NCBI GenBank assembly: GCA_965221165.1 | Contig: CBDCRP010000002.1 | Coordinates: forward strand, 384,001-448,000 | Direction: 5' to 3' | Origin: a bacterium | Lineage (GTDB): Bacteria > UBA8248 | DNA length: 64,000 nt | In this document: one piece after another, positions 1-64,000 of the stretch | Layout: each line of letters begins with the position of its first letter | Numbering within the stretch: the stretch's first letter is position 1 | Translations under genes and position numbers: made by a program | The notes under the pieces: generated by a model | The model's input: only the letters and a program-made list of their open reading frames with translations | The model's database searches: none | What the model was told of the DNA's origin: nothing

Positions 1-1040
1 GAAACGGGGTGTTCGACTCGCCGGATGAGGCCCCGGTGCGCGATTTGGGGGTCATCAAGCGCACGCGTGTAGTCGTTCACCGGGGAGAAGCCCACGCGCT
101 CGGCTTCCAAGCGTTCCTGCCATTCGGCCATCGTCCGCGAGGCGAAAATCTTAGAAACGCGCTCGTTGATGGCGTCTCTGTTCGCCACGCGCGCCCGCGC
201 GGTGGAAAAGCGTGGGTCCTCCAGGCAGTCCTCGATTCCCAGCGCGCGGCAAAAGCCCGGCCAGAAACCGTCGTGCTGCACGATGACGGTGACGTACTCC
301 CCATCGCTCGTTTTATAGGTGTTCGCGGGCACCCGGATGGGGTTCTGGTTCCCGTGCCGACCGGGGGCTACGCCCGCCTGGAGCGTCTCGCCCATGCGCG
401 GCCCCAGGGCGGCCACCATGGCGTCCTGTATGCTAACGTCGATGTAGCGGCCCTCGCCCTCGCGCCGCACCGCGTGGAGCGCGCTCACGATGGCGTAGGC
501 TGCGAACATGCCCGCCAGCACGTCGGCCAAAGGCGCGCCTATCTGGGTGGGGTCCTCCATTCCCGTCACGCTCATGACGCCCGAGACGGCTTGTAGAATC
601 GGGTCGATACCCACGCGGTCGCGATAGGGGCCGCTCTGGCCGAAGCCCGAGAGCGAGCAATAGACGATTTTGGGATTCGCCGAGCGCGCATCCTCCCAGC
701 CGAGGCCCAATTCGGTCAGCTTGCCGGGCGCCATGTTTTCGATGAGCGCATCGGCCTCCCCCGCCAGGGCGCGCACGGCGTCCCTGCCCGCGCTCGTCTT
801 CATGTTGATGGCGACACTCTTTTTCGAGCGGTTGTTCGCATAAAAATAATCCTCGTGTTCCTCGCGATCCTTGTAGCGGGTGATGCGGCGCGTATCGTCC
901 CCGAAGCCGGGGCGCTCTATCTTCACCACCTCGGCCCCCATGTCGGCCAGCATCGTGGCGCAGAAAGGACCCGCGACTACCTGTGTGAAATCCAGCACCC
1001 GGAATCCGCTCAAAGGCGCGGCTGCTTTCTCTTCTTGCAT
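1..1040 (-). CDS. CaiB/BaiF (family III) CoA-transferase, 3' end runs off the window
   Basis: Absent from the ORF track because no stop is in the window. Manual translation from ATG 1040: MQEEKAAAPLSGFRVLDFTQVVAGPFCATMLADMGAEVVKIERPGFGDDTR...NRSKKSVAIN...YCSLSGFGQSGPY, all family III motifs; GAGGGAGAG RBS. Confidence 0.93.
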   Translation of the reverse strand, partial: MQEEKAAAPLSGFRVLDFTQVVAGPFCATMLADMGAEVVKIERPGFGDDTRRITRYKDREEHEDYFYANNRSKKSVAINMKTSAGRDAVRALAGEADALIENMAPGKLTELGLGWEDARSANPKIVYCSLSGFGQSGPYRDRVGIDPILQAVSGVMSVTGMEDPTQIGAPLADVLAGMFAAYAIVSALHAVRREGEGRYIDVSIQDAMVAALGPRMGETLQAGVAPGRHGNQNPIRVPANTYKTSDGEYVTVIVQHDGFWPGFCRALGIEDCLEDPRFSTARARVANRDAINERVSKIFASRTMAEWQERLEAERVGFSPVNDYTRALDDPQIAHRGLIRRVEHPV

Positions 1041-1152
1041 CTCTCCCTCAACGGATGGAACCGGCGCGACGGAAGGCGGAAGACCTCATCGCCCCGGCTT
1101 ATTCGACAACAGCTAAATGAAGACTACATCCTGGATGTGCGCCCGGCGCGCA

Positions 1153-1238
1153 TGGTACCCGGGGCCGGACTCGAACCGGCACGGCCTCTCGGCCAAGGGA
1201 TTTTAAGTCCCTAGTGTCTACCATTCCACCACCCGGGC
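1153..1238 (-). tRNA. tRNA-Leu (anticodon TAA)
   Basis: Reverse complement GCCCGGGTGGTGGAATGGTAGACACTAGGGACTTAAAATCCCTTGGCCGAGAGGCCGTGCCGGTTCGAGTCCGGCCCCGGGTACCA: acceptor stem, GGGA-CTTAAAA-TCCC anticodon arm, long variable arm, GTTCGAG T-loop, encoded CCA. Confidence 0.97.
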
Positions 1239-1350
1239 AGGTGTGGGGAGAATACCCCACCAGGCGGCGTTTCCGCCACTTTGATACTTCTTGAGAGGGG
1301 GGAAAACTCCCAAAGGAAGCGGGAGGACGCGCGCGTATCTGCCGCACGAG

Positions 1351-1399
1351 AAGAAAAGGGCCGCAGGCGTGAGAGTGAAACCCCGCGCGCCGCGGCCCT
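1351..1399 (-). terminator. Probable intrinsic terminator
   Basis: Minus strand AGGGCCGC...GCGGCCCT stem followed by TTTTCTT, downstream of the LVIVD gene. Confidence 0.65.
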
Positions 1400-1497
1400 A
1401 CTTCGGCGAGAGATTATTGCCTAACCCGTGCAATTCACATCGTGAAGTCTTGGAGCTATCGTTACCAGGATCACCACCGGGCAGACAATTATGAAAG

Positions 1498-2772
1498 CTA
1501 GCCCGTGTACTCCATGATGTGCAGGCCCAGCCCCCAGCGATCGGCCATGTAGATGAGGCCCGTGTCCTTGTCCACCTGCACGTCGTTGCTCTGCGGGCAG
1601 CAGCGCTCCTTCGTGCCTGCGGGGATGTAGTAGCCCACCTCCTTGGGGCTGAAGGGATTCGACCAGTCCACCACGCGAAGGCCTGCGTTGAACCAGCAGA
1701 TGTACATGAGGTCGTCCTTCGTCATGTCGAGCCAGATGTTGTGCGCGCCGTGGCGCGAGCCCGTCTTGTTCCATTTATCATCCAGCGGCCGCATCTCGAT
1801 CGGGTCGATCTCATAGGGCATGAACGTGCTCACCGGCAGAGGCTCGTGAATGTTCCTGAGGTCGTAGAAGGTCACGAATGCAGGCGGATCGTCGCAGTTC
1901 ACCGTGGTGGTCTCCTGCGTCACGATGCCGAAATCAGACCCCTCCGGCACCAGGAAGCTGTGGTAACAGCCCGCCCAGCCGTGCGTCTCGTGCGGATTGT
2001 GGCGCCACATGAGTTCGGGCTTTGTCGGGTCGCTCAGATCAAACAGCGCGACCCCTGCGTCCCAATAGCCCGCCGTGACGTAGTTCCCCCAGGGATTTCC
2101 CTCGTGAATCCACGCGCCGTCGCCCACGATCTCGGGGTCCCAGGAGGGCGCTTCCCCATCCTTTTGGCCCGGAATCGCGCCCATGCCGATGAATTCGGGC
2201 GCCCAGGGGTCCTTCATGTCGTGGACGAGGAGCACCTTGCCCGCGTAGCCGTCCTTGAAGCCCGAGCTGTACATCAACTGACGCTTTCTGTCGTAGATCG
2301 GCCGGTGGATGCCGAATCCGTCCACTTCCACGTAGTTCACGAATTTGGGGTGGAACGGGTCGCGGTTATCAAAAATGCGCAAGCCGCCGATGGCGTCCGG
2401 GTACTGAGCGCGCAGGGCGGGCCTGAGCTCGGAGTTCGTGATCAGCACCTCGTCGTTGATGCGGAGCACCTTGTGCGTGCGCGCCGCCGGGCTGTCGACG
2501 ATCTGGTTGATGATCTTGGGATTCGTCGGGTCGGTGACGTCGAGAATCGTCATGCCGTCGTGGCCGTTCACGCCCGAGGCCGCGACGTAGCAGATGCCGC
2601 CGCCCACCTGAATCTGGAACGCGTCGCCCCAGCCGTTCAAGTCCGAATGGGCGACGAGGCGGACGTTATGCGCCTCTTCCTTCCAGGGTTCGGTGAGCAC
2701 GTGGTCCACGCCGGTGTAGGCGTCGTTGCCGCCGCCGCGAATGGGGTTTGGGTGATACGAGGGTCTGGGCAT
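1498..2772 (-). CDS. LVIVD-repeat beta-propeller protein
   Basis: Repeats GMTILDVTDP, GLRIFDNRDP, GVALFDLSDP, GLRVVDWSNP; several His motifs (RTHK, GIH, WIH, CYHS, GAHN). Start moved to ATG 2772 behind a GAGGA RBS. Confidence 0.85.
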   Translation of the reverse strand: MPRPSYHPNPIRGGGNDAYTGVDHVLTEPWKEEAHNVRLVAHSDLNGWGDAFQIQVGGGICYVAASGVNGHDGMTILDVTDPTNPKIINQIVDSPAARTHKVLRINDEVLITNSELRPALRAQYPDAIGGLRIFDNRDPFHPKFVNYVEVDGFGIHRPIYDRKRQLMYSSGFKDGYAGKVLLVHDMKDPWAPEFIGMGAIPGQKDGEAPSWDPEIVGDGAWIHEGNPWGNYVTAGYWDAGVALFDLSDPTKPELMWRHNPHETHGWAGCYHSFLVPEGSDFGIVTQETTTVNCDDPPAFVTFYDLRNIHEPLPVSTFMPYEIDPIEMRPLDDKWNKTGSRHGAHNIWLDMTKDDLMYICWFNAGLRVVDWSNPFSPKEVGYYIPAGTKERCCPQSNDVQVDKDTGLIYMADRWGLGLHIMEYTG

Positions 2773-2903
2773 GGTTCCTCCATCAAAAATGAATGATGCC
2801 GAACAAACGAACGTGTGAGATTCGCGGCGCATTCTATGGGAAGAGCGTGGACTTGGGAAAGGGCTTCGAGGGGATTTTTCGGTATTACGCCTCTAGGAAC
2901 AAA

Positions 2904-4025
2904 CTATTCTTCCCGAAACAGGCGGATGAAATCATCGAAAGGAGCGGGCGGAATTTTGGCGACCTCCATGTTCTCGACGACGTGGTCCATCTGGCGCATG
3001 CCCACCAGGGCGACGGCCACGCCGGGCGCGCTGCGGGTGAACTGGATTGCCCGCTGCCCGTCGGTGGAAAACCCCGGAAACACCTCCCCTATCATGGGGG
3101 GAAGCCCATCAGCCGCCTGGCCCTGGAGTATCGAGCCGCTCGTCATGACGGTAACGCCGTTTTTGGCCGCAGCGGCCAGAAAACACGTCATCTCGCCGTC
3201 CAGGGCCTGATTCGGCTTGTAGAAGGCCTCGGGCATGCCCAGGTTCAGCGGCAATTGAACGACCCTGAAATGGTGATCCTCCCCGCCCGCTGCCCGCGCA
3301 ACGCCCAGAACCTCTTCCAGCGATAGATACTCTCCCTCGCCCGGCTCCATGCGATACCCGTTCCAGGTGGCCGTGCCGTAGCTCCTGATCTTCCCCTCCG
3401 CCACGGCGCCCTCGAGCGCCTCGAAGGCGTCCCTGAGCCGGCTCAGGAAAACCTCGCGCGACACTTCCTGAAGCTGCGTCTCGGGGTTGTGCACGTAGTA
3501 GACGTCGATGGTCTCGACTCCCAGGTTCTTAATACTCGCATCGAGTTCGTGCCTCAGATACGCGGGCGTCATGCAGTGGCAGTTCGCAACGACGTCCTCA
3601 GGCGTGCAAACCCCCGGCTCGAAATAGGTTTTTTGCATGTAGTCCATGAAATCCGCCTGCCCCTGGGGCGGATGGGTATCGAAGGGGATGAATCCCCCCT
3701 TGGTGGCTATTACCAGCGCCTCCCTGCCCACTTCGCCCCCGGCGAACAAATCGTCCAAAGCCGCGCGGATGCTCCTTTCGCTGCGCTGGAAGCGGTAGTT
3801 CACCGCCGTGTCGATGACGTTGCATCCGCCCCGGACGGCGGCGGCCACGGATTCGCGATAGGCGGCGTCGGTCGCCTCGTCCGCTTCCCCGAGATAGGTG
3901 CCGATGCCGATCGAGGAGAGCCACAGACCGTCCAGTTGCCTGAAATGCTCGGGGTGCAAGACGGACGAATGGGCTTGCGCGTAGCTCTGCGTACCCTCGG
4001 TCGTGGCGAAACCTGCATGGGCCAT
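2904..4025 (-). CDS. Aldo/keto reductase family protein
   Basis: SSIGIGT, IDTAVNY, IATKGG, IDVYYVHNP, GKIRSYG motifs. Confidence 0.9.
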   Translation of the reverse strand: MAHAGFATTEGTQSYAQAHSSVLHPEHFRQLDGLWLSSIGIGTYLGEADEATDAAYRESVAAAVRGGCNVIDTAVNYRFQRSERSIRAALDDLFAGGEVGREALVIATKGGFIPFDTHPPQGQADFMDYMQKTYFEPGVCTPEDVVANCHCMTPAYLRHELDASIKNLGVETIDVYYVHNPETQLQEVSREVFLSRLRDAFEALEGAVAEGKIRSYGTATWNGYRMEPGEGEYLSLEEVLGVARAAGGEDHHFRVVQLPLNLGMPEAFYKPNQALDGEMTCFLAAAAKNGVTVMTSGSILQGQAADGLPPMIGEVFPGFSTDGQRAIQFTRSAPGVAVALVGMRQMDHVVENMEVAKIPPAPFDDFIRLFREE

Positions 4026-4275
4026 AAGTTCATATCCTAACGATTAGTGAAAAGATGGGTCATCCTACACGCATTGGGGATAAAAGGCGATGAGATGAAA
4101 TCCAGGGGTCTGCGTTCATCCGCCTCTAATTATCGTCTTGACACGGGCCGCTCATATCAACAATAATATTTTCACTCGATAACTTGATGGAGGAGCACTT
4201 TTCTTCGGCGATGGAGAAGCCCTCCTTTCTCAGGGATTCGCTTCGGACATCTTTCATCGTGGGGGCCGGGATACC

Positions 4276-4740
4276 TTGGAAATCAACATCAGCATCAACG
4301 GCGAGAGCCGGACATTCGATGTGGAACCCAGAACCCTTCTCGTTCATCTGCTGCGCGATGATGCGGGCCTCACGGGCACGCACGTCGCGTGTGAAACCTC
4401 GATATGCGGCGCCTGCACCGTCCTGATCGACGACAAGGCGGTGAAAAGCTGCACCGTCCTGGCCGCGCAGGCGGATGGTTGTGCGGTCACGACCATCGAG
4501 GGGCTCGCTGACGGTGAGCAGCTCCACCCCTTGCAGGAGCAGTTCTGGGAGAAACACGGCCTTCAGTGCGGCTACTGCACGCCGGGCATGATCCTGACGG
4601 CGAACCAGCTCATCGCGTCCAACTCCGATCCGACGGACGAGGAAATCAGGCACGGCATAGAAGGCAACATTTGCCGCTGCACGGGTTATCAAAACATCGT
4701 CGACGCCATTTCAGCGGCGGCGGCTCAGATGAGGGGATAA
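4276..4740 (+). CDS. coxS: 2x[2Fe-2S] small subunit, CO dehydrogenase/xanthine dehydrogenase family
   Basis: CETSICGACTV and QCGYCTPG...NICRCTGY cysteine motifs. Confidence 0.92.
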   Translation: MEINISINGESRTFDVEPRTLLVHLLRDDAGLTGTHVACETSICGACTVLIDDKAVKSCTVLAAQADGCAVTTIEGLADGEQLHPLQEQFWEKHGLQCGYCTPGMILTANQLIASNSDPTDEEIRHGIEGNICRCTGYQNIVDAISAAAAQMRG

Positions 4741-4743
4741 GAG

Positions 4744-7071
4744 ATGGCCCAAGCCCCCAAATTCATCGGCGCGCCCATCAAAAGACGAGACGATCCGCGT
4801 CTCATTCAGGGTCTCGCCCATTATGTGGACGATTTCAACCCTGCCGGCACCCTGCACATGGCAGTGGTGAGAAGCCCCTTCGGCCATGCCGCCATACGCT
4901 CGGTCGATATTTCCAGGGCGAAAGAAGCGGACGGCGTCGTAGCCGTCTACACGCACGAGGAGACGAAGGGCATCGGCCCCGTTCCCGTGGGCGGCCTCGT
5001 GCCCGACGCCAAGGTGCCGGAACAACCGATACTGGCCGATAAAAAAGTCCTGTTCGCCGGCGAACCCGTCGTCGCGGTTATCGCCGAGACGCGCTACGGC
5101 GCATGGGACGCGGCGGAATTGGTCGAGATCGACTACGAGCCGCTCGACGCCGTGGTCGACCTGGAAAAGGCTCTCGAGCCCGGCTCGCCCAAGGTGCACG
5201 ACGCCTATGAGAGTAACGAGGCGTTCAAATGGGGGATCGCCGGCGGCGACGTGGAAGCCGGCTTCCAGGAAGCCGACGTCATCGTCAAGGAGAAGATCAC
5301 CAACGCCCGCGTCGCCCCGCTGGCACTGGAGCCCAGAGGCGTTCTGGCGCACTACCTCCCCGGCGAGGACAAGATGACGATATGGACCTCCACCCAGGTG
5401 CCCCACAAGGTGCGCACGCTGGTGGCGCTCCAGATCGGTATGCCCGAGAACCGCATGCGCGTCATCGCGCCGGAAGTAGGCGGCGGCTTCGGCAGCAAGC
5501 TCAACATCTACCGCGAAGAGGCGCTCGCCGCTTACGTCACGCGCGAACTCGGCCTTCCGATCAAGTGGGTGGAAAGCCGTTCAGAGAACTTCATGACCAC
5601 CATCCACGGGCGCGGCCAGGTGGGCGAGGTGGAAATGGGCCTCAAGAGCGACGGCACCGTCACCGCGTTCCGCTACAACGTGCTGGCCGATTGCGGGGCC
5701 TACTACCAGTTGCTCACCGTGGCCATCTTCACGCTGACGGGCCTCATGCTTCCCGGCCCCTACAAAATCGAGAACATCGAGATGAACGCCACCGGCGTAT
5801 TCACCAACAAGGTGGCGACCGACGCCTACCGGGGCGCGGGCAGGCCCGAGGCGACCTACATTCTCGAACGCATGATGGACATCGCGGCGATAGAACTGGG
5901 CATGGACCCCGTGGATATCAGGCGCAAGAATTTCCCGGATAAATCCGAGTTCCCCTTCAGCACGTCCGCAGGTCTCAGCTACGACAGCGGGGATTACCAC
6001 CTGGCGCTCGACCGCGCGCTCGAAGCGGCGGATTACCCCGCCATGCGCGCGCAGCAGGAAGAAGCCAGAAAAGACGGCAGGTATCTGGGAATCGGCTTTT
6101 CCACCTACGTCGAGATATGCGGCATGGGACCCTCCGCCGCACTGGGCGGCCAGGGTTGGGAGAGCGCGCGCGTGCGCGTGGAGCCCACGGGCAAAGCCAC
6201 CGTGTTCTCGGGCGCATCGCCCCACGGACAGGGCCAGCAGACTTCTTTCGCCCAGATCGTGGCGGACGGGCTGGGCATCTCCGTGGACGACGTGACCGTC
6301 ATCCACGGAGATACCGACGTGGTTCCCTACGGCGTGGGCACCTTCGGCAGCCGGGGCACCGTGGTGGGCGGCTCGGCGGTCGTCTACGCGCGCGACAAGG
6401 TGCGGGCCAAAATGGCCAAGTTCGCGGCGATGGAATTCGAGGCCGACGAGGACGACATCGAATTCGAGGACGGCAAGGTATTCGTCAGGAGCGCGCCCGA
6501 GAAATCGGCCGGCTTCGCCGAGGTCGCGATGATGGCCTACAGCGCCATCGCGCTTCCCGAAGACACCGACCCGGGCCTCGAGGAGACGCACTTCTTCGAG
6601 CCGAGCAACTTCACCTTCCCCTTCGGGACGCACATCGTCCTGGCCGAGGTCGACCCGGAAACGGGCGAGGTGGAGATTCTCCGCTACGTGGCGGTGGACG
6701 ACGTGGGCAACATGATCAACCCGCTGCTCGTGCACGGACAGATCCACGGCGGCATCGCCCAGGGGATGGGACAGGCTCTGGAAGAGGAGATGATTTACGG
6801 CGAGGGCGGGCAGCCGCTCAACGCATCTTTCATGCACTACGCCCTTCCCAAGGCGAACAGGCTGCCCCGCTTCGAGCTTCTGCACACCACCACGCCGACG
6901 GACGTGAACCCCCTCGGCGCGAAAGGAGTGGGCGAGGCCGGCACCATCGGCTCGACACCCGCCGTAGTGAACGCCGTGCTCGACGCTCTCTCGCCATTCG
7001 GCATCACGCACATCGACATGCCGCTGCGCCCCGAGAGGTTGTGGCGCGCCATCGCCGAGAAGAGGGCCTAA
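4744..7071 (+). CDS. coxL: Molybdopterin large subunit, form II CoxL-like
   Basis: GGGFGSK, AYRGAGRPEA (form II signature rather than form I AYxCSFR), GQIHGGIAQG, AKGVGEAG. Confidence 0.88.
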   Translation: MAQAPKFIGAPIKRRDDPRLIQGLAHYVDDFNPAGTLHMAVVRSPFGHAAIRSVDISRAKEADGVVAVYTHEETKGIGPVPVGGLVPDAKVPEQPILADKKVLFAGEPVVAVIAETRYGAWDAAELVEIDYEPLDAVVDLEKALEPGSPKVHDAYESNEAFKWGIAGGDVEAGFQEADVIVKEKITNARVAPLALEPRGVLAHYLPGEDKMTIWTSTQVPHKVRTLVALQIGMPENRMRVIAPEVGGGFGSKLNIYREEALAAYVTRELGLPIKWVESRSENFMTTIHGRGQVGEVEMGLKSDGTVTAFRYNVLADCGAYYQLLTVAIFTLTGLMLPGPYKIENIEMNATGVFTNKVATDAYRGAGRPEATYILERMMDIAAIELGMDPVDIRRKNFPDKSEFPFSTSAGLSYDSGDYHLALDRALEAADYPAMRAQQEEARKDGRYLGIGFSTYVEICGMGPSAALGGQGWESARVRVEPTGKATVFSGASPHGQGQQTSFAQIVADGLGISVDDVTVIHGDTDVVPYGVGTFGSRGTVVGGSAVVYARDKVRAKMAKFAAMEFEADEDDIEFEDGKVFVRSAPEKSAGFAEVAMMAYSAIALPEDTDPGLEETHFFEPSNFTFPFGTHIVLAEVDPETGEVEILRYVAVDDVGNMINPLLVHGQIHGGIAQGMGQALEEEMIYGEGGQPLNASFMHYALPKANRLPRFELLHTTTPTDVNPLGAKGVGEAGTIGSTPAVVNAVLDALSPFGITHIDMPLRPERLWRAIAEKRA

Positions 7072-7073
7072 GA

Positions 7074-7946
7074 ATGATTCCAGCTTCTTTCGACTACGTT
7101 CGACCACAATCGCTAGAAGACGCTCTCGCGCAACTCGGGGAGCATGGAGAGGAAGCGCGAGTCCTCGCCGGAGGCCATAGCCTTCTGCCCGTGATGAAGG
7201 CGAGGCTCGCCGACCCGGGCGTCCTCATCGACATCGCCCACATCGAGGGCCTCTCGGGCATCACCGAGTCTGAGGGCGGAGTTCGCATCGGCGCGATGGC
7301 GACCCACGCCGAAATCGAGAATTCATCTCTGGTGCAGGAAAAATGCCAGGCCCTCGCGGAAGCGGCGGGCTCGATTGGCGACGTGCAGGTAAGGAACCGG
7401 GGCACGCTGGGCGGCTCTCTCGCCCATGCCGACCCCGCCGCCGACTACCCGGCGGCCGTACTCGCGGCGGGAGCGGAAATAACCGCAGCAGGCGCGGATG
7501 GCGAGCGCGTCATCGTAATCGATGATTTCTTCACGGGCACGTATGAAACGGCCCTCGCCCCCGGCGAGATTCTCACATCCGTTCGCATACCGGCTCCGGC
7601 CGCGCGGGGCGGAAGTGCGTATCTCAAGGCGGCGCAACAGGCGAGCGGCTTCGCGGTTTGCGGCGTGGCGGCTCAACTCACACTGGACGGAAACGGCTCT
7701 GTCGAATCCATCCGCGTGGGCGTGACGGGCGTGGCCGCGCCCGCCTATCGGGCCACAAACGTCGAGGACGCCCTCATGGGCAGCGCGCCGAGCGCGGAGT
7801 CGATTCGCAAGGCGGCTGCGGGGGCTGGTGAGGGCGTCGATGCGCTGGATGATTTTTACGCCGGGGCGGATTTCAGACGCCATCTGGCCGGCGTCTATGC
7901 CGCGCGCGCCATCGGCAAGGCCTGGATCCGCGCCTCGGGCAACTAA
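7074..7946 (+). CDS. coxM: FAD-binding medium subunit
   Basis: MIPASFDY start at 7074; LAGGHSLLP, QVRNRGTLGGSLAHADPAAD. Confidence 0.9.
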   Translation: MIPASFDYVRPQSLEDALAQLGEHGEEARVLAGGHSLLPVMKARLADPGVLIDIAHIEGLSGITESEGGVRIGAMATHAEIENSSLVQEKCQALAEAAGSIGDVQVRNRGTLGGSLAHADPAADYPAAVLAAGAEITAAGADGERVIVIDDFFTGTYETALAPGEILTSVRIPAPAARGGSAYLKAAQQASGFAVCGVAAQLTLDGNGSVESIRVGVTGVAAPAYRATNVEDALMGSAPSAESIRKAAAGAGEGVDALDDFYAGADFRRHLAGVYAARAIGKAWIRASGN

Positions 7947-8045
7947 CGCCTCCCTTGCGGGCGTGCATATTCCCCGACAAAACGTGTTTTCCTCCCATCG
8001 CCCGCATAACTTGCGGGCGATTTTCATGTCCGTAGCGATTTCAAA

Positions 8046-8870
8046 TTGAATAGCGCCCCGCTTCTGCCCTCGATCCCCTGGCTCGCGCACGAGAGCGCGC
8101 GCTTTATCGCCCATCTTCGCGCGCTTTCAGATGCCGATTGGCTGAAGCCCACCTTCTGCCCGGGATGGAACGCGGCCCAGCTCATCGGCCACATGACGGG
8201 AGGGGCCGTCTCCTATGCCGAGCGTATCCGGGCGACGCGCAGAGGAGAGGTCATCCTCTCTCTCGGGGCCGGGACGCCGGCGGAATTTCAGGCGGCGCGC
8301 GATGCCATCACCCGAAAATCCATCGCCATGCCCTCCCAAGAGCGCATCGACTGGATAGAGCAAAGCCAGGACGCGCTCCAGGATGAATTGACGCGCTTAG
8401 AACCCGGCGATCTGGACCGAAAACTCTGGCACCGGAAGGGCGACACACGGGTGCGAACTTTTCCCGATCAGCGCCTCTACGAAGTGGCGCTTCACGGCTG
8501 GGATTTGGAAAACCGGCCCGACTCACCGCTTGAGACCGAATCTCTGGGCGCGCTCGTGGCGATCCTCGAAACGAGGCTTCCCATATACGTCAACCGCGCC
8601 GCGCCTACTGGAATTACGGGTGTGTTTCGCTTCGAGACGACGGCACCCGGGGCGGCATGGGAAATGGCGATAGCAGGTGGCGAAGCATCGCCCACGGAGG
8701 GTCTATCTGAGGCGCCCGACGCCGCTTTCTCCGCATCTGCGAGCGACATGGTGCTCTTGTGCGCGGGCCGGGCGAATCGCGCGCAGAAAATCGAGAATGG
8801 CTCTCTACGCATTCAGGGAGACGCGCAAAAAGCAACAAAACTCATGGACGTCCTCTTTCAGCCCTTTTGA
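8046..8870 (+). CDS. Maleylpyruvate isomerase-like (DinB/MDMPI) protein with C-terminal SCP2-like domain
   Basis: DWLKPTFCPGWNAAQLIGHM, RLYEVALHGWDL, C-terminal GSLRIQGD. Confidence 0.75.
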   Translation: MNSAPLLPSIPWLAHESARFIAHLRALSDADWLKPTFCPGWNAAQLIGHMTGGAVSYAERIRATRRGEVILSLGAGTPAEFQAARDAITRKSIAMPSQERIDWIEQSQDALQDELTRLEPGDLDRKLWHRKGDTRVRTFPDQRLYEVALHGWDLENRPDSPLETESLGALVAILETRLPIYVNRAAPTGITGVFRFETTAPGAAWEMAIAGGEASPTEGLSEAPDAAFSASASDMVLLCAGRANRAQKIENGSLRIQGDAQKATKLMDVLFQPF

Positions 8871-8897
8871 GCGCAGCGCGGGAGCAGGGGAAAAGTC

Positions 8898-9410
8898 ATG
8901 CGGCTCGTCATCGATGGATACAACCTCATACCCGCCATCGCCGAACTCAGGCGCGTTCTTCATCAGGATTTGGAAGCCGGGCGCGAGGGCCTCGTCGAGA
9001 TGCTCCAGAGCTACCGCAGGAATTCTCAGGGAAATCCCCAGATTACCGTCGTGTTCGACGGCAAATCCCACCATGACCGAGGGGGGAGAAGCCCGGGCGG
9101 CGTGGAGGTGTTGTTCTCCAGACACGAAATCGCCGACGCGCTTATCCTGCGTCTCTTAAAAGACAAATATAGGGGAGCGGTTCTCGTCACCTCGGACAGG
9201 GCGCTCGGCGAGGCGGCGGCACCCTTCGCGTCTGCGGTCGTGCGGACGGGCGAGTTCCGGGATCGGCTCCATCAGGCGGCCTTCATGGAAGATGACGCGC
9301 CAGAAGATGAGCCATCCAGAACGCCCAGGCACGACACGAAGAAAAAAGGAAACCCCAGGCGCGCGCCCAAAAAAGAGCGCAAAAGAAACCGGCAACTCAA
9401 GAATCTTTAG
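8898..9410 (+). CDS. NYN-domain (YacP-like) ribonuclease
   Basis: LVIDGYNL, VVFDG, ADALI, LVTSDRAL; basic tail KKKGNPRR. Confidence 0.85.
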   Translation: MRLVIDGYNLIPAIAELRRVLHQDLEAGREGLVEMLQSYRRNSQGNPQITVVFDGKSHHDRGGRSPGGVEVLFSRHEIADALILRLLKDKYRGAVLVTSDRALGEAAAPFASAVVRTGEFRDRLHQAAFMEDDAPEDEPSRTPRHDTKKKGNPRRAPKKERKRNRQLKNL

Positions 9411-9640
9411 CGCGGTGCCCATGCGAGGCGGGCGCTGGCACCTCGCGCGGCGGTTTTCGTCTCTTTTCCCGAAAACCCATCGCCCTGTCCGGCACACGCA
9501 GTTTTTCGCAGCCCCGCGCGGGAATCGCATGACCCCTACGTTCATGTGAATGTCCTTGGAATAGAATACCGCTCAGCTTTTCAATCGCCCGCGCATGGCC
9601 CCGAAATGCAGGATGATGGAGAGCGTCGCCCGTATAAAAC

Positions 9641-10543
9641 CTATTCGGAGCGCAGTCTGGGGTCGAGCGTATCGCGCACGGCGTCGCCGAAGAGGTTGAA
9701 GGCGAAGACGGCGGCGGTGATGGCGAGACCGGGGAAAACGGGAATCCACGGCGCGCTTTCGGCGTATTCCTCAGCCCCTCCCTGAAGCATCAACCCCCAG
9801 GCGGCGGTGGGTTCCTGTACGCCGAGACCTAAGTAGGAGAGTGAGGCTTCGAGCAGTATCGCCTGGCCGAGGAAAGCAGTGAGCATGATGAGATAGGGCG
9901 CCATGACGTTGGGGATCATGTGCCGGAAGATGATGCGCACGTGCGCGAAGCCGAGAGCCCGGGCGGCGTCCACGTAGGGAATCTCGCGGATGGAGAGCGC
10001 GCTCGAGCGCACCACGCGGGCGCATCTGGGGATTAAGGGAATCGTGATGGCGAAAATCACGTTCTGCGTTCCGGTGCCGAAGATGGAAACCACCGAGAGC
10101 GCCATGATGATGAGCGGAAACGAGATGAAGATATCCATGAAGCGCTGAAAGATGAGGTCGAAGCGCCCGCCGAAATACGCACTCCCCACACCCAGGACGA
10201 GGCCGGCGGTGGAGCCCATTATGGAGGCCGAAAAGCCGATGAACAGCGCCGTTCTGGCGCCGAAGACGATGCGCGTAAAAATATCGCGCCCGAACTGATC
10301 CGTCCCGAACCAATGCGCGACGCTCGGGGCGACGTGCATGCTGTCGAAGGCATTCTGCACCGGATCGTAGAAGGTGATGACGTTCGCGAAACCGGCCAGC
10401 AGGATCATCACGAAGACGGCGCACGCGCTCACCGCGCCCAGCGGCTTCTTCCTCGCGGTATCCTTGAGCTTGCTCAACAGCGAGCGCTCGGGGACGGCGT
10501 CGAAATCCATCTCGGAGACGGCAAGGTCGGTGGGGGACGCCAT
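9641..10543 (-). CDS. Peptide/nickel ABC transporter permease (DppC-like)
   Basis: HWFGTDQFGRD, YVDAARALG EAA loop, EASLSYLGLG. Confidence 0.93.
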   Translation of the reverse strand: MASPTDLAVSEMDFDAVPERSLLSKLKDTARKKPLGAVSACAVFVMILLAGFANVITFYDPVQNAFDSMHVAPSVAHWFGTDQFGRDIFTRIVFGARTALFIGFSASIMGSTAGLVLGVGSAYFGGRFDLIFQRFMDIFISFPLIIMALSVVSIFGTGTQNVIFAITIPLIPRCARVVRSSALSIREIPYVDAARALGFAHVRIIFRHMIPNVMAPYLIMLTAFLGQAILLEASLSYLGLGVQEPTAAWGLMLQGGAEEYAESAPWIPVFPGLAITAAVFAFNLFGDAVRDTLDPRLRSE

Positions 10544-10554
10544 GGCGAAATCTC

Positions 10555-11526
10555 CTAGCTGTAGCGTATGCGCGGGTCGAGCCACGCATAGAGGATGTCG
10601 ATGAACAGGTTCGTAAATATAAAGACGACGGCCACGAGCATGACGAGCGACTGCGTCATGGTGTAGTCGTGGTTCGTCACCGACTCGACGAAGAGTTTCC
10701 CCAGGCCGTTCAAGTTGAAGACCTGTTCGGTCACCACCAGCCCGCCCATCAGGAAGGCGAACTCCAGGCCGATGACGGTCGCCACGGGCAGAAGCGAATT
10801 CTTGAGCGCATGGCGGTTGATGATGAGTTTCTCAAGCAACCCTTTCGCGCGTGCGGTACGCACATAATCCTCGCGCAGGACCTCTAAAAGGGCCGAGCGC
10901 GTCATGCGCGTGGCGACGGCGGAGTATCGATAACCCGTCGCGACGGCCGGCCATATCAACTGTGATATGTTGGCCACCGGGTCCTCCCATATCGGGGTAT
11001 AGTGAATCGGCGGCATCCAGGGGTCGCCGAAGAATTTTTGCGTCATGATCAAAAGGCCGAGAATGATGAGAATGCCCAGCCAGAACGAGGGCATGGCGAT
11101 GCCTGCGATGCTGATCGAGCGCACGACGTAGTCGATCCAGGTATCCTGCTTGATGGCGGATATCGTGCCGAGCGGAATGGCGATGAGGATGGCCGTGAGC
11201 GTCGCCATGATGGCGACCTGCAAGGAGAGTTCGAACCTAAGGCCGACCTCGTAGAGAATCGGCTTGCCCGTCCACATGGAGTTGCCCAGGTCGAACGTGA
11301 AGAATCCCGTGATGAAGTCGATGAACTGCACGTAGATGGGCGCGTCAATGCCCAGGTTCTGCTGGCACGTCGCTATCGCTTCCTTGTCCACGTACATGCC
11401 CGAGCCGGCCATGCGGAGTTCGCACACGTCACCCGGTATCAGGCGGAGCATGAAGAACACCAGCACCGCCGCTCCCAGGAGCGTCGGGAACATCAGCAAA
11501 ATTCTCTTGAGCGTATATTTGTACAC
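10555..11526 (-). CDS. Peptide/nickel ABC transporter permease (DppB-like)
   Basis: LIPGD, MPSFWLG, DYVRTARAKG, HALKN. Confidence 0.93.
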   Translation of the reverse strand: MYKYTLKRILLMFPTLLGAAVLVFFMLRLIPGDVCELRMAGSGMYVDKEAIATCQQNLGIDAPIYVQFIDFITGFFTFDLGNSMWTGKPILYEVGLRFELSLQVAIMATLTAILIAIPLGTISAIKQDTWIDYVVRSISIAGIAMPSFWLGILIILGLLIMTQKFFGDPWMPPIHYTPIWEDPVANISQLIWPAVATGYRYSAVATRMTRSALLEVLREDYVRTARAKGLLEKLIINRHALKNSLLPVATVIGLEFAFLMGGLVVTEQVFNLNGLGKLFVESVTNHDYTMTQSLVMLVAVVFIFTNLFIDILYAWLDPRIRYS

Positions 11527-11618
11527 TTCCTGCGCCCCTGCGTTTCAGGCCACGTGCGGCCCCGGGCCGCCCTCCCCCACCACCCCGGCGATCCGGGCGG
11601 CGAGGGAGACGATGCGGC

Positions 11619-13241
11619 CTATTTGTCGAGCCAGACGTTATCCAGATGCTGGTTCAGATAGTGGCTCGGCGCGATCTTCCAACCCTTCACGTAGCTTCGG
11701 TGGGGGTTGATCTTGTACCACCAGAGCGTCACGAACTGGTGCGCCATCTCATCGAGGGCGCGCTTTTCATACTTGCGCATGATGGCGCGCTGTTTCTTCA
11801 CGTCGGGCTCGCGGTTCATCTCGTCGAACCATTTGTCGAGCTGGCGATCCTGGTATTGCGCATACTGGTTGCCCGCCTTGTCGTCGGAGATGAATTTCGA
11901 TACGTCCACCAGCGGATTGATGACCGACTGGCAGTTGAAGTCGATGGACACGTCGAAGTTCTTCTTCTTTCTGAGCGTGGCGTAAAAAGGCCCGGAGGGC
12001 TGCACCCACTGCTTGACCTTTAGCCCGATTTTCCGCCACTGGTCGATGACCCAGGTGCCCACGACCTTGTAGGGCTGATCCACGCCCCGGTTATGCAGGG
12101 TGAACTCGAAGCCGCCCGGGAAGCCGGCTTCCTTGAGGAGCCTCTTGGCCTCGGCGCGGGATTTGTTGATGTCCGGCCAGTAGCCCGCGATTTTCGTCAA
12201 CTCCTCTTTCGTGGCCGCCAGGGGATGCTTGGGAAAAACCACGCCGCCCACGGTCTTCACGATGGCGATGCGAGAGAGGTATTTGGAGCCGCCCCAGCGG
12301 TCAATCGCCAGCGTAAGCGCCCGGCGCACGCGCGCGTCGTCGAAAGGCTTGCGTTTGTGGTTGGGCGTCACCATGAGATTGCAGTTCCAGTCGCTTTCCT
12401 GGACCGTGAGCTTATCGCCCAGCGCGTTCTTGAGATCATCGCGCGCCTTGGGCGGAAATCCGCGAAATTCGATGGCCGCGCGGTCGCCCCGAATGGCCTG
12501 GAGGCGAATGGCCATCTTGGGCGCGGAAATCGCCCGATAACCATCGAGGTAGGGTTTTCCCTTGTGGTGGTATTTGGCGTAGCGCTTGCCCTCGACGAAC
12601 GCGCCCGGCTGGTGCTGCACGAACGTGAAGGCGCCCGTGCCGTTCACGTTTTTCTGATGCCATCTGTAGCCGTGCTTGTCGAGGTCGGCCTTCGAGTAGA
12701 TGAAGTTGTAGGGAAGCGCGAGCGCCGGAACGAAGGCGCCCGTGGGGTATTTCAGCTTAAAAACCAGCGTCTCGGGGTCCGGTGCGGTGACTGATTTCAC
12801 CATGCTGAAAAACGCCTTGCGGTTGCTCTCGATGCCCTTCGGCGGGCTGATGATCTTATCGTAGGTCGCCTTCACGTCCGCCGAGGTGAGTTTCTGGCCG
12901 TTGTGGAACGAGATGTCCTTGCGGATTTTGAAGGTGTACTTCGTGTGCCCTTCGGTCGGCTTCGGCACCCCGCCCTCGCACACGTCGCAGATGAAATCCG
13001 TGGGCGATGCGGGGTTATCCGGATTCACGCGAATCAGGAGGCTGTAGAAGGGACGAAGCGGGTGAATCATCCCGAAGGTGGATTCGATGTGGCCGTCGTA
13101 TGAGGGAATCTTACTGCCGACGACGAATTTGAGAACGCCGCCCTTCCTGGGAGCCGCCTCGGCGGGTGGAGCAAAACTCCAGAGCGCCAGAGCGAACAGC
13201 GCCGCCAAGATAAGTGAGGTTTTAAAACAGGTCTTAAACAT
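11619..13241 (-). CDS. ABC transporter substrate-binding protein, family 5
   Basis: Signal peptide ending AEA; FHNGQKLTSADVKAT, GTGAF, PFDDARVRRAL. Confidence 0.93.
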   Translation of the reverse strand: MFKTCFKTSLILAALFALALWSFAPPAEAAPRKGGVLKFVVGSKIPSYDGHIESTFGMIHPLRPFYSLLIRVNPDNPASPTDFICDVCEGGVPKPTEGHTKYTFKIRKDISFHNGQKLTSADVKATYDKIISPPKGIESNRKAFFSMVKSVTAPDPETLVFKLKYPTGAFVPALALPYNFIYSKADLDKHGYRWHQKNVNGTGAFTFVQHQPGAFVEGKRYAKYHHKGKPYLDGYRAISAPKMAIRLQAIRGDRAAIEFRGFPPKARDDLKNALGDKLTVQESDWNCNLMVTPNHKRKPFDDARVRRALTLAIDRWGGSKYLSRIAIVKTVGGVVFPKHPLAATKEELTKIAGYWPDINKSRAEAKRLLKEAGFPGGFEFTLHNRGVDQPYKVVGTWVIDQWRKIGLKVKQWVQPSGPFYATLRKKKNFDVSIDFNCQSVINPLVDVSKFISDDKAGNQYAQYQDRQLDKWFDEMNREPDVKKQRAIMRKYEKRALDEMAHQFVTLWWYKINPHRSYVKGWKIAPSHYLNQHLDNVWLDK

Positions 13242-13329
13242 ATGGATGCCTCCTTTTTAAGTCCTCGGGTAAAATTCGTACATCCCAAATCAAGTCATGA
13301 AACAAGAGAAACAACAAATCCAAAAAATT

Positions 13330-14364
13330 TCAGACTTCCGTACAGGCCACCCAATGGCCCGGCCTCAACTCCCGCAACGCAGGCACCTCTTTAGAGCAGC
13401 TATCCACCGCGATAGGACACCGGGGATGAAACACACAGCCCGCCGGCGGGTTTATCGGGCTGGGCACCTCTCCCGCGACGATTCTGATATCCCGTTTTTG
13501 CTCGACTTCGGGGTCCGGCACCGGAACGGCCGAAAGCAGCGCCCGCGTATAGGGATGCATCGGATTATCGTACAAATCATCACAATCCGCCAATTCCACG
13601 ATCCGGCCCAGATACATGACCGCCACCCGGTGGCAAAGGTGGCGCACCACGCTCAAATCGTGCGCAATGAACAGGTACGTCAGATTATATTCGTCTCTCA
13701 AATCTTCGAGCAAATTGATGATTTGCGCCTGAATGGACACGTCGAGCGCCGAGACGGGTTCATCGCAGATGATAAAATCGGGCTTAAGGCTCAAGGCCCG
13801 GGCGATTCCCACGCGCTGGCGCTGCCCGCCGCTCATCTCGTGAGGGTATCTATCCGCCATCTTGGGATTGAGCCCGCAGACGCTGAGCAGTTCGCTGACT
13901 GCGTGCTTTCGCTTCCGGGCGTCGGGTTCGATGCCGTGGACGTACATGGGCTCGTCTATCATCTCGCCGATCTTCATGCGCGGGTTCAGAGAGCTGTAAG
14001 GGTCCTGGAAGATGACCTGTATCTTCTGGCGATACTCGCGCAGCGCCACCTGATCGAGTTTCGTCAAATCCACGCCGTCGAAAAAAATTTCGCCCTCCGT
14101 GGGTCGTTCGAGTTGAAGAATGCACCTGCCCGTCGTCGTCTTGCCGCAGCCGCTCTCGCCCACGAGACCCAGCGTCTCGCCCCGCCTGATGTGGAAATCC
14201 ACGCCGTCCACCGCCTTCACGAGGCCGACGAGCTTGTTGAAAACGATGCCCTCGGTTATGGGAAAGTGCATCTTGAGGCCCTTGACGTCCACGAGCACGT
14301 CGCCAAGCCCCCCGTTTCGGGAGAGTTGAGCATCATTTTCGAGGGTGGCCGCGTCATGAGTCAT
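13330..14364 (-). CDS. Oligopeptide ABC ATPase (DppF/OppF-like)
   Basis: [25 protein letters not shown]-terminal GCVFHPRC. Confidence 0.94.
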
Positions 14365-14368
14365 TCGC

Positions 14369-15358
14369 TCATCCTTTCACCGTTTCAAGATTGTACTTTT
14401 CCCAGCAAGCGGCGAGATGCCCGTTTCCCACAGTCTCCAGCGGCGGCATCTCACTCGCGCATCTACCCACGGCGAACTTGCACCGTGGCAGAAAAGAGCA
14501 ACTCTCCCCCAGGCGCGTGAGGTCGGGCGGTTGCCCGTCGATGGGATCCAGGCGCTTTTGTCTGGGCTGATCGAGCCTCGGCACGGAACTCAGCAGCCCC
14601 AGGGTGTATGGATGTCTGGGTTCGCGGTAGATGTCCGCCGCAAGACCGCGCTCGATAATCTTTCCGGCATACATGACGTTCACGCGATCCGCATACCGGG
14701 CCACCACGCCGAGGTTGTGCGTGATGATGATGAGCGCCACGCCGAGACGCTTGGTGAGGTTTTTCATCAACTCCAGAATCTGGGCCTGGATGGTGACGTC
14801 GAGCGCCGTCGTCGGCTCATCCGCGATGATGAGCTTCGGCTCGCAGCAAAGCGCCATCGCAATCATCACCCTTTGCCGCATCCCGCCGCTTAAGTGATGG
14901 GGATATTGCCGAATACGCCGCTCAGGCTCGGATATACCCACGAGGCGGAGATATTCGACCGCTTTTCTCTCCGCGTCGGCTCTTTCCATGCGGAGGTGAT
15001 GCTCCATCGTCTCGGTGAGTTGTAATCCGATGGTCAAAACGGGATTGAGGGAGGTCATCGGCTCCTGAAAGATCATGCCGATCTGGCGGCCCCGGATGTT
15101 TCTGATCTGGAGATCGTCGAGCCCAATCAGATCATCGCCCAGAAAGCGTATCGCTCCCCCGACGATGCGGCCGGGCGGGTTCGGGATGAGACCGAGAACA
15201 GAGAGCGCACTCACGGACTTCCCGCAGCCCGATTCGCCGACAATCGCCACCGTCTCGCCTTCCTGAACGTCGTAGGAGATGCCGTTGACGGCCTTGACGA
15301 CGCCGGAGGAGGTAAAAAAATGGGTGTTCAAGTCCTCGATTTCAAGAAGCGCGCTCAT
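14369..15358 (-). CDS. Oligopeptide ABC ATPase (DppD/OppD-like)
   Basis: [24 protein letters not shown]. Confidence 0.94.
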
Positions 15359-15531
15359 CGACCCTCCCCCTTACGAAACCAGGAAGAAACAAAGTCGAAA
15401 AATGTCACTGGAGCTTTGTCAATCCAGGGTAGGGAAAACACTAAATGTTGTTGAATGCAAAGTCAATCGGCGATTTTCGACGCATGGGCGGGGGCCTTTT
15501 TCAGGCGTTAAATAGTGGGCGAAACGCGGCG

Positions 15532-17643
15532 TCAGGCGGAGTTTCCGGTGATGACGAGCGCATCCGCCACGAGGCATCCCCTGCCCGCCTCGCGCAGAAA
15601 AACGGGGTTCAAATCAATCTCCTCAATCTGCTCACGGTGAGCGAAAGCGACCTCTCCCAGGCGGCGGATGGCCTCGGCGAAGGCTTCCGTGTCGAGCGGC
15701 CCGCACCCCCGGTGGCTCCCGAATATCTTTTTGCTCTTAAGCTCATCCATCATCTCGTGGGCGTCATCAAGCACAAGGGGCGCTGCGCGCGCGCTCACGT
15801 CGTCGAGCAGTTCCACGTCCCTCCCGCCCAGGCCAATCGTCACCATCGGACCGAACTGAGCGTCCTTTCTCACGCCCAACAAGAACTCGACGCCATCCTC
15901 GACTTGCTCCTGAAGGAGATAGCCCTCCAGATCACATTTCTCCCAGAGGCTCGTGATTTCAGAGAGGGCGGCTTCGAGCGACGCCTCATCGCCTAAGCCC
16001 GTTTTCACGAGCCCCCATTCCGTCTTGTGGTGAATTTTCGAGGACACCCCCTTCAAAACGAGCGGAAAGCGCAAATCCCTCGCTGCGCGGCGCACCTCTT
16101 CTTCTGTGCGGCAATACCGATGGGCCACCACGGGCAAACCGAAATCTCGAACGAGCGCCAGACATTGCGCCTCATTCAGTGATCCAGCGCTCGACAGGAT
16201 CTCCACAACCGAGGGGGATGGCGCTTCATAAGCGGGCCGCGGCGCGCTCTTTTTTCTTCTCTTCAAAACTTTTGCATACCGCACCAGAGCCGCCGCCGCG
16301 CGTGCACAGCCCGAGATGGACTGAAAAGAGGCGATTCCCTCTCCCGCAAGAAGCCTGTGCGCATCCTCCGCATGGGGATTGAAATAGGCCAGCATGGGAA
16401 CATCCGGGCTCGTCCGCTTCAACCGGACGATGGGTTCGACCCCCATCTCGGGCTTGAACTGCGCGCTCGAACCCACGATGGGGATCACCGCGTCGAAAGA
16501 GCCGCTCTCGAGAAAAGATTCGAGAAAATCAGAATACAGATGAATGTCCGCGATGGTGGTATCGAGCGGATTCTCTATCCGTCCGAACGCGGGGTGTTTT
16601 TCCTTTATCCGCGCGCGCAGGGCGTCATCCATCTCGGCGACCTGAAGGCCGAGCATCCCGCATTTATCGGCCATCAAGGCGCCGGCCCCGCCCGTCGTCG
16701 TCACGACCCCCACCCTGTCTCCTGCAGGTCTCGACGAGACGCAAAACATGTGCGCGACCTCGAAAAGCGCTTCGAGGTCATCCACCCGCGCAACGCCCCA
16801 TTGCCGGAACAGCGCCTCATACACCCTGTCCTCACCCACCATGGCCCCCGTATGGCTCAAGGCCGCGCGTTCACCCTCGCTCGCTTCGCCCACCTTCAGC
16901 ACGACCACGGGCTTCTCCCGGCGCAGCGCTTTTTCGAGAACCTTTTTGAATTTCTCCCCGTCGCGCACCCCTTCGAGATAGACCGCGACGGCGTGGGTGT
17001 GGGAATCGTCGATGAGATAGTCGAGATAATCCGAGACCTCCAGATCCATTTCGTTGCCGCAGGAGATCAGGTAGCTGAACCCGATGCCGCGCTGCGTCGC
17101 GCGAGAGAGCAAAGCGCCGCCGATGCTCCCGCTCTGGCAGACGACCCCGATGCGCCCCGGCAGCATCTCCTCCACGTCGAGCGCGATTAAGCCCGCCAAA
17201 TGAAAATTATGATGAAAATTATGAACGCCCGCCGTATTCGGCCCGCAAACGCGGATGCCGGCATCCCGGGCGATGCGCTGAATGTCAGCTTCCAGGCCCG
17301 CACCCGCCTCGTCCGCCTCGGAAAACCCGCCGGTATAGATGATGGCCGCGCCCACTCCCGACTCGGCGCATTCGGCCAGAACGCCCGCCACTCTCTCTCT
17401 TCCTACGGTGATGAAAGCGACGTCCGGCGCTTCGGGGAGCGCGTCGAGCCGCGGCCGGCAGCGCAGTCCGGCCACTTCCTCGTATTTGGGATTTATGGGA
17501 TATACCCGTCCCGAAAAACCGTGGCGAAGCAGGTTCTTCACCACGCGGCCGTTGAATTGCTCCAAATTCGCCGACGCCCCGACCACGGCTATCGACTCGG
17601 GCGTGAGGAGACCCTCGATTCCTTTGGGGGTAGCGCGTCGCAT
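15532..17643 (-). CDS. Acetate/acyl-CoA ligase (ADP-forming) family, fused CoA-binding and ATP-grasp domains
   Basis: SIAVVGAS, GPNT, QSGSIG, SHTG phospho-His motif, HKTEWG, EIDLNPV. Confidence 0.9.
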   Translation of the reverse strand: MRRATPKGIEGLLTPESIAVVGASANLEQFNGRVVKNLLRHGFSGRVYPINPKYEEVAGLRCRPRLDALPEAPDVAFITVGRERVAGVLAECAESGVGAAIIYTGGFSEADEAGAGLEADIQRIARDAGIRVCGPNTAGVHNFHHNFHLAGLIALDVEEMLPGRIGVVCQSGSIGGALLSRATQRGIGFSYLISCGNEMDLEVSDYLDYLIDDSHTHAVAVYLEGVRDGEKFKKVLEKALRREKPVVVLKVGEASEGERAALSHTGAMVGEDRVYEALFRQWGVARVDDLEALFEVAHMFCVSSRPAGDRVGVVTTTGGAGALMADKCGMLGLQVAEMDDALRARIKEKHPAFGRIENPLDTTIADIHLYSDFLESFLESGSFDAVIPIVGSSAQFKPEMGVEPIVRLKRTSPDVPMLAYFNPHAEDAHRLLAGEGIASFQSISGCARAAAALVRYAKVLKRRKKSAPRPAYEAPSPSVVEILSSAGSLNEAQCLALVRDFGLPVVAHRYCRTEEEVRRAARDLRFPLVLKGVSSKIHHKTEWGLVKTGLGDEASLEAALSEITSLWEKCDLEGYLLQEQVEDGVEFLLGVRKDAQFGPMVTIGLGGRDVELLDDVSARAAPLVLDDAHEMMDELKSKKIFGSHRGCGPLDTEAFAEAIRRLGEVAFAHREQIEEIDLNPVFLREAGRGCLVADALVITGNSA

Positions 17644-17681
17644 GCTCAGGCGAAATCCCTAAAATTCATGGCGAGTAGAAA

Positions 17682-18833
17682 TTACGCTCTTGGCGGGCGC
17701 TGGCTGAAGGGGCGCTCATAGATCAGGGAAGCCAGGCGGTTTCTCAACATCTCGGCGGAGCCTCCCGCGATGGACCACCCGCGAATCTTGCGGTAGAGAA
17801 ACTCGAGCGGCATCTCGGTCGAAAAACCATAGCCGCCGTGAAGCTGAATCGCGTCGTCCGCCACCTGGCGCGCCATCTCGTTGCAGTAGAGTTTCGCGCT
17901 CGTCGTCTCCAGCGCCGAGGGCAGACCCGCGCGCGCGTTCGAGAGCGCCCTATACAGGAGCAGGCGCGCCGCTTCGAGCTTGACCCGCATGTCCGCCACC
18001 ATCCACTGCACTCCCTGAAACTCACACAAGGGGCGCCCGAATTGGCGCCTCTCGCTGGTGTGGGCGACCGTCATATCGTAAGCCGCCTGCGCCAGGGCGA
18101 GGCAGCGCGTGGCGTTCCCCAGCCGCTCCACGTTGAACACGGGCATGAGCACCTGAAAACCCTCCGCATCCACCAGCACGTTCTCCTTTGGCGCGCGCGC
18201 GTTCTCGAAGTGAAGCGCGCAGTGCGCCTCCCCGCTCATGTAATGCTCGGTCTTTCCCTTCGTGAAGCCGGGCGTTCCCGTCTCCACCACGACGGCCCCG
18301 CAATCCCGCGGCCTGGGGCCGAAGCGGACGTAGACGACGAACAAATCCGCGTGCGGGGCGTTGGAGCTGAAACACTTCCGGCCGTTCACGACGACGCTCT
18401 CGCCGTCATATTCCGCCGTGGTTTGTAAATCCGTGGCGGCTGATCCGGCGTCGGGCTCCGTCATGCTGATGGAGATGATCTTCTCGCCCCGGCATATCGA
18501 GGGCAAAAAGCGTTTCTTTTGCTCGGCGGAACCCAACTCGTCTATCACGCGGATGGGCCCCATGTTCCCCATCTGCACCACGTCGCCGCTGTGGGGGCAC
18601 ACCTGGGAGACCGCTTCCATCACCAGGCAGGCCTCGAATATCGAGCGCCCCGCTCCGTGGGGTTCGGCCACCGTCATGCCCATCATGCCGTGCTCGGCCA
18701 GCACCTGCATCGAACGCCGGGGGTATTCGCCCGTCCGCGCATAGGAGAAGGCATCGGGCGCGAATTCCCTTAAGGCCAACTCGCGCGCCGTCTGCTGGAG
18801 CATGCGGTCCGAATCTTCGAGTTGAAAATCCAC
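17682..18833 (-). CDS. Acyl-CoA dehydrogenase
   Basis: MTEPDAGS, NGRKCF, RRQFGRPL, QLHGGYG. Confidence 0.92.
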   Translation of the reverse strand: MDFQLEDSDRMLQQTARELALREFAPDAFSYARTGEYPRRSMQVLAEHGMMGMTVAEPHGAGRSIFEACLVMEAVSQVCPHSGDVVQMGNMGPIRVIDELGSAEQKKRFLPSICRGEKIISISMTEPDAGSAATDLQTTAEYDGESVVVNGRKCFSSNAPHADLFVVYVRFGPRPRDCGAVVVETGTPGFTKGKTEHYMSGEAHCALHFENARAPKENVLVDAEGFQVLMPVFNVERLGNATRCLALAQAAYDMTVAHTSERRQFGRPLCEFQGVQWMVADMRVKLEAARLLLYRALSNARAGLPSALETTSAKLYCNEMARQVADDAIQLHGGYGFSTEMPLEFLYRKIRGWSIAGGSAEMLRNRLASLIYERPFSQRPPRA

Positions 18834-19073
18834 AACCTTCCCTCACATTTGTTTCAAGGATCACATCGCAATACCTAAAAACGCGCCGCCTGCCCTGCTG
18901 CTCACTCCAAGCGGACGCGTGCGGTACCCCAAGTTTTACAACACCTTCGGTTTCGAGGCGAGTTTCCGCCGCGCACCGATGAAATACTGCCGTGCCCCGG
19001 GTCCGGGAGGGCTTTGGACAGCGCCCGAATTATTCTACAATCACAGAATCCACCATCCGCCACGGAGGCCGCG

Positions 19074-19775
19074 ATGACCACCACACATGACACCCCGTTT
19101 CGCGTCGGCCTTCTCGTTCCCTCCTCGAACTCCACGATGGAGCGCGATTTTCACAAGAACCTGCCGGAGGGAGTCTTCACCGCCACCTCCCGCATGTTCC
19201 TCGATGAGACGACGAAGCAGGCCGAAATCCGCATGATCGAAGAATCCCTGCCCGAGGCGAACCGGATGCTCAGGACCGTTCATCCCCATTTTTGCGTCTT
19301 CGGCTGTACGTCGGGCGGCGCACTCTTCGGACAGGCGCATGACCAGAAAATAAAAGCGCAAATCGAAGAGCAAACCGGCGCGGAGACGGTCACCATTCTT
19401 TCTGCGCTTGCGCGTGAATTCGCCGAAATGGGAGCGAGGAAACTCGTGGTGCTCACGCCATATATCGATGAGTTGAACGGGGCCATACGCGCGTCGCTTG
19501 AAGAAGACGGGCTGGAAGTTCTCTCGATAGACGGCATGGGGCTGACGGACAACATCGAGATCGGCAACACGCGGGCGGATAAAATCCTCAAATTCGCGGA
19601 CGAGAAGCTCTCCCCTCAGAACTTGAAAAAAGCTGACTGTCTTTTCATCTCCTGCACGAACCTGCCCGCCGTCGACGCTTTACCTGAGATTCACGCCCGC
19701 TACCCCGACTTGCCCGTGATGACGAGCAACCTCGCCGCTCTCCTGGCGGTGCGTAGAAAATTTGAAGGAGAATGA
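19074..19775 (+). CDS. Asp/Glu racemase superfamily, maleate isomerase/arylmalonate decarboxylase-like
   Basis: GLLVPSSNSTME, FGCTSG, TPY, ISCTNL (both catalytic Cys present). Confidence 0.85.
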   Translation: MTTTHDTPFRVGLLVPSSNSTMERDFHKNLPEGVFTATSRMFLDETTKQAEIRMIEESLPEANRMLRTVHPHFCVFGCTSGGALFGQAHDQKIKAQIEEQTGAETVTILSALAREFAEMGARKLVVLTPYIDELNGAIRASLEEDGLEVLSIDGMGLTDNIEIGNTRADKILKFADEKLSPQNLKKADCLFISCTNLPAVDALPEIHARYPDLPVMTSNLAALLAVRRKFEGE

Positions 19776-19936
19776 CAAAGGCGGGCGCTCCCATATTGCG
19801 CCTCGCTCTCTTTCTCTCCCGGAAAAATCGGTGTAGGATGCTCTTACGCTTTATAGGCATGGAAGGCATCCGGCACCAAGGCCGCTCGGGGCGCGATCTC
19901 CTTGCGCAGGATGCGTATGAACCTCACCAGAATGGA

Positions 19937-21325
19937 GTGAATTCAATCTTGGAAGCGCGCGTACTCTCCCCTTGCGGCGTCATCGGCTCCGGCTTTCCCG
20001 AAAGCTCCTTTAAGCGCGGGTTGTCCATGAAACCCCACGTCATCGCCTGCGACGGGGGATCGACGGACAACGGGCCGGCTTTTCTCGGCGCGGGAAAACC
20101 GAATTTCTCACGCTCGGCGACCAAGCGCGACCTGAAGCTCATGCTCCAGGGACGCGAAACCCTGGGCGTCCCCGTGATCGTGGGGTCATGCGGCACGGCG
20201 GGCGGCGACGCAGGGCTCGAGTGGATGCGCGATATTTGCCTGGAAATCGCCCGCGAGGAGGGCCTGAGCTTCAATCTCGCACTGGTGCGCGGCGAACAGG
20301 ACAAGGCGTATCTCAAGAAAAAATACAAGGAGGGCCGCATCCGGGCGCTCGACCCGGCACCCCCGCTCGATGAAGAGATAATCGAAAAGAGCGCGCACAT
20401 CGTGGGCATGATGGGCGATGAACCCATCGCCCGGGCGCTCGACCAAGGAGCGGACGTGGTGTTGACCGGCAGGGCTTCGGACACGTCGGTTTTCGCCTGT
20501 CACCCCGTGCGAATGGGTGCGGACCGGGGCCTTTCCTGGCACGCGGCCAAAATACTCGAATGCGGCGCGGCCTGCGCCGTGCACCGCGCGCGGCCGGATG
20601 GCTGTTTCGCCTGGATTCGCGACGATCATTTCGTGGTCGAGCCGCTGAACCCGCAGATGTACTGCACCCCGCAGAGCGTGGCCTCCCATACGCTGTATGA
20701 AAACACGGACCCTTACCGTATCACCGAACCCGCGGGCGTCCTCGATACGACCCACTCGGCCTACGCGGCGGAAAGCGAGCGCGCCGTGCGCGTGGGAGGG
20801 TCCGAATTTCATACGGCGGAGCGGTATTCCATCAAGCTCGAAGGGGCCGAACTCGTCGGCTACCAGTCGGTGATCATCGGCGGGGTGCGCGACCCCATGA
20901 TACTCAAGCAACTGGACTCCTGGCTCGACGGGGTCAGGGAGGGCTTCGAGACGCGCGTTCAGGAAATCTTCCCCGACCGGGAGATACCGCCCGTCTATCA
21001 ACTCCACATCCGCGTATTCGGGCGCGACGCCGTGATGGGGACGCTCGAACCGGAGGCGGGCCGGATGCCGCACGAGGTGGGCGTTCTCTTCGAGGTTACG
21101 GCGGAGGATCAGGTATCCGCCAACACGATGGCGGCCACCCTGGCCCATTTCGCGCTCCACTACCCCATTCCCGAGTGGGGCGGCCTCATTTCGACCCTGG
21201 CGTTTCCCTTCACGCCGGCGGAACTCGAAAAAGGCCCCGTTTATCGCTTCAACCTGAACCACGTCGTCTACCCGGACGACCCCTACGAGATGTTCCCGGC
21301 CGAGATGATGGAGGTGTCGAACTGA
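19937..21325 (+). CDS. AtuA/DUF1446 family protein
   Basis: IACDGGSTDNGP, GRASD, WHAAKILECGA, SHTLYE; start codon approximate (GTG 19937 or TTG 19949). Confidence 0.8.
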   Translation: MNSILEARVLSPCGVIGSGFPESSFKRGLSMKPHVIACDGGSTDNGPAFLGAGKPNFSRSATKRDLKLMLQGRETLGVPVIVGSCGTAGGDAGLEWMRDICLEIAREEGLSFNLALVRGEQDKAYLKKKYKEGRIRALDPAPPLDEEIIEKSAHIVGMMGDEPIARALDQGADVVLTGRASDTSVFACHPVRMGADRGLSWHAAKILECGAACAVHRARPDGCFAWIRDDHFVVEPLNPQMYCTPQSVASHTLYENTDPYRITEPAGVLDTTHSAYAAESERAVRVGGSEFHTAERYSIKLEGAELVGYQSVIIGGVRDPMILKQLDSWLDGVREGFETRVQEIFPDREIPPVYQLHIRVFGRDAVMGTLEPEAGRMPHEVGVLFEVTAEDQVSANTMAATLAHFALHYPIPEWGGLISTLAFPFTPAELEKGPVYRFNLNHVVYPDDPYEMFPAEMMEVSN

Positions 21326-21639
21326 TGGCCACGCTCGGCGAACTCGCCAAACTCATTCGCTCAAAAAACGCAGGACCCTTCAACCTCACGTTCGACGTCA
21401 TGTTCGATGAGGAAGAGACCTATCGGCGCGTGGTGAACGCAAACGTCCTCACCAAGGAGGTGTTTTGCCGCCTCTACAATCTGACCGAGGAGAAAGTGCT
21501 GCTCGTGCACCACGACGCCGCGCGCGCGATCAAGATATCCATTCCCCGCCCCGTGTTCTCCTGCGATCCGGAAGACGGCGACTGCTACGGCGGCCAGCAG
21601 TTCGGCCCCCTCGTCGGCCTCGAAGTCCCGGACCCGTAA
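21325..21639 (+). CDS. DUF4387 family protein
   Basis: LAKLIRSKNAGPFNLTFDVMF...DCYGGQQFGPL; TGATG coupling to the upstream gene. Confidence 0.82.
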   Translation: MATLGELAKLIRSKNAGPFNLTFDVMFDEEETYRRVVNANVLTKEVFCRLYNLTEEKVLLVHHDAARAIKISIPRPVFSCDPEDGDCYGGQQFGPLVGLEVPDP

Positions 21640-21663
21640 GAAAGACCAAGCGGAGAGAAGAAG

Positions 21664-22272
21664 ATGGCGATTCAGACGAACGCGGATGAGATTCGAGCGC
21701 TCTTCCCGGAAGTGAACCAAATCGAAGACCCCGCTTTACGCGAGGGCGTAGTCGACATCTGGCTCGACCTGGCCGCCGAGACCGCCTGGGAGCGTTTCGA
21801 GGACATTCCCAAAAACCTGAAAGAAGAAAAACACATGACGCTCATCGGCCACGTTCAGGGCGTCACCCAGATGGCGCTCGCCCTGGCCGAGGTCGCCGAA
21901 AGACTCCACGGGGTCGCCATAGACCGCGACCTGCTCATCGCCTCGTGCATCCTGCACGACATCTCGAAACCACTCGAATCAGCACCCAACCCCGGAGGCC
22001 CTCCGACGGGCAGCAGCGTGCCGCCCGGGAAAATCACCGAATTCGGCGCGAAAATTCAGCACGCCGTCTACGGGGCGCACAAAATCTGGGCCAAGGGCCT
22101 GCCCAAGGCCCTGGAACTGGCGCATCTGGTCATCACCCACACGCGCACGAGCAATACGCGCTCGAACAGCTATGAGGCCGCGCTGCTTTTCTACGCCGAC
22201 TGGGCGGATTCCGATGCGGGCATCGTCCTGGGCGGAGACGTGCCCTTCTCCGCGAAATGGGTGGAGAAATAG
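21664..22272 (+). CDS. HD-domain phosphohydrolase-like protein
   Basis: GHV...LHDISKP...QHA...TH...AD metal-ligand pattern. Confidence 0.82.
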   Translation: MAIQTNADEIRALFPEVNQIEDPALREGVVDIWLDLAAETAWERFEDIPKNLKEEKHMTLIGHVQGVTQMALALAEVAERLHGVAIDRDLLIASCILHDISKPLESAPNPGGPPTGSSVPPGKITEFGAKIQHAVYGAHKIWAKGLPKALELAHLVITHTRTSNTRSNSYEAALLFYADWADSDAGIVLGGDVPFSAKWVEK

Positions 22273-22301
22273 GCGCGAACTCTCCCACCTTCTGATTCCC
22301 C

Positions 22302-23198
22302 TCACTTCCCCCACGCAATCGCGAACGCGCCCACCACGGACAAGACGCCGCCTATCACGATGCGCAGGGTGATGCTCTCCTGTTTCTTCAGGAACAGCCA
22401 CGAGAAGAGGATGACCCACAAGACGGAGAGGCGGTTGATGGGCACCACTTGCACCACCTCCCCCTCCCTGAACGCCGTCCAGAAGCAGAGGGCGGCTATT
22501 ATATTCGCGACGACCCCGCAGGCAATCGTCACCAGCCCTCTGGAATTCAAGTCTTTCACGCCTCCTTCTTCCTTCGTGAACGGCATGGCGAGAAGGAGCA
22601 GGGCCGACGCAGTGATGGTGGAAATCGCGATTCCCAAAGATTCCGAGGGCAAGACGACGAGGGCGTATTTTCTGAAAACAAACGTCAAGGAAAACAGGAA
22701 AGAGGCGATAACCGGAACGAGAAAGTAAAAGAGTAAAACATCCTTCTCGCCAGACTCTTCTTTGGCGGACTCTCTTTTATAGACCAGGAGAACGGCCCCT
22801 ACCATGATGGCCAACGTGCCGCCGGCTACGCCCGCCGAGAACCGCTCACCAAGTATGAACACCCCCATGAGCGCCGACCACACCAGTACCGACTGCACCA
22901 TAATCTGCGTCCGCGCCAGGCCGATCAGGCGCATCGACCCGAAAATCATGTACCGCCCGATCGAACTACCGAAGATGCCTATGAGCATGAACCATATGAC
23001 GCCCTCCAGGGACCATGAAATTTCGTCATCCAGGACGAGGTGCATCACGAACGCCATCATCGCGGAGAGAACGTTCATCGCGATGGCCGCAATCCCCGGT
23101 CCGATATGGATCAGCGCTTTTCGATAGAATACCTGGGAGATGGCGACGAAAAACGCCGCGATGAACGACAGGAGGTTCGGGTCTAAGGATTTGAGCAA
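22302..23198 (-). CDS. DMT/EamA family transporter
   Basis: Two hydrophobic EamA-like halves (FILGERFS; FLKKQESIT); start approximate. Confidence 0.85.
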   Translation of the reverse strand: MLKSLDPNLLSFIAAFFVAISQVFYRKALIHIGPGIAAIAMNVLSAMMAFVMHLVLDDEISWSLEGVIWFMLIGIFGSSIGRYMIFGSMRLIGLARTQIMVQSVLVWSALMGVFILGERFSAGVAGGTLAIMVGAVLLVYKRESAKEESGEKDVLLFYFLVPVIASFLFSLTFVFRKYALVVLPSESLGIAISTITASALLLLAMPFTKEEGGVKDLNSRGLVTIACGVVANIIAALCFWTAFREGEVVQVVPINRLSVLWVILFSWLFLKKQESITLRIVIGGVLSVVGAFAIAWGK

Positions 23199-23426
23199 AA
23201 CTACCCCACAAAAGGACGGTGCGAGCGGCGCTACTTCATCCGGGGTCTCGGGAAAGGGCATCGCACCCGGACTCTCCCCGCACTGACCCTCCAAAATCAG
23301 AGAATCATCCAGGATTTGCTCCTGATTGACTCCGGAACCGGTGCATGGGGACTCATCCGGCAAAAAGAGCCTGGTGATCGGAACGGCTCACACAACGACC
23401 CTGCGCGCAAAAATTCTCGACGCCGC

Positions 23427-25322
23427 CTAGTCGAAGGGATAGCCCAGCCCGGCGAGCGCCTCGGTGATCTCGGGCAGAATGGCCGGATCGTCGATGGTGG
23501 CCGGCACCTTGTATTCCTCGCCATCGGCGATGTTCGACATCGTTCCCCGCAGAATCTTGCCCGAGCGCGTCTTGGGCAGGCGCTTCACCACAGTCGCCTG
23601 GCGGAACGAGGCCACCGCGCCGATTTGCCGGCGAACGAGCTGCACCACCTCGCCGACGATATCTTCATCTTTTTTCTCGACACCCGCCTTTAAGACCAAA
23701 AAACCGAGCGGAAGCTGGCCCTTGAGTTGATCCTGCACGCCGATGACGGCGCACTCGGCCACGTCGGGGTGAGACGTCAAGACTTCTTCCATCGCGCCCG
23801 TAGAGAGCCTGTGGCCCGCCACGTTGATGATGTCATCCGTCCTCGACATCACATAGACGTAGCCCTCCTCGTCCACGTATCCGGCGTCGCCTGTTTTGTA
23901 GAAACCCGGGTATTCGCTCAGATAGGAGTCGATGTAACGATCGTCCGCGTTCCAGAGGGTGGGGAGACACCCGGGCGGCAAGGGGAGTTTGACGCACAGC
24001 GCGCCCATCTCACCCGCGCCCAGCGCGCGGCACTCGCTGTCGAGAACCTGAAATTCATAGCCGGGCACCGGCTTCGTGGGGGAGCCGTACTTGACGGGCA
24101 ACTGCTCGATGCCGATGGAATTCGCCAGCATCGGCCAGCCGCTCTCCGTCTGCCAATAGTGGTCGATGACGGGAACCTTCAGATGATCCTCCGCCCACTG
24201 CACCGTGTCCGGGTCGGAGCGCTCTCCCGCCAGAAAAAGGGTGCGGAAACAACCGAGGTCGTAATTCTTCATGAGATCGGCGTCCGGATCGTCCCGCTTG
24301 ATGGCGCGAAACGCCGTGGGCGCGGTGAAGAAAACCTTCACCCCGTGCTCGGAGATGATGCGCCAGAAAACGCCCGCATCGGGCGTACCCACGGGCTTGC
24401 CCTCGAAGAGGATGGTGGTGCAGCCATGAATCAGCGGCGCATACGTGATGTAGGAATGCCCCACCACCCAGCCGACGTCGGACGCCGCCCAGAACACCTC
24501 GCCCGGCGCCACGCCGTACACGTTTTGCATCGACCACTTGAGCGCCACCAAGTGGCCGCCATTGTCCCGCACCACGCCCTTGGGCTCGCCCGTCGTGCCC
24601 GAGGTATAGAGGATATAAAGGGGGTCCGTGGCGGCGAGGGGAACGCAGCCCGCGGGGGTTGCGTCTTTGAGCGAATCGCTCCACTCGATGTCGCGGCCCT
24701 CGATGAGTTCCGCCTCGACCTGGGAGCGCTGCAAGATGATGCATTTTTCCGGTTTTGCGCTAGAAATGTCGATCGCCTCATCGAGCAGGGGCTTATAAGC
24801 GATGACGCCCGAGGGCTCGACCCCGCACGAGGCGGATATCATGAGTTTTGGTTTCGCGTCTTCGATTCGCGTGGCCAGTTCATTCGGCGCAAAGCCACCG
24901 AAAACGACCGAGTGCACCGCGCCGATGCGAGCGCAGGCCAGCATGGCGATTGTGGCCTCGGGCACCATCGGCATGTAAATGATGACGCGGTCGCCCTTCT
25001 CCACCCCCTGGGCTTTGAGAGCGCCCGCGAAGTGCGCCACCTTGTGCAACAATTCGCGATAAGTGAGCTTTTGGGTGGGTTCGCCCGTGATGGGGGTGTC
25101 GTATATCAGAGCGAGTTGATCCGCCCGCCCCCCCTCGACGTGTCGATCGACCGCGTTGTAGCAGGTATTGACCTCGCCTCCCGTGAACCAGCGGTAAAAG
25201 GGCGGGTTCGAGTCATCAAACACCTTGTCCCATTTCTTATACCAGTGGATATCCTCCGCCGCCTCCGCCCAAAACGCTTCCGCATCCGAGAGGGAGCGAC
25301 CGTGAACTTCTGCATAGCCCAT
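23427..25322 (-). CDS. prpE: Propionyl-CoA synthetase
   Basis: YILYTSGTTGEPKG, AASDVGWVVGHSY, EGKPVGTPDAG, IDHYWQTESG, LPKTRSGKILR. Confidence 0.88.
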   Translation of the reverse strand: MGYAEVHGRSLSDAEAFWAEAAEDIHWYKKWDKVFDDSNPPFYRWFTGGEVNTCYNAVDRHVEGGRADQLALIYDTPITGEPTQKLTYRELLHKVAHFAGALKAQGVEKGDRVIIYMPMVPEATIAMLACARIGAVHSVVFGGFAPNELATRIEDAKPKLMISASCGVEPSGVIAYKPLLDEAIDISSAKPEKCIILQRSQVEAELIEGRDIEWSDSLKDATPAGCVPLAATDPLYILYTSGTTGEPKGVVRDNGGHLVALKWSMQNVYGVAPGEVFWAASDVGWVVGHSYITYAPLIHGCTTILFEGKPVGTPDAGVFWRIISEHGVKVFFTAPTAFRAIKRDDPDADLMKNYDLGCFRTLFLAGERSDPDTVQWAEDHLKVPVIDHYWQTESGWPMLANSIGIEQLPVKYGSPTKPVPGYEFQVLDSECRALGAGEMGALCVKLPLPPGCLPTLWNADDRYIDSYLSEYPGFYKTGDAGYVDEEGYVYVMSRTDDIINVAGHRLSTGAMEEVLTSHPDVAECAVIGVQDQLKGQLPLGFLVLKAGVEKKDEDIVGEVVQLVRRQIGAVASFRQATVVKRLPKTRSGKILRGTMSNIADGEEYKVPATIDDPAILPEITEALAGLGYPFD

Positions 25323-25404
25323 GCTTTTTCCTCCAAGCAGAAACATCTTATTTTCAGTTGTGATCAAAAAACGCATCATATCAAATTCCGCCTCTCTTTG
25401 CGCG

Positions 25405-25450
25405 GCTTACCGGGATGATTCGCGCTTACCGGGATGATTCGCGCTTACCG
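25405..25450. repeat. 19-bp tandem repeat (about 2.4 copies)
   Basis: GCTTACCGGGATGATTCGC twice plus GCTTACCG; partial copy ATGATTCGCGCTT at 25509-25521. Confidence 0.9.
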
Positions 25451-25578
25451 CCGAGTGATGGCCGCCATCCTGACGAACACTCCCACCTCCCCCACCCGCC
25501 CTATACGAATGATTCGCGCTTGTCCGCGTTCTGGGCCGGTGCTAGGCTCGATTCTCTCCATCAGAGACGGGATTCGCC

Positions 25579-26838
25579 ATGGGCATGACCCTGACAGAGA
25601 AAATCATGGCCAGAGCCTCGGGCCGAAACACTCTCCGCGCAGGCGACATTGTTTACCCGGAAGCCGATCTGGCGACGATTCACGATCTCTACGTCGTGGA
25701 AGCAGACCGCCAACTCACCGAACTCGGCGTGGAACGCCCCTGGGACCCGGAGCGCGTGTTCGTTTGCTTCGACCACGACACGATTCCCCAGACCATCGCG
25801 GTCGCGAATCGCGCCAAGAAGATAAGAGAGATCGTAAAACGCTGGGGCGTAAAGCATTTTTTCGATGCGGGGCGCGGCCAGGGCCATGTTTTTCCGATGG
25901 AAATCGGCATCATCAAGCCCGGAGCCTGCGTCCTGGCCTATGACATTCACGTCACGAACTACGGCGCGGTGGGTTGTCTCGGCCTGGCGCTCGTCTTCGA
26001 GTTCCCCGCCGTGCTAGCCACGGGCAGCCATTGGCTCAAGGCGCCCGAGACGATTCGAATCGATTTGAGCGGAAAACTCTCGCCGGGCGTCGGCATCCGG
26101 GACGCCGCCGCGCGCATCATCCACGAAATCGGCCCCGACGCCGCCGATTACCGCGTCTTCGAGTACGCCGGAGAGGCTCTCGCCCACCTCGGGGTCGACG
26201 CGCGGGTCAAGCTCTGCAACCTGCCGATAGAGATCGGGGCGAAAAGCGCCATCATCCCTGCCGATGAAGTCGTGGCGCGGTGGATGCGCGACAGAAACAT
26301 CGACGGCTTTCAAGCGACCCGGAGCGACCCGGACGCCATATTCGCCGAAACTTATGAGTTCAATCTCTCCGAGATGGAGCCCACCATCGCGCTTCCGCCG
26401 AGACCCGAGAACGTGGCCCCGCTCACGGAAGCCTTGGGCCTCCCGATTCACGCGGCCTATCTGGGCTCGTGCGCTGCGGATCAGTATGAGGACATGGCGG
26501 AGGCCGCCGGGATTCTGCGCGGCAAGAAACTCGCCCCGGGCGTGCGGATGATCGTGACGCCCGGCAGCCAGGAGGTGCTCGCCCGCTGCGTCGAGAACGG
26601 ATTGATGGACATCTTCTGCGAGGCGGGCGCCATGGTGGGTCCGCCCGGGTGCGGCCCCTGCGCCATCGGCAAGGGAGGTCCCCTGGCGGACGGGGAGACC
26701 TGCATCGCCACGGTGACGCGAAACGACGTGGGGAGGATGGGGAGCCGGGAGGCGCAAATTTACCTCGCCAGCGCGGCTACGGTGGCGGCCTCCGCCGTGA
26801 GGGGCGAGATCGCAGACCCCAGAGAGTTTCTGGACTGA
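25579..26838 (+). CDS. Aconitase-family hydratase large subunit (LeuC/HacA-like, divergent)
   Basis: MTLTEKI, DH, GSC...CGPC [4Fe-4S] ligands, RN..GRMG, YLASAATVAASA. Confidence 0.85.
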   Translation: MGMTLTEKIMARASGRNTLRAGDIVYPEADLATIHDLYVVEADRQLTELGVERPWDPERVFVCFDHDTIPQTIAVANRAKKIREIVKRWGVKHFFDAGRGQGHVFPMEIGIIKPGACVLAYDIHVTNYGAVGCLGLALVFEFPAVLATGSHWLKAPETIRIDLSGKLSPGVGIRDAAARIIHEIGPDAADYRVFEYAGEALAHLGVDARVKLCNLPIEIGAKSAIIPADEVVARWMRDRNIDGFQATRSDPDAIFAETYEFNLSEMEPTIALPPRPENVAPLTEALGLPIHAAYLGSCAADQYEDMAEAAGILRGKKLAPGVRMIVTPGSQEVLARCVENGLMDIFCEAGAMVGPPGCGPCAIGKGGPLADGETCIATVTRNDVGRMGSREAQIYLASAATVAASAVRGEIADPREFLD

Positions 26839-26848
26839 GGAGGACGCC

Positions 26849-27376
26849 TTGAACTGGACGATGCAGGGGCGTTGCTGGAAATTCGGAGATAATCTTTCTC
26901 TCGATGACGACATCCTCGAATTCGCCAAAGTCTTCGTGCAGGGGGTGCGCGTCTCGGACCCCGCATACTTGAAGAAGCACGTTTTCACGAATCTGATTCC
27001 CGATTTCCCGGAACGCGTGAAGCCGGGCGACGTCGTGGTGGCGGGGAAACGATTCGGCCAGGGAAATCCGCACATATACGGTCTCCTCGGAATGGCGGGC
27101 CTGGGTGTCGGCCTGATTGCCGAGAGCGTTCCCCATTTCACCTACCGGATGATCGTGGCGGCGGGGCTTCCCGCACTCCCTTTCTTCGCCGACATCGGCT
27201 CGCACGTGGAGGATGGGGATGAGGTGCGCGTTGATTTCGAAACCGGAGAAGTCGAGAATCTGAGCCGCGGCGTTCAATGCGCATCGGAACCGTTGCCGGG
27301 TGCGCTGAGAGAGATCATCGAAATCGGCGGTTTTCTGCCCGCCCTCAAGAAACGCCTGGAAACGTCTCTTTCATAA
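26849..27376 (+). CDS. Aconitase-family hydratase small subunit (LeuD/HacB-like, divergent)
   Basis: GRCWKFGDNL, PGDVVVAGKRFG, IAES, GDEVRVDFETG, GG at C-terminus. Confidence 0.83.
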   Translation: MNWTMQGRCWKFGDNLSLDDDILEFAKVFVQGVRVSDPAYLKKHVFTNLIPDFPERVKPGDVVVAGKRFGQGNPHIYGLLGMAGLGVGLIAESVPHFTYRMIVAAGLPALPFFADIGSHVEDGDEVRVDFETGEVENLSRGVQCASEPLPGALREIIEIGGFLPALKKRLETSLS

Positions 27377-27444
27377 AACGGCGACGCGAAGAGTTGGCCT
27401 CGCGCGTTTTTCGGAGCGAATGCGGAGTCAAACCCAATCGAAGA

Positions 27445-27868
27445 GGGGTTGTTGAAAAACCCCCTCAAGGGGAAAATGCCTGCGGCGCATTCGCCGCCCC
27501 GGCGCGTAATACCTCTCTCGTCGGTCGGCAAACAAATCCTCGCTCCTCACTCGGATTTGACATTCCTCACTCGCGTTTGATCCGCGACGTATTCGCCGCC
27601 CTGGCGGCGAATACCTCCCTCATCCCGAGTAGGCGCGCTCGCGCGCCGTATCGAGGGTTTGACCCTACCGAGGAGGGAGGGTCAAACGGGGCCCTTCGAT
27701 ACAAGCGCTCCTTTCTCAGTCGCGTTTGACCTTCGGCGGCTACTCAGGGTGAGGTCGATACGGCGGCATGCAAGACGAGGGCTTGACGCGACCGATGAGG
27801 TCAGTTCCGACTGAGAAAGGAGGAACTGCATTTGCGCTCGCTCCCAGGACCGGGTTTTCAACAACCCC
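27445..27868. mobile_element. Putative non-autonomous MITE (424 bp)
   Basis: Perfect 14-bp terminal inverted repeats GGGGTTGTTGAAAA (27445-27458) / TTTTCAACAACCCC (27855-27868), flanked by direct repeat GAAGA (27440-27444 and 27869-27873); no transposase ORF. Confidence 0.75.
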
Positions 27869-27890
27869 GAAGAAGGAGGGGTTGCCTGTC

Positions 27891-28367
27891 GTAGGGGCGG
27901 ACCTGCGTGTCCGCCCGCTTGCGCATCCGCCCGTAGGGGCCGCATATATGCGACCCGACCGATGAGCGGCGGGTGTTTTCTTTAAGGGCCGCATATATGC
28001 GGCCCCTACGGGCGTCCGACGCTTGATATTTCTGGATTCCGCATTTCCTCCCTCCCCGGTCGGGATTCACCACCGTCATTCCGGCGCATGCCAGTGGCAA
28101 CCGTAAGGTTGACCAGAACCGATGAGATGGATATATCGCGGCGTTTCGTTCCTTCTTTGATCAAGCGGGAACAACGCCGGAAAACGAAAGGCGAAAGACA
28201 AATTCTCTGGATTCCGGCATGCGCCGGAATGACGGCAATCTTCAATTCGGCCTATGGCGGATTCAGAAACCGTAGGGACAGGTCGCGACCTGTCCCTACA
28301 AGATGTCCCCCCATCGTATGAATCTTGCTCCCTGGCGTCGAGGGCGGACACATAGGTCCACCCCTAC
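27891..28367. repeat. Cluster of GTAG- and CGTC-type REP palindromes
   Basis: GTAGGGGCGGACCTGCGTGTCCGCCC 27891-27916 with inverted partner 28342-28367; inverted pair 27933-27956/27986-28009; CCGTCATTCCGGCGCATGCC...GGCATGCGCCGGAATGACGG 28073-28235; perfect palindrome GTAGGGACAGGTCGCGACCTGTCCCTAC 28272-28299. Confidence 0.88.
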
Positions 28368-28403
28368 GAAAGATCAATCCCTCCTTCCTCAGTCGGGATT
28401 GAT

Positions 28404-29621
28404 CTACAACTCGATCACGTCCATCGCGTCGGGAGTCAGGATCCGCGGGCCGTTCTCCTCCACGATCACCTGGGGGCCGAAGACGATGAACATCCTGTCC
28501 TCATACGCGGCCTTCACCTCGACGGCGAGGGACATGCTCTCCTCGACCTCGAAATCCTCCAGAAAACCGTAGAGATCGCCCGCGAGTTCGCGCCATTCGG
28601 GGTTTTCAGACAGGCTTCCTTCCACGAAGGGCTCGCGCCACGAGGAATTTCTGGGAATATCGCCCGCGCATATCGTCGTCATGAGCGGCTCGATGCCGTC
28701 GATTCCCACCCCGTGCACCTGGGGGATCTCATGGTAGTAACCGCTCCTGAGCACCGCTTCGCGCAGGGGCCCATATTCCTCATCCATCGGCCCAATCGAC
28801 ATCGAGGTGTGCGGATGGCTCCAGTAGCCCCCGTAGCGCGCGTAATAGCCGATGCACAGCATGTCGCCTGTCCGCAGAATCCTGTCCGTAGGTCTTCTGT
28901 TCACCGGATATCCCTTCCCCGAGCAGAGGATGAGCCAGCTATCGCGGCCCGGCTCCGCGCCCGCGCGCAGGCTCGCGCTGAAAAGCTCCGCGTATACCTC
29001 GCTCTCCCGCACCCCGGGGCGGCAGCAGCCGAGCACGGCGTCTATCTCGACGTTCACCATCTCGGCCGCTTTTTCGAGCATCGCGATCTCCTCAGGACTC
29101 TTTATCATGCGAAGGCGCGTGAGGATGTCCGAAGCATCGGCGAACTCCGCATCCGGCAGAAGCCTTTTGAGGTTTTGGTACGTCATGTAGGGAATCGCAC
29201 CCTCGGCGCCGTACCCCCCGCCTATGAGGCCGACGATTCCGATTCTCCCGCTCTCGTAGCCCAACTCCTTGATGGCGTCGGTGGCCACGATGCTCACCTT
29301 CTCTTCGTGCCCCCGGTAGCGCACCCCCTCGAAGCACGATTCGGTGTACCACTTGCCCCAGTTCTGGAGGAGCCAGAAGGTGACGGGCGCTCCTTTTCTG
29401 GGAAACACCATGCTGCGCTCCCCGTAATCGCCTCCGTCGAGCCAGCGGGTGTTGCCGTTGCCGTTCGAGCCGCGCCCGATGACGATGAGGCAATCGAGCC
29501 CGCGCTCATCCATGGCGGCGCGAACCGCGTTCCACCGCCTGTCGCGCTCATCGGTGGAAAAAGAAGCCGCCGCGTCGCCCGTGCGGCCGTCTTTCGGGAA
29601 AAACCCGGGGTCCGTTACCAT
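28404..29621 (-). CDS. M24 (Xaa-Pro peptidase/creatinase) family protein
   Basis: ERDRRWNAVRAAMDERGLDCL N-domain, LRMIKSPEEI, RPGVRE, HGVG; ATG 29621 with AGGAG RBS. Confidence 0.8.
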   Translation of the reverse strand: MVTDPGFFPKDGRTGDAAASFSTDERDRRWNAVRAAMDERGLDCLIVIGRGSNGNGNTRWLDGGDYGERSMVFPRKGAPVTFWLLQNWGKWYTESCFEGVRYRGHEEKVSIVATDAIKELGYESGRIGIVGLIGGGYGAEGAIPYMTYQNLKRLLPDAEFADASDILTRLRMIKSPEEIAMLEKAAEMVNVEIDAVLGCCRPGVRESEVYAELFSASLRAGAEPGRDSWLILCSGKGYPVNRRPTDRILRTGDMLCIGYYARYGGYWSHPHTSMSIGPMDEEYGPLREAVLRSGYYHEIPQVHGVGIDGIEPLMTTICAGDIPRNSSWREPFVEGSLSENPEWRELAGDLYGFLEDFEVEESMSLAVEVKAAYEDRMFIVFGPQVIVEENGPRILTPDAMDVIEL

Positions 29622-29740
29622 TGCCCTCTCCTGAAATTTTCGGGGCGCATCTCCTCCGCGCGACTGGACGCAGACGCGCGGAATCATTTAGCCTCAAGAG
29701 TCATTTACCCTCACTATAATGGATGAATCGGGTCCGGAAA

Positions 29741-30874
29741 ATGAGTAACGTGGAATTCGCCTGTATCGACTGCGGGGAGGAATACCCCCCGAATCTCCCC
29801 CGCTGGCGGTGCGCCTGCGGCGGGCCTCTGGAGGTGGAGCCGAGCGGCATCTTCACGCGTGAATCCTTAAGCTCCCGCCCCGCCACCCTCTGGCGCTACA
29901 GAGAGGCGATTCCCATAGCTGCGGATGAGAACATCGTCAGCATGAACGAGGGCATGACGCCGCTCGTTCCCCTCGTTCTTTCGGATATGGAAATTCTCTG
30001 CAAGCTCGATTTCCTGTTCCCCACCGGCTCGTTCAAGGATCGGGGCGCCACCGTGCTCATGAGCAAGATAAAGGAGTGGGGACTCACGCAAGTGCTGATG
30101 GATTCTTCGGGCAACGCCGCCGCCGCCGTCTCCGCCTACGCGGCGCGCGCAGGCGTCGAATGCGATATCTACGCGCCCGCTTCCACCTCCGCGGCCAAGT
30201 GCGCGCAAATCACCGCATACGGCGCGAATCTTCACAAAATACCCGGTCCCCGGGCCGCCTCCACAGACGCCGCCATGGAGGCCGCCAGGGAGCGCTTCTA
30301 TGCCTCACATTTCTGGAACCCCTGGTTCAACCACGGCACCAAGACCTGGGCGTTCGAGGTGTGGGAACAACTCGGCTTCCGTGCACCCGACGCCGTCGTC
30401 GCGCCGGCCGGACACGGCTCGGCGCTCATCGGCGCATACCTGGGCTTCTCGGAACTCCTCCGGGCCGGCTATATCGATAAACTTCCAAAAATCTTCGCCG
30501 CCCAGGCTATGAGGTGCGCGCCGATGGTGCGGATGTGGGAGGAAAACCTCGAAACCGTCCCCGAAATCACTCCTGAGGACACGCTGGCGGAAGGCATCTC
30601 CATCTCAGCGCCCGTCCGCTGGAAGCAGATGCGCGAGGCCGTGAGCGAGAGCGGGGGTTGTTTCATCGCTGTCGAGGACGCAACGCTCCCCTCCCTCCTC
30701 CGGGAGTTCGGCGGGAACGGCATCCTGATGGAGCCGACGAGCGCCGTCGCGTTCGCCGCGGCCCAACTCTTGAGAGAGCAAGGGAAGATCAAGGCGTCTG
30801 AAACGATAGTCGTTCCGGTGACGGGCCACGGCTTAAAGGCCGCCGACAAACTCGAAAAGATCATGAGTGTCTGA
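29741..30874 (+). CDS. thrC: Threonine synthase-like PLP enzyme
   Basis: N-terminal CxxC...CxC, EGMTPL, PTGSFKDRG, DSSGNAA, EPTSA, TGHGLK. Confidence 0.8.
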   Translation: MSNVEFACIDCGEEYPPNLPRWRCACGGPLEVEPSGIFTRESLSSRPATLWRYREAIPIAADENIVSMNEGMTPLVPLVLSDMEILCKLDFLFPTGSFKDRGATVLMSKIKEWGLTQVLMDSSGNAAAAVSAYAARAGVECDIYAPASTSAAKCAQITAYGANLHKIPGPRAASTDAAMEAARERFYASHFWNPWFNHGTKTWAFEVWEQLGFRAPDAVVAPAGHGSALIGAYLGFSELLRAGYIDKLPKIFAAQAMRCAPMVRMWEENLETVPEITPEDTLAEGISISAPVRWKQMREAVSESGGCFIAVEDATLPSLLREFGGNGILMEPTSAVAFAAAQLLREQGKIKASETIVVPVTGHGLKAADKLEKIMSV

Positions 30875-31599
30875 TGGATTTTCGCCGCACCGACAAGACC
30901 AGGGGAGCCTATTTTCGCCAGGGCATGAAACACTGCGTCCAGGCCCCCGGCATCGGGCTTTTCGCCGCCATGTCGGGCTTCGGCGCCCTCGCCAAGGAGA
31001 GCGGCGTGTCGCTCCTGATCGCGTTGGGCATGACGGGCGGCTTGTGGAGCACGCCGGGCCAGGTGGCCTTCGTGGAGTTGTTCGCCACGGGCATCGGGGG
31101 AGTCGCGCTCATCGCCTCGGTCACCATCGCCAACGTGCGGATGTTCCCCTTGACCATCGCCACCATGCCGCTCCTGAGAGCCCGGCCGGGTCTGCAGCCC
31201 GTGCAATTCTGGATAGCCCACGTCAATTCGGTCACCTCCTTCGTCCAGGTCGTCGAGATGAGCCACCACGTCTCGGACAGGAGCCTGCGCACCGCCTATT
31301 TCTTCGGATTCACGACGGCCACGATGTCCCTGGGGCTTCTCGGCACCACGTTCGGCTACACGATGGCCTACCAGTTGCCCGGCGTGGTGGGCCAATCGCT
31401 GGTGTTCATCACGCCGCTGTACATGCTGCTGCTGGCCGCCCAGAGCAGCCAGCGATCGGTTCAGTTGTCGGTGGTTTTAGGCTGCGCGCTCGTGCCCCTG
31501 GGATACCTGGCCTCCACCAACTGGGGGCTTCTCACGGGCGGCGTCCTGGCCGGAACGCTCGCCTTCGCGGTCGACAGAGCGAGGAAGCGCCATGCCTGA
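30874..31599 (+). CDS. AzlC-family exporter permease
   Basis: Hydrophobic; PGQVA, ANVRMFP motifs; coupled to an AzlD-like gene. Confidence 0.78.
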   Translation: MDFRRTDKTRGAYFRQGMKHCVQAPGIGLFAAMSGFGALAKESGVSLLIALGMTGGLWSTPGQVAFVELFATGIGGVALIASVTIANVRMFPLTIATMPLLRARPGLQPVQFWIAHVNSVTSFVQVVEMSHHVSDRSLRTAYFFGFTTATMSLGLLGTTFGYTMAYQLPGVVGQSLVFITPLYMLLLAAQSSQRSVQLSVVLGCALVPLGYLASTNWGLLTGGVLAGTLAFAVDRARKRHA

Positions 31600-31924
31600 C
31601 GCCGCGAGTCTGCTGGGAATCGCCATCGTCTGCACCTATTCCTGGCGGTGGATGGGCGTGCTCATCGCGGGGCGGATAGATGACGACAGCCCCGTCTTCG
31701 AGTGGGTGACCTGCGTGGCCTACGCCATCGCCACCGGCCTGATGATGAAGATCATCCTGCTCCCCGGCGGCGCGCTCACCGAGACGCATCTCATCGACCG
31801 CCTCGCGGGTCTGGCCGTCTGCATGGGTGTATTCTATTCTTTGGGAAAAAACCTGCTCGCGGGCCTTGGCGCGGGCGTGTGCGTTTTCATGCTGTTTCCG
31901 GGCTTGCGGAGCCTGCTGTTTTAA
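31592..31924 (+). CDS. AzlD-family small membrane protein
   Basis: TYSWRWMG, WVTCVAYA; 110 aa, hydrophobic, overlaps the azlC-like gene. Confidence 0.75.
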   Translation: MPDAASLLGIAIVCTYSWRWMGVLIAGRIDDDSPVFEWVTCVAYAIATGLMMKIILLPGGALTETHLIDRLAGLAVCMGVFYSLGKNLLAGLGAGVCVFMLFPGLRSLLF

Positions 31925-31953
31925 CGTCGAGCGAACACGAGAGGAGAAAAACC

Positions 31954-32787
31954 ATGGACACCACCCCTTGGGCGCATGAGAAAAGCTGGCGCGAGGTGCG
32001 CGAATATTTAGGTTCCGGCCAAGACTTGGCCCTCCTGCCCGTGGGAAGCGTGGAGCAGCACGGCCCGCACATGCCCATGGGCCACGACGCGTTCGCCGCG
32101 CACTACGTCGCTCGAGACGCGGGGCAGCGGGCGGGCGTTCTGGTCTACCCCACCCTCTGGTACGGGTGGAGCAACAACCACATGGCGCTTCCGGGCACGA
32201 TAACGCTCAGGCCCGAAACCCTGACCGCCATAGTGACCGACATCATCGCGAGCATCCTCTACCACGGCTTCAACCGGGTGATCGTGGTGAACGGGCACAG
32301 AAGGGGCAACCTGGCGCCGCTCGAAATCGCCGTCAACCAGATGCGGCAGAAGACGGGGGCCGCGGTCGCCGTGGTGGACGTGGGCATCATCGCCTTCGAC
32401 AAGGTGGCGGAAATCAGGACGACTCCCCCCGGCGGCGTGGGCCACGCGGACGAGCTGGAAACCTCGCACGCGCTTCACATGTATCCCCACCTCGTGCATC
32501 AGGAAAAAGCCACGCCCCGGATGTCCAACCCCAACCCTGATTGGATGACGGCGCACCACATCACGGACCCGGCGGTGGACGCCCCCCGGTTTTTTTACCC
32601 CAAAACGGTGGGCGAATACGGGGCCGAGATTGGAGACCAGGGGCAATCCGGCGACCCGACGGCGGCGTCGGTGGAAAAAGGGCGCGCCTTCCACGAGGCC
32701 GTGGTGGAAAGGCTCATCGGGGTTATCGAGTACCTGAAAACGCGGGAGGTGAACGTCCACCACAGGCCCGCGCCGTTCGATGATTAA
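31954..32787 (+). CDS. Creatininase family amidohydrolase
   Basis: LPVGSVEQHGPHMPMGHD, HMALPGT, NGH, GHADELETS; ATG 31954 after GAGGAG. Confidence 0.9.
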   Translation: MDTTPWAHEKSWREVREYLGSGQDLALLPVGSVEQHGPHMPMGHDAFAAHYVARDAGQRAGVLVYPTLWYGWSNNHMALPGTITLRPETLTAIVTDIIASILYHGFNRVIVVNGHRRGNLAPLEIAVNQMRQKTGAAVAVVDVGIIAFDKVAEIRTTPPGGVGHADELETSHALHMYPHLVHQEKATPRMSNPNPDWMTAHHITDPAVDAPRFFYPKTVGEYGAEIGDQGQSGDPTAASVEKGRAFHEAVVERLIGVIEYLKTREVNVHHRPAPFDD

Positions 32788-32830
32788 GGGCGCGAAACCC
32801 AGGATTTTTCACCAATACGGGAGAATAAGG

Positions 32831-34009
32831 TTGCCTAGAAAAAGAGTAGGAAATTCCTTCATGGGCTACAAACGGCCGAGCGGCCCGCCCGGGGCCAGGA
32901 ACCACCTCGCCGTCGTGAGCGCGATGGACAACGCCAATCCCCTGGCGCGCCGGATCGGAAAACTCCTGCGCGAGGCGGTTATCGTGAACACCACTTTTGG
33001 CCGAAACCTCTTTGGGGATGATGAGAGGCAGCACTACCGGGTGATGGGCCGCACGGCGGGCCACCCGAACGTGGGGGCGGCCATCGTCGTGAGCCTGGAA
33101 CCCAAGAGCGCGCAGGACGTGGCCGACGTGGCGGCGGAGGCATCGCCCTGGATGCCCATCGAGACCCTCACCATCCACGAGACGGGCGGCACGCTACAGA
33201 CGGCGGCGCGCGGAGTGGAAATCGCCCAGAAATTGTATCAACACTTAAGCGCCGCAAGACGCAGGCGGTGTGATCTGTCCGAGGTCACCCTCGGCACGGA
33301 ATGCGGCGGCTCCGACACCACGAGCGGGCTGGTGGCCAACCCGGTCACCGGGGTCTTGGCGGACAGAATCGTGGACCAAGGCGGCGTCGTGCTTTTTTCG
33401 GAAACCATGGAAATCGTCGGCGCCGAGCATCTTCTCGCCAGACGGGCGGCGAACGCCAAAGTGCGGAAAAAACTGCTGGGAGCGGTCGCGCGCACGATGG
33501 ACTACGCCCACGGGATGGGTATGGACATCATCGGCTGCAACCCGACGGAGGACAACATTCAGGGCGGTCTTTCCTCGATTGAAGAAAAAAGCCTGGGCGC
33601 GGTGAAAAAAGCGGGCACGCGCGATATCGTGGACGTCATCGTTCCGGGCGAGCGGGCGACAGAGCGCGGCTGCGTCTTCCTGGACGCTCCCAGCGCGGGG
33701 GTCGAGAACGTCACCGCGCTGGCGGCGTGCGGGTCGCAGGCCATCGTATTCAACACGGGGAACGGAAACCCCATCGGCCATCCCGTCTCCCCCACCATCA
33801 AGGTGACGGCCAACCCCCGGACGGCCGCGCGCATGGCGGAGAACACCGATCTGGACATCAGCGGCGTCATGCGCGGCGAGCTCTCAAAGGATGAGGCCGT
33901 GGACCTCCTGCACGAGGAGTTAATCGCCGTTTTGAGCGGAAAGCGGACGAGGGCGGAAATTCTGGAGGAAACGGAAATCACCGTGAGCCGCCTGGCGCTT
34001 AATTTATAA
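32831..34009 (+). CDS. UxaA/GarD/SuyB-family dehydratase or lyase, large subunit
   Basis: FMGYKR..G..GARN, HPNVGA, ECGGSDTTSG, GGLSSIEEKSLG, PTIKV; start approximate. Confidence 0.87.
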   Translation: MPRKRVGNSFMGYKRPSGPPGARNHLAVVSAMDNANPLARRIGKLLREAVIVNTTFGRNLFGDDERQHYRVMGRTAGHPNVGAAIVVSLEPKSAQDVADVAAEASPWMPIETLTIHETGGTLQTAARGVEIAQKLYQHLSAARRRRCDLSEVTLGTECGGSDTTSGLVANPVTGVLADRIVDQGGVVLFSETMEIVGAEHLLARRAANAKVRKKLLGAVARTMDYAHGMGMDIIGCNPTEDNIQGGLSSIEEKSLGAVKKAGTRDIVDVIVPGERATERGCVFLDAPSAGVENVTALAACGSQAIVFNTGNGNPIGHPVSPTIKVTANPRTAARMAENTDLDISGVMRGELSKDEAVDLLHEELIAVLSGKRTRAEILEETEITVSRLALNL

Positions 34010-34091
34010 CTTTCTCATCGAGCCTCCCCGGACGTAATGGCTCCGTGGCAGGCGTGGAGCAACGGTTTTTCAACCAGATAGGAGTTTTTTC

Positions 34092-35297
34092 ATGAACAGC
34101 GCCATCGCACCAGTTCCCGTGGATGGGGACTACGTCGTCAGCCTCGCTCAGGAGTTGATCCGGATACCGGCGGAAAACCCGCCGGGGGACTGCTCCGCCA
34201 TGGCCGAGCGCATTCTCGCGGAACTAAAAGCCATCGGCGTCGATGACGTCACCACCCATGAATACGAGCCGGGAATGCCCAACTTTATCATCAAAACCGG
34301 CGACGGCGGCCCGGGCGGGCATTTCGTCATCGGCGGCCACATGGACACCGTACCCGTTCACCCGGACGAGGTGGAAGCCTGGCAGGTTCCCCCCTTCAGC
34401 GGCGAACTCAAAAACGGTGAAATCTGGGGACGCGGCGCCGCCGACATGAAGGGCGCGCTCGCCTCGACCATCGGCGCGCTCAAGGCCTTAGAAGAAGAGA
34501 AAATCCCCCTGAAAGGCACTCTCACCTGGGTCCTGCTCTCGGACGGGGAAAAGGGCGACTACTACGGCGCGCAATCGCTCGTGAACAACGGCGTTTTAAG
34601 GGAACTAGACGGCGACATGGTGCTCTACACCGAATCGACGGGCAACAACATCATCCGCTCCTTCAAGGGGCGGGTGTTCTTCGAGGTGAAGGTGCGGGGC
34701 CGCTCGGTGCACGTGAGCGTGCCTGAGAAGGGGATCAACGCCATCGAGAAAATGGCCAAAATCATCGGCGCATTCAGGGCGGAGCGCATCGCCCCGCCGC
34801 CGCACCCCTTCCTGGGGCCGGGCACTTTGGCTTTTTCCACCATCAAGGGGGGTTCCGCGGTGAACGTGGTGGGCGGGCGATGCAGCGCCACCTTCGACGT
34901 GCGCATGCTGCCGGGGCAAACCTCTGCGGGCGTCAAGGAGAAGTTAGAAGGCATTCTGGCCGAACTCGCGGGGGATGATCCTGAATTCGACGCATCGGTG
35001 GAGATAATGCCCAGCGGGGCGCGCGAGGTGACCGAAATCGCTGAAGACGAACCCGTCGTCCGGCTCATGCGGGAGGTCGTCCCCGCCGTGCGCGGCAGGC
35101 CGAACGAGTATCTGCCCGGCATCGAATCCCCGGGGGCGCTCAGGCTCTTCATCGAGAACGGGATTCCGGGGGTCTTCTTCGGCCCCGGCGAGTTTATCTC
35201 TGAAGCGCATCTGCCCAACGAGCGCGTGCCCGCGCAAAACCTCATCGACGCCGCCGGCATGTTCGCCACCGCCGCAAAGGCGCACTGCAACGGGTGA
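34092..35297 (+). CDS. M20 family metallopeptidase/deacylase (ArgE/DapE-like)
   Basis: GHMDTVP, GRGAADMKG, G.NAI, FGPG...AHLPNE. Confidence 0.88.
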   Translation: MNSAIAPVPVDGDYVVSLAQELIRIPAENPPGDCSAMAERILAELKAIGVDDVTTHEYEPGMPNFIIKTGDGGPGGHFVIGGHMDTVPVHPDEVEAWQVPPFSGELKNGEIWGRGAADMKGALASTIGALKALEEEKIPLKGTLTWVLLSDGEKGDYYGAQSLVNNGVLRELDGDMVLYTESTGNNIIRSFKGRVFFEVKVRGRSVHVSVPEKGINAIEKMAKIIGAFRAERIAPPPHPFLGPGTLAFSTIKGGSAVNVVGGRCSATFDVRMLPGQTSAGVKEKLEGILAELAGDDPEFDASVEIMPSGAREVTEIAEDEPVVRLMREVVPAVRGRPNEYLPGIESPGALRLFIENGIPGVFFGPGEFISEAHLPNERVPAQNLIDAAGMFATAAKAHCNG

Positions 35298-35317
35298 AAA
35301 AGGGGTTGAAATAGCCC

Positions 35318-35345
35318 GTAGGGGCGGTTCGCGAACCGCCTCTGC
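35318..35345. repeat. GTAG-type REP palindrome
   Basis: GTAGGGGCGGTTCGCGAACCGCCTCTGC between convergent genes. Confidence 0.75.
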
Positions 35346-35421
35346 TAATCCGCGTCCTCGCGCCTGAGAAATTCCACCTTGAACCGAACCATTCCGAGGA
35401 GTTCCACGCGGTCGTATTGAT

Positions 35422-36219
35422 TCAGGAATTTCTGTGCGCCAGTATCTCCCAGGAGATGCTGAACAGGAACAGCACCGAGGCCGCCACGACGACTGATGGC
35501 CCCGCGGGCGTATTCCATTCGATGGACGCCCATAGACCGATGATCACCGCGGCGATGCCCGCCAGGATCGCGAAGCCCGCCATTTGCTCGGGCGTTTTGG
35601 AGAATCGCCTCGCTATCGCCGCCGGTATGATGAGCATCGAGGTGATCAGCAAAATCCCGATCAGTTTCATGGCGATGGCGATGACGAAGGCGATCAGGAG
35701 CATGAAGGTGAGCTGGACGCCGAAAGTCTGGACGCCCTCTGCTCCCGCGAGTTCTTCATGCACCGTGATGGCGAGAAGGTCGCGCCAAATCCACGCGAGG
35801 GCACACAACGCCGCCGCGCCGCCGGTGTAGATCCACCACAAATCCACCGGGCCGACCGCGAGGATATCCCCGAACAGGTAGCCCATCAGGTCCACCCGGA
35901 GCGTTTCCATCAGGCTGGCGGCGATGATGCCGACCGAAAGCGCCGTGTGCGAGAGAACACCCAGCAGCGTATCGGTGGGAAGTTTCTTCTGGCTCTGTAG
36001 CAGGAGGAGCACCAGCGCGAGACTGATGCAGGCGGCCAAGGTGCCGAGCCTCAAGTCGATCCCGAAGGCGAACCCGAGCGCCACGCCGAGCAGGGCGGTA
36101 TGGGCCAGGGAGTCTCCGAAATAGGCCATCTTGCGCCAGACGATGAAACAACCGACGGGACCCGTGACCATGGCGACGCCGACTCCGCCCATGAGTCCTC
36201 TGAGCATAAAATCCTCCAT
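35422..36219 (-). CDS. znuB: Zinc ABC transporter permease
   Basis: GCFIVWRKMAYFGDSLAH, DLMGYLFGDIL. Confidence 0.92.
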   Translation of the reverse strand: MEDFMLRGLMGGVGVAMVTGPVGCFIVWRKMAYFGDSLAHTALLGVALGFAFGIDLRLGTLAACISLALVLLLLQSQKKLPTDTLLGVLSHTALSVGIIAASLMETLRVDLMGYLFGDILAVGPVDLWWIYTGGAAALCALAWIWRDLLAITVHEELAGAEGVQTFGVQLTFMLLIAFVIAIAMKLIGILLITSMLIIPAAIARRFSKTPEQMAGFAILAGIAAVIIGLWASIEWNTPAGPSVVVAASVLFLFSISWEILAHRNS

Positions 36220-37007
36220 CAGGCATCCCCTCGGGAGTGATGGTGGGTCACATCCGGCTTCAGGGGGAGGATCTCTCCCTCCGGCCCGTGAACGTGGTCG
36301 TGGTCGTGCGTGTAAATGGCCAGACTCTCCGCCGCTTGCGTTCCGAACAGGACCAGGTATTCGGGATGTTTGCTCACGGCTTCGGGATGCCCGGAACAGC
36401 AGACGTGCTTGTTGAGGCACACCACGCGGTCGGTGAACGCCATGACGACGTGGAGGTCGTGCGATATCATGAGGACGCCGCAGCCCCTGTCGTTCCTGAT
36501 CTTCGCGATGAGGTTGTAGAGTTCGGCTTGGCCGGTGATGTCCACGTTCTGGATGGGTTCGTCGAGAACGAGGAGGTCGGGGTTTCGCAACAGGGCGCGC
36601 GCGAGCAGGACGCGTTGGCGCTCGCCGCCGGAGAGACTCTGAACGGGTTGCTCGAGCATGCCTGCGGCGCCCACCTCCTCTAGGTGCTCCTCCATCTGCT
36701 TGCGCGATGGTTTTTGGGTGAGGCTGAGCAGTCTGCGTACGGTGAGAGGAAACGAGGGGTCCACCACGAACACCTGTGGCACGTAGCCTATCGTGAGACC
36801 CTCTTTGCGGTGGATTTCACCCGAATCGGGCTTGAGCAGCCCGAGCAATAAACGGACGAGCGTGGTTTTGCCCGCGCCGTTGGGTCCTACGAGGGTGAGA
36901 ACTTCATTCGCCGATATTTCGAGGTCGACGTTTTGGAGAATCAGCCCCGCGCCGAAGCTCAGGTGGATGTTTTTCGCGGAGATGAGAGGGGGTCGCCCGC
37001 TAATCAT
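36219..37007 (-). CDS. znuC: Zinc ABC transporter ATPase
   Basis: GPNGAGKTT, LSGGERQR, HVCCSGHP, His-rich tail YTHDHDHVH. Confidence 0.92.
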   Translation of the reverse strand: MISGRPPLISAKNIHLSFGAGLILQNVDLEISANEVLTLVGPNGAGKTTLVRLLLGLLKPDSGEIHRKEGLTIGYVPQVFVVDPSFPLTVRRLLSLTQKPSRKQMEEHLEEVGAAGMLEQPVQSLSGGERQRVLLARALLRNPDLLVLDEPIQNVDITGQAELYNLIAKIRNDRGCGVLMISHDLHVVMAFTDRVVCLNKHVCCSGHPEAVSKHPEYLVLFGTQAAESLAIYTHDHDHVHGPEGEILPLKPDVTHHHSRGDA

Positions 37008-37485
37008 CGCTACACCCGGGGCACTGCCCGCTGATTTCCACGACGGGCGTTTCGACCTGAAAACCGGCCTGGATAGCGCTTGCTTCGATGGCCTCGCCGA
37101 TTTTTTCGCTATCCGTCTCGGCCACGCTTCCGCAATCACGGCAGATGAAGAACTGGGCTTTGTGGGCGTCCCCCGGCATGGCGCAGCCCACGAATGCGTT
37201 CAGGCTCTCGATGCGGTGGACGAGCCCATGGTTCAGGAGAAAATCCAGCGCCCGGTAGGCCGTGGGCGGGGCGTTTCGCTCACCGCCGGCGTTCATGCGC
37301 TCGAGCACGTCATACGCGCCCAGGGGCGCGTGGCTCTCCCAGATGATCTCCAGCACCCTGCGCCTGAGCGGCGTGAGCCTCACGCCTCGGGTCCGGCAAA
37401 GCGCTTCCGCCTGACTCAAGGCCTCCTCGATGCAGGCCCGGTGGTCGTGATCGGGGTCAGGGAAATGTTTTTTCGTGTCGGCCAT
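37000..37485 (-). CDS. zur: Zinc uptake regulator (Fur family)
   Basis: RLTPLRRRVL, PPTAYRALDFL, HRIESLNAF, CxxC...CxxC. Confidence 0.92.
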   Translation of the reverse strand: MADTKKHFPDPDHDHRACIEEALSQAEALCRTRGVRLTPLRRRVLEIIWESHAPLGAYDVLERMNAGGERNAPPTAYRALDFLLNHGLVHRIESLNAFVGCAMPGDAHKAQFFICRDCGSVAETDSEKIGEAIEASAIQAGFQVETPVVEISGQCPGCSDD

Positions 37486-37510
37486 ATAAAACTCCTTGAC
37501 GAGCCAAATT

Positions 37511-37533
37511 GCAACGTTATAATATAACATAAA
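37511..37533. promoter_or_regulatory. Zur box
   Basis: GCAACGTTATAATATAACATAAA contains palindrome GTTATA-A-TATAAC matching the proteobacterial Zur consensus TGTTATANTATAACA, between divergent zur-znuCB and znuA. Confidence 0.85.
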
Positions 37534-37571
37534 TTATCTTCTTTCAACCCCTGTTCTGAAAGGAAGCAGCG

Positions 37572-38561
37572 ATGAGACATGGACTCCTCGGGATGGCCCT
37601 CGCAATCGCCCTCTGTGCGCAACCCGTGCTCTTTGCGTCGGCGGCGCCCCGCGTGGTGGCCTCCATCAAACCGCTTCATTCGCTGGTCGCAGGCGTCATG
37701 AAGGGGATCGGTGAACCATATCTTTTGATGAAAGGCGCCGCCTCCCCGCATACATTTTCGCTGAAGCCATCGGACGCCAGAATGCTTGCGAGGGCGCGCG
37801 TGATTTTCTGGGTGGGCGATATCCTCTCAGCCGGGCTGGAACGGCCTCTCGAAACTCTTCCCAGAAAGGCGGAAGTCATCGCCCTGGGCGAAATGAAGGG
37901 CTTGGACGTAAGGAAGTTGAGGCTGAGAGAGGGCGGCTTGTGGGAGGGCCACGAGCAACATCATCACGGCGATGCTCACGATGAGGAGAAGCACAAAGAA
38001 GCGAAGCAGAAACACGGTGGTCACGATGCGGGCGATCATGAAAATTTCGATGCGCACATCTGGCTCGACCCCATGAATGCCCGCAAGTGGGTGGACGCCA
38101 TCGCCCATGAACTGGGAGAAGTGGATCCTGGGAACAAGAGAAAATACGAGGCGAACGCGCAGAATCTCAAGGCCCGCATCGACGGTTTGCATCGAGAACT
38201 TGCACGCACTCTCGAGCCTGTGAGGGGTGCTCCCTACATCGTTTTTCACGATGCGTATCAATACATGGAAAGACGCTACGGGCTGAACGCCATTGGTTCG
38301 GTGACGCTGTCGCCCGAGAAAAAACCGGGAACGGCGCGCCTGGTGGCGATACGCAAGAAGATCAGGGAATCGAAGTCGATTTGCGTGTTCACCGAGCCGC
38401 AGTTTCAGCCGAGGCTGGTGCAGATCATCATGGGGGGCACGGGAGCGAAAACCGGCGTGCTGGATTCTCTGGGAGCGAGCGTTCCCGCCGGGGATGATGC
38501 GTATTTCACCCTCATGCGCGCGATGGCGATATCTCTCAAGACCTGTCTTTCGGGAAAATAA
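37572..38561 (+). CDS. znuA: Zinc ABC transporter substrate-binding protein
   Basis: Signal peptide; VVASIKPLHSL, SPH, His-rich loop, HIWLDP, FHDAY. Confidence 0.93.
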   Translation: MRHGLLGMALAIALCAQPVLFASAAPRVVASIKPLHSLVAGVMKGIGEPYLLMKGAASPHTFSLKPSDARMLARARVIFWVGDILSAGLERPLETLPRKAEVIALGEMKGLDVRKLRLREGGLWEGHEQHHHGDAHDEEKHKEAKQKHGGHDAGDHENFDAHIWLDPMNARKWVDAIAHELGEVDPGNKRKYEANAQNLKARIDGLHRELARTLEPVRGAPYIVFHDAYQYMERRYGLNAIGSVTLSPEKKPGTARLVAIRKKIRESKSICVFTEPQFQPRLVQIIMGGTGAKTGVLDSLGASVPAGDDAYFTLMRAMAISLKTCLSGK

Positions 38562-38700
38562 TCTGAGGCGGCGTTTCCCGAGGATATAGAGCGAGCCTGC
38601 CCGCCACATTGTCTCGGGAGGCGCTCGCCGTCCCCCCGTAGCGGTAGCGTTTGCCGGCTATCGACGACGCGGCAGCCGGCCTTGAAATGACAGTTTCCTC

Positions 38701-39083
38701 GGCTTCCCTATCTCATCAGTCGGAATTGACCCGTAGGGGCGGCCCCTCCCCAGGACCGCCCCACAGGCCTGTGTGTCCGCCCGCCTCCGTGTACCCCTCC
38801 CCAGACAACCCCTCCCTGCCCGGCCGGGAATGAAATACCACCGTGTCCTCGTCCTCATCGGCTCTGGATTCCGCATGAAGGCATTGCGGAATGACGATCA
38901 GAGGCGGGATCGACCACCGCATCTCCCCGCATTTGCCGTAGCCGTGAAATTTTGGGTTCGGATATGGTGCGCGCGCGTGGCAACGCCACAAGCCCTCCTC
39001 GGGGCGGGGTGACCCTAAAGGATGGTCAATCCCTCTCTCCCTGGTCGGAATTGACCCTCCTTCTTCAGTCGGGTTTGATCCCC
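38701..39083. repeat. Second intergenic repeat cluster (REP remnants plus 13-nt-loop hairpins)
   Basis: Interrupted GTAGGGGCGG...GTGTCCGCCC REP at 38733-38782, CGTC-type GGATTCCGCA...TGCGGAATGACG near 38866-38896, tandem hairpins 39024-39080. Confidence 0.75.
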
Positions 39084-39132
39084 GCAAGAAAGGCTGGGTG
39101 TTCTCATGGACTCGGGTGAGAATGAAGAGTAA

Positions 39133-39198
39133 TGAAAATAATCATATTTTCTGAAAATATATGAAAATAGGTGAAAAATAGTGAAAATATATGAAAAT
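39133..39198. repeat. Phased TGAAAA(TA) repeats, 10-bp period, in an AT-rich island
   Basis: TGAAAA at 39133, 39152, 39162, 39172, 39182, 39192. Confidence 0.85.
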
Positions 39199-39352
39199 TT
39201 AATAGAAATGATAACATATTATGTTTCATATGTTTACGAACAATACATAAAGTAGAAAAGAAACGAATCTCGCCATTTTTCGCATTAAAAAAACTTTTTC
39301 GAACCCCTGCATTTGCCCGCATTTGCGGCGCCGGAGTCATGACGTCCTCCAT

Positions 39353-39386
39353 AAAAAACCGGGGGAGTTTTTCAGGCTCCCCCGGT
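39353..39386 (-). terminator. Intrinsic terminator
   Basis: Minus strand ACCGGGGGAG-9 nt-CTCCCCCGGT followed by TTTTT, just past the CMD gene stop. Confidence 0.85.
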
Positions 39387-39407
39387 CGAATCGCTTCCGG
39401 CCCTGCT

Positions 39408-39785
39408 CTAATACCCCTCGTCGATCACCTCTTTTAACTGCGTGCATCCGGCCACCAGCGCCGTCATCCCGCACGGGGGCAGCATGCACTCCAAGGCTTC
39501 CGTCGCCTCCTCGACCGTCGCGCCGAGTTGCAAGGCTTTCTTCAGGTGGTTCTTGATGCCCTCGGTATCGGAAGGGTCGCGCGAGGCGCTCGCCACCGCG
39601 ATGAAAAGCTCCTTGTACTTTTCGTGAAACGGCCCTTGTTTCTTCATGATGTGGTTTTTGAGGTTCTCGTAGTTCTCCAGAAGCTCCGGGTCCACCTCGC
39701 ACAAGAGCTCGTACGCCGGATAGATAAACCCGCGCGCCGCCTTCATCTCCTCGTACAAGGCCCTGCCCCGTTCGCTCATCGCCAT
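39408..39785 (-). CDS. Carboxymuconolactone decarboxylase (CMD/AhpD) family protein
   Basis: KYKELFIAV...HLKKALQLGATVEEATEAL...CG. Confidence 0.83.
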   Translation of the reverse strand: MAMSERGRALYEEMKAARGFIYPAYELLCEVDPELLENYENLKNHIMKKQGPFHEKYKELFIAVASASRDPSDTEGIKNHLKKALQLGATVEEATEALECMLPPCGMTALVAGCTQLKEVIDEGY

Positions 39786-39839
39786 CGTGGATCCTCCCTG
39801 AACAAAGGCGCGCTGACGCCGCGCCCTAGATTTTCTTCT

Positions 39840-40610
39840 TTATGGATAGACTTCTTTCTCGAGCACGGAAATCTCGTGCCCGGGCAGGATGTATTCCTCC
39901 TTCGTGGCGCGCTCGATGCACTTATGGATGGAGTCCATCGCATCGCGCATGCTCGACATCTGGCCGGCGGGAACGCGGCGCTCGAGGCCTTCATTGATCT
40001 GGATGACGTCGGCTGCGATGACGTAGGCGCCCACGCGCGTCTCCACGGCGACCGAGCAATGCCCCGGCGTATGGCCCGGCGTGTGGAAATAGGTGACGCC
40101 CGGCACGATCTCGTAATTATCCTTCCAGATCGGCTCGAAGATGATGCCTTGTTGGGCGATCACCGGCCAGCGGGTGTTGGGGTGAATCGGCGCGTCGTAG
40201 GGCTTCGACTGCAGCGCGACCGGGCAGATGGAGTATTGAAGCTCCTCCGCCCACACGTATTTGATGGCGTTGGGGAACAGATCGCAGTTCTGGGAATGGT
40301 CCCAGTGGAGATGCGAGAGGATGAGGATATCGACCTCCTCGGGCTTCCAGCCCGCGCCTTCCAGCTGCTCGCGCACGCCCTGGCCGGGTTCCCTGCTCGC
40401 GGGCCAAGGAGCGCCGCCGCGCTCTGGGTCCAGGAAACTGGTGTCCACCACGATCTTCACGTCCTTGCCGTCGTGATCCTTCGCTCCCTCGATCATGTAG
40501 ATGAACGAGGGAATCTCGAGTTTCGTCCCGAAATTCGTCCAATACACCATATTGGAATAATCCGTGTGAATAGTGCCGCAGTTCAGCGGACGGATGGTGA
40601 GATCTGACAT
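39840..40610 (-). CDS. Metallo-beta-lactamase fold hydrolase, N-acyl-homoserine lactonase-like
   Basis: SHLHWDH, TPGHTPGH, AD, PGHE. Confidence 0.85.
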   Translation of the reverse strand: MSDLTIRPLNCGTIHTDYSNMVYWTNFGTKLEIPSFIYMIEGAKDHDGKDVKIVVDTSFLDPERGGAPWPASREPGQGVREQLEGAGWKPEEVDILILSHLHWDHSQNCDLFPNAIKYVWAEELQYSICPVALQSKPYDAPIHPNTRWPVIAQQGIIFEPIWKDNYEIVPGVTYFHTPGHTPGHCSVAVETRVGAYVIAADVIQINEGLERRVPAGQMSSMRDAMDSIHKCIERATKEEYILPGHEISVLEKEVYP

Positions 40611-40727
40611 GGAAATTGTCCCTTTCTGCTTTGTTTCGCGGCCACAACGGGCCGCAAATGAACGATGGCAATCAATTGCCTGTAATCACCGGCCGGGCGT
40701 CACGAGGCCGGCAAACGGATGTATTTT

Positions 40728-41327
40728 TTAAGCCTGCGCAGTTCGGGAGAAGCGCACCACCTCCATCAGTTCATCGGGGCCTTCTGGTTCGACCGCATCG
40801 AGGCCGAGTGCCAGATTCAGCCGGTTGCTCATGTTCCGATACGAGGCGGAGCCGATGATGTCCAGCACGTTCTCATCGCTGAAGCCCGCCTCGCGCAGCG
40901 CGTCCAGATCCGCCTCGCTCATGGCGTAGTGGTCGAACGTGAGTTTTTCGGCAAAAGCGAGCATCGCCTTGTCCGCATCGTCGAGAACCGGAGAATTGTC
41001 CCTGTCCATCACCACGGTGGCCACGTCGGCCAATGTTACGTCGTCGCCGCTTTCAGCACGGAAAGCCTGGCCATGGTTCATCGTTCAGCCATAGCACCCG
41101 CCGATGGTGGCGACGTAGTAGGAGATCAACTCCTCGCGCCGTTGCCCAAGCGTCGAATTGCCGCCGTGAACGGCCATGTTCATCGTCTGGCGTCCGTTCA
41201 GGACCTTAGGGCGCCGCGCCATCGTGAGCAGCAGCTTGGGCACAGCGCCTCGGTTCGCCCTGATGCCCTCGAGAATCCCGCGCGCGGGTTCTTTCGCGTC
41301 ATTCAGCCTTAAAGGGGATATCCACAT
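40728..41327 (-). CDS. AhpD-like peroxidase-related protein with in-frame TGA; probable selenoprotein (199 aa, CxxU)
   Basis: ORFs 41085..41327 and 40728..41081 are in the same frame: ...REELISYYVATIGG-C-Y-G-(TGA)-T-M-N-H-G..., matching the CxxCxxxH motif; C-terminal DLDALREAGFSDENVLDI...NMSNRL is typical of the family. Confidence 0.8.
41046..41071 (-). promoter_or_regulatory. Putative bacterial SECIS element
   Basis: GCC-AG-GCTTTC-CGTGCT-GAAAGC-GGC hairpin; apical loop starts about 24 nt after the TGA and has a G near its 5' side. Confidence 0.6.
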
Positions 41328-41352
41328 TCTCCGTTCTCCTCAAAAACCGATA

Positions 41353-42408
41353 TTATTCATTTGACCTCGCCGCACGCTCTTCCTGAAACGCGGGCATCAC
41401 CTCTTTTGCAAACCTCTCTATAGACCTAATCGCCTCGTCCTGGGCGATGCCGCGCAGCACGAAGATCATGATGTGATTCACTTTGAACTCCGCCTGGAGG
41501 CGCTTGAGGTCGGCGATCACCTTATCGGGCGGGCCGATGACGCCGCCTCCCTCGATGATCTGGCGAATGTCGACGTCGTAGCTCCAGTTGCGCTTGAGGG
41601 CTTCTTTCTCCTCGAGGGACATCTCGATGGAATTCACCGCGCTGCGGTAGGAGAGATACCACGATTCCGAGGGTTCTATTTGCTTCCAGGCGTGTTCGGG
41701 GTCGTCGCATACATGGACGTGGTGCGCCATGAGGGAGGGATAATCACTCGGGTCTCCACCGCGATTCCGTACGGTTTCCTGGAACAACGCCATTTTTTCG
41801 AGATACACGTCAGGCCCCTTGAAGGTGCCAGACGCCATGATGTTGAAACCCCTCTGGCCGGCGAAGACGTAGGTTTCGGGGCTCGTGCCGGCCAGCCAGA
41901 TGGGGGGACGCGGCTTCTGGATGGGTTTTGGGAAAATCTCGGCGTCGATGCAGCTGTAGTGCTTGCCGTGAAAGGTGAGGCATTCCCCCTCCAGAAGACG
42001 GGTCATCACCTCGAGGCCCTCCTGCATCTTCTCCCTGCTCTCGGAGGGTGAGATGTTGAAGCCCTGAAACTCCTTGGGCTGGGAGCCCCGTCCGACGCCC
42101 AACTCCAGGCGGCCGCCGCTCAGCACGTCGACGAGAGCGGCCTGTTCGGCCAGACGCACCGGGTTGTGGAAAGGCATGATGCAGATGGCGGTGCCGATTC
42201 TGATCTTTTTGGTTCGCTGCGCGATGGCGAGCGCGACCATCAGGGCGTCGGGGCACATGCCCACGCGGGAGAAGTGGTGCTCGGCCAGAAACACGGTGTC
42301 GAAGCCGAATTCGTCGGCCACCTCGCATTGTTCGATCAACTGATCGAACTCGTGCTGGTAGGTTTCTCCCTCCTGACAGGCGGGAATATAGAAAAGAGAG
42401 AATTTCAT
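41353..42408 (-). CDS. Luciferase-like (LLM) flavin-dependent oxidoreductase
   Basis: AEHHFS, RIGTA, NPVRLAEQ, GRLELGVGRG, PKPIQKPRPP, FAKEVMP. Confidence 0.9.
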   Translation of the reverse strand: MKFSLFYIPACQEGETYQHEFDQLIEQCEVADEFGFDTVFLAEHHFSRVGMCPDALMVALAIAQRTKKIRIGTAICIMPFHNPVRLAEQAALVDVLSGGRLELGVGRGSQPKEFQGFNISPSESREKMQEGLEVMTRLLEGECLTFHGKHYSCIDAEIFPKPIQKPRPPIWLAGTSPETYVFAGQRGFNIMASGTFKGPDVYLEKMALFQETVRNRGGDPSDYPSLMAHHVHVCDDPEHAWKQIEPSESWYLSYRSAVNSIEMSLEEKEALKRNWSYDVDIRQIIEGGGVIGPPDKVIADLKRLQAEFKVNHIMIFVLRGIAQDEAIRSIERFAKEVMPAFQEERAARSNE

Positions 42409-42454
42409 CTTTCTGGTCTCCATCCCGTACATGAATACGTGTGCGCAGGACGGC

Positions 42455-42853
42455 TTAGGCGCCCATCGTGAATACCTTGTTCGCCCGGATGCGGTAGATG
42501 ACGCGCACCTGGCCCGCCTGACGGTTGGGATAGCTGTCCACGCCCAGATACTTGTTCGCCAGAGCGTCGATGTGCTCCTCCGCCCCGTTTTCGGTGATCT
42601 CCACCACCGTGCCCTGAATCCCCACATATTTATAGGGATTTTCCGGGTCGACGATGGCGATAGACACCTGCGGGCGGGCGCGCATGTTGAGGTCCTTCAA
42701 GCGGCCCTTGGCCGAATTGACCTCGATGATGTCGCCGTTGGCGCCGAACCATACGGGAGAGACCTGTGGGGAGCCGTCCTTGTTCTGGGTGCCCAGATAC
42801 AAGAGGGCCTTGGTGTCGAGAATGCCTGCATGAGAATCAGGTATCAGCGCCAT
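42455..42853 (-). CDS. PPOX-class probable F420-dependent oxidoreductase
   Basis: LGTQNKDGSPQVSPVWF, GRLKDLNMRARPQVS, DPENPYKY, HIDALANKY. Confidence 0.85.
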   Translation of the reverse strand: MALIPDSHAGILDTKALLYLGTQNKDGSPQVSPVWFGANGDIIEVNSAKGRLKDLNMRARPQVSIAIVDPENPYKYVGIQGTVVEITENGAEEHIDALANKYLGVDSYPNRQAGQVRVIYRIRANKVFTMGA

Positions 42854-42902
42854 TTTGGGTTCCTCATTTGAAAAAAGGCGGTCGATAACGCCCAGAATGC
42901 GA

Positions 42903-43883
42903 TCATACGCACTTGGGCAAAACCTCTTCGGTGAACATTCTGAGAGATTCGTCGAAATCCTGGTTCGGGGGGTCGATCATGATGCTCCTGACTCCGTAGG
43001 ATTCGATCTCCTGGATGCGATCGACGCACTGCTCGGGCATTCCCGTGATGGTGAAGCGATCCAGGATGTAATCGGTGATGAGGGGCACGTGCTTCGGGTC
43101 GCGCCAGTTGCTCACGTCGAAATTTTCCAGGAGATGCTGAATTTCGGGCTTGAACGCATCAGGCACCGAGTCGAGCGTCATACGGAAATTATGATGCGCC
43201 CGGTTCGCCACCCGCGCACGCACTTTCTCACGCGCGCGCACGCTGTCGGTATCCACGGAGACGACTGCGCCGAAAATAATGTCCATCTCGCCGAGAGAGG
43301 AGTCGCGAGCCGCTATTCCCTCGTTCAGGTACTTCATAACCCAGTCCACCGTCTCCTTGTAGACGCCCGAACCCACGATGACGCCGTCTGCGACTTCACC
43401 GGACATGGCGAGCGTTCTGGGGCCTTCGGCGGAGGTGTAGATGGGGATTTCGCGCGCGCACCACATGTTCACGTTCACGCCCTCGGCGTATTCCACCGTC
43501 TCGCCGCGCGTGAACGCGCGAATGGCCGCAATGGACTCGCGCATCCTGGCGAGCCTGGCCATCTTCTTGCCCAGCGTGTAGACGGGCGTATCGCCCGAGC
43601 CGATGCCGAACAGCACCCGGCCTCCCGAGAGTTCATCGAGCGTGGCGATGGCGCTCGCAGCGACGCTGTCGTCGTGCAGAACCGGATTCGTCACGCCTGG
43701 GCCGATTTTCACATGCGAGGTATTCTCTATCGCCAGAGCGAGCGCGATGTTGTGATCCCGGCAGGTGAGGTGGCTCTCCGCTATCCACACCTGCTCGAAG
43801 CCGTTGTCCTCGGCGTATTTCGAGCGCTCCGCCACGAGGCGGACGTCATCCGGCACCAAATGAAGACTAAAGGTCATACCCAC
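42903..43883 (-). CDS. LLM-class oxidoreductase, Mer-like (possibly F420-dependent)
   Basis: VWIAESH, IGPGVTNP, TLDELSGGR, GIGSGD, GPRTL..SGEVADGV. Confidence 0.85.
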   Translation of the reverse strand: MGMTFSLHLVPDDVRLVAERSKYAEDNGFEQVWIAESHLTCRDHNIALALAIENTSHVKIGPGVTNPVLHDDSVAASAIATLDELSGGRVLFGIGSGDTPVYTLGKKMARLARMRESIAAIRAFTRGETVEYAEGVNVNMWCAREIPIYTSAEGPRTLAMSGEVADGVIVGSGVYKETVDWVMKYLNEGIAARDSSLGEMDIIFGAVVSVDTDSVRAREKVRARVANRAHHNFRMTLDSVPDAFKPEIQHLLENFDVSNWRDPKHVPLITDYILDRFTITGMPEQCVDRIQEIESYGVRSIMIDPPNQDFDESLRMFTEEVLPKCV

Positions 43884-43923
43884 GAAAAAGCGCCTCCCAA
43901 ATTTTCAGAGAAAAAAGATGCTA

Positions 43924-44994
43924 TCAAGAGTGGTTTCCATTCGAAGCGACGGGCGCGGCGGCGTTCACCAGCGGCATGACGTCGTTGGCGAAGCTCTCGA
44001 GCGACCTCATCACCGAGGCGTGGTCCGGGCCGCGCCAGGGGGCCAGAATGACGTGATTCACCCCGTAATCATCGCGCAATCTGCAGATATCCTTGGCGAC
44101 GGCCTCGGGATCACCGATGATGCCGCCGCCGCTGATGATCTCCGCCACGTTCAATTCATAACTCCAGTTGCGCTTGAGGTGTTTTCCCTCTTCTTCGGGC
44201 ATTGCCACCTCGTTCACCCTCGCCCGGTATCGCAGATACTCGCCCTCGCCCTCTACCGTGAGATTGAAGTATTTATCCGCATCCTCCGCATCGCACACGT
44301 GGATGTGGTGAACCAAGGGCCTCTCGATTCCGGAGGGGTCGCGGCCTGATTTTCTGATGGCGTCCTCATACAGCCCGAACTTTTGCTTATAGACTTCCGG
44401 ACCCGTGAAGCCAGCAGAGGCCATCACCTTGAAGCCGTTTTCGCCCGCGTATGTGTATGTTTCGGGGCTCGTTCCCGCCAGCCAGATGGGTGGACGCGGT
44501 TTTTGCAGGGGTTTGGGGAAGATTTCGACATGCTCGCACTGATGGTGCCGGCCCTCAAACGTCACCTTCTCCCCTTCCAGAAGGCGGGAGAGAATGTGAA
44601 GTCCCTCTTTTAGGCGCTCGCGGCTCTCGGAGGGCCTTGCGCCGAACCCCTGAAACTCCTTGGGCTGGGAGCCGCGCCCCACCCCCAACTCGAACCTACC
44701 TCCGCTAATGAGATCGACCATGGCGGCCTGCTCGGCCAAGCGGATGGGATCGTGAAACGACATGATGGAAATGGCCGTGCCCACATGTATTTTTTGCGTC
44801 TTCTGGGCCACGGCGGCACATACGAGCAGGGGGTCGGGGATCATCCCGACCCGGGAGAAGTGATGCTCGGCGTACCAGACGCACGAGTAGCCCAACTCAT
44901 CCGCCAGAATGCTCTCAACGATCATATCCTCATGAACCTGGGATTCGGTCATATCTTCGGGACGATACAGGATGTAGAACAAGGAAAAATCCAT
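43924..44994 (-). CDS. Luciferase-like (LLM) flavin-dependent oxidoreductase, paralog of 41353..42408
   Basis: AEHHFSRVGM, GVGRGSQPKEFQGF, WLAGTSPETY, LKRNWSY shared with the paralog. Confidence 0.9.
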   Translation of the reverse strand: MDFSLFYILYRPEDMTESQVHEDMIVESILADELGYSCVWYAEHHFSRVGMIPDPLLVCAAVAQKTQKIHVGTAISIMSFHDPIRLAEQAAMVDLISGGRFELGVGRGSQPKEFQGFGARPSESRERLKEGLHILSRLLEGEKVTFEGRHHQCEHVEIFPKPLQKPRPPIWLAGTSPETYTYAGENGFKVMASAGFTGPEVYKQKFGLYEDAIRKSGRDPSGIERPLVHHIHVCDAEDADKYFNLTVEGEGEYLRYRARVNEVAMPEEEGKHLKRNWSYELNVAEIISGGGIIGDPEAVAKDICRLRDDYGVNHVILAPWRGPDHASVMRSLESFANDVMPLVNAAAPVASNGNHS

Positions 44995-45259
44995 TCAAAA
45001 CCCTCGATTTCAGTGCGCCGGGCCCGTCATTGACGGCTCCCTCTCATACATCGAAAAGGGCGTCTGACGCCATGATGATGATACGAGCCTATGAGATTTC
45101 CCGTACTCAAGGTTGGCGGTTATAATGCCGATATAATCGCAACGGCGTCAAGGTTCAGCGCCATGTTTGCGGATTTCTCGCGATGAGCCATCCGCGTCTT
45201 CGAGAGACGCTTTCAGCCTCATTTCGCCTAGCGTAATAGTTCTTTTTAACGGGGTCATT

Positions 45260-46018
45260 TTGAGTCCTCTGGTATTCATTCTGGTTTTTTGCGCCGCATT
45301 CGTCGGTTCGGGCTTAAAGGCGGTGGGCGGATTCGGTTTCGCCACCCTGACGACGCCCACAGTGGCCATTTTCTGGGACGTGCCGACGGCCATCGCCGTC
45401 ATTTCCATCCCCACCCTGTGCACGAGCCTCATGAACGCCTGGCGAACGCGCGAGGCCGTTCACGAAGGCCTTAGGCCCTTCATTCCCTTTTTCTCGATGA
45501 GCCTGGTGGGCCTGGCCGTCGGCCTGACGATTCTCCTGAACACGGACCCGCGCCTGATGAAATTCATCCTGGGCGCTTTTTTGATCTGCCAGATCGTCTG
45601 GCAATGGCTACAGAGCGAAAAACCCGCGCCCGAGGATTCCCTCAAACGCTCCCTGGGCATGGGAGCGGTCGCCGGGCTGATGCTGGGCACCATCAACATT
45701 CCCTCCCACGTCATCGCCTCCTACCTCACGGGAATGAACATCTCAAAAGAGCGCTACCTCTTCGTGCTGAGCGCCAGCCAGGTCGTGCTCAGGGTCGCGG
45801 CCATCGCCTCCATTGCGGCCGCGGGCTACATCGGCGAGACGGCCCTGTGGCTCATCCTCGTCCTGACGACGCCCGTGCTGCTCGGCTTTTTCGTGGGCAC
45901 GAAGATTTACAACATTTTTACGGATCAGCTGTTCTTCCGAATCGTCACGGTCATTTTGTTCATCATGGGCGCTCTCCTCGTGGTGATGAACTTCGAGGGG
46001 CTCGCCGTCTTTTTTTGA
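45260..46018 (+). CDS. TauE/SafE sulfite exporter family membrane protein
   Basis: Hydrophobic; GSGLKAVGGFGFA N-terminal motif; FFRIV C-terminal motif; start approximate. Confidence 0.78.
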   Translation: MSPLVFILVFCAAFVGSGLKAVGGFGFATLTTPTVAIFWDVPTAIAVISIPTLCTSLMNAWRTREAVHEGLRPFIPFFSMSLVGLAVGLTILLNTDPRLMKFILGAFLICQIVWQWLQSEKPAPEDSLKRSLGMGAVAGLMLGTINIPSHVIASYLTGMNISKERYLFVLSASQVVLRVAAIASIAAAGYIGETALWLILVLTTPVLLGFFVGTKIYNIFTDQLFFRIVTVILFIMGALLVVMNFEGLAVFF

Positions 46019-46162
46019 TTTTGCCGAAATGAATCGCGGAGCCTTACGGAATTGACGGGGCGGATCATCTGCGTTATTTTCTGGAATCGTCTCAAATAAT
46101 TGCAAAAAATTGATGAAAGGCGTGACTACGCTCAATCGGATATTTCAGAAGGGCCGAATAAA

Positions 46163-46915
46163 ATGCCAGTGAAAGTAAGCATCAAGAATCTCCACATGGA
46201 ATACTACTTGAAAGACAGAAGGGTTCACGCCTTAAAGGATATCAACCTCGATATCCAGGACGGGGAGTTCGTCTGCGTCGTGGGGCTATCCGGATGCGGA
46301 AAGACCACGCTCCTGAACATCCTGGCCGGATTCCTGAACCATACGGCAGGCTCCATCCTGCTTGACGGCAATCCCATTTCGGCTGCGGGCCGCATGAACC
46401 GGGGCGTCGTGTTTCAGGAATACGCCCTCTTCCCGTGGCGCACCGCTCTCAGGAACGTCGAGTTCGGCCTGGAGATGAAAGGTCTCAGCAAGGAGGAGCG
46501 CACGAAAAAAGCGCAGGAATATCTCGAACTCGTCCACCTCGAGAAGTTCACCCACCTGTTTCCCCACAACCTCTCGGGCGGTATGAAACAGCGCGTCGCC
46601 GTGGCGAGGGCGTACGCCTACGAGCCCCAGTTCATGCTGATGGACGAGCCCTTCGGCGCACTCGACGCGCAGACGCGCGAGAACCTACAGTCGCTGACGG
46701 TCGAGGTTTGGGAGAAAACGAAAAAGACCATCTTCTACGTCACGCACAACCTGAGCGAAGCGGTCTATCTCGCCGACAGAATCATCGTTCTCGCGGGCCA
46801 GCCGGGAGTAATCCATAAAGAGATAATCGTGGACGTGGCGCGCCCCCGGGATCCGTTCGACCCCAGGGTGATAGAACTCGAACACATGGCGACCGAGGCG
46901 GTGCGCGGCAACTAG
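46163..46915 (+). CDS. Nitrate/sulfonate/taurine-type ABC ATPase
   Basis: GLSGCGKTT, VFQEYALFPW, LSGGMKQR, MDEPFGALDAQTR. Confidence 0.92.
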   Translation: MPVKVSIKNLHMEYYLKDRRVHALKDINLDIQDGEFVCVVGLSGCGKTTLLNILAGFLNHTAGSILLDGNPISAAGRMNRGVVFQEYALFPWRTALRNVEFGLEMKGLSKEERTKKAQEYLELVHLEKFTHLFPHNLSGGMKQRVAVARAYAYEPQFMLMDEPFGALDAQTRENLQSLTVEVWEKTKKTIFYVTHNLSEAVYLADRIIVLAGQPGVIHKEIIVDVARPRDPFDPRVIELEHMATEAVRGN

Positions 46916-46942
46916 CCTCGCCTCCGCGTCAGAATCACAAAC

Positions 46943-46977
46943 AAAAAGGCCGGCCCCCAAGAGGTCCGGCCTTTCTT
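46943..46977. terminator. Bidirectional intrinsic terminator
   Basis: AAAAAGGCCGG...CCGGCCTTTCTT between convergent genes. Confidence 0.75.
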
Positions 46978-46998
46978 ATGGCCTGTGGATTTTATCCG

Positions 46999-47868
46999 TT
47001 ATTGGCGCTGCCCGCCGACCTCTTCCATCATGCCCCACTTGACGACGGTCACTTTTTCGAATTTCTCAAAGATGAATTTCTCCATCACGAACCCGACCAG
47101 GGCGATGGCCGCGATTCCGACCAGCATGAAGGCCGTATCGAGGTCTTCGCGGCTGTCGAAGATGGCGTAGCCCAACCCCCAGTCACTCGCGGCCACCATC
47201 TCTCCGGCGATGCCAGCGCGCCATGCGCGCGCCAAGCCGATGCGGATGCCCGAGAGAATGAACGGCAGCGAACCCGGGAAAATAACTTTCCAGAACAGGG
47301 TCATCCCTTCCGCGTTCATCGACTGCGCCGCGCGTATCCAGATCGGGTTGATGGTCTTCACCCCCGTCCACGTCGAAGAGATGGCCGGAAGCGCAGCGGC
47401 GAACGCGGTGATGAAAATCATGGTCGTGTTGCCGAGGCCGAACCACAGGACGAGAATCGGGCTCCAGGCCAGGGCCGGGATGGGCAGCAACATGCTCAGG
47501 ATGGGGATCATGAACTTCTCGAACCAGCCGATGCGGCCCATGGCGATGCCGATGGCTATCCCCACGAAGCCGGCGATGAGCATTCCTATCATGATCCGCC
47601 AGGCGGTGTGGTAGGAGTGCACGCAAAGCACACACGTAGTCTCACCGGACTTCAGGAAAGTGACCTCGTAAAAACGGTGGACAATGGGAAATACGCGCGG
47701 AAACAGCGCAGGTTCATTCACGTACCAGGCGATGCACTCCCATATTACGAGCACCGCGATGAAGCTCGGGACGTTGTCCTTGAGCCACATCCAAATTCTT
47801 TCTTGCCTGGTGTATTCGGTAGGTAGTTTTACGTCATCCCTTCTGATTTCATCTGTTGCCGTGGCCAT
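46999..47868 (-). CDS. Nitrate/sulfonate/taurine-type ABC permease
   Basis: PIPALAWSP..LWFGLG, IRAAQSM, PGSLP.I.SGIR, GEM...GLG. Confidence 0.9.
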   Translation of the reverse strand: MATATDEIRRDDVKLPTEYTRQERIWMWLKDNVPSFIAVLVIWECIAWYVNEPALFPRVFPIVHRFYEVTFLKSGETTCVLCVHSYHTAWRIMIGMLIAGFVGIAIGIAMGRIGWFEKFMIPILSMLLPIPALAWSPILVLWFGLGNTTMIFITAFAAALPAISSTWTGVKTINPIWIRAAQSMNAEGMTLFWKVIFPGSLPFILSGIRIGLARAWRAGIAGEMVAASDWGLGYAIFDSREDLDTAFMLVGIAAIALVGFVMEKFIFEKFEKVTVVKWGMMEEVGGQRQ

Positions 47869-48098
47869 CAAACAGCCTCCCAAATCATGCGAATTTCAAA
47901 ACATTTCATATGCAATGCGCGTATAGTTGAAGCTATGAAATCATCCCGTCTATTCTGTGTGGTTCATTGCGGCCTTCGTCCGATATGCGCCCATTCTGGC
48001 AAAAATAGTATTTCAAGTCAAAATCTTCGGGCGAAGACTCGCGCGTTTTCAAATCATGAAATTGCGTGCGAGATTGTCGTCTCTCCTGATTGCCCGGG

Positions 48099-48545
48099 TT
48101 AATTTTCGCTTGACTCGGAACCTTGTTCGGCAATATCCCGAAACCGGGCGGCCACGCTCTCGTTCGCGCCCTCGCCGATATATGCGCCGTAGGCCGAATC
48201 ATCCTCGGCGACTCCCTCGATCTGCCAGGCCGTGTCCTTCGCCACGATGAAAATGACGTCCTCATCGTCCGTGGCCACCATGCTGTGGAGCGAATTCGCC
48301 GGTATGTGGATAATTCCCCCCGCACCGACCGTTTTCCGCTCGCCGTCGATCATCGCTTTCAGGCTGCCTTGCTGCACGAGAATGAACTGCTCGTTGGGGT
48401 GGCGATGCGGTCTGCTGCCCGTGCCTGCGGGCTTGTTGATTATGCCGAATATTACGCGCTCGCCATCGACCCACACGCCCTTGGAGGTGCTGTAGCTCGC
48501 CCCCGCCAGTTTTTGCTCCATCGTCTCGGGATCATAAAAAGGCAT
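48099..48545 (-). CDS. Cupin domain protein
   Basis: PHRHPNEQ motif 1; GGIIHIPANSLHS motif 2. Confidence 0.87.
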   Translation of the reverse strand: MPFYDPETMEQKLAGASYSTSKGVWVDGERVIFGIINKPAGTGSRPHRHPNEQFILVQQGSLKAMIDGERKTVGAGGIIHIPANSLHSMVATDDEDVIFIVAKDTAWQIEGVAEDDSAYGAYIGEGANESVAARFRDIAEQGSESSEN

Positions 48546-48613
48546 TTTCTTGCATTTCCTCCAATCGGTTGCTCAAAGACCCACAAACAAATTTCGCGCT
48601 CCCGCGCGGTTGA

Positions 48614-49639
48614 TCATATTTCCCGATATTCCGTGGCGACGGCGAACCCCTTGTTTCCCACCTCGAACGGCCCGCTGCACCTGCTGAAGAAAAGCACGCC
48701 ATCGGCAGGGCTACGCAACTCCTCCACTACTTCCAGGCTGAAAGGGTCCAGCATCTCGCCCAATAATTCTCCTTCGCTCACCTTGGCGCCCAGATCGGAG
48801 AAGTGTGTTTTTCGCGAGATGAGATATCCTCCATTCGATGGATTCGCCTCGGCGCGATGGGCGAAATCGAAATAAGTGATTCTCTCTCTCTTTTCTTCTC
48901 CCGCCATCATCCCGAGATGAACCAGGAGGTTCAAAAAGCCTTGCTCCAGGTCGCCGCGATAGAGATTCTCCTCGCATTCGGGCAGGTAAGCGCCGCCAAT
49001 TTCCACGCTGATTGCGGGTATCTTCTGCGTGAGCGCATAGCCCGAAGCGCTCGATTTACTGAAAGGCACGCCATGAACCAGCGCAGCACCCCCGCTGGCG
49101 AAAGCGATCGCCATCTCCCGCGATTTTTCGCCGAGCGGACCTTCGACGTTCGGGTCCATATCGACGCGCCTTTGAATTCTCCCCGCCGTCCCGCCGGAAT
49201 GAAATTCCACGAGATAATCCGCATTCTCAATCAGGATTTCACGAATCTTGTACGCATAGCGCTGCGTCAGCGTCCCTTTGGCGGAACCCGGAAAAGCGCC
49301 CCAAAGATTCGTCTGCTCGTGCTGATCCGGGGATTGGCGCGAGAAATTCGCGAACGCGAACGGATTCGCCACCGGAACGAGAAGCAACGCGCCGCTGAAA
49401 TCCCGCCGATCGATTTGGGCCAGAACGTTCTGAAACGCGCGAATCGGCTGCGGCTCATCCCCGTGGACGCACGCCAGAACGGAAAGGGTGGGCCCTGGCT
49501 TCTCCCCTCTCAAACAATGAAGGGGCAACCCCGTATCGGAGCCGGTGAGCATGTGCGCCACGGGGATTTTGACGTATTCATACGCTCCCGGCGCCACCTC
49601 CGTGCCTCCGACTTCCCATGAATCTCGGCTCACTCTCAA
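48614..49639 (-). CDS. Succinylglutamate desuccinylase/aspartoacylase (M14) family
   Basis: VHGDE, PVANP, FHSGG, VEIGG, C-terminal SPADG domain. Confidence 0.85.
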   Translation of the reverse strand: MRVSRDSWEVGGTEVAPGAYEYVKIPVAHMLTGSDTGLPLHCLRGEKPGPTLSVLACVHGDEPQPIRAFQNVLAQIDRRDFSGALLLVPVANPFAFANFSRQSPDQHEQTNLWGAFPGSAKGTLTQRYAYKIREILIENADYLVEFHSGGTAGRIQRRVDMDPNVEGPLGEKSREMAIAFASGGAALVHGVPFSKSSASGYALTQKIPAISVEIGGAYLPECEENLYRGDLEQGFLNLLVHLGMMAGEEKRERITYFDFAHRAEANPSNGGYLISRKTHFSDLGAKVSEGELLGEMLDPFSLEVVEELRSPADGVLFFSRCSGPFEVGNKGFAVATEYREI

Positions 49640-50637
49640 TGTCCCCTAATATCGGAAACCTCGACCACGCGCCCGCTCTTGGCACTCTTGACAATAGACT
49701 CCAGAACGGCCACGACTTCCCTCGCGGCCTTGCCGTCCGTCTCGGGCGTGGCCGCACCCCGAATACATTTTCCAAATTCCTGTATTTCTTCTGCGAGCGC
49801 ATCGCCTCCGTCCACGGACAACTCGCTCCTTTGGTTTTCATCCTTTTTCTGGAGAAACAGCCGCTCCCCCTCGTCTTCGCTCCATGCGGACGCCTCCGTG
49901 CCATGGGCCGACGTCGTGCATTGCTTGGGCGTAACGTAACAGGTGGTGATATACCCGAGCGGGCCGCTCTCATATTCGAGAACGATGTTCGTCACGTCAT
50001 CGAGATGGCCCGCGGCGAACAGTTGCTTGCTGAATGCGCTCACCCGCTTCACCGGGCCGGCCAGGTATTGGAGATTGTCCACCATGTGCACGCCCAGCCC
50101 CGTCATTCCCCCCGCCGGGCATTCCGCCGGGTCATTTCTCCAGCCGCTTCTGGGGTTCTGGCCGTTGGGATTGGAAAGGTTCGCCTCCAGAACGTGGATC
50201 ATCCCCAGTGCGCTCTCTTCTATCATCGCCTTTATTTTACGGTTCGCTCCCTGCCGCCTTCTGTGGTGTCCCACCAGGAGCGTAACGCCTGCTTTTTCGG
50301 TTGCGTCGATACACTTGTCCGCATCGGCCACCGTCAAGGTGAGCGGCTTTTCGACGAACACGTGTTTCCCTGCGGATGCGGCTTGGGCAATCAAATCCGT
50401 ATGCGTGGAATGGGGCGTAGCGATGAGGATTCCCTCCACCTCGCTGTCTTTCAAGACTTCTTCAAAAGACGCCGCCGGGCGGCACCCGAATTTCTCAGCG
50501 AATTCCCCGCGCGCCGATTCGGTTCTCGTGAAACACCGAACGATTTCCACGTTCCCCGCTCTTTTCGCGGCATTCGCCAGCATGGATCCCCAGTTGGCCA
50601 AGCCGATGGACGCCAATCGAACTTTCTCACCCGCCAT
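49636..50637 (-). CDS. Gfo/Idh/MocA oxidoreductase
   Basis: IATPHSTH, GKHVFVEKP, VGHHRR, GVHMVD. Confidence 0.9.
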   Translation of the reverse strand: MAGEKVRLASIGLANWGSMLANAAKRAGNVEIVRCFTRTESARGEFAEKFGCRPAASFEEVLKDSEVEGILIATPHSTHTDLIAQAASAGKHVFVEKPLTLTVADADKCIDATEKAGVTLLVGHHRRRQGANRKIKAMIEESALGMIHVLEANLSNPNGQNPRSGWRNDPAECPAGGMTGLGVHMVDNLQYLAGPVKRVSAFSKQLFAAGHLDDVTNIVLEYESGPLGYITTCYVTPKQCTTSAHGTEASAWSEDEGERLFLQKKDENQRSELSVDGGDALAEEIQEFGKCIRGAATPETDGKAAREVVAVLESIVKSAKSGRVVEVSDIRGH

Positions 50638-50890
50638 AACAACCTCCAGTAAGTTTGATGTATGACATTAAAAATTCATCGCCCGCGCTGTCATCTTCAT
50701 CATGAAAACGCCGAGGGTTCCCCGTCATTTTTATCGCGACATAAATTGTCATACGCGCCGGGAAAGGGTAACATTCGCCCCTTAGGTTCAACAAACCTGA
50801 TAACAAAATTTTTTGATTCTCGGCGACGCAATGCCGTAATTCACCCAAAACCCATGTAGGGATAATTTTGTCAACAAAGGAGTTTGCTGG

Positions 50891-51718
50891 ATGCCATTTC
50901 ATCGTTTCGAAGAAATAGAGAAAAAAGCTGTTACGCCCCATCTCTCCTCGGGACAGGGCGCCATTATCGAGGGGGAATACATGTATTTCTGCCAGGTCAG
51001 CAAGGTGGCCGGCACGGGTTCCCAGATACATTATCATCCCAACGAACTCATGATTTTCCCCATCAAAGGAAAAATCAACGCCCTCGTCGGGAAGGACAGG
51101 CGAGTCGTCTCTCCGGGCACCTTCGTTCACGTGCCCGCTTATGCGCAGCATCAGATGATCGCCACCGAAGACGGCGACATGGATTACCTCTACGTGAAGG
51201 ATCGCTCCTGGACGGTGGTGGGCCTGGATCGAGACCAGGTGGTTCCGGACAAGGCGCCCACCGTCGAGGAGATCAACGAACAATACGAAGAAGGCACCGC
51301 CGACGACGTCGAAAGAGACGTCGAAAAGGCGCAAATCATCGTCGAGGGCCTGAAGAACTCCTATTATCCGCTTATCCCCTCCATCGACGCCCCTGAATGC
51401 TCGGGACGTCATACCGTGTGGATCGAAGGCGAACGCCTGGCATTCGGGTATGGAGAAATACCCGCAGGGTTCGAGGATGCGACCACCGAGAACGTGCACG
51501 AGCAATTCGTCTACGTCATCAAGGGAAAAATCGACGCCCAGGTGGACGACGACCAACAGCAGGAGGGTCCCGGCTCCATCATCCACATCCCCAAGGGATC
51601 GAAGCGAAACCTATCCACCCAGAGCGGCCAGCACGCGCGCTACGCATCCGTGCGGGCCATGCCGAGGCTCGAGGAGATGTTGGGAGAAAAAGCGGCGGCC
51701 ACGGCGGCGCAAGGCTAA
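50891..51718 (+). CDS. Bicupin protein
   Basis: IHYHPNE...VHVPAYAQH in domain 1; degenerate second cupin (HEQFVYVIKG...IHIPKG). Confidence 0.82.
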   Translation: MPFHRFEEIEKKAVTPHLSSGQGAIIEGEYMYFCQVSKVAGTGSQIHYHPNELMIFPIKGKINALVGKDRRVVSPGTFVHVPAYAQHQMIATEDGDMDYLYVKDRSWTVVGLDRDQVVPDKAPTVEEINEQYEEGTADDVERDVEKAQIIVEGLKNSYYPLIPSIDAPECSGRHTVWIEGERLAFGYGEIPAGFEDATTENVHEQFVYVIKGKIDAQVDDDQQQEGPGSIIHIPKGSKRNLSTQSGQHARYASVRAMPRLEEMLGEKAAATAAQG

Positions 51719-51735
51719 AGCGGGGCGAATCGCGC

Positions 51736-52134
51736 ATGGCGAAACACCTGGTGTGCAAAATATCGGACTTGCCCCCTGGCGCGCGGAAGATAGTCGAGGT
51801 CGAGGGCCGCTCCATCGGCGTGTTCAACATCAAGAATTCCCTGTACGCGGTGAGAAACTCCTGCCCGCACCAGGGCGCGCCGCTTTGCCTGGGAAAGGTC
51901 AAGGGCACCATGAAGTCGTCCAAACCGCATACTTATGATTATGTGATGGACGAGCAGGTTCTCGTGTGTCCCTGGCATTGCTGGGAGTTCGACATCACGA
52001 ACGGGCGTTCGGTCTTCAACCCCCACAGGATGCGCGTCAAGACGTATGAGGTCACGCTCGAGGCGGAAGAAGACCCCTCCATCGAAACGTATGAGGTTAC
52101 GCTCGAAAAAGACCTGGTGATGCTGCACGTGTAA
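51736..52134 (+). CDS. Rieske [2Fe-2S] ferredoxin
   Basis: CPHQG...CPWH; ATG 51736. Confidence 0.9.
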   Translation: MAKHLVCKISDLPPGARKIVEVEGRSIGVFNIKNSLYAVRNSCPHQGAPLCLGKVKGTMKSSKPHTYDYVMDEQVLVCPWHCWEFDITNGRSVFNPHRMRVKTYEVTLEAEEDPSIETYEVTLEKDLVMLHV

Positions 52135-52162
52135 TTCCGCTTCACAGGAGCCAACAGTACAA

Positions 52163-53260
52163 ATGAGAAAAATAGAAAAAATAGAACTCTTCCCCGTCGC
52201 CATTCCTCTGAACCATCCCTACAAGAGCGCTACGCGCATGGCGACGCACTCTGAGGACATCGTCGTAAAAATCACCTGCGACGGCGTTTCCGGCTGGGGA
52301 GGGGCGCCGCTTCGTTCTTTTCCGACCGGGGAGACCTTAAAGAGCGCATATCAGATTCTCGATGAATATCTGGTTCCCGCCATCGCCGATTGCAATCCCT
52401 TCGACAGGGAACTCATCGTCCACAAGATGGACAAGGCCATGCCCTTCCACTACTCGCCAAAAGCGGCCATCGATTGCGCCGTGCACGATCTTCTGGGGCG
52501 TATGCTGGGTTGTCCGGTCTACGACCTGCTCGGTGGAAAAATCAGGGACGAGATGCCCGCCTTCGACATCCTGCCCTTGGAATCACCCGAAAGAACCGCA
52601 GAACTCGCGGCGGAATCCATGGCTTTGGGGATAACGTCGTTCAAGGTGAAGATGAACCGCGACACGAAGACGAGCATCGCGCGCGTGGCGGCGGCCAGAG
52701 AGGCGGCCGGGGATGAGGCGCACATCGTCGTCGACGCGAACATGAGCTGGACGCCCAAGCTCGCCGTGCAGATGTGCGCGCGCATCGAGGAGTTCGGAAT
52801 CACGATGCTTGAGCAGCCCGTGCCCGGCAACGACCTCGACGGACTGGAATTCGTCACCAGGAACACGCGTATCCCTATCTGTGCGGACGAGTCGTTCCGG
52901 CCCGATTATTTGGCTGAAATCGCCCGCAGGCGTGCTGCCGACATCGTGAATCTGAAGGTGAACCGCGAAGGCGGGCTGCTTCACGCGAAAAAAGCCGCCG
53001 CCCTCATCGAGATTCACGGCATCGAGGGCATTTGCGGCAGTGTGATTCACAGCGCGCTGAACGACGCCGCCTGTGCGCACCTTTTCGCCTCCACGCCCGC
53101 AATCGTCTACAACGAGTCCGGCAAGGCCCCCGCCTGGCATGATGAGGACATCGTCTCCGGCTTCGAGGCGGAAGGCGGGGTCGTCAAGGTTCCCGAAGGT
53201 CCGGGTCTGGGGGTGGAAGTGAACGAGGAGGCGGTGCAAAAATTCCGCCTCGATCTTTAA
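52163..53260 (+). CDS. Enolase superfamily, muconate lactonizing enzyme subgroup
   Basis: KVK, VDAN, EQP, ADES, NLK, PGLG. Confidence 0.9.
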   Translation: MRKIEKIELFPVAIPLNHPYKSATRMATHSEDIVVKITCDGVSGWGGAPLRSFPTGETLKSAYQILDEYLVPAIADCNPFDRELIVHKMDKAMPFHYSPKAAIDCAVHDLLGRMLGCPVYDLLGGKIRDEMPAFDILPLESPERTAELAAESMALGITSFKVKMNRDTKTSIARVAAAREAAGDEAHIVVDANMSWTPKLAVQMCARIEEFGITMLEQPVPGNDLDGLEFVTRNTRIPICADESFRPDYLAEIARRRAADIVNLKVNREGGLLHAKKAAALIEIHGIEGICGSVIHSALNDAACAHLFASTPAIVYNESGKAPAWHDEDIVSGFEAEGGVVKVPEGPGLGVEVNEEAVQKFRLDL

Positions 53261-53333
53261 TACGGGCAGGCTTTCCTGGCCACCTACTGCTTCGAAGCCC
53301 AAGCGAGAACCAATGATCCTCGTTTGCGCCCGA

Positions 53334-54479
53334 CTAGAGCTTGTGGCCGTAGAGTTCCTCGGCGCTCTCGTGGTAGATGCGGCGCCTGAGCTCATCCGAG
53401 ACTTCCTGAAAAACCTGCCGGGGGTTGTCGAAATCCCAATGCGGGTAATCAGACGCGAACAGCAGCGTCTTCTCCGCTTTCGCCATCCTGAGAATCTGGC
53501 GATGATCCTCGTTCGTGGGCGGCTCGGCGATGGGCTGTGTGGTCAGCCGGATGTGGTCGACGATGTATTCGCTCGGAGGACGCTCGAGCCAGGGCACTTC
53601 CGCGCGCAGCGAGCGCCATTCCTGATCGAAGCGCCACATGATGCTCGGCAGCCATGCGTAGCCCATCTCCTGGAAAACGACCTTGAGTTTCGGGAAACGT
53701 ACGAACACGCCCTCGCACACCAGGCTGATGACCTGGGCTTGCGCGATGGTCACCGCGCCGGTGTGCACCTCGATGTAATAGGCGGGAACTCCCGTCGGGT
53801 TCATGGGCGTGTTCACTCCCGCCCCTTCGCCTGCGCCGTGCATTCCGATGGGCAGGCCCATGGCTTCTGCGGCCTCGTAGATGGGATAGTAGTGGCGATT
53901 TCCCATCAGCACGTCCATCTGCGGAATCTGCACCTGAACCACGGCGGGATGAGCGCCGATTCTTTCGATTTCCTTGACGGCGAGCCCGGGGTCGCGCGGG
54001 CCGACGTGGATTGCGAGTTTGAGCCGGGGCTCCGGGTCGCACCATTCATGAAGCAGCCAGTCGTTGTTCGCCGCGATGAACGCGGCAGCCATGTCGGCAT
54101 CCGGCAGCCCCCCGATTCCGAACAGATCGCCGGCGATGAGAATGCCGACGGCGACCCCGTATTTGTCCAGATGGTGGGAGCGCAGCATGTCGAGGTTCGA
54201 ACCCGGTCTCCCGCCGTCTGGCGGCAGGGCGTCGGGACGCTCCGCGCCGTGGGGATGGTAGTACCAGCGCTTTGGGATCGAAAAGACGTTTCTCGCGGTG
54301 GTCGGGTCTTTCGCGGAACTGAGCGGCGCCACGCCCATACGCTTGCGCCATGATTCTGAGAGATACGGATGAAGCTGGTGCATGCCGTTCATGCGCGGAT
54401 GGATGTCCGCATCGATGATTTTGAGTTTCACCTCATCCGCCGCCTCCGGCGCCATCGCTTCAAGTCCGGTCTCGTTCAT
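53334..54479 (-). CDS. Amidohydrolase_2 family protein
   Basis: IDADIH, PIGMH, EGVF.RFPKLKVVFQE.G..W, TTQP, FASDYPHWDFD. Confidence 0.88.
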   Translation of the reverse strand: MNETGLEAMAPEAADEVKLKIIDADIHPRMNGMHQLHPYLSESWRKRMGVAPLSSAKDPTTARNVFSIPKRWYYHPHGAERPDALPPDGGRPGSNLDMLRSHHLDKYGVAVGILIAGDLFGIGGLPDADMAAAFIAANNDWLLHEWCDPEPRLKLAIHVGPRDPGLAVKEIERIGAHPAVVQVQIPQMDVLMGNRHYYPIYEAAEAMGLPIGMHGAGEGAGVNTPMNPTGVPAYYIEVHTGAVTIAQAQVISLVCEGVFVRFPKLKVVFQEMGYAWLPSIMWRFDQEWRSLRAEVPWLERPPSEYIVDHIRLTTQPIAEPPTNEDHRQILRMAKAEKTLLFASDYPHWDFDNPRQVFQEVSDELRRRIYHESAEELYGHKL

Positions 54480-54521
54480 TTCCGACCCCTCAATGTCATG
54501 AACTCAAAGATCCATTCAACT

Positions 54522-55865
54522 CTAGAATTCCGGAAACTCCGCCTTCCAGTCCATCTCATCCTCGAACCACCTCGCCATCGCCAGGAGCTTCTCCTCACCG
54601 CAGCGCATCGCCCCGAACTGGATACCCAGAGGGAGGTTCATGTCCCCGCGGCCAAGAGGCAGGGTGATCGCGGGCTGTCCCGAAAAGGTGAGCGGCTGTA
54701 AAAAGGTCGGTCCCCCGGTGGATTCCTCCCACGGCGGCGGCCCCGCGTCGAAACTCGGCAGCACGAACAAATCGTAGCGCTCCATCAGATCGTCCATTTT
54801 CCGGGTGAAACTCGCCCGAACGCGCATCGCCTTCACGTAATGAACCGAGGGCGTCATATAGCCAATCGTGAAACTCCTGCGCACGAAAGGCGAGAGGTCA
54901 TCCTTGTGCGCCGCGTACAAATCCTCATGGCAGGATGCGAAATCCACGCACCGGACGATGAAATGCGCCGCGTTTATCTCATCCATGCTCAGAGGCAACT
55001 CCACCTCGTGGACGGCGACGCCCTTCGATTCGATTCGGGCTATGGCCCGTTCGGTCCACTCGACGACTTCCTCGCTGGCGAGCGCGAGCAGGTGCTTCAA
55101 ATATGCGATTTTCTCCGGTTTCCGGGGCGTCTGGTTCGCGGCGGGCGGGGGGGACTGCACGGCGCTGTGATCCATCCCATCCGGTCCGGCCGCCACTTCG
55201 AGAATTTTGGCGATATCTTCTACTGTGCGCGCTATGATTCCTGGGTGATCGAAATTCCACGAAACTTCGATGACGCCCGTCCTGGGAATGCGTCCATAGG
55301 TGGGTTTCAGGCCCGGCACGCCGCAATACGCGGCGGGGCGAAGCGTGGAGCCCGTCGTCTGGCTGCCGAATGCGGCGGGAACCATCCCCGCGCCCACGGC
55401 CGCCGCGGAGCCGCTGCTCGACCCGCCCGGACTGCGCTCGATGTTCCAGGGATTGCGGGCGATGGAGGGGTCACCCTGCGCGAAAGGCGTCGTCACCGCC
55501 TTGCCCAGGGCAATCGCGCCCGCACTCCGCAGACGCGCCACGCACACGGCGTCATCAGCAGCCGTCTGTCCTTTGAAAATCTCCGTTCCGGCCTCGAGCT
55601 TGAGACCCCGGATGCCGAAAATATCCTTGGCCGCATAAGGTGCTCCGGCCAGAGGGCCTAACTCCTCTCCATCGCTTCGGGCGTCATCCACCGCCTTCGC
55701 CGCCTCGAGCGCGCCCTCTCTATCCACCTGCACCCAGGCCTTTACCTTATCCTCACACGCGTCGATGCGGGACAACAAAGAACGCACCCACTCCGTCGCG
55801 GTGAGAGCGCCCTCCTCCATCTTGCGCAAGCCATCGTTCAATGAGAGCCGCCAGTGTTCACTCAT
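54522..55865 (-). CDS. Amidase signature family enzyme
   Basis: KDIF, PGGSSSGSAAAV, GSQTTGSTLRPAAYCG, GLKPTYG. Confidence 0.92.
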   Translation of the reverse strand: MSEHWRLSLNDGLRKMEEGALTATEWVRSLLSRIDACEDKVKAWVQVDREGALEAAKAVDDARSDGEELGPLAGAPYAAKDIFGIRGLKLEAGTEIFKGQTAADDAVCVARLRSAGAIALGKAVTTPFAQGDPSIARNPWNIERSPGGSSSGSAAAVGAGMVPAAFGSQTTGSTLRPAAYCGVPGLKPTYGRIPRTGVIEVSWNFDHPGIIARTVEDIAKILEVAAGPDGMDHSAVQSPPPAANQTPRKPEKIAYLKHLLALASEEVVEWTERAIARIESKGVAVHEVELPLSMDEINAAHFIVRCVDFASCHEDLYAAHKDDLSPFVRRSFTIGYMTPSVHYVKAMRVRASFTRKMDDLMERYDLFVLPSFDAGPPPWEESTGGPTFLQPLTFSGQPAITLPLGRGDMNLPLGIQFGAMRCGEEKLLAMARWFEDEMDWKAEFPEF

Positions 55866-56077
55866 TTCGCACCCTCATCGGCCTCGAACTTTTCGAGTAT
55901 GGGGATAAACGGCTCATCGGTGGATTCCACGTGTATATCGGAGAGGATTTGAAGCATCCGAGCACAATCATCCGCCGTCTTGAGACCGAGTTCATCCTGG
56001 GGCACGTTATAGACGGTAGCGGCCATCTCGTTTATCCGCGCAGCTATTTCTTTATGACCCTCTTGCGGTTCTGCCAT
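55862..56077 (-). CDS. Small protein coupled to amidase (GatC/AtzG-like candidate)
   Basis: Strong GGAGGAG RBS, 71 aa, ATGA overlap with the amidase start. Confidence 0.6.
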   Translation of the reverse strand: MAEPQEGHKEIAARINEMAATVYNVPQDELGLKTADDCARMLQILSDIHVESTDEPFIPILEKFEADEGAK

Positions 56078-56197
56078 CTCCTCCCCCTTCTTCACACAAA
56101 TCTCAGACGCTTGCGCCTCGCGTATTGGGCATATCGAATGAAAGGCATCATACTATAAAGGAGCCGCCATGATTAAGGGCGATGAGAGGGAAAACGC

Positions 56198-56650
56198 ATG
56201 AAAATCTGGGTGGATGCGGACGCATGTCCACAAGAGGTCAAAGAGATTCTCTACAAAACGGCCGATCGCCTCGATATCCCCACCGTGCTGGTGGCCAACA
56301 TGAAGCTGAGAACGCCGGATATCCCCTCCGTCTCTACGATTCAGGTCCCCGGCGGGGCGGACGTAGCCGATGAGTACATTATCGATCACTTGAGCGCTGG
56401 CGATTTCGTCATCACCGCGGATGTTCCCTTCGCGGCGAAAGCGGTCGAAAAAGGCGCTTTGGGCATCGACCCGCGAGGTGAGGTCTACACGGAAGAAAAC
56501 GTGGGCGAGCGGCTTTCCTTGAGAAACTTCATGGTGGATATGCGCTCAGGCGGCCTCGTCCAAGGCGGCCCGCCTCCCCTGGCGACCGGAGATCGCCACA
56601 AATTTGCCGCAGCGCTCGACAGGGAGTTGACGAAAAAACGCAACGGCTAG
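56198..56650 (+). CDS. YaiI/YqxD family protein
   Basis: MKIWVDADACP, DVADEYI, VITADVPFA, PRG..YT.EN. Confidence 0.92.
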   Translation: MKIWVDADACPQEVKEILYKTADRLDIPTVLVANMKLRTPDIPSVSTIQVPGGADVADEYIIDHLSAGDFVITADVPFAAKAVEKGALGIDPRGEVYTEENVGERLSLRNFMVDMRSGGLVQGGPPPLATGDRHKFAAALDRELTKKRNG

Positions 56651-57633
56651 GCGTTCACGTCGACGACCACGCGGCCCCTCACCTGCCCTTTCAGGATATC
56701 ACCGCCCAGGCCAGCCAGATCGGAAAGCGTCGCTTCTGTGATCATGGATTCGAGTTTGTCCATGGACATCTGCTCCGCAAGCCGCGCCCATGCTTTCCGG
56801 CGAGGCTCATACGGACACATGGCGGATTCGATACCCAGGAGATTCACGCCCCGAAGGAGAAAGGGAATCACCGTCGTCTCGAGCGCGCTCCCGCCGGCCA
56901 GACCCACCGCCGCCACGGAGCTTCTGTGTTTCATCTGCGTGAGCAGGCGCGCGAGCGTGGTGCCGCCCACCGAATCGATGCATCCCGCCCAGCGCTCGCT
57001 ATCGAGCGGGCGTTTCGTGGGTTCGGCGAGTTCGCTCCGCGCGATGATGTTCGAAGCGCCCAGTGACTCGAGATATCCGTGGGTCTCCTCTCTGCCCGTC
57101 GACGCGGTAACGGAATAACCCTGATTCGCGAGAACGGCCACGGCGACCGAACCCACCCCGCCTGCGGCACCCGTGACCAGTACCTCCCCATCCTCCACGC
57201 TCAGACCATGGTCTTCGAGCGCCTGAACGGAGAGCATGGCCGTGAAGCCAGCCGTGCCGAGCGCCATCGCCTGTCTCGTGGACATATTCTCCGGCAGGTG
57301 AACCAGCCAATCTCCCTTGACGCGCGCTTTTTGGGAATATCCCCCCCAGTGCGCCTCGCCGACACGCCAGCCGGTGAGGATCACCTCATCCCCGGCGCTA
57401 TAATCGGGATGCGCGCTCTCCTCCACCCTGCCCGCGAAATCGATGCCCCCGATGTGGGGATAATTCCGCACCAGCCGTCCAATGCCGCCCAATACCATAC
57501 CGTCTTTGTAGTTGAGCGTTGAATAATCGATCGCGACCGTCACGTCGCCATCCGGCAGGCTCGTCTCGTCGAGTTCCTGAATCGATGAACTGACCTTCCC
57601 GTCCGCTTCCTCTAAAACCAGAGCACGAAACAT
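56647..57633 (-). CDS. acuI: Acryloyl-CoA reductase (YhdH/AcuI, MDR family)
   Basis: YSTLNYKD, GWRVGEAHWGGYSQKARV, GTAGFTAML, TGAAGGVGS, PFLLRGV. Confidence 0.85.
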   Translation of the reverse strand: MFRALVLEEADGKVSSSIQELDETSLPDGDVTVAIDYSTLNYKDGMVLGGIGRLVRNYPHIGGIDFAGRVEESAHPDYSAGDEVILTGWRVGEAHWGGYSQKARVKGDWLVHLPENMSTRQAMALGTAGFTAMLSVQALEDHGLSVEDGEVLVTGAAGGVGSVAVAVLANQGYSVTASTGREETHGYLESLGASNIIARSELAEPTKRPLDSERWAGCIDSVGGTTLARLLTQMKHRSSVAAVGLAGGSALETTVIPFLLRGVNLLGIESAMCPYEPRRKAWARLAEQMSMDKLESMITEATLSDLAGLGGDILKGQVRGRVVVDVNA

Positions 57634-57652
57634 AACGCATCTCTCCATATGG

Positions 57653-58138
57653 TTAGCTTTGTTCGATTGCCTCTTTGAGCTGGCCGAGCGTCGCCTCCGC
57701 GAACGCCCACATGTTCGCCTCTCTGTCCGCACTGCCCGTCTCCAGCGTCATCACTTTATCCACCGGGCCGGAAACGGCCATGCACGAATGCCCCGGCGCA
57801 TCTCCGTATCTGTTGCCCGAAGGGCCTGCGGCCCCGGTTTCGGATACGCCCCACGTCGACCCCAGCCTGTCCTTGATCGCCCCGGCCAGCTTCGCCGCGT
57901 AGGGCTCCGTGCTCGGCCGCATTCCCTCGAAGGCGTCCTCTGGCAGCCCGAGCAGAATGCTCCTCGAATCATAGGTGTAGAGCACGCCGCCGCCCATGTA
58001 GTAGGCCGAAGCCCCCGGAACGGCGAGAAGAGCAGCCGACACCAGACCACCGGCGGATGTTTCCGAAACGGCGACCGTTTGCCCCTTTTCCTTCAATAAT
58101 TGCCCGATTTCACCGGCCATCCGCGTGAGCAAATCCAT
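57653..58138 (-). CDS. CinA C-terminal domain family protein
   Basis: VAVSETSAGG, PGAS.Y, SETGAAGP. Confidence 0.87.
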   Translation of the reverse strand: MDLLTRMAGEIGQLLKEKGQTVAVSETSAGGLVSAALLAVPGASAYYMGGGVLYTYDSRSILLGLPEDAFEGMRPSTEPYAAKLAGAIKDRLGSTWGVSETGAAGPSGNRYGDAPGHSCMAVSGPVDKVMTLETGSADREANMWAFAEATLGQLKEAIEQS

Positions 58139-58330
58139 GAGATTCTCCAGATCGGAAAAATTTGAACTTTGAAGGTGGAACAATGGCATATTCTCGCCCT
58201 AAAATCACCCCGTCCCCGGTGTTGGACGCATGAAACGCCAAGGCGGGGGGACTTGTCTCCCACTCGTGATATACTGCGTTCAACGCACGCTAATCCATCG
58301 GTACGTTCGATTTCGTGGAGGTAACTTCTG

Positions 58331-60658
58331 ATGCCCGACGGGCGGGATGGAGTGGAAAAACGTCACCATAGCTCCCATTGGGGCGCATTCCGGGCGCATG
58401 TGCGCGATGGCCGCATGGTGGGTTTCGAGCCGTTCGCCAAGGACCCGGCGCCCTCACCCATCCTCGAATCGATCCAGGACGCCGTCTATGACGAAAGCCG
58501 CGTGTCCCAGCCGATGATCCGCGCCGGCTGGCTCGAAGGCGGCCCCGGCAAAAAGACCGAAGGACGCGGCGGCGAGCCTTTCGTGCCCGTCTCCTGGGAT
58601 GTAGCCCTCGGGATGGTCGCCGACGAAGTCAAGCGCATCAAAACCGAACACGGGAACGAGTCCATCTTCGCCGGTTCATACGGCTGGGCGAGCGCGGGCC
58701 GCTTTCATCATGCGAACACACTGGTGAAGAGATTCTTCAACTGCTGCGGCGGCTTTACGGATCAGGTGACCACCTACAGCATCGCCGCCGGATACGTCAT
58801 CCTCCCCCACGTTCTGGGGGACAATACCGCCTGCTCGGGTCCCATCACGACGTGGGACAGCATCGCGCAAGACTCCGGGCTGTTCGTAATGTTCGGCGGC
58901 GTCCCGATCAAGAACACGCAGGTGGCCTCAGGAGGCGCAGGAGAACACACCCTGACGCTTTGGCTCGAAAGGGCGAAGGCGAACGGCGTGGAATTCGTGA
59001 ACGTAAGCCCATTGAAAGACGATGCGCCCGATTTTCTGGACGCCCAGTGGCTCGCCGTGCGTCCCAACACGGACGTGGCCCTGATGCTCGGTCTCGCCCA
59101 TACGCTTTGGGATGAGAATTTGCACGATACGGATTTCCTCGCGCGCTATAGCGTGGGTTTCGAAAAATTCGAAGCCTACCTGACGGGCAAAATCGACGGC
59201 CAGCCCAAGAACGCGGACTGGGCGGCCCGGATTACAGGTATCGAGGCGGACGTCATTCGAAGTCTCGCCCGGCGCATGGGGTCCACGAGAACCATGCTCA
59301 ACACCAACTGGTCGCTCCAGCGCGGGGATCACGGAGAGCAGACGTTCTGGATGACCACCACGCTCGCCGCCATGCTCGGGCAAATCGGCTTGCCCGGTGG
59401 CGGCTTCGGTTTCGGCTACGGGAGCATGGGCGGGCGCGGGACCCCGCGTGAGAACATCTCATCGCCCAACATGAAGGCCGGGAAAAACCCGACGGGCAGC
59501 TTCATCCCAGTCGCCCGCATCGCGGACATGATGCTCTATCCGGGCGAGGAATATGATTTCAACGGCGAACGCCTCACCTACCCGGACATCCGAATGGTGT
59601 ACTGGTGCGGGGGCAATCCCTTCCATCACCATCAGGATTTGAATCGCCTCGTGAAGGCGTGGCAAAGGCCTGAGACCATCGTCGTTCACGATCCCTGGTG
59701 GACTTCCACGGCGCGCCATGCGGACATCGTGCTGCCCGCCACCACCACGCTCGAGCGCAACGACATCGGGTCGAGTTCGAGGGATCGCTTCATCCTCGCC
59801 ATGCACAAGGTAATTGAGCCAGTCGGCGAGGCACGGCATGATTTCGATATTTTCTCAGGTCTGGCCGAGCGTCTGGGGTTCAATTCCGAATTCACCGAGG
59901 GGCGCGACGAGATGGAATGGCTCGAACGCCTTTATGAGGAAGCGCGACAGAAGGCCGCCGCAAAAGGCGTGGTTCTCGACACCTTTGAGCATTTCTGGGA
60001 GAGCGGCCACACCGAAGTCGCCCCGCCGGAGACGCCGCACATTTATCTGGCCGATTTCAGGGAAAACCCGGAGAACAACCCGCTCAAGACGCCTTCCGGG
60101 AAAATCGAGATATATTCCGAGCGCATCGAGAGCTTCCGGTACCCGGATTGCCCGCCCCACCCCGCCTGGCTCGAACCCGTCGAATGGCTGGGAAGCGAAC
60201 TGGCGGAAAAATTCCCGCTGCACATGATCTCGAATCAGCCCCGCACGAGACTCCATGGCCAGATGGACAACGGGGCCATCAGCCTCAAAAGCAAGGTTCA
60301 CGGTAGGGAACCTGTATGGATTCATCCCGATGACGCCGCCGCACGGGGAATTCACGACGGAGACGTCGTCAGAATTTTCAACGAGCGCGGAGCTATCCTC
60401 GCGGGAGCCGTCATCACCGAGGGGCTGCTCCCGGGCGTCATACAACTCTCCACGGGCGCCTGGTACGACCCGCAGGAGCCAGGGAGAATCGGGGCGCTCG
60501 ACAAGCACGGAAACCCCAACGTATTGACGCCCGACAAGGGAACTTCCAGTCTGGGCCAGGGCCCGAGCGCGCACAGCGCGCTGGTGGAGATGGAGCGCTA
60601 CGAGGAAGAGCTTCCCGAGATCACGGTATTTCAACCCCCATCCTTCATTGAGGCGTAA
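58331..60658 (+). CDS. Bis-MGD molybdoenzyme, biotin/methionine sulfoxide reductase (BisC)-like
   Basis: SHWGAF, GSYGW, TYS (Ser ligand), GGNPFHHHQD, RLHGQ; no Fe-S cysteine cluster and no twin-arginine leader. Confidence 0.85.
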   Translation: MPDGRDGVEKRHHSSHWGAFRAHVRDGRMVGFEPFAKDPAPSPILESIQDAVYDESRVSQPMIRAGWLEGGPGKKTEGRGGEPFVPVSWDVALGMVADEVKRIKTEHGNESIFAGSYGWASAGRFHHANTLVKRFFNCCGGFTDQVTTYSIAAGYVILPHVLGDNTACSGPITTWDSIAQDSGLFVMFGGVPIKNTQVASGGAGEHTLTLWLERAKANGVEFVNVSPLKDDAPDFLDAQWLAVRPNTDVALMLGLAHTLWDENLHDTDFLARYSVGFEKFEAYLTGKIDGQPKNADWAARITGIEADVIRSLARRMGSTRTMLNTNWSLQRGDHGEQTFWMTTTLAAMLGQIGLPGGGFGFGYGSMGGRGTPRENISSPNMKAGKNPTGSFIPVARIADMMLYPGEEYDFNGERLTYPDIRMVYWCGGNPFHHHQDLNRLVKAWQRPETIVVHDPWWTSTARHADIVLPATTTLERNDIGSSSRDRFILAMHKVIEPVGEARHDFDIFSGLAERLGFNSEFTEGRDEMEWLERLYEEARQKAAAKGVVLDTFEHFWESGHTEVAPPETPHIYLADFRENPENNPLKTPSGKIEIYSERIESFRYPDCPPHPAWLEPVEWLGSELAEKFPLHMISNQPRTRLHGQMDNGAISLKSKVHGREPVWIHPDDAAARGIHDGDVVRIFNERGAILAGAVITEGLLPGVIQLSTGAWYDPQEPGRIGALDKHGNPNVLTPDKGTSSLGQGPSAHSALVEMERYEEELPEITVFQPPSFIEA

Positions 60659-62050
60659 ATGTCCAAAAAATTCTGCTCAGACCACGCAAAATGGCCCCGA
60701 TGTGTATCGGGGGGGCCTTTCCTGTTCTTCAGCGGGCAGATGGGGATGCACCAGAAAACGGGGAACATCTGCACCAAATACGTCGAAATCGGAGACAAAG
60801 GACCTGCGCGAACCAAGAATTACCCCTGGGTCGACAAGATCGAAGCCCCCATCGGCGCGCAAGCCATCGCCACCTACGAGGGCGTGGGGGAAACGCTCCA
60901 GGCAAAAGGCGGGGGACTGGAAAATCTACTCAGGTTCCATCTGTATCAGCTGGACAAGCGCTTTTTCCCGGTGTTCGACAGCATCAGGCGTCATTACGAA
61001 CCTCAAGACCCAACACCAAGCACCGCCGTGGGCATGGGCGCGTTCGATCCGGAGAGAACCGTGCGCTTCAATATCGACGGCATCGCCCTGAATCCCAAGG
61101 CATCGGAAACTCTAGGGAAAAGAATGGTTCACGAAGGCTCAAAGGCGCATTCGGCCGCCGCTCATTTCTCCCACGTCGTGGGCGCGGGGCCGTACCTTTT
61201 CGTCGCCGGACAGATTCCGACGGATACCTCCAAGCCCGGCTCGCCCCTCATCCGCAACTATCCCGACATTCCTAAAAAGGGGAGATTCCTCTCCGTAGGC
61301 CAGAGCCACGAGGACAGCAGAAACGGCCCCATCGCCGCGCAATCATGGTTCGTCTACGACCTCATCCGGAAGCATCTGGAAGGTTCGGGCTCTTCTCTTA
61401 AAAACATCCTGAACCTCACCGTCTATCTCCAGGACATGCGCGATTTCCCCACCTTTCACCGCATCCACGAGAGGTTTTTTCCAGAAGATCCGCCCGCCCT
61501 CACGGTGATGCAGGTGGCGGAAGTCGGCCACAAGGGTGAGAAAATCGAAATCGAACCCACGGCGCTGATGAACAAAGGGAAAATCAAGCGCGAGGTGATT
61601 CCCGGGGATGAAGAGTCAGGCGCTCAGATGAGCCTCGGGATAGCGGCGGGCGGCGTGTTGTTCCTCTCGAACCTCGTCGGTCTGAACGGAGACGGGGAAC
61701 CGATTAGCAAAAGAAGTGAATTGAGGGGAGCACTTCACCGGAAACTGCCGAAAGCGTCTCCTGCATCGGCGAAAAATGTGATTTTCCAGGGGCTGGAGAT
61801 TCTGGATCGGATGGAAAGCGCGATGAAAGCCGCAGACTCCGACATGGGCCGGTTGACGCACCTCACACTGTTTCTCCAGAACATCGCTCACCTCTCGGCG
61901 CTCGAGCCATTGTTCAGAAAGTATTTCCCGAAACGAAGGCCAGCTTTCACCGCGATTCAGATACCCGAACCCTCGCCTATCGCGGGGACGGAAGTCTCGA
62001 TGACGGCCATTGGGTGGATAGGCGACGGCGAACCGGAGATCGTCGCATAA
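60659..62050 (+). CDS. Multi-domain RidA/YjgF family protein (three repeats)
   Basis: Three repeats of [LF/FL..GQ/NL]...[L.N/R....YL/FL]...[FP..PA.T]...[IE/ID/S.A]. Confidence 0.78.
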   Translation: MSKKFCSDHAKWPRCVSGGPFLFFSGQMGMHQKTGNICTKYVEIGDKGPARTKNYPWVDKIEAPIGAQAIATYEGVGETLQAKGGGLENLLRFHLYQLDKRFFPVFDSIRRHYEPQDPTPSTAVGMGAFDPERTVRFNIDGIALNPKASETLGKRMVHEGSKAHSAAAHFSHVVGAGPYLFVAGQIPTDTSKPGSPLIRNYPDIPKKGRFLSVGQSHEDSRNGPIAAQSWFVYDLIRKHLEGSGSSLKNILNLTVYLQDMRDFPTFHRIHERFFPEDPPALTVMQVAEVGHKGEKIEIEPTALMNKGKIKREVIPGDEESGAQMSLGIAAGGVLFLSNLVGLNGDGEPISKRSELRGALHRKLPKASPASAKNVIFQGLEILDRMESAMKAADSDMGRLTHLTLFLQNIAHLSALEPLFRKYFPKRRPAFTAIQIPEPSPIAGTEVSMTAIGWIGDGEPEIVA

Positions 62051-62052
62051 GG

Positions 62053-62952
62053 CTACTCCGTATCGCAGACCCTGTGCCCGGCGAGGTCTTCGATGAGCGT
62101 GGCGAAGCCGCTGTGGTCCAACTCCCCGCGATCCGCAGCCAGGAGCGCCGTGAACATCTGATACAACTGACCCGCCGCCGGTATCGCCACGCCCAAATCG
62201 GCCCCTGCTTCCATGGCGAGGCGCAAGTCCTTGCGATGCAGGCGAATCCGAAAACCCGGAGGATATTCTCCCTTCACCAGATTCGGCCCCCGCAACTCCA
62301 GCACGCGTGACTGCGCAAGGCCGCCGGAAAGCGCGGCAATCATCTTTTCGGGGTTCACGCCCGCTTTGGACCCCAGCACTAAGGCCTCGCTCATCGCGGC
62401 GATGTGGAGTCCCACCATGATCTGATTCGCGATTTTCACGTACCCGCCATCACCCACGTTCTCACCCACGTGGACTATCGTCTTCCCCATAGCCTCGAAG
62501 ACGGGGAGCGCATCTTCAAAATCCGTAACGGCGCCGCCCACCATGATGGAGAGCGTGCCCTCCTTCGCGCCGACGTCGCCTCCACTAACGGGGGCATCGA
62601 GCATGCGCACGCCTTTTTCCGCCAAAGTCCCCGCCACCTTCTTCGAGACGCTGGGAGCGATGGTGCTCATGTCGATGAAGAGAGAATCCTCTTTGGCTCC
62701 TTCGATGACGCCTCCCTCGCCCAGGGCGACGGACTCGACATCCGGCGAATCGGGAAGACAGGTGATGATGACCTCGGCTTTAGAAGCCGCCTCGGATGCG
62801 GAGCCGCAAACAGCAGCCCCTCCTTTTCCCAATTCCTCCAGCGGGGGCTTGCTCCGGTTGTGGACGGCCACCGAATGCCCTGCTTTCAGTAAGTTCAACA
62901 CCATGGGCTTGCCCATGATGCCGGTTCCGATAAAAGCGACGGATCGGCTCAT
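62053..62952 (-). CDS. 2-hydroxy-3-oxopropionate reductase / beta-hydroxyacid dehydrogenase
   Basis: FIGTGIMG, DMSTI, DAPVSGG, KIANQ, PGFRIRLHRKDL, DHS. Confidence 0.9.
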   Translation of the reverse strand: MSRSVAFIGTGIMGKPMVLNLLKAGHSVAVHNRSKPPLEELGKGGAAVCGSASEAASKAEVIITCLPDSPDVESVALGEGGVIEGAKEDSLFIDMSTIAPSVSKKVAGTLAEKGVRMLDAPVSGGDVGAKEGTLSIMVGGAVTDFEDALPVFEAMGKTIVHVGENVGDGGYVKIANQIMVGLHIAAMSEALVLGSKAGVNPEKMIAALSGGLAQSRVLELRGPNLVKGEYPPGFRIRLHRKDLRLAMEAGADLGVAIPAAGQLYQMFTALLAADRGELDHSGFATLIEDLAGHRVCDTE

Positions 62953-63062
62953 CGTCAAAGCCTCCCTTTTTGTATTTTATGAACGAAACAAGACGCAGGC
63001 CGGGATTCCCGAGGTGAGCGCGTAAGCCTTGCGGGCCCTGGCATTATCCGCACTCTAGCAGA

Positions 63063-64000
63063 TTACCCGCCTAGCTGGGACTCCAGCCACCTTGCCGTCC
63101 GCAGAAGCCTGGCGTCGTCTCCCTTCTGCCCCACGAGCTGAACCCCGAGCGGCATCCCGTCCGCCCCCTCCAGCAGAGGAAGCGTTACGGCCGGCGTCCC
63201 GCACAAAGTCCAGATGGTGCAAAAAACCGGATTCCCCGTCGCACCGAGTCCCACAGGCGCCTGCCCCGGCGCAGGCGGTGTGAGTAGGGCGTCGAACCTC
63301 TCGAACATCTCTCCCAGCAAACCGTTCAGCACGGGCACTTTCTCCACCGCCCGGGTGTAATCCACCGCAAGATACTTTTTGCCGCGTTCCATCATCTTGC
63401 GCAGAAGATCGCTTAACTCCTCCTTGCCGCGTTCGTATTCCGCCTCGAAATTACGCGCGAGGTTCGATTCCAGGATGATTTGGTGCCACTCGATCGCGCT
63501 GTTGAAGGGCTCGGGAAGTTCGACTTCCTCCACTATCTCCTCGCCCAGATGCGCCGCCAATTCCTCAAAGGCCGCCTGCGCGTCTTGATCGGCCTGATCC
63601 CAGACGGGCGTTTTCACAAAAGCGAATCGCGGGGTGACCGGAGGCTCCGAGGCGGCGATTTCCAGCAGTCTCGGGGCCGCGCGATGCCGCATATCCGGAT
63701 CGCGTCCGTCAAAGACCATCAACTGATCGCCCAGGAAGGCGACGTCCTCGACCGAGCGTCCGAAAAGACCCACGTGATCGATCGGCCTCGATTGCGGAAG
63801 CACCCCGTAGCGTGAAATCGATGCGAACGTGGGCTTCATGCCGCAGACGCCGCAAAAAGAGGCGGGCCGTATCACGGAGCCGTTCGTCTGGCTCCCCACC
63901 GCCACGGGGACCATATAGGAGGCGACGGAGGCGGCCGAACCACTCGACGAACCGCCGGGCGTGCGCCCTGGGTCGTGGGGGTTCTTCGTCTTGCCGGGAT
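63063..64000 (-). CDS. Amidase signature family enzyme, 5' part outside the window
   Basis: PGKTKNPHDPGRTPGGSSSGSAA...GSQTNGSVIRPASFCG. Confidence 0.9.
   Translation of the reverse strand, partial: PGKTKNPHDPGRTPGGSSSGSAASVASYMVPVAVGSQTNGSVIRPASFCGVCGMKPTFASISRYGVLPQSRPIDHVGLFGRSVEDVAFLGDQLMVFDGRDPDMRHRAAPRLLEIAASEPPVTPRFAFVKTPVWDQADQDAQAAFEELAAHLGEEIVEEVELPEPFNSAIEWHQIILESNLARNFEAEYERGKEELSDLLRKMMERGKKYLAVDYTRAVEKVPVLNGLLGEMFERFDALLTPPAPGQAPVGLGATGNPVFCTIWTLCGTPAVTLPLLEGADGMPLGVQLVGQKGDDARLLRTARWLESQLGG

What the first reader, a model, noticed from the sequence alone, without database searches (positions are those of the whole stretch)
27427..28405. Family of hairpins with a fixed 13-nt purine-rich loop and different self-complementary stems
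Seen (loop written on the purine-rich strand): CAAATCC-GAGTGAGGAGCGA-GGATTTG (27533-27559, -); GTTTGACCC-TACCGAGGAGGGA-GGGTCAAAC (27657-27687, +); CAAACGC-GACTGAGAAAGGA-GCGCTTG (27702-27728, -); CAGTTCC-GACTGAGAAAGGA-GGAACTG (27802-27828, +); AGATCAATCCC-GACTGAGGAAGGA-GGGATTGATCT (28371-28405, -). Weaker copies have loops at 27514-27526 (GACCGACGAGAGA) and 28049-28061 (GACCGGGGAGGGA), and one copy is split by the MITE. Loop consensus is about GACYGRNGARRGA; stems change in sequence yet stay paired, and copies lie on both strands, several inside other repeats. Inference: a short mobile or templated DNA cassette, or an ssDNA protein-recognition hairpin, that is distinct from GTAG/CGTC REPs. I do not recognise it as described, and no cognate enzyme is in this window. 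This is my best candidate for an undescribed system.
Basis: partly seen in the sequence, partly recalled or inferred. Interest (0 to 1): 0.8.

Follow-up and report, generated by a model that had tools for sequence, protein, structure and literature searches.

The report
REP-like hairpin repeats with a fixed cap
The hairpins are real members of an abundant family of tiny intergenic DNA repeats found in one genus of Nitrospinota bacteria, best read as an undescribed variant of the known REP class of small mobile hairpins, not a new kind of system.

Summary
All five hairpins are at the stated coordinates. The genome (3.69 Mb) has about 125-150 copies. Perfect 7-bp stems around a 13-nt GA...GA loop with two inner pairs occur 117 times. 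Other loop lengths give 3-12, and six order-3 Markov genomes give 6-17.

The "loop" is itself folded. It has a tandem G.A/A.G, two covarying pairs and a 5-nt tip. The unit is about 34 nt: a G-rich head ending in GTC, the hairpin, then a C.

By my own gene calls, 121 of 124 copies are intergenic, and they favour gaps between convergent genes. The family is abundant in 16 of the 22 other genomes of the genus and absent from 19 genomes of sister genera. Most copies are not shared at orthologous sites with a relative about 90% identical. New copies sit inside older ones.

I read it as a REP-like, single-strand hairpin element. Three RAYT-like transposase genes lie outside the window, but they are flanked by GTAG-type REPs, so the mobilising enzyme is unresolved. 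The scan had not found this family before on other DNA.

The parts
27533..27559 (-). Full hairpin: arms CAAATCC/GGATTTG, cap GAGTGAGGAGCGA, tag TGTC.
   Evidence: Sequence. Model R1 gives 42.8 bits (C2:411525-411567). Its inner pairs are G-C and T.G, the covarying form of the cap.
27560..27583 (-). 5' half-unit (tag GATC, arm CAAACGC, cap cut short) that runs straight into the head of the copy at 27533-27559.
   Evidence: Sequence. Other copies of the composite repeat keep a complete hairpin here (alignment).
27510..27532 (-). Weak copy: cap GACCGACGAGAGA with a 4-bp stem only.
   Evidence: C2 - 411514. It is part of a repeated 41-nt block, family D2.
27657..27687 (+). Variant hairpin: 10-bp stem, 1x1 mismatch, 2 bp and a GAGGA tip.
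   Evidence: DNA fold of -12.8 kcal/mol, z -6.2. It is conserved in 6 of 7 aligned copies of the composite repeat. Model R1 did not list it.
27702..27728 (-). Full hairpin with one A.C mismatch: arms CAAACGC/GCGCTTG.
   Evidence: R1 gives 43.7 bits.
27783..27800 (+). Remnant of an older hairpin (arm TTGACGC plus the first 11 nt of its cap), interrupted by the next element.
   Evidence: Copy C2:686515 of the same composite repeat has the intact hairpin TTGACGC-cap-GCGTCAA. Four copies, including this one, carry the inserted element.
27801..27829 (+). Full hairpin nested in the older cap. It begins TC directly after GAGG and ends with C.
   Evidence: R1 gives 44.8 bits. DNA fold of -6.2 kcal/mol.
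28034..28076 (-). Degenerate copy: cap GACCGGGGAGGGA with arms no longer pairing.
   Evidence: R1 gives 32.9 bits (C2:412034-412076). Stem is 2 bp.
28371..28405 (-). Full hairpin placed 2 nt after the TAG stop of the gene at 28404-29621(-). The stem is extended to 11 bp by flank bases.
   Evidence: R1 gives 46.3 bits. DNA fold of -10.6 kcal/mol, z -4.3. One relative has a diverged hairpin at the same place and two closer ones have none.
39019..39070 (-). Further family member outside the finding: a 5' half-unit followed by a full unit.
   Evidence: R1 gives 32.6 bits (C2:423019-423061). The cap at 39058-39070 appears.
27424..27781 (.). Context: a mosaic composite repeat of about 350 nt that carries several of the hairpins.
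   Evidence: Seven or more partial or full copies in the genome. Many copies in three relatives.
28073..28235 (.).
   Evidence: 20-nt perfect inverted arms (I7). Tag CGTC, 8-bp stem starting AT, 4-nt loop and tail CCA, matching the CGTC family description. Multi-copy in relatives.

Best explanation
The hairpins belong to a genus-restricted family of about 34-nt REP-like repeats.

Each unit has three parts:
- a G-rich head ending in GTC;
- a 7-bp stem whose sequence is free but must pair;
- a fixed 13-nt cap that folds into a tandem G.A/A.G, two Watson-Crick pairs and a 5-nt tip (G-R-N-R-A).

My reading is that this is a non-autonomous element acting as a single-stranded DNA hairpin. An enzyme reads the cap and the head, and the stem only has to hold the cap in place. 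Copies are pasted directly 3' of a run of G. That run is often just after a stop codon or inside the cap of an older copy. Tandem arrays then grow by repeating cap-plus-arm units.

Shown here: the structure, the strand that folds, the restriction to intergenic DNA, turnover between species and nested insertion.

Inferred: the single-strand DNA intermediate and the cut-and-paste or copy step.

The likeliest enzyme is one of the RAYT-like HUH tyrosine transposases encoded elsewhere in the genome, acting in trans. That link is weak; I put it at about one chance in four.
For: Chance is excluded.

Structure:
- On 60 copies, 96.3% of cells pair and 8 of 9 pairs show double changes; 0 of 500 shuffles reach the observed covariation score.
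- RNAalifold predicts the same fold unaided.
- On 101 copies chosen without regard to the inner positions, pair 3-11 is C-G 78, G-C 13, G-T 1 and other 9. Pair 4-10 is C-G 46, T-A 42, T-G 11 and other 2.
- Folding strand: G.T 35 against A.C 13, binomial p 0.002.

Discrete unit: conservation runs only from -5 to +28, and flanks are unique in 117 of 124 copies.

REP-like placement: 121 of 124 copies are intergenic, against 892 of 5000 random sites. Convergent gaps hold 46 copies where 20.4 are expected, and divergent gaps 14 where 30.4 are expected.

Mobility:
- 60 to 123 copies in each of 16 of the 22 other genomes of the genus, 0-11 in the remaining six, and none in 19 genomes of sister genera.
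- An exact-pattern scan of 185,579 species found 85 stretches. Every title I saw that names a taxon says Nitrospinota or Nitrospinaceae; 80 of the 85 rows were shown.
- Only 2 of 18 anchored relative copies and 3 of 10 anchored own copies have a family hairpin in the orthologous gap.
- Two nested insertions start TC right after GAGG or GGG.

Enzyme candidates: three RAYT-like genes match NF047646 at E 1e-19 and 70.9 bits (cutoff 80), with HUH-type and Tyr motifs visible in the translation. A RAYT-like gene is found in 15 of 16 hairpin-rich genomes of the genus, against 3 of 6 hairpin-poor ones and 5 of 19 in other genera.

From the literature: an unpaired dinucleotide pair at the loop edge is needed for E. 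coli RAYT cleavage (PMC3733652 discussion passage).
Against: - The three RAYT-like genes are flanked by GTAG-type REPs, not by this hairpin. Only one has a hairpin array, about 190 nt away.
- Strong model hits lie near only 4 distinct RAYT loci among the 18 loci scanned.
- One genome has 111 hairpins and no RAYT-like hit. Five genomes of other genera have RAYT-like genes and no hairpins.
- The genomes compared are kin, so the co-occurrence counts are not independent.
- There is no overall strand bias along either replichore-sized contig: 55 plus against 69 minus. A lagging-strand single-strand mechanism would predict a bias.
- Neither nested case is a clean insertion. About 10 nt of the old copy are missing in one, and the ends are ambiguous in the other.
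- I never saw a clean empty site for a solo copy.
- Orthologous copies switch the inner pair between C-G and T-A while their flanks stay about 95% identical. This fits selection on each resident copy, or gene conversion, as well as it fits mobility.
Confidence: 0.5

Rival explanations
1. The hairpin works as RNA. It sits in 3' untranslated regions, protects the message end or binds a protein or ribosome, and selection keeps each copy folded. Copies spread by recombination.
For: - G.U-type wobbles are tolerated but A.C is not.
- The inner pair changes in a compensated way between orthologous copies.
- 17 copies start 2-7 nt (two overlap by 2 nt) after the stop codon of an open frame of at least 120 codons, always in sense.
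- Copies are enriched in convergent gaps.
- The cap plus 3' arm contains a GGAGG-like purine run.
- REPs are said to be mostly downstream of genes and plausibly transcribed (PMC3733652 abstract passage).
Against: - In gaps between same-strand genes, 26 copies are sense and 35 antisense.
- Arrays of half-units cannot fold on their own.
- Copies nest inside other copies.
- No T-run follows the hairpin.
- No Rfam family matches.
Confidence: 0.2
2. It is the recognition site of a small site-specific single-strand DNA nuclease of the Ssn type. This would parallel the CGTC-tagged NTS repeats of Neisseria, and the hairpin would act on recombination or incoming DNA, not as a transposon.
For: - The tag is xGTC next to the hairpin foot.
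- The stem starts with A:T pairs.
- The flank gives the unit an orientation.
- Genuine CGTC-type repeats lie in the same gap (I7).
- Ssn nucleases cut ssDNA at such hairpins, and their genes are flanked by them (PMC11893778 passages).
Against: - The published search motif starts HGTC-W-Y. Here the tag is GGTC in 83 of 124 copies, usually followed by AA.
- In NTS the loop identity is dispensable. Here the cap is the most conserved part.
- Three GIY-YIG hits exist in the genome. One is in a 643-aa frame. One 317-aa protein has a hairpin 180 nt upstream only. One 180-aa protein has none nearby.
Confidence: 0.1
3. Copies are made through an RNA or template-switching step, and the half-unit arrays are truncated or reiterated copies.
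For: - 15 of 18 arrays start with one full hairpin followed by 1-10 units of cap plus 3' arm plus 1-4 nt. Spacings are mostly 22 (27 cases) and 24 (11 cases).
- Some arrays mix arms of different subfamilies.
- In L067, a 24-nt unit is inserted with short shared bases at both ends.
- One reverse transcriptase gene exists.
Against: - The only RT looks like a group II intron protein: RVT_1 plus a weak maturase domain. It is not near any hairpin in my lists.
- Identical units within an array fit simple slippage.
- Arrays persist and decay at orthologous sites.
Confidence: 0.08

Closest known systems
REP elements of the GTAG-tagged superfamily, mobilised by RAYT (TnpA-REP) tyrosine transposases; the E. 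coli-type families have unpaired dinucleotides between stem and a self-pairing loop.
   Same: - Size 20-40 nt, more than 100 copies, extragenic and mostly downstream of genes.
- A short tag at one foot that is not part of the stem, and a stem of 6-9 bp.
- Non-complementary dinucleotides between the stem and an inner paired loop.
- Dimers and clusters, and wobble pairs in stems.
- RAYT-like genes in the same genome.

Sources: PMC3733652 passages and my.
   Different: - The tag is GGTC after a G-run, not GTAG. GTAG lies within 12 nt upstream in only 8 of 124 copies.
- The cap is the conserved part and the stem varies, with 31 different 5' arms in 124 copies.
- The RAYT-like genes are flanked by other, GTAG-type repeats.
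- There are one-sided arrays of half-units.
CGTC-tagged REPs (dRS3/NTS of Neisseria, RPE of Rickettsia) and their Ssn single-strand nucleases.
   Same: - An xGTC tag directly before the stem, with the first stem pairs A:T.
- A 5-nt terminal loop, if the inner helix is counted as stem.
- A short C-rich tail (C follows the 3' arm in 81 of 124 copies).
- The hairpin is read as ssDNA.

Sources.
   Different: - CGTC or TGTC tags occur in only 16 of 124 copies, and the CCA tail in 6 of 124.
- The stem is 7 bp plus a 2x2 mismatch plus 2 bp, against 8-9 bp continuous (Table 1).
- The loop is conserved here but dispensable in NTS.
- Clusters are common here but rare in the CGTC families.
- No nuclease gene is flanked by the hairpins.
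REPINs (two inverted REPs forming one long hairpin).
   Same: Six plus/minus pairs lie 43-77 nt apart, with inverted G-rich outer flanks.
   Different: - The partners have different arms in all six pairs, so no long hairpin can form.
- Only 8 of 29 neighbour pairs within 400 nt have this orientation.
- Most copies are single.

Membership tests
REP (repetitive extragenic palindrome), generic | Small (20-40 bp) palindromic repeat in high copy number. | tested here: met
   The unit is about 34 nt. There are 124 strict copies and 148 model hits. The definition comes from the PMC3733652 abstract.
REP (repetitive extragenic palindrome), generic | Extragenic, predominantly downstream of coding regions. 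| tested here: met
   121 of 124 copies are intergenic by my own gene calls. Convergent gaps hold 46 copies where 20.4 are expected.
GTAG REP superfamily | Terminal GTAG (or GYAG, GTRG and similar) tag, conserved in more than 90% of members. | tested here: not met
   GTAG lies within 12 nt upstream in 8 of 124 copies. The tag is GGTC in 83 of 124.
GTAG REP superfamily | Cognate RAYT gene flanked by the same repeats (REPtron). | tested here: not met
   The three RAYT-like genes are flanked by GTAG-type repeats of other sequence. Strong model hits lie near 4 distinct RAYT loci among the 18 loci scanned.
CGTC REP superfamily / Ssn-related motifs | CGTC (or TGTC, CCTC) tag, or HGTC-W-Y in the published search motif. 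| tested here: not met
   CGTC occurs in 2 and TGTC in 14 of 124 copies, GGTC in 83.
CGTC REP superfamily / Ssn-related motifs | 8-9 bp stem, 4-5 nt loop and a 3-nt tail, mostly CCA. | tested here: inconclusive
   The stem is 7 bp, then a G.A/A.G mismatch, then 2 bp and a 5-nt tip. The CCA tail occurs in 6 of 124 copies, and the first tail base is C in 81. Figure 2 of the paper, with the consensus sequences, is not held.
CGTC REP superfamily / Ssn-related motifs | Small GIY-YIG (Ssn) gene flanked by the repeats. | tested here: not met
   There are three PF01541 hits, and none is flanked on both sides. The CDD model cd10448 could not be searched.
REPIN | Two near-identical REPs inverted around a short spacer, folding as one long hairpin. 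| tested here: not met
   Six close plus/minus pairs exist, all with different arms.
IS200/IS605-type single-strand transposition | Insertion 3' of a fixed short target that stays next to the left end. | tested here: inconclusive
   The G-run before TC is conserved. In relatives without the hairpin, GTAGG is already present at two sites. Two nested cases start after GAGG or GGG. No clean empty site for a solo copy was found.
IS200/IS605-type single-strand transposition | Orientation bias with respect to the replication fork. | tested here: inconclusive
   No overall bias: 55 plus against 69 minus. All 17 stop-adjacent copies lie on the G-rich strand. Two such copies in a relative do not fit.
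Catalogued RNA families (Rfam 15) | Match to a curated covariance model. | tested here: not met
   The 8 matches in 27200-28600 reach only 11.3-24.6 bits, each far below its family's gathering score; the three alignments shown rest on other repeats.
Intrinsic terminator | G+C-rich hairpin followed by a T-run. | tested here: not met
   Positions +29 onward carry no information, and no T-run is present.

The most novel reading that the evidence does not exclude
The cap (tandem G.A, two pairs, 5-nt tip) is the handle of an enzyme that is neither a RAYT nor an Ssn. That enzyme would add cap-plus-arm units directionally next to an existing hairpin. The one-sided arrays that mix subfamilies, and the copies placed exactly after stop codons on one strand, would then be footprints of a new way of copying very short DNA.
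Probability: 0.15. Interest if true: 0.75.

Novelty: new variant of a known kind. Interest (0 to 1): 0.45.

Why it matters
REP-type repeats are common, but it is still unclear how they spread and what reads them.

This family inverts the usual pattern. The stem drifts freely while a small folded cap and a G-rich head stay fixed. That points directly to the part a protein must recognise, and gives a simple oligonucleotide test.

The family is young enough to differ between species about 90% identical, so turnover can be followed in metagenomes. It coexists with GTAG-type and CGTC-type repeats and three RAYT-like genes in one genome. That makes this genus a useful natural case for asking which enzyme serves which repeat.

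For annotation, the model built here marks about 4% of the intergenic DNA of these genomes. It also explains several spurious short ORFs.

Tried and rejected
- **Rfam** on 27200-28600 at E up to 10: only chance-level hits.
- **Hammerhead or K-turn reading of the cap:** the order of the parts does not fit, and position 4 is C in half the copies. The family features here are recalled, not tested.
- **Alternative pairing of the head GGTC with the cap start GACC:** when cap position 3 is G, the head G does not change (one search list), so I dropped it.
- **Pfam Y1_Tnp six-frame scan of the genome:** no hit. This was a false negative. A protein-level scan found three RAYT-like genes.
- **PDB sequence search with the RAYT-like protein:** nothing at E up to 0.01.
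- **Genes flanked on both sides by caps:** only two, an acetyltransferase-like and a small ORF.
- **IS110:** two copies. One lies between two hairpins but is inserted in a different, GTAG-type palindrome.
- **TnpB zinc-ribbon family:** none.
- **RT:** one, of group II intron type.
- **GIY-YIG:** three hits, none flanked on both sides.
- **Viral contigs:** no exact match to the pattern.
- **RNA data:** no RNA holder listed.
- **Papers:** no paper held both 'Nitrospinota' and 'repetitive extragenic palindromic', and none held all of 'Nitrospinota', 'sponge', 'repeats' and 'intergenic'.
- **Earlier notes of this scan:** none on this family.
- **Replichore test in the relative:** it has too few stop-adjacent copies (2) and no gene-strand bias to settle the strand question.
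- **First crude ORF caller:** it placed 73 of 124 copies 'inside genes'. This was an artefact of spurious ORFs, and I replaced it with a codon-trained caller.
Full report
**Where the hairpins lie.** The finding sits in a 1,027-nt gap (27377-28403) between two convergent genes, by my own gene calls. The window is C2:384001-448000 of a 3.69-Mb, three-contig genome with 59% G+C. An exact-pattern scan of one genome per species returned matches only in MAGs titled Nitrospinota, Nitrospinaceae or just 'bacterium'.

**More than chance.**
Of these, 62 have exactly 7 flanking pairs.
- 7-bp stems around any GA...GA loop number 178 at loop length 13, against 36-76 at lengths 7-20.
- When two inner pairs are also required, perfect stems number 117 at length 13, against 3-12 at lengths 9-18.
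- Six order-3 Markov genomes give 6-17.
- A feature score picks 124 clear members with 31 different 5' arms.
- A covariance model finds 148, although only 150 of 1,816 candidates were scored.

**Anatomy.**
- Information content rises only from position -5 to +28. The unit is a G-run, then T, then the 27-nt hairpin, then C.
- 117 of 124 copies have unique flanks.
- The tag is GGTC in 83 copies, TGTC in 14, AGTC in 9, GATC in 6 and CGTC in 2.
- The 13 'loop' bases are structured. G1-A2 and G12-A13 never vary, and positions 3-11 and 4-10 covary.
- On 101 copies chosen without looking at those positions, 3-11 is C-G 78, G-C 13, G-T 1 and other 9. Pair 4-10 is C-G 46, T-A 42, T-G 11 and other 2.
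- On 60 diverse copies, 96.3% of cells pair and 8 of 9 pairs show double changes. No shuffle of 500 reaches the observed covariation score, and slid partners give 35-51% pairing. Those 60 were pre-selected for pairing, so only the covariation counts as evidence there.
- RNAalifold and single-sequence DNA folding return the same fold.
- G.T outnumbers A.C by 35 to 13 (p 0.002). The purine-cap strand is therefore the one that folds, as ssDNA or RNA.

**Where copies sit.**
- With a codon-trained caller, 121 of 124 copies are intergenic, against 18% of random sites. The other three lie within 4-31 nt of an ORF end.
- Convergent gaps hold 46 copies (20.4 expected), same-strand gaps 61 (70.2) and divergent gaps 14 (30.4).
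- In same-strand gaps, 26 copies are sense and 35 antisense. Along the two large contigs there is no strand bias.
- 17 copies begin directly after the stop codon of a long open frame, in sense. All 17 are on the G-rich strand, which carries 58% of genes. In an 800-kb piece of a relative, the two such copies are on the other strand, but there the gene-strand bias is absent. I leave this unexplained.

**Arrays and nesting.**
- A relaxed cap motif occurs 246 times, 134 of them without a 5-bp stem.
- 18 runs of 2-11 caps exist. 15 start with one full hairpin followed by units of cap plus 3' arm plus 1-4 nt. Spacings are 22 (27 cases), 24 (11), 21 (5) and 29 (2).
- A few runs repeat head plus 5' arm plus cap instead.
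- Some arrays mix arms of different subfamilies.
- In a composite repeat of about 350 nt, one copy has an intact hairpin. In four others, including window 27783-27829, a new unit starting TC sits after GAGG of the old cap, and about 10 nt of the old copy are missing.
- In another species a 24-nt unit sits after GGG of an older copy.

**Distribution and turnover.**
- In 51 genomes of the phylum, the model finds 60-123 copies in 16 of the 22 other genomes of the genus. It finds 1-11 in five and none in one.
- It finds none in 19 genomes of eight sister genera, and 2 in one genome of the class.
- I compared the genome with 800 kb of a relative whose genes are about 90% identical. 18 of that relative's 37 hairpins could be anchored, and 2 had a family hairpin in the orthologous gap. 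Of my genome's 124, 10 were anchored and 3 had one.
- Shared copies can be identical, can differ by wobble-preserving changes, or can switch the inner pair between C-G and T-A while flanks stay about 95% identical. Others decay.
- The gap of the finding itself cannot be aligned between species.

**Enzymes.**
- A six-frame Pfam scan missed them, but the genome has three RAYT-like genes at C2:920037-928409.
- They match NF047646 at E 1e-19 and 70.9 bits (cutoff 80), and PF01797 at 23.9 bits. The HUH-type and Tyr motifs are split by a charged insert.
- They are flanked by GTAG-type repeats. One has a hairpin array about 190 nt away.
- RAYT-like genes occur in 15 of 16 hairpin-rich genomes, 3 of 6 hairpin-poor ones and 5 of 19 in other genera.
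- IS110, RT and GIY-YIG genes show no link, and no TnpB was found.

**Comparison with known families.**
- REP families are 20-40 bp, tagged GTAG or CGTC, extragenic, and often have unpaired dinucleotides between the stem and a pairing loop. They form dimers and clusters. I read passages, section 6 and Table 1 of PMC3733652; its figures and supplements were not seen.
- CGTC-type repeats are cut as ssDNA by Ssn nucleases (PMC11893778 passages).
- This family shares the architecture but fails both tag tests. It also reverses what is conserved: the cap is fixed and the stem is free.

**Verdict.** I file it as a new variant of the REP kind, with the mechanism only partly shown.

Noticed in passing
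G000 C2:920037-920639(+), 923530-924174(-), 927801-928409(+) (outside the window): Three paralogous RAYT-like tyrosine transposase genes lie within 8.4 kb; the second and third are 85% and 77% identical to the first. Each has a charged, low-complexity insert between the HUH-type motif and the Tyr helix. The six-frame Pfam scan missed all three.
   Followed up: partly
This is the repeat type that a 2025 paper links to Ssn single-strand nucleases. It is multi-copy in relatives.
   Followed up: partly
G000, 17 sites listed (for example window 28371-28405): All 17 hairpins that directly follow a stop codon in sense lie on the G-rich strand, and none lies on the other strand, which holds 42% of genes (p about 1e-4, noticed post hoc). 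Two such copies in a relative do not follow the rule.
   Followed up: partly
window 27424-27781, with copies at C2:686565, C2:1270682, C3:506786, C3:990074, C3:1786085, C3:1940098 and C1:20242: A mosaic composite repeat of about 350 nt is built from several hairpin units and other palindromes. Each copy has different ends, and the repeat is also multi-copy in three relatives.
   Followed up: partly
G000 C3:1620100-1621520 and C3:1254470-1255860 (approximate): Two IS110-family elements. One is inserted in a GTAG-type palindrome with a GCATATATGC core, recalling IS110 members that target REPs.
   Followed up: partly
window 27886-27916, 27928-28014, 28264-28301, 28342-28372: At least four different GTAG-tagged palindromes lie in the same 1-kb gap. 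Some GTAG repeats in relatives carry the same GAGGA tip as the cap of this family.
   Followed up: no
G000 C2 (all) and C3:150000-2050000: GC skew is negative over almost the whole of both large contigs, as if each were one replichore written on its C-rich strand.
   Followed up: partly
G000 C3:1275951-1277927(-): A single reverse transcriptase gene of 658 aa with a weak group II intron maturase domain.
   Followed up: partly
G029 (same genus by the tool's table): An 8-Mb, 70-contig genome placed in the genus has no hairpin and no RAYT-like hit. It may be a mixed or misplaced bin.
   Followed up: no
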